Below are positions 1 to 16,495 of a stretch of DNA of 16,495 nucleotides, piece after piece. The notes below the pieces were generated by a model that saw nothing but the letters and a program-made list of their open reading frames with translations, ran no database searches and had not been told where the DNA came from. The DNA is taken from assembly GCA_041746575.1 (NCBI GenBank), contig JBGTGT010000009.1, positions 1 through 16,495 on the forward strand, read 5' to 3'. The stretch is from Microcystaceae cyanobacterium. Its GTDB lineage: Bacteria; Cyanobacteriota; Cyanobacteriia; Cyanobacteriales; Microcystaceae. The position numbers were made by a program, and so were the translations under genes. The stretch's first letter is position 1. Every line of letters starts with the position of its first letter.

Positions 1-70
1 ACCAACGAACGTTGAGTAAAATGATCTCTCCTTGGTAATGCCGCCATTTGAAAGGGTTGTTTTGATTCAT
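1..70 (-). CDS. IS6-family transposase, N-terminus only (partial)
   Basis: ATG at 70 gives MNQNNPFKWRHYQGEIILLNVRW, matching the typical IS6 start NPFKWRHFxxEIILxxVRWY. Not in the ORF track. Confidence 0.9.
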   Translation of the reverse strand, partial: MNQNNPFKWRHYQGEIILLNVRW

Positions 71-137
71 TAATCCACTATCTGAGTGTTTGTACTTATT
101 CAGTCTAACGGTGATCGCTAGTTTTTGCAACAGAACC
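1..137 (-). mobile_element. IS6-family element, left end (IRL and transposase start), runs off the left edge
   Basis: Minus strand from 137 reads GGTTCTGTTGCAAAAAC, the IS257/IS26-type terminal repeat. The same 16-mer GGTTCTGTTGCAAAAA starts at 16356 on the plus strand. Confidence 0.9.
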
Positions 138-427
138 GGAAAGTGCGACGGGGAGAACAAGAATATACTGTCAATACGACAAATATTGGAAAGACGCAGA
201 TAGAGCCAGCGACGACAGAAACGCTTCAAGTCACAGAGCCACCCCAAACGATTGAAATCAACACCGACGATATTCTCATCGCCTTTCTCAGTAATTTGGA
301 CTATATGAGTGAGGGGCAAGTAGAAGCCGCCCTAAAAGCGATCGCTCTTAAATACCCAGAGATGTGGAAACGTTCACTCAAAAACCTTGCAGAAAAAGCA
401 GAGTGCCAAAGGAAAAGAATGCAGTAG
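138..427 (+). pseudogene. 3' remnant of a gene truncated by IS6; product unknown
   Basis: The track's TTG start at 125 lies inside the IS6 inverted repeat, so it is probably not a native start. The frame is open from the IS boundary to TAG at 427 and contains a HIP1 site. Confidence 0.55.
338..345. repeat. HIP1 octamer GCGATCGC (also 6492-6499, 8464-8471, 15771-15778)
   Basis: Four exact copies found by eye; HIP1 is characteristic of many cyanobacterial genomes. Confidence 0.85.
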
Positions 428-532
428 TGGCTTCACTCAAATTCCAATCCGTCTTTGTCCTCCTATAAGCCAATCTGATTAATACCATTAGAAACTATTT
501 GTCAAGCAAACTTTACAAAAGTTAAATATATT

Positions 533-550
533 GTTACATTAGTTTACATA
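533..550 (+). promoter_or_regulatory. HLR1 (RpaB-binding) direct repeat
   Basis: GTTACATT-AG-TTTACATA matches (G/T)TTACA(T/A)(T/A)-N2-(G/T)TTACA(T/A)(T/A) exactly and ends 24 nt upstream of the psb34-like ATG. An extra half-site TTTACAAA is at 512-519. Confidence 0.8.
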
Positions 551-574
551 GACAGCCAAACGGAGGCACATCTC

Positions 575-745
575 ATGTACACCACCCAACTCGATAACGG
601 AATCCTTAACAACTACGCCGTTGAACCCAAACCTTATTACGCTGTTTCTCCTTCTCCTGAACAAGCTCGCACTTATGCTTTGCAAGGAGCAATCGCTACA
701 TTATTGGTATCTGCTTTAGTTTTAATCACTTTTGCTGTGAGCTAG
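575..745 (+). CDS. psb34: Ssl1498-family / photosystem II assembly factor Psb34-like small membrane protein, 56 aa
   Basis: GGAGG RBS, then MYTTQLDNGILNNYAVEPKPYYAVSPSPEQARTYALQGAIATLLVSALVLITFAVS: the family motif GILNNYAxEP plus a single C-terminal TM helix. Below the ORF-track size cutoff. Confidence 0.88.
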   Translation: MYTTQLDNGILNNYAVEPKPYYAVSPSPEQARTYALQGAIATLLVSALVLITFAVS

Positions 746-793
746 ACTTCTGTTACCTCAAGAATCTCCCCAAAAATCAAAGTTTTCCTGTTG

Positions 794-819
794 AGCCTCG
801 GCGATAATCGAGGTTTTTT
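794..819 (+). terminator. Rho-independent terminator of psb34
   Basis: Stem GCCTCGG/TCGAGGT, loop CGATAA, followed by a T-run. Confidence 0.7.
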
Positions 820-850
820 GCTGAGTGGGTAATAATCATGAGAAAGTCCC

Positions 851-1024
851 TTAGTAGGAGAGATAGGCCGCCGCTTCAAGTTGAGTGAGAGTTACGGTAT
901 CAAGAGGGCTTTCTTGAGAAGACATCCCTGCTTTGGGTGCAGATACACTAAAAACACTCATCAATAATAATAGTCCAGCGATAAAGGACATCGAAAGAGT
1001 AGGGTTGGCAGTGTTGGGATTCAT
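851..1024 (-). CDS. Small hypothetical membrane or secreted protein, 57 aa
   Basis: AGGAG RBS in front of ATG at 1024 (MNPNTANPTLSMSFIAGLLLLMSVFSVSAPKA...), a better start than the track's 1078; one hydrophobic segment. Confidence 0.6.
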   Translation of the reverse strand: MNPNTANPTLSMSFIAGLLLLMSVFSVSAPKAGMSSQESPLDTVTLTQLEAAAYLSY

Positions 1025-1096
1025 GGTGATTTCTCCTGTGAAGTGTGAATGAATAATGAAAGGAATGATAAAAAGCATCCGAGGACAATCAAGACT

Positions 1097-1302
1097 TTAG
1101 AGCAGCCCCCACTCTAAGAGGAGAGGTGTGGCAGAAGTCTCAGATTGAATATAGGGAACGCCCCGGTAGGTTAACTTGGCTTTAGGGGTGACAGTGACTT
1201 GATTAGAACATTGGTAAGATTGACCCCGATAGGTAAGGTTTGAGCAGAAATAGTAGGGGTGTTAGAGGAGGTGTAAGCTTGACCGCGATAGATGAAGTTC
1301 AT
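1097..1302 (-). pseudogene. DUF4278-like small protein, frameshifted (1 nt short)
   Basis: AGGAG RBS, then MNFIYRGQAY...; the shifted frame continues NLTYRGQSYQCSNQVTVTPKAKLTYRGVPYIQSE...LL*. Three (L/F)xYRGxxY repeats are typical of DUF4278. ATG to TAA is 206 nt. Confidence 0.7.
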
Positions 1303-2124
1303 GGTGTGTTCTCCTGTTGAGTTGATATAGGTAAAAGATTAAAGGGAGTGAGATGGATTCTAGAAAATCTGTTTTTATCCAAAAAGAAATAGGTGTCGAG
1401 ATGGCTAAACTGATGTCGTTTTAAAAAGAACAAGCTTTCACCCATTTGCCGATTAAGTGACCGTTTTCATCTCTTTGATAGGCGTTGCTGAATAATATGT
1501 TGATCAAGCAAGAAGTGGAACTTGATTAAATCTCAGATAGTGCATCAATAAGCGGACTGAATACCACAACATCTCCACTGATTTTGAGTAGCATAATGTT
1601 TGTCGATGTAATCGTGCTAGGTAATGTCTTAATCGAGTATTTTCTCCTTCCACTCTTGTCAGTTGTGTTTTGGGAAGAACTAAGTGCTTTTCTGGTTCAA
1701 TCAAGTTAGCATAAACGCAGTATCCATCGGTTATATATCTTCGACTGTTCCATAATTTTATCCTTTTCCAAAGTTTTTCAAACGTTGCTCCACTTCTATC
1801 TCCAATGGCTATGGCTAATACTCCGGGAGCATAATGATTAATCGCTGTCCAAATCCCTATCTTATGGCTTCTTTTCCCGATATAAGTTTGTAATTCATCT
1901 AATTCTGCCACAGTTGGACTGGATGTTTCTTCCTCTTCAGGTAAAGTTTCTGCTGATTCTTTGAGCCAATTCATAATGGTTGTATGATGAATGCCTGTGA
2001 TGCGTTCAATCCCTCGAAATCCCAGGCCATTGAGGTACATTTTGAGACAAATTTCCTTGACTTGAGGATGATAGCCCACTTCTTCATCACTAGATTGGAA
2101 ATATCGTTTACATTGGGGACAATG

Positions 2125-3277
2125 CAGGGCTATTTCATTTTCTAAGTTAGAATAACTATGTTAAGATGAAATCAAACTAAATAAATGTCTAAAATAGCTA
2201 TCATTCAAGCCTTTGAGGGACTGCCCGATTACCGGGACAATCAAGGCAAAAGGCACTCATTATCCTTATGTTTGGCTTTGTTTACCTTAGCTGTCACGGC
2301 CGGCAATCGGGGCTTTTTGGCAATGGGAGATTGGCTGAAATGTCATGCAGAAGAACTCAAAGCATTATTTGAGGTTAAAAGTCTGCCGTCTTATAGGGCT
2401 ATTAGACGAGTGATGTTAGATGTGGATTATGAAGATTATGCAGCTAGATTAGCTAAGTTCTTAGAAATAAGTCCCTTTGAAGGTGAAACAGTGAGTTTAG
2501 ATGGAAAAACTCTAAGAGGCTCTTATCAAGTACAAAATAATAATCCTCATAGCGAACCTCACCCTGCCATTATTTTAGTCAGTGCCTACATAGCAGAGAG
2601 AGGGCTGATCTTACCTCCTAAAGAGGTGGATTATGGTAGTAACGAAATAACAGCTTTACCCAAATTGATTAAGGATTTAGCGGTTAAAGGAGTGGTATTT
2701 GCTTTTGATTCCCTAAATACTCAAAAAAAACGATTGATACCATTGTGGCTACAGGAAATCATTATATCGCTGCTGTCAAAGCCAATCAACCCGCACTTTA
2801 CGATGGAATTAGTCAGATGTTTACACCAACTCAGACAGTTACTCAAGTTAACAAAGGACATGGGCGACGGGAAAAACGCACAGTCAGTATTATGGCATTA
2901 TCGCCAAACCATTTCTCTAAATGGAAAAATGCGGCCACGGTGATTAAAGTAGAACGAGAGAGAAAAATAAGACACAAGGTAGAACGAGAAACCTGCTACT
3001 ATCTTTCTGATTTATCTGAATCGGCATCGCAGTTTGCTCAGAGAATTCGCATTTATTGGGGAGTAGAAAATCGAGTTCATTATGTCAGGGATGTCACCTT
3101 TGGAGAAGATCAGTCTCGAACTCGAACAGGAGTTTTGCCATCTTTATGGGCAATTACCAGAAATTTAGCCATCAATCTCTACCGAGAAGCCGGGTTCACT
3201 AATATGGCACAAGCCAAGCGATTATGCAGTTATGGACTTCAGCACATTTTGGTACTCTTTAGAATGAAATAGCCCTG
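2125..3277 (+). mobile_element. ISAs1-family element, 1153 bp
   Basis: Perfect 15-bp terminal inverted repeats CAGGGCTATTTCATT (2125-2139, 3263-3277); 9-bp target duplication GGGACAATG at 2116-2124 and 3278-3286. Confidence 0.95.
2185..3272 (+). CDS. ISAs1-family transposase in two frames joined by a -1 shift at A8 (2723-2730)
   Basis: Motifs LPDYR..GKRH, SLDGKTLRGS, SNEITA, FDSLNTQKK | TIDTIVATGNHYIAAVKANQ, KGHGRRE, WGVENRVHYVRDVTFGED. Confidence 0.9.
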
Positions 3278-3814
3278 GGGACAATGATATCTTTGCTTAC
3301 CTCTAACAAATCCAAATTTTCGAGTTTTTGAGGAGTGGCAGTGAGGACACTTCATATGGTACGATTAAATTATTCTACTTTTCTATTAAAGCAGATTTAC
3401 ACTGCTTCAACATACTATTCAGCAACGCCGGAAAAATGGGCTGAATAATCTTCAATTAATTCTACAACCCTTTGTTAGTTTTAACCTCATTTTAAAATGG
3501 CTAAAAGTTTTTCCTATTCCTCAACTTTCTTTGGGTTTTCCGAGGCTTATTGCCAAAATTAATGAGTTTGATTGTTTACGTTCTTTAGTCAATTGTTGGA
3601 ACTACTTTTATCTCTCTTCTGCCTAGAGTGACAGAAGAGAGATAATCACCTGAGACCTAATCGAGATTCACTTCTTCAACTTACAGTCATCGCAAGAAGC
3701 CCAGATTTGTCATAATTTCTAGATATCCCCACTCAAGACGAAATACTGTGTCTTTTAGGATACAGAAATCTTCCCATATATACTTTTAAATAAATTTGCA
3801 TAATTTCCTTAAAT

Positions 3815-3848
3815 AGCAAATTAAGCTTAATTTGCTCTGATTTACTAT
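3815..3848 (+). promoter_or_regulatory. Candidate promoter/operator of the amidase cluster
   Basis: Perfect 22-bp palindrome AGCAAATTAAGCTTAATTTGCT (3815-3836) covers the -35 position of a TACTAT -10 hexamer (3843-3848). Confidence 0.5.
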
Positions 3849-3964
3849 GTTATCGCTAAAAAAGGAGATAAATCCGTTTTTAGCTGAATTGATTCTGGAA
3901 GATTGCCTTTGAGCAATCTCAAAAGTGGAGTAAACTCATCCATTTTCTAATTAACTTTTGAGGA

Positions 3965-5701
3965 GTGCTAAATTTGTTCAAACTTGCTAAACCAACTCTG
4001 GTTGTTACCCTGACCTCGGCCGTACTGCTCTCTTCGGCTCCTGATGTCCAAGCGGCAAAATTTAAGCTAGAAGAAGCGACAATTGCCGACATTAATACAG
4101 CTTTTGATGCCGGAATCTTAACCTCACAACAACTGGTGCGACTCTATCTCAATCGCATCGCCGCCTACGAAGATGGCGGTCCTCAACTGAATTCGATCAC
4201 TACCATCAACCCTAACGCACTAGAAACGGCAGCCGAATTAGATTTAGAGCGTCAGTTAACCGGGCCGAGGAGTCCTCTACACGGCATCCCTATCTTGCTC
4301 AAAGACAACATAGATACCTTCGATCTGCCCACCAGTAATGGCTCGGTCATTCTCAAAGATGCGATTCCCCCAGATGATGCCTACATCACTAAAGCCCTGC
4401 GGGATGCAGGAGCGATTATCTTAGGCAAGGCCGCCATGGGAGAGTTTGCCGGGGGTAGCTATAATACCATCGACGGACAAACCCTCAATCCCTATAACTT
4501 CAATCGCAATACTGGAGGTTCGAGCAGTGGTTCGGGTGCGGCTATCGCTGCTAACTTTGCTGTTCTTGCCATCGGCACGGATACAAGTACCTCTGTTCGC
4601 GGACCAGCGGCCTTTAATGGTATTGTCGGACTCCGGCCGACGACAGGACTGATTAGTCGAGATGGCATTGCCCCCAAAAATTTAACCTTCGATACGGCAG
4701 GGCCAATGGCTCGTACCGTAACCGACATGGCTCTTTTGCTCAACATCATTGCTGGGATCGATCCCAACGATCCGCTAACGCCAGACAGTGAAGACAAAAT
4801 CTCCGATGACTATACGCAGTTTCTGGTCAAAGGGTCTCTTCAAGGAGCGCGCTTGAGTATAGCACGGGACTTTTTTGGCGGCAATCCTGAAATTGATGCC
4901 TTAGCTGAAGTGGTAATCAGCAAGCTAGAAGAATTGGGGGCAGAGATTATCGACCCCGTTTTCTTCGATCCAGAGTTTATTGATTTTTACGTTCGTAACG
5001 GAGGCACAAATATCCGAAGAATTGCCGATTATCGCTTTAAAGAAGATTGGGAAGCCTATTTAGCTACCTTTGGACCCGACATTCCTAAGACGGTAGCAGA
5101 ATTTATTGAGATTTATGAAACAGAAGTCAATCAATCGCCACTTCCTGTCGAAAACAGTGTTCTCAACTTGCTCCGAAGAGCCGTCGCTACATCTACAGAC
5201 GATCCCGCTTATCAAAATTTGATCGAGAACGTCCTTCCAACAGCGACCGAGATCAAGCTCGCTCTCTTCGATGCCTACGATTTAGATGCGCTTGTCTTTC
5301 CTTACCAGAGCAATTTTGCCTCTCCCATTAACAATCCTGTTTACTCAATCGATGATCCGACCTTTACTTCTTACCCCGGCGTTCCTAATCCTGCAACGCT
5401 AGCAGGCTACAGTTCTGTTGGTTTTCCAGGGATCGTCGTCCCAATGGGCTTTGGTTCTCAGGGGTTGCCCATGACCCTCTCTTTCTTTGGGCGGCCTTAT
5501 GACGAAGGCAAGATTATTGGCTATGCCTATGACTACGAACAAGCAACCTTACATCGTCGTCCTTCACCTTTGCTAAGCCCCCTTCCTGGTGAGACATTGA
5601 CCGTACCTGAACCAGGTGCTGTTATTGGGTTAGGGATTTTTGGTCTTGTTGCTTTAGGCTCAAAACGCAAACTACAGCGTAATTCTAATCGATCCATATA
5701 A
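3965..5701 (+). CDS. Secreted amidase-signature (Ser-cisSer-Lys) family enzyme with C-terminal PEP-CTERM, copy 1
   Basis: Signal peptide ending VQA; LHGIPILLKDN, GGSSSGSGAA, GTDTSTSVRGPA; C-terminal VPEP, TM helix, KRK. The real start is more likely TTG at 3974, 8 nt after AGGAG. Confidence 0.92.
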   Translation: MLNLFKLAKPTLVVTLTSAVLLSSAPDVQAAKFKLEEATIADINTAFDAGILTSQQLVRLYLNRIAAYEDGGPQLNSITTINPNALETAAELDLERQLTGPRSPLHGIPILLKDNIDTFDLPTSNGSVILKDAIPPDDAYITKALRDAGAIILGKAAMGEFAGGSYNTIDGQTLNPYNFNRNTGGSSSGSGAAIAANFAVLAIGTDTSTSVRGPAAFNGIVGLRPTTGLISRDGIAPKNLTFDTAGPMARTVTDMALLLNIIAGIDPNDPLTPDSEDKISDDYTQFLVKGSLQGARLSIARDFFGGNPEIDALAEVVISKLEELGAEIIDPVFFDPEFIDFYVRNGGTNIRRIADYRFKEDWEAYLATFGPDIPKTVAEFIEIYETEVNQSPLPVENSVLNLLRRAVATSTDDPAYQNLIENVLPTATEIKLALFDAYDLDALVFPYQSNFASPINNPVYSIDDPTFTSYPGVPNPATLAGYSSVGFPGIVVPMGFGSQGLPMTLSFFGRPYDEGKIIGYAYDYEQATLHRRPSPLLSPLPGETLTVPEPGAVIGLGIFGLVALGSKRKLQRNSNRSI

Positions 5702-5735
5702 CCCCTAACCTAAATCTGAGAGTGAGAGATTAATT

Positions 5736-7445
5736 ATGATGTTGAAAACTTTACCGCAAACGGTTGTTTTAGCCGCTCTTCCTGCGTTATCTTGGGCATT
5801 GTTTCCTGAAAACGTTTTAGCCGTCACGTTTACACTGGAGGAAGCAACGGTTAGCAGTATCAATCAGGCTTTCGATCAAGGCATTTTAACGTCAGAAAGT
5901 TTGTTACAAATGTACCTCAACCGTGTTGAGAATTATGATGGGGTACTCAATTCTCTAATTACCGTCAATCCTAATGCCTTACAAGTAGCCAGAGAATTAG
6001 ATATCGAACGTCAAATGAGCGGACCGAGAAGCATTCTGCATGGCATTCCGATCATTTTAAAAGACAACTTTGACACCTTTGACTTGCCGACTACGGCTGG
6101 CTCGGCCGTACTCACAGGCTCTATTCCGCCTGATGATGCTTACATCGTGCGCCAACTGCGCGAAGCGGGGGCGATTGTTTTCGCTAAAGCCAATATGTCA
6201 GAGTTTGCGTCTGGCGTTCCCGGTGGTTCTTTAGTGGGACTCACGAGTAATCCTTATAATTTGGATCGCTCTCCTGCAGGTTCTAGTGGCGGCACGGGAG
6301 CGGCGATTGCGGCAAACTTTGGCGTTATTGGAACAGGTAGCGATACAGGTGGCTCAATTCGAGGTCCGGCGGCCGCTAATGGTCTCGTTGGTATTAAACC
6401 AACCCTGGGATTGACCAGCCGAGATGGAATTATTCCGCTCGCACTTTCCTTCGATGTTGGCGGACCTCTAACTCGGACAGTTGAAGATGCAGCGATCGCT
6501 CTGGGTTTCATGACGGGGATTGATCCAGCCGATCCTGCCACACTAGAAAGTGAGGGAAAATTTTTCAAAGACTACACGCCGTTCTTGAACACAAATGCTC
6601 TAGAAGGTGCGCGGATTGGGGTCGCTCGTGATTTTTTCGGTCGCAATGGTGAGGTTGATAGTCTCATTGAAGCCGCAATCACTAAAATGCAAGATTTAGG
6701 AGCAACGATTGTTGATCAGCTGTTTTATCCGTCAGAAGTTTTAACGGAAAAAGGCACTATCTATACACGAGTGAGATGGCCAGAGTTCAAGGCGCAAATA
6801 TCAGATTACTTAACCACTTTAGACGAGGGCTATCCCAGAGACTTAGCAGAAATCATTGCCTTAGCCGAAACCAATCCCTTTTTTGAACAATATCCTACTC
6901 GTTTGAATCTTTTCAGAAACGAACAAGCGAGTGCAGCTATCACTGATCCCGACTATCTTGATGCTTTGATTAATGGGAGGGCGTTTGTCAGAAATGCCGC
7001 CCTGAATCTGCTAGACAGTAACGACCTAGATGCCCTAATTTATCCCACCTCTGGATGTCCCGCCAGTCCACTACCAGGGTTAACAAACCCCAGCTATGTT
7101 TGTGGACCCGGTTTCTCACCGACGGATATTGCTAATATCTCCGGTTTTCCAGATATTCAAGTCCCTGCGGGTTTCACCTCTGACGGATTACCAGTAACCC
7201 TTTCTTTCTTCGGACGCGCTTTTAGTGATCCTGAACTGATTGGATATGCTTATGCCTACGAGCAAGCTACAATGCACCGACGTCCACCCAGCTTATTTGC
7301 TCCGCTTCCTGGTGAGTCCGTCAGTGTTCCTGAACCCAATCTATATATTGGTCTAGGTGTGATCGGTCTCTTGGGACTCAAGCGCCGAGGACAACGCAAC
7401 ACTAGCCGCAAGAACAAGCAGTGTGCATCTACAAACAATCATTAA
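5736..7445 (+). CDS. Secreted amidase-signature enzyme with PEP-CTERM, copy 2
   Basis: Signal peptide ending VLA; LHGIPIILKDN, AGSSGGTGAA, GSDTGGSIRGPA; VPEPNLYIGLGVIGLLGLKRR. Confidence 0.93.
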   Translation: MMLKTLPQTVVLAALPALSWALFPENVLAVTFTLEEATVSSINQAFDQGILTSESLLQMYLNRVENYDGVLNSLITVNPNALQVARELDIERQMSGPRSILHGIPIILKDNFDTFDLPTTAGSAVLTGSIPPDDAYIVRQLREAGAIVFAKANMSEFASGVPGGSLVGLTSNPYNLDRSPAGSSGGTGAAIAANFGVIGTGSDTGGSIRGPAAANGLVGIKPTLGLTSRDGIIPLALSFDVGGPLTRTVEDAAIALGFMTGIDPADPATLESEGKFFKDYTPFLNTNALEGARIGVARDFFGRNGEVDSLIEAAITKMQDLGATIVDQLFYPSEVLTEKGTIYTRVRWPEFKAQISDYLTTLDEGYPRDLAEIIALAETNPFFEQYPTRLNLFRNEQASAAITDPDYLDALINGRAFVRNAALNLLDSNDLDALIYPTSGCPASPLPGLTNPSYVCGPGFSPTDIANISGFPDIQVPAGFTSDGLPVTLSFFGRAFSDPELIGYAYAYEQATMHRRPPSLFAPLPGESVSVPEPNLYIGLGVIGLLGLKRRGQRNTSRKNKQCASTNNH

Positions 7446-7483
7446 TTGAGTGTCCTGAGAGGGATATATTTTCCCTATTTCCT

Positions 7484-7505
7484 TAACCCCTAACCCCTAA
7501 CCTAA
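7484..7505 (+). repeat. Short heptamer repeat (TAACCCC)2TAACCTAA; shorter copy at 5699-5713
   Basis: The same motif precedes amidase copy 2 (one unit) and copy 3 (two units). Confidence 0.7.
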
Positions 7506-7521
7506 TCTGGAGATTGATCTG

Positions 7522-9237
7522 ATGTTGAAAAATTTACCGCAAACGGCCGTTTTAGCTACCTTTTCTGCTTTATCTTTCGCCTTGCTACCTGAAAACGTTT
7601 TAGCTGTCACGTTTAAACTGGAGGAAGCAACAGTTAGCAGTATCAATCAGGCTTTTGATCAAAATATTCTCACGTCAGAAAAGTTAGTGAACATGTATTT
7701 AAACCGTGTTGAGAATTATGATGGGTTCCTCAATTCCTTAATTACAGTCAATCCTGCTGCCTTACAAATAGCCAGAGATTTAGATATCGAACGTCAAGTT
7801 AGCGGACCAAGAAGTATCTTGCATGGTATTCCCATCATTTTAAAAGACAACTTCGACACCTTTGACTTGCCGACTACGGCTGGCTCAGTAACCCTTATAG
7901 ACTCTATTCCGCCTGATGATGCTTATCTCGTGCGACAATTACGGGAGGCGGGGGCGATCATCTTTGCGAAGGCCAACATGGACGAATGGGCGCATGGTGG
8001 GGGAGGTTCATACAGTTCGGTTATCGGACGAACCTTCAACCCGTATGACTTCAATCGGCTGCCTGCGGGGTCGAGCGGTGGGCCAGGAGCATCTATTGCG
8101 GCGAATTTCGGAGTGATTGGCTTTGGTAGTGACACTGGAGGTTCGATTCGCGGTCCAGCGGCAGCAAATGGATTAGTGGGGATTAAGCCCACTTTGGGCT
8201 TGACGAGTCGAGATGGCATTGTTCCCTTTTCTCTAACGCTGGATACGGGAGGTCCGCTAACGAGAACCGTGACGGATGCTGCCATTGCTCTCGGCTTCAT
8301 GACGGGGATCGATCCTAATGATCCTGCCACCCTTGACAGTGAAGGGAAATTTTATCAAGACTATACTCAATTCTTGACTCCAAACGCACTTGAAGGCGCA
8401 CGGATTGGGGTTGCCAGAGATTTCTTTGGCAGAAATGCTGAGGTTGATGGAGCGATTGAGCAAGCGATCGCTAATATTCAGGCATTAGGAGCAACGATTG
8501 TGGATTCGATTACTTTTCCAACAGATGTCCTGGCGGCTCGTGGCAATATCTACAGTACAGTTTCTGATACAGAGTTTAAGTATCAAATTGCCGACTATTT
8601 AGCAACCTTGTCGCCTGATTATCCCAAAACCTTGGCTGAAGTCATTGCCATTAGCGAGTCGCCAGAAGTGGTTAATTCTCAATTTCCGGTTAGTCCAGTC
8701 GTTTTAGCCCGTCTCTACGAGGCAGAAGTGAGAGAACCCTTAGACAATCCCGAATATTTAGATGCCTTAATTAATGGCAGAGCTTTAATTACTAACACAA
8801 CCCTAAGTATCTTAGAAGCCAACGATCTTGATGCTTTGATTTATCCCACCTCCGGCTGTCCAGCGGGGCCTCGTCCTGGGTTTATCGATCCTAACTATGT
8901 CTGTGCGCCTGGTACTTCAGCAACGAATATCGCTAATCTCACTGGGTTGCCCGACATACAGGTTCCGGCAGGATTTACCGACGATGGACTGCCTATCGCC
9001 TTATCCTTCTTTGGACGAGCTTATAGCGAACCTGATCTGATTGGATATGCTTATGCTTACGAGCAAGCGACACTTCATCGTCGTCCTTCTTCTCTGTTGC
9101 CTCCGCTTCCCGGTGAGACAACTTCCGTACCCGAACCTAGTGCTGTCATTGGGTTAGGGATTTTCGGTCTTGCCGCTTTAGGCTTGAAGCGCAAACCACA
9201 GCTTAACGCTATTAGTCGTTTGGCTCGTCGAAGCTAG
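7522..9237 (+). CDS. Secreted amidase-signature enzyme with PEP-CTERM, copy 3
   Basis: Signal peptide ending VLA; LHGIPIILKDN, AGSSGGPGAS, GSDTGGSIRGPA; VPEPSAVIGLGIFGLAALGLKRK. Confidence 0.93.
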   Translation: MLKNLPQTAVLATFSALSFALLPENVLAVTFKLEEATVSSINQAFDQNILTSEKLVNMYLNRVENYDGFLNSLITVNPAALQIARDLDIERQVSGPRSILHGIPIILKDNFDTFDLPTTAGSVTLIDSIPPDDAYLVRQLREAGAIIFAKANMDEWAHGGGGSYSSVIGRTFNPYDFNRLPAGSSGGPGASIAANFGVIGFGSDTGGSIRGPAAANGLVGIKPTLGLTSRDGIVPFSLTLDTGGPLTRTVTDAAIALGFMTGIDPNDPATLDSEGKFYQDYTQFLTPNALEGARIGVARDFFGRNAEVDGAIEQAIANIQALGATIVDSITFPTDVLAARGNIYSTVSDTEFKYQIADYLATLSPDYPKTLAEVIAISESPEVVNSQFPVSPVVLARLYEAEVREPLDNPEYLDALINGRALITNTTLSILEANDLDALIYPTSGCPAGPRPGFIDPNYVCAPGTSATNIANLTGLPDIQVPAGFTDDGLPIALSFFGRAYSEPDLIGYAYAYEQATLHRRPSSLLPPLPGETTSVPEPSAVIGLGIFGLAALGLKRKPQLNAISRLARRS

Positions 9238-9376
9238 CTGTTTTTTGGATGTTGCTTACCTTGGGGCTAATATAAAATTAATCGTCCAGCTTCGCTCGAC
9301 TTAAAGGTTATCGGAAGGAATCAAATGATGGGAGGTTTTAAGATTAACTTCTAGCTCATAAATCAGTAACTATTTT

Positions 9377-9399
9377 GCCTTTAACAAGGCTTTTTTTTT
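9377..9399 (+). terminator. Candidate rho-independent terminator downstream of the amidase cluster
   Basis: GCCTT-TAAC-AAGGC followed by T9; the stem is short. Confidence 0.5.
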
Positions 9400-9494
9400 G
9401 AGAATTTATTACTCAAAAAGCATGATTACTACGACTAAAAATAATACTAATATATTGACTAAAAACTTTAAGCAATCTTTTTCTTGGCTTTTTT

Positions 9495-10021
9495 CTGACG
9501 TTTCTCCAAAAAATAGACAAGCATGAGTTAGCCATTTTTCCATTTTTCTCTTCCCCATTTTTACCGTTGTCGAAGTTTCATAAATGTCTCGAAACTCTTC
9601 TTTAAGCTCATAAGCTATCCTTAAACAAGGTGATTCTCTCAAAACTTCTTGAAGTTTTTTCATATCTTCTTCAGTTAAATCTGCTTTGTTTTTAAGTAAT
9701 ATCGTTCGATTTTCTAAGCCTTTTAAACCTAAGAAAAGACGAATTTTGTTTAGGGATTGATTGACTAACTTCATGACATGAAATCTATCAATCACAATCG
9801 CCGCATTCGGGAAAACTTCTTGAATAACTTTCGGAAACCCTCCCCACATATCCACTGAAACTTCTTTGACATTTTCTCTAATTTCTAAGGATATCTTCTC
9901 TAGTTCTTCTATAATTTCATTACTCAGGGAGATTGAGTAGATGATCTAGGTGAAAGTCCATGATCCTTCCTAGGTAAAATGTAGCTTGAGCTACATTTTA
10001 CCCCACTTTGTCCGAAGAGCC
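9495..10021 (-). mobile_element. ISL3-family remnant (left end, internally deleted and 3'-truncated transposase)
   Basis: Left end GGCTCTTCGGACAAAGTGGGG at 10021. ATG at 9961 gives MDFHLDHLLNLPE, which jumps near 9923 to ...VKEVSVDMWGGFPKVIQEVFPNAAIVIDRFHVMK...AYELKEEFRDIYE. Resemblance is lost near 9495 (approximate). Confidence 0.85.
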
Positions 10022-10071
10022 TGAACCAAGAATCCCAGCACAAAGCGTAGCGACGTGCGGGGGAGTGTCAA
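10022..10071 (+). mobile_element. IS200/IS605-family right-end remnant (tnpB 3' end / omega-RNA end)
   Basis: GAACCAAGAATCCC...GGGGAGTGTCAA resembles the cyanobacterial IS605-type right-end hairpin and ends in TCAA exactly where the mazF homology starts. Confidence 0.65.
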
Positions 10072-10387
10072 TATGCAACTCTTGATCCGTCTATTGGTTC
10101 AGAAATCGCTAAACGCCGTCCTGTTTTGATTGTTAGCAATGATATTAACAACCAAGCAGCCACAAAGCGCGATCAGTGTGCCGATTACCTCTAATGTGAC
10201 CAAAGTGTACTCATTTGAGGTTTTCTTAAAACCATCAGATAGTGGTTTATCAAAACCTTCCAAAGTACAAGCACAGCAAATTAGAACAATTTCTAAAAAG
10301 CGGATAAGTGGTCAATGTCAAGGGAGGCCAAAAGAAGATTTAATGCAGTTAGTGGAATCAGCTATTAGACTGCGCCTTGCTATATAA
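10072..10387 (+). pseudogene. mazF: MazF/PemK-family toxin, 5'-truncated and frameshifted
   Basis: Frame from 10072: YATLDPSIGSEIAKRRPVLIVSNDINNQAA. After a shift near 10165-10180: VPITSNVTKVYSFEVFL...GLSKPSKVQAQQIRTISKKRI. No start codon or antitoxin present. Confidence 0.88.
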
Positions 10388-10564
10388 GAAGCTTGGGATT
10401 AAATTCAAAAACTTTTCAACTCTCATCCCCAAAAATCACTCCTCCAAAATCTCTTCTCGCTGCAAGCGCGCCGCAGACGACTCCGAACTCAGGTTTCATA
10501 TCAACGGAAGTCAAGACTCTGCCAGAAGTCCACCCTAATCAGTTCGCACATTTTGAGATTTTAA

Positions 10565-10582
10565 GTTACAAAAGTTAATAAA
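10565..10582 (+). promoter_or_regulatory. HLR1-like repeat upstream of cruF
   Basis: GTTACAAA-AG-TTAATAAA: first half-site perfect, second 6/8. Confidence 0.45.
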
Positions 10583-10627
10583 GATGTGTCAACTTTTGAT
10601 TAACCCAACAATTTTGAGGGCAAAAAA

Positions 10628-11539
10628 TTGGTATTGATAAGTACATTAGTTCGCTTTGAGCGCATTTTTTTAGTGGGTCATATTCTTTCGATGGCTTTTG
10701 GGCTAGCTGGACTGCTGTTAGTGTTGCCCCATCCTGATTTCGTCGCTAATCTGCCAACCCTAGGTAAAATCGCCTTTAGTTGGTCGATGGCAGGAGGCGG
10801 TGTCATCTATATGCTTTTGGGAACGGCTGCAGTAGCGGTTTATGCTTACCGAACATTAGGACTCTGGCACTGCTTAGGTTTCATGCTTCCCTCTATTAGC
10901 ATTTCCCTAGGAAGTGAGTTATTAGGAACCAGCACAGGCTTTCCCTTCGGTCATTATCGCTATCTGACGGGATTAGGATATAAGATTGCTGGGTTAGTTC
11001 CCTTTACGATTCCTCTGTCTTGGTTTTATTTAGGATTTAGTGCTTATATCATTTCTCGTGCTGGTTTAGAGCAGCATCCGCATACTAAGCGACAATTATT
11101 GAGCATAATCTTGCTAGGTGCCATTCTATTAACTTCTTGGGATTTCGTTCTCGACCCAGCTATGACCCAAACGACAATGCCTTTTTGGATTTGGGAACAG
11201 CCAGGTGCTTTCTTCGGGATGCCCTATCAGAATTTTGCTGGCTGGTTGGGAACGGGAGTTATCTTCATGACAGTAGCAACACTGATTTGGAAAGTCAAAC
11301 CGGTGATTTTACCTCGCACTCAATTAAGCTTGCCTTTAGCCATCTATCTCAGTAATTTTGCTTTCGCCACCATTATGAGCATTGCGGCGGGAATTTATCC
11401 TTCAATTTTGTTGGGAATCGTTCTAGGATTAATTCCCGCTTTAGTCCTTTATAAAATGGCAATATCTCAGATAGACGCAATTGATCGAACCTCTTTCGAC
11501 TCAGAAAAAGCAGATTTAGCAGCAGCGAAATTACTCTAA
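10628..11539 (+). CDS. cruF: Carotenoid 1'-hydroxylase/1,2-hydratase CruF (myxoxanthophyll pathway)
   Basis: Polytopic membrane protein with GHILSMAFGLAGLLLV, SELLGTSTGFPFGHYRY, VPFTIPLSWFY, WDFVLDPAM, FFGMPYQNFAGW; adjacent to cruG. Confidence 0.9.
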   Translation: MVLISTLVRFERIFLVGHILSMAFGLAGLLLVLPHPDFVANLPTLGKIAFSWSMAGGGVIYMLLGTAAVAVYAYRTLGLWHCLGFMLPSISISLGSELLGTSTGFPFGHYRYLTGLGYKIAGLVPFTIPLSWFYLGFSAYIISRAGLEQHPHTKRQLLSIILLGAILLTSWDFVLDPAMTQTTMPFWIWEQPGAFFGMPYQNFAGWLGTGVIFMTVATLIWKVKPVILPRTQLSLPLAIYLSNFAFATIMSIAAGIYPSILLGIVLGLIPALVLYKMAISQIDAIDRTSFDSEKADLAAAKLL

Positions 11540-11561
11540 CAACTTCAGGAGCGATATTTAA

Positions 11562-12779
11562 GTGAATTGGCTGGCTGGATTACCTTTTCAGACGATCTTA
11601 GGAGCGTTTTCTTTGGGACTATTAGGATTTCAAGGAACGGCAACCCTAATCTTGCTATCTCGTCTGATTAAAGGTGCTAACCGTTGTCCTCCCCTTACTC
11701 CCGGCCACTTATCCCCCGAAAGGCGAGGAATCGTTAGTGTTATCGTTCCTACTCTCAATGAAGCCGAACGGATTGACCCTTGTCTTATCAGTTTAAGCCA
11801 GCAGGGTGAAGAGGTACGGGAATTCATTGTCGTTGATAGTAACTCTCAAGATGGCACGCAAGAACGGATTAAAGCGGTTGCACGCAGAGATCCTCGCTTT
11901 CGCCTCATTACCGACGATCCTTTGCCGTTGGGGTGGATAGGTCGTCCTTGGGCATTACAGACCGGATTTTTACATAGTTCTCCCGACAGTGAATGGATTT
12001 TGGGGATTGATGCTGATACTCAACTGCAACCGAAATTAGTCGCCAGTCTTATCGCTGTTGCCCAAGAAGGAGGGTATGATATCTTGTCACTCTCACCTCA
12101 ATTTATTTTGAAATATCCGGGGGAATGGTGGTTGCAACCAGCGTTGCTGATGACGCTTTTATATCGTTTCGATAGTGCAGGTGTGACAGGACAGCTACCA
12201 GAACAGGTTATGGCTAACGGTCAATGTTTTCTATCTCGCCGTTCGGTGTTGGATCGGTTGGATGGTTATAATCGTGCGGCAGGTTCTTTCTGCGATGACG
12301 TTACCTTGGCTCGTTATGCAGCAAGGCAGGGGTTTAAAGTGGGATTCCTCGATGGGGCAAAACTGCTGCGAGTGAGGATGTACGAGGGAATGAAAGAAAC
12401 TTGGCGAGAGTGGGGACGATCGCTCGATCTTAAAGATGCTTCTAGCAAGGCTCAACTGTGGGGAGATTTAGCTTTGCTAGGATTGACCCAAGCCCTACCT
12501 TTACCCGCCTTAATCTTACTGAGCAGTAGTTTGAGTTTCTGGGATCTCTTTTTGACATTGAAGTTAGCGATCTCTCTCAATGTATTTTTACTCTTTATCC
12601 GTTTCGCTTTGCTGTGGGCGATTAGTCCTTCTTACTATCGCAACGAGCAATCTGCATCTGCATCGTGGCTATTTTGGTTATCTCCTCTCGCTGACCCGTT
12701 GGCGGTTTTGAGAATCTTTCTATCTGCACGACAACAACCTAAACAGTGGCGGGGAAGGATTTACCAAAGCTGCAAGTAA
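11562..12779 (+). CDS. cruG: GT2 carotenoid 2'-O-glycosyltransferase CruG
   Basis: VSVIVPTLNEA, VVDSNSQDGT, GWIGRPWAL, GIDADT, MANGQC, SFCDDVTLAR, VRMYEG..ETWREWGRSLDLKDA, WRGRIY; 22 nt downstream of cruF. Confidence 0.9.
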   Translation: MNWLAGLPFQTILGAFSLGLLGFQGTATLILLSRLIKGANRCPPLTPGHLSPERRGIVSVIVPTLNEAERIDPCLISLSQQGEEVREFIVVDSNSQDGTQERIKAVARRDPRFRLITDDPLPLGWIGRPWALQTGFLHSSPDSEWILGIDADTQLQPKLVASLIAVAQEGGYDILSLSPQFILKYPGEWWLQPALLMTLLYRFDSAGVTGQLPEQVMANGQCFLSRRSVLDRLDGYNRAAGSFCDDVTLARYAARQGFKVGFLDGAKLLRVRMYEGMKETWREWGRSLDLKDASSKAQLWGDLALLGLTQALPLPALILLSSSLSFWDLFLTLKLAISLNVFLLFIRFALLWAISPSYYRNEQSASASWLFWLSPLADPLAVLRIFLSARQQPKQWRGRIYQSCK

Positions 12780-12854
12780 TTATCAATTCATAAACTGGCG
12801 GGGAGAATTCCCGAATTTGGTGAATTATAATCGTTTTGTGGAGCGGTAGCTTGC

Positions 12855-12921
12855 GTAGGGTGGGTTAGGGGGTAGCTATCTGTGATACTGATGAGTTATT
12901 AAATATCCACCGTAACCCACC
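12855..12921 (+). repeat. GTAG-type REP-like palindromic element
   Basis: GTAG tetranucleotide followed by GGTGGGTTA (12859-12867), whose exact inverse TAACCCACC is at 12913-12921. Confidence 0.6.
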
Positions 12922-12966
12922 AACCATAAGTCTTTGAGAGGTCTTAAGATTTACTTTATAAATACC

Positions 12967-13372
12967 CTCTAAATCTTCAATTATACTGATAAAGTTACTA
13001 TGACTTTCCCCCTATAAACTATCTGCTAATACTCTTTTGATTTTAAATCCTCTTTCTTTTAGTTCCTTAACTATTTCTATAGCGATTTCTGGCTTGGTTT
13101 TATATTTATCCCCTTTCCAGGGTGATTCCGTTAAGAAATGTAGTAATCCCTGCTCATTTTTTAACCCGACTAACTTGGCGATCTCAGGCAAACTTTTCCT
13201 TTTTATATCATTGATTATTCCTAACTGAAGATATTTAAACGATTCATAAGCTCTAACTTCTACAAATAAATCTCTATAGAGTTCACAGTAAGTATCAACA
13301 CATTTTACCGTCATTTGAGGAGGGAGAGGCTTAACCCTAGTCTCTGTCTGATTTTTAGACTTTTTTCTTCAT
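12967..13372 (-). pseudogene. IS701-family transposase remnant
   Basis: TVKCVDTYCELYRDLFVEVRAYESFKYLQLGII..KRKSLPEIAK..LLHFLTESPW is fused (internal deletion near 13116) to KYKTKPEIAIEI..VLADSL*GESHSNFISII. It has a premature TAG, and the upstream ATG at 13372 is out of frame. Confidence 0.85.
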
Positions 13373-13382
13373 TGTACCTCTC

Positions 13383-13616
13383 CTAGAGTGATGAAAGAGG
13401 GATAACTAGCTTGTCTTCATGCCAACCAATATTCTTCTCCCAAACCTGTGGCTGAGAATCATATCTAAGCTCATAAACTTTAGCATTCGTTAACTCTTCT
13501 AATCGAATATATTCCAAATAAGCCTCGAAAATGGCTTTAATTTTCTCCCAATTTAAGGAGGGTTCGGAAGCATCGAGAGACGAAGTTAGGTTAGGGGATC
13601 TTTCAAGATCAAACAT
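13383..13616 (-). CDS. Hypothetical protein, 77 aa, possibly the N-terminus of a longer truncated gene
   Basis: AGGA RBS and ATG. The stop falls in a CTAG about 10 nt from the IS701 remnant. No family recognised. Confidence 0.45.
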   Translation of the reverse strand: MFDLERSPNLTSSLDASEPSLNWEKIKAIFEAYLEYIRLEELTNAKVYELRYDSQPQVWEKNIGWHEDKLVIPLSSL

Positions 13617-13750
13617 TTAGTCCTATCACTCTTCACTTTAATTCAGGAATTTCTGTCAACAGGAATTTGAGTTGACAGCCTTTTTCACTATCGTAGCGAA
13701 GCCTCAGTGATTTGGATAAAATTGTTATTGGAGAGTTTGAGAGTCTCTTA

Positions 13751-13770
13751 TACCCGTAACGTTACGGGTA
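13751..13770. other. Candidate parS centromere site, downstream of parB
   Basis: Perfect 20-bp palindrome TACCCGTAACGTTACGGGTA about 140 nt beyond the parB stop; duplicated inside parB. Confidence 0.75.
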
Positions 13771-13911
13771 ACAAAATCAGTCAATCCTTTTCAATTCAAC
13801 CTAAATCTTTTCCTCAATATGACAAAATATTTTTAACCCGTCAGACAAGTTAGGAGAAGCATTAACAATCATAGGAGAATGATCTTCTATTTCTAAAAAC
13901 CGTTATTAAAA

Positions 13912-14859
13912 TTACTCATCCCCTTGAACTAAAGCTTCCAATTGACCTAATAACTGTTCTAATTGAGATCGCTTGTCGGGATCATCCCAGATTTTTTGTT
14001 GGGTAATTTGTTGATAAGCGACTTTCAATCGTTGAGGAAATCCATTAGCGTTTGAGGGGGATTCGGGTTGAGCAGTTAAGACACGAATTCTTTCTCGAAT
14101 ATCACTCAAGGAAAGATCCTCTGAAATCGCTTCAGTGAGAATTTGCTGACGAATTTCTTCATCCTTCACTCGACCAATAATGGTCGCTTTGGTATAAGCG
14201 ATTTTTCCTTCTCTCAGGGCAGTCAAAATGTCTTCGGGCAATTTTAGCAAGGGTAAGCGATTTCTGACAAAGGACTCCCATTTGGTATGACCTAAACTGT
14301 CAAAAACGGCTTCTACTTGTTCTTTGATTTCATTACCCGTAACGTTACGGGTAACTTTGCCTTTGGCTTCGTTTTGCAGTTTATATAGTAGGGAAGTGAC
14401 TTCTTCAAGGGAATAATTAAGCTGAATGGAGAGTAATTGCAGTATCCCTTCTGTTTCTTCAACGGGGTTGAGGTCTTCGCGTTGGAGATTTTCAATTAAG
14501 GCTAATTGCCATGCCTGTTCATCGGCTAAGTCACGAATAATAACAGGAACTTCGGTTAATTGGGCTTGGGTAGCGGCTCGATAACGTCTTTCCCCGGCCA
14601 CTAATTCATATCCCCCTTTGTCTCTCGGACGAACTAACAAGGGTTGTAAAATGCCGTGTTGTTGAATGGAACTGACTAATTCGGCTAGGGCTTGGGGATC
14701 AAAGTAACGGCGCGGTTGTTGGGAGGGTAAATGAATATCTTGGATAAAGATGAAAGCATCATTCTCTTGGCTTGTTTGTTGGGTTAAAGGGGTTAAGGGT
14801 TCAGCCCAAGGTGCGCCTATGGTACTTTGTAAGGGTTGATTTCGTTTACGAGAGGGCAT
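13912..14859 (-). CDS. parB: ParB/RepB/Spo0J-family partition protein (CTPase)
   Basis: QPRRYFD, SIQQHGILQPLLVRP, YELVAGERRYRA, LIENLQREDLNPVEE, RLPLLKLP; 3 nt downstream of parA. Confidence 0.96.
   Translation of the reverse strand: MPSRKRNQPLQSTIGAPWAEPLTPLTQQTSQENDAFIFIQDIHLPSQQPRRYFDPQALAELVSSIQQHGILQPLLVRPRDKGGYELVAGERRYRAATQAQLTEVPVIIRDLADEQAWQLALIENLQREDLNPVEETEGILQLLSIQLNYSLEEVTSLLYKLQNEAKGKVTRNVTGNEIKEQVEAVFDSLGHTKWESFVRNRLPLLKLPEDILTALREGKIAYTKATIIGRVKDEEIRQQILTEAISEDLSLSDIRERIRVLTAQPESPSNANGFPQRLKVAYQQITQQKIWDDPDKRSQLEQLLGQLEALVQGDE
14333..14354. other. Candidate parS site inside the parB coding sequence
   Basis: Perfect 22-bp palindrome TTACCCGTAACGTTACGGGTAA encoding VTRNVTGN; 14334-14355 is identical to 13751-13772. 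Confidence 0.75.
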
Positions 14860-14862
14860 AAT

Positions 14863-15624
14863 TTATAATTTCTCCATTGCTGTTGCTAAGGCTTCTAAAA
14901 CGGAAACCGCCGGATGTTTAGCGGAATAAACGGCTAAGGGGGCGCGTTCTTCGGTGGCATCGACAAAAGCGGTTGAACGGGCAACAGGGGCAAAGACTTG
15001 TCCAAAGACTTCGAGTTGGGACTGAATGGCGGCTAAGGTTCGGACATCGGCTGAGTTACGACTATCAAAACGGGTGGGAACAAATCCAGCAATTTCCAGT
15101 TGGCGATTGATTTTATTTTGCACTCTGACAACGGTTTGAAGCAGTTCGTTCGTCCCTTCAAAGGCTTTGAGGTGAGTTTCAATGGGGACAAGAACATGAG
15201 TCGCAGCAACCAGAGAGATGTAGGATAATAAGCCTAAACTGGGGGGACAATCAATCAAAATATAGTCGTATTGGTCTTCTATTCCTTCAATGGCTTCTTT
15301 GAGTCGTAATTCTCTTAAGTCGGCGTTGACTAACTGCATTTCTGCCCCACTTAATATACGGTTAGCAGGAACGATATCCATGCCATGAATATTAGCGTGA
15401 ATGGGGAGGGGTTGTTCGTCGATAATGGCATCAGCAATGGTTTTATCAAGTTGATTGGGCATTAACCCCATAAATTTCGATAAAGAGGCTTGAGGGTCCA
15501 TGTCAATTAGCAAGACACGGTGTTGTTTAAAGGCTAGGTGATAGCCGATATTTTGGGTGAGGGTTGATTTGGCAACGCCTCCGGCTTGGTTAAATAGGGC
15601 AATAATTCGTATGGATTTTGACAT
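14863..15624 (-). CDS. parA: ParA/Soj-family partition ATPase
   Basis: FNQAGGVAKST (deviant Walker A), VLLIDMDPQAS, YDYILIDCPPSLG; in an operon with parB. Confidence 0.96.
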   Translation of the reverse strand: MSKSIRIIALFNQAGGVAKSTLTQNIGYHLAFKQHRVLLIDMDPQASLSKFMGLMPNQLDKTIADAIIDEQPLPIHANIHGMDIVPANRILSGAEMQLVNADLRELRLKEAIEGIEDQYDYILIDCPPSLGLLSYISLVAATHVLVPIETHLKAFEGTNELLQTVVRVQNKINRQLEIAGFVPTRFDSRNSADVRTLAAIQSQLEVFGQVFAPVARSTAFVDATEERAPLAVYSAKHPAVSVLEALATAMEKL

Positions 15625-15871
15625 TCATTGACGGGGGAACTCGTTGGTTATCAGATGACGATTTCTTAAAGACTGACCTTGGCGGTTTCTGGGTTTTAGT
15701 ATAACTATAACGAACGGATTCTTTTTCAGGAAGTTTCAAAACCTCATGATGAAGTCTTTACGCTTTGTAAGCGATCGCTATCTTACTCAATTTGCATCTC
15801 ACAGCCAACTTAATCTAACGAATAATACCATGTTTTTTAAAAATAATATGAGGCAAAACGACAGGCAAACT

Positions 15872-16261
15872 TTATGAACAGCGTAAATCTAGATCATCAA
15901 CGTTTGGATTGCCATAGGGAGGCTGGTCATCTGGCACAAGCCAGTACACAATATAAATGTTTTGATTTGAAAAACTTGTAGATTTAATAGGCCATTGGGA
16001 CAAATCATCTAGTCCGTAAGGAATCTGTTGACTGAATTTTCCATTTATAGCGAAGTCCACAGATACAGGTTTTTCCTCATAAAAAGAACTGATTTCTGAT
16101 TGACTGCCAGAATATTGTCTAATTTCTCCCAAAAAGTAGAAACAATTCCCACCGTTACCGGGTGGATTTCTGACATAGCCAAGCAAGCTTATTAATAGTA
16201 GGATAACTGAAACGGGAATACCGAGGAAAGTTAAGAATAAATAGGTTGCTATCTTTTTCAT
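15872..16261 (-). CDS. Hypothetical protein with an N-terminal membrane anchor
   Basis: MKKIATYLFLTFLGIPVSVILLLISLLGYVR followed by a soluble domain with two Cys; ATG at 16261 preferred over TTG at 16270. Confidence 0.6.
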   Translation of the reverse strand: MKKIATYLFLTFLGIPVSVILLLISLLGYVRNPPGNGGNCFYFLGEIRQYSGSQSEISSFYEEKPVSVDFAINGKFSQQIPYGLDDLSQWPIKSTSFSNQNIYIVYWLVPDDQPPYGNPNVDDLDLRCS

Positions 16262-16355
16262 GTTTTTCAAGACTGGCGTTTAAACTGAGCAGAAGAGTAC
16301 GCCTTTTGGATTAGCCCATATATAAATGTTCATAAATATGAGATTGCCTAACTCT

Positions 16356-16495
16356 GGTTCTGTTGCAAAAAATTTTAAGGGTACAAGTATCCTATATCAA
16401 TCTAACTTTTTAAGCAGCCATTTCAAAGAGAGACTCAACAAATTCTTTTTGAGACACACTGCCCCTATTATTGACACCTTCTACCTGACCTTTAT
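16356..16495 (-). mobile_element. IS6-family element, right end (IRR and transposase end), runs off the right edge
   Basis: GGTTCTGTTGCAAAAA at 16356-16371 is the inverse of 122-137. Confidence 0.9.
16410..16495 (-). CDS. IS6-family transposase, C-terminus only (partial)
   Basis: KGQVEGVNNRGSVSQKEFVESLFEMAA*, resembling the IS6 end (RKGQ...FIxxLFGxAA). Not in the ORF track. Confidence 0.8.
   Translation of the reverse strand, partial: KGQVEGVNNRGSVSQKEFVESLFEMAA

Follow-up and report, generated by a model that had tools for sequence, protein, structure and literature searches.

The window, which is the whole stretch of DNA analysed here, is the entire contig C9 (16,495 nucleotides) of a 4.2-Mb genome assigned to Microcystaceae. 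Two adjacent genes for partition proteins, parA (14863–15624) and parB (13912–14859), are located on the minus strand, with parA directly upstream. parB encodes a 315-aa ParB/Spo0J CTPase-type protein and is the only match to this protein in the genome. It is assigned to Pfam ParB_N (PF02195) and HTH_ParB (PF17762) and to TIGR00180 above the cut-off, and its best fold matches are ParB, Noc, Spo0J, and KorB. The ParB_N domain with its GxxR arginine patch, the HTH DNA-binding domain, and the C-terminal helical domain are all present. The CTP-binding arginine patch is GERRYR (residues 89–94; 14578–14595, minus strand), and its G89, R91, and R92 are invariant among 88 aligned homologs. Alignment with chromosomal Spo0J shows an insertion of about 34 aa within the HTH region, longer than the 25 aa or so given in the original prediction. 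In the structural model (mean pLDDT 89.9), helices 151–165 and 176–189 flank a coil of residues 166–175 (14335–14364, minus strand), here called the loop. The loop is modelled at pLDDT 89–95, and its N172 and V173 are conserved in >90% of homologs. The recognition helix comes after it at residues 194–206 (14242–14280, minus strand), with the codons of V198, R199, and N200 at 14260–14268.

parA encodes a 253-aa Walker-box ATPase. Its AAA_31 domain begins at residue 6, and hence the N-terminal HTH of the classical P1/F-like type Ia proteins is absent. In the Walker A motif, located at 15560–15600, Ala replaces the signature Lys of the deviant Walker A. Of the 121 parsed ParA proteins of the family, 120 have Ala, Ser, or Cys at this position. 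A like substitution of the signature Lys is found in the carboxysome positioner McdA.

Two copies of a palindromic sequence are associated with parB. The 22 bases at 13751–13772 are identical to those at 14334–14355, exactly as predicted. The former copy is intergenic, 140 bp beyond the parB stop codon, and includes a perfect 20-bp palindrome (13751–13770). The latter is inside parB, where a perfect 22-bp palindrome does exist, although it corresponds to 14333–14354, one base to the left of the predicted position. It is translated as V169-T-R-N-V-T-G-N176, as had been read originally, and its centre falls between Asn172 and Val173. No other palindrome of ≥12 bp is present in the window parB. 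Across the 4.2-Mb genome, the 18-bp core is confined to the intergenic and the genic copy, with no third match even when up to three mismatches are allowed. Perfect palindromes of ≥22 bp are seen six times in the genome, so the length alone is not distinctive. One of similar length, an AT-rich 22-bp palindrome with the core AAGCTT, is at 3815–3836 of the window, about 130 bp 5' of the first amidase gene described below. What goes beyond chance is the exact second copy together with the family-wide pattern, rather than a 22-bp palindrome by itself. The best genome match to the chromosomal parS consensus TGTTNCACGTGAAACA has two mismatches and is on another contig.

The remaining genes of the window bear on the nature of the replicon. 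The only copies of cruF and cruG in the genome, genes of the myxoxanthophyll pathway, are at 10628–12779, 1.1 kb from parB, with IS remnants between. As the contig holds these sole copies, the parAB copy of the window may be chromosomal or on a megaplasmid. In several near-complete relatives, cruG is on the large first contig. cruF/cruG and parAB are joined on single contigs of two sequencing runs that could be the source of the assembly; these contigs span 10282–16384 without any difference but, coming from possible source runs, are not independent support. Many of the homologs are on complete plasmids, and several are on multi-megabase contigs. Further upstream in the window, at 3965–9237, three tandem amidase-family genes carry C-terminal VPEP motifs, which we take to resemble PEP-CTERM sorting signals.

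Homologous loci were collected by genome searches, which gave a match in 70 of 401 and in 168 of 401 genomes, and by a plasmid search. Up to about 7 kb per side was taken for 180 regions: 100 represent the best 100 of the 125 matches listed in the first genome search, and the remaining 80 the best 80 of the 150 matches listed in the second search (146 further matches lay beyond that list). These were supplemented with the window locus, a pair of named plasmids, and two loci from a related-locus search of genomes. The related-locus search returned mostly chromosomal Spo0J, and these two loci were its only family members. The resulting 185 loci contain 191 ORF hits. Dropping 15 ORFs that are partial or without the ENL motif leaves 176, and 8 more fail the helix pattern, leaving 168. 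The set is biased to close homologs, and kin among them are not independent.

A perfect 18-bp palindrome is present in 125 of the 168 loops, while 28 have one mispair, 9 have two, and 6 have three or more. Synonymous recoding with the codon use of each gene is expected to give 1.17 perfect palindromes, and windows of equal size downstream of the loop contain one in 168, so the predicted excess over a codon-based control is borne out. The pairing of the two arms is 93–100% at pairs 1–10, 64% at pair 11, and 37% at pair 12, and falls to background by pair 13. The perfect sites have 39 spellings, 38 of which have the core AACGTT. The prediction that the loop varies around a central Asn-Val while its DNA is always palindromic is correct for the large majority (0 or 1 mispair in 153 of 168), although "always" does not hold, as 9 of the 176 genes fail. 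The loop Asn codon is AAC in 195 of 213 cases and the Val codon is GTT in 204 of 213, compared with 38% and 35%, respectively, elsewhere in the same genes. This excess indicates that the constraint acts on DNA. The dyad is maintained across the family by selection at the DNA level.

The centre of the palindrome lies between two codons in 161 of 162 genes, in one and the same frame. It was considered whether stop codons force this frame. Of the 43 spellings, 35 close the second frame, but 40 leave the third one open; the common frame thus reflects descent. In the distant members L150, L156, and L153, the core is altered to AGCGCT (Ser-Ala) or ATCGAT (Ile-Asp), with the frame and the central CG kept. 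Two to eight copies of the site are found in 34 of the 168 loops, with loop lengths increased by as much as about 135 residues. The parB genes of L134, L143, L145, L057, L155, and L157 have expanded the site in tandem and in frame, to as many as 8 copies. The loop of L145 alternates between the spellings THNVMG and ITNVTG.

Copies of the site outside the loop were also surveyed. Matching extragenic copies, expected by the original prediction, are present at 25 of the 125 loci when one mismatch is allowed, and are therefore a minority feature; about 3 of these 25 are parB fragments or second parB genes. An exact outside copy of the locus's own site is found at 22 of 125 loci, where 0.09 would be expected for unrelated spellings. 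Among the loci with 5 kb available on both sides, 14 of 69 have outside copies. Most outside copies are downstream, far from promoters. At three loci, a copy is within 250 bp 5' of parA, and at others a copy is at a similar distance where parA was unmatched. In L088, twelve outside copies are located 3' of parB, and the first eight listed show a regular 211-bp spacing. All parB genes of 12 complete plasmid records contain the site, and in 6 of the 12 it is the sole copy within two mismatches. The spelling of the window's site recurs on T. variabilis plasmid B. L156 has a genic palindrome unlike its upstream array of seven, and in L106 the outside site has another spelling. Outside palindromes spelled unlike that of the resident parB are also seen at L271:26269 and L279:5046; these are perhaps remnants of a replaced parB allele.

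The genic site has been lost in 9 of 176 genes. A family-type palindrome is present outside the loop in 7 of these 9, compared with 34 of the 159 intact genes (Fisher p 8e-4, a value overstated by kinship). The clearest example is a plasmid ParB of PCC 7822, which has lost half of the loop (VTRNEEDS), while its helix VRNRL is like that of the window protein. In the 39,250 of 47,550 bases of this plasmid that were covered, the window's site occurs three times outside the gene as a perfect copy. L124 and L132, whose loops still show decayed remains of the site, have no outside site within about 7 kb.

Sequence comparison between sites and recognition helices reveals a strong correspondence. Residue 200, which aligns with the conserved Asn of the Spo0J recognition helix, fits the base beside the core in 124 of the 125 genes with perfect sites, although the code was derived from the same 125 genes that it scores. 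Asn is found with T (82 genes), Ser, Thr, Lys, or Ala with A (37), and His with C (5); the single exception is L203, with Asn and C. Outside the genes from which the code was derived, it fits 35 of 36 imperfect genic sites, all six Thermaceae genes (4 helix/site types), and all seven loci with outside sites alone, that is, the genes whose sites have been relocated. L127 is a further exception. Sites outside the loop fit residue 200 in 75 of 76 cases, though many of these copy the genic spelling and hence are not independent.

Based on 75 distinct site/helix pairs, the mutual information (MI) between residue 200 and the base next to the core has a z of 27.7. R199 is linked with the next base (z 8.4) and V198 with the fourth base (z 11.0). 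The other residues among 177–240, including 177–199 nearer the site, show z ≤ 4.8 for the first base. An IQ-TREE phylogeny built without the loop and the helix shows 15 changes in the base, 14 in the residue class, and 15 in the pair. All seven independent pairs agree (p 0.016), and for the split between T and Asn, 5.9 of 6 pairs agree (p 0.03). The links of residues 198 and 199 are not significant on this tree (p 0.125). In an earlier, underpowered test with FastTree, the supported pairs agreed in 5 of 5 (p 0.06) and in 3 of 3 cases (p 0.25). N178 of Caulobacter ParB contacts parS (PMC7383237), and residue 200 could be considered its counterpart. In the window protein, Glu and Thr align with Arg173 and Gly201 (Caulobacter numbering), which are conserved in chromosomal ParB. 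The site and the residue that would read it are 81 nt apart, so specificity could move as one short block.

Based on the helix covariation and on the presence of fitting sites elsewhere at most loci that have lost the genic one, the palindrome is very probably the cognate parS of the ParB encoded by the same gene. The window locus has a Walker ParA, the ParB domains, and an allele-specific palindromic cis site, as in type Ia ParABS. 14333–14354 and 13751–13772 can then be regarded as an intragenic and an intergenic candidate parS. The two recognition helices of a ParB dimer would read both arms of an 18–22-bp dyad, N6-AACGTT-N6 plus 1–2 outer pairs. The core-adjacent base would be read by residue 200 (Asn-T, Ser/Thr/Ala/Lys-A, or His-C), and bases farther out probably by residues 198–199. 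From what is established for ParABS systems, we infer that ParB bound to the candidate site loads and closes with CTP and then spreads, and that ParA moves it, so that the replicon is segregated. The loop peptide would be a passenger, a tolerated translation of the site. For roughly half of the complete plasmids examined, the gene itself might be the sole centromere, while the window has one extra copy.

Other explanations were weighed against this one. ParB could bind the palindrome chiefly as an operator, silencing parAB by roadblock or spreading like KorB or VirB, with segregation secondary. The position of the site inside a transcribed gene suits such a role, as do the copies within 250 bp upstream of parA at three loci and those at other loci with parA unmatched, but the downstream position of most outside copies does not, and where the genic site is lost, outside sites occur anywhere nearby. 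A partition role might be doubted where parB stands without an adjacent parA match (42 of 157 homologous parB genes) or, as may be true of the window contig, on a chromosome; yet a parA match is directly upstream in 115 of 157, and the G[EH]RR motif is kept in 170 of 176 family ParBs. In the window, no copy of the site is present at the parA promoter, and a promoter scan gave 7 sites where 5.2 are expected by chance. The operator as the chief role is therefore judged improbable. The two roles are nevertheless compatible with each other, and autoregulation is possible, given the copies just 5' of parA at three loci. It was also speculated in the original prediction that the loop peptide itself affects recognition, in which case the peptide would help to read the site that encodes it. 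The location of the loop within the HTH region, its confident model, and the conservation of N172 and V173 are in line with this. However, seven proteins without the loop motif adjoin outside sites that fit their helix, loops can grow by >130 residues and up to 8 site copies, and the AAC and GTT bias points to a constraint on DNA. We regard this idea as very improbable. Because the helix covaries with the site and relocated sites fit the helix, it is likely the helix, rather than the loop peptide, that reads the palindrome.

Finally, the symmetry could arise from template-switch repair, an RNA hairpin, or the site of another protein, with the helix covariation due to linkage over 81 nt. The site and the helix are indeed near enough to recombine as one block, but the residues between them show no covariation, and outside copies matched to the allele have unrelated flanks, with an exact copy at 22 of 125 loci against the 0.09 expected for unrelated spellings. 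On the plus strand, the copy in the gene is scored as a terminator-like stem; yet mispairs of the G-T type (9 of 44) are fewer than those of A-C (17), which gives no G-U bias, and no Rfam match was obtained, so the RNA hairpin was rejected. Altogether this family of explanations has hardly any likelihood left. It can be speculated, however, that template switching helps both arms to change jointly.

If the palindrome is the cognate parS, a broader scenario can be proposed, to which we give slightly more credence than doubt. The ParB lineage of cyanobacteria and Thermaceae would have fused a centromere and its reader into a coding cassette of about 100 bp. The gene would often be the only centromere of its replicon, and parS arrays would grow by in-frame expansion of the loop. 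The code would cover at least 39 naturally occurring ParB/parS pairs, many of which would be orthogonal to one another, and the true main parS of the Thermus megaplasmid pTT27 would be the loop site instead of the published 14-mer, a prediction that contradicts the published assignment of parSm. The code between base and residue makes many candidate centromere sequences predictable from the gene alone, including those of model strains (pCC7120epsilon and plasmids B and D of T. variabilis, for example). The evolution of specificity could be studied on dozens of naturally occurring protein-DNA pairs with single base-residue differences, a much larger set than ParB and Noc offer. The pairs could also serve as orthogonal labels for loci and in stable vectors for cyanobacteria. 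Deletion or codon optimisation of parB would remove the centromere too. The suggestion that incompatibility groups can likewise be read from the gene is not supported: identical sites are found in 3 of 86 co-resident pairs, against a permutation mean of 1.9 (P(≤obs) 0.88), in a weak test that counted the fetched loci alone. In one genome (G059), the same site is found on three contigs.

The closest known system is that of Thermus thermophilus HB27. On its megaplasmid pTT27, a 14-bp parSm was reported as the bound site inside parBm (Li et al. 2015, PMC4409726). According to the same report, parBm alone gives ParBm foci in E. coli, from which the gene was concluded to contain its own binding site, and the homologous operon stabilises a replicon; the EMSA in the accessible text is on the 14-mer only. 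Thermus ParBm and the window ParB belong to one subfamily, with 41% identity and the same insertion, loop length, and SF-x-x-x-RLPLL helix, whereas ParAm has an N-terminal HTH that is absent from the window ParA. The published parSm is at codon ~221, past the helix. It is seen in 3 of 6 Thermaceae genes and is absent from the window parB. A family-type loop palindrome, in contrast, is present in all 6 Thermaceae genes checked and fits the residue-200 code. In HB27 it is translated as RDNVVP, 184 bp before parSm, with one mispair, and the His of the helix fits its C; the two sites are at L274:4169–4186 and 4353–4370. No mention of it was found in the accessible text of PMC4409726. The foci in E. 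coli are explicable by the loop site or the 14-mer alike.

Deinococcus relatives are 34–39% identical to the window ParB and have most of the insertion and the helix in common. ParB2 and ParB3 of Deinococcus secondary replicons are reported to bind elements upstream of parAB (PMC7671480). In three Deinococcus genes, exactly the 9 residues that carry the site are missing and the loop is not palindromic, while candidate dyads are present outside the gene; one of these has the inner arm of the window's site and is beside an Arg-Asn helix. In the Deinococcus plasmids L280–L282, paired 18–20-bp dyads near parAB have T where the Asn helix predicts it and are candidate parS sites. An Aliarcobacter relative has a loop of equal length without a palindrome, so the 9 residues may have been either gained or lost. 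In Burkholderiales, replicon-specific parS sites are known from outside parB, unlike the loop sites here. Families of palindromic parS spellings are paired there with the ParBs of plasmids and secondary chromosomes (PMC7022226). The mRNA structure described at the 5' end of Caulobacter parB (PMC13371061) is unrelated. In a literature search that covered few of the subscription journals, no published account of a cyanobacterial plasmid parS, the loop position, or the code was found.

Intragenic parS as such is already known. In Bacillus subtilis, a parS is located within spo0J, and in the Firmicute Spo0J genes L005 and L007, the consensus parS is translated as NVSRET. Chromosomal Spo0J likewise combines the ParB fold, the CTP motif, and a palindrome translated in the protein. 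Its parS is one fixed 16-bp consensus after the HTH domain, whereas the sites here are variable, 18–22 bp long with at least 39 spellings, and are inside an HTH insertion. In the TENVSR and TENVFR alleles (L109, L111, and L114), the right half of the site resembles a half-site of chromosomal parS; one may speculate that parS halves look as if placed tail to tail. The novelty would lie in a ParABS centromere that forms part of a parB loop and whose specificity can be read as a code. In the specificity switch between ParB and Noc, the choice of 16-bp palindrome depends on a handful of residues in the helix (Jalal et al. 2020, PMC7383237). The switching residues in that system are 173, 179, 184, and 201, with N178 conserved, whereas in the present family the main variation is at the position that corresponds to N178 in the alignment, across dozens of natural pairs.
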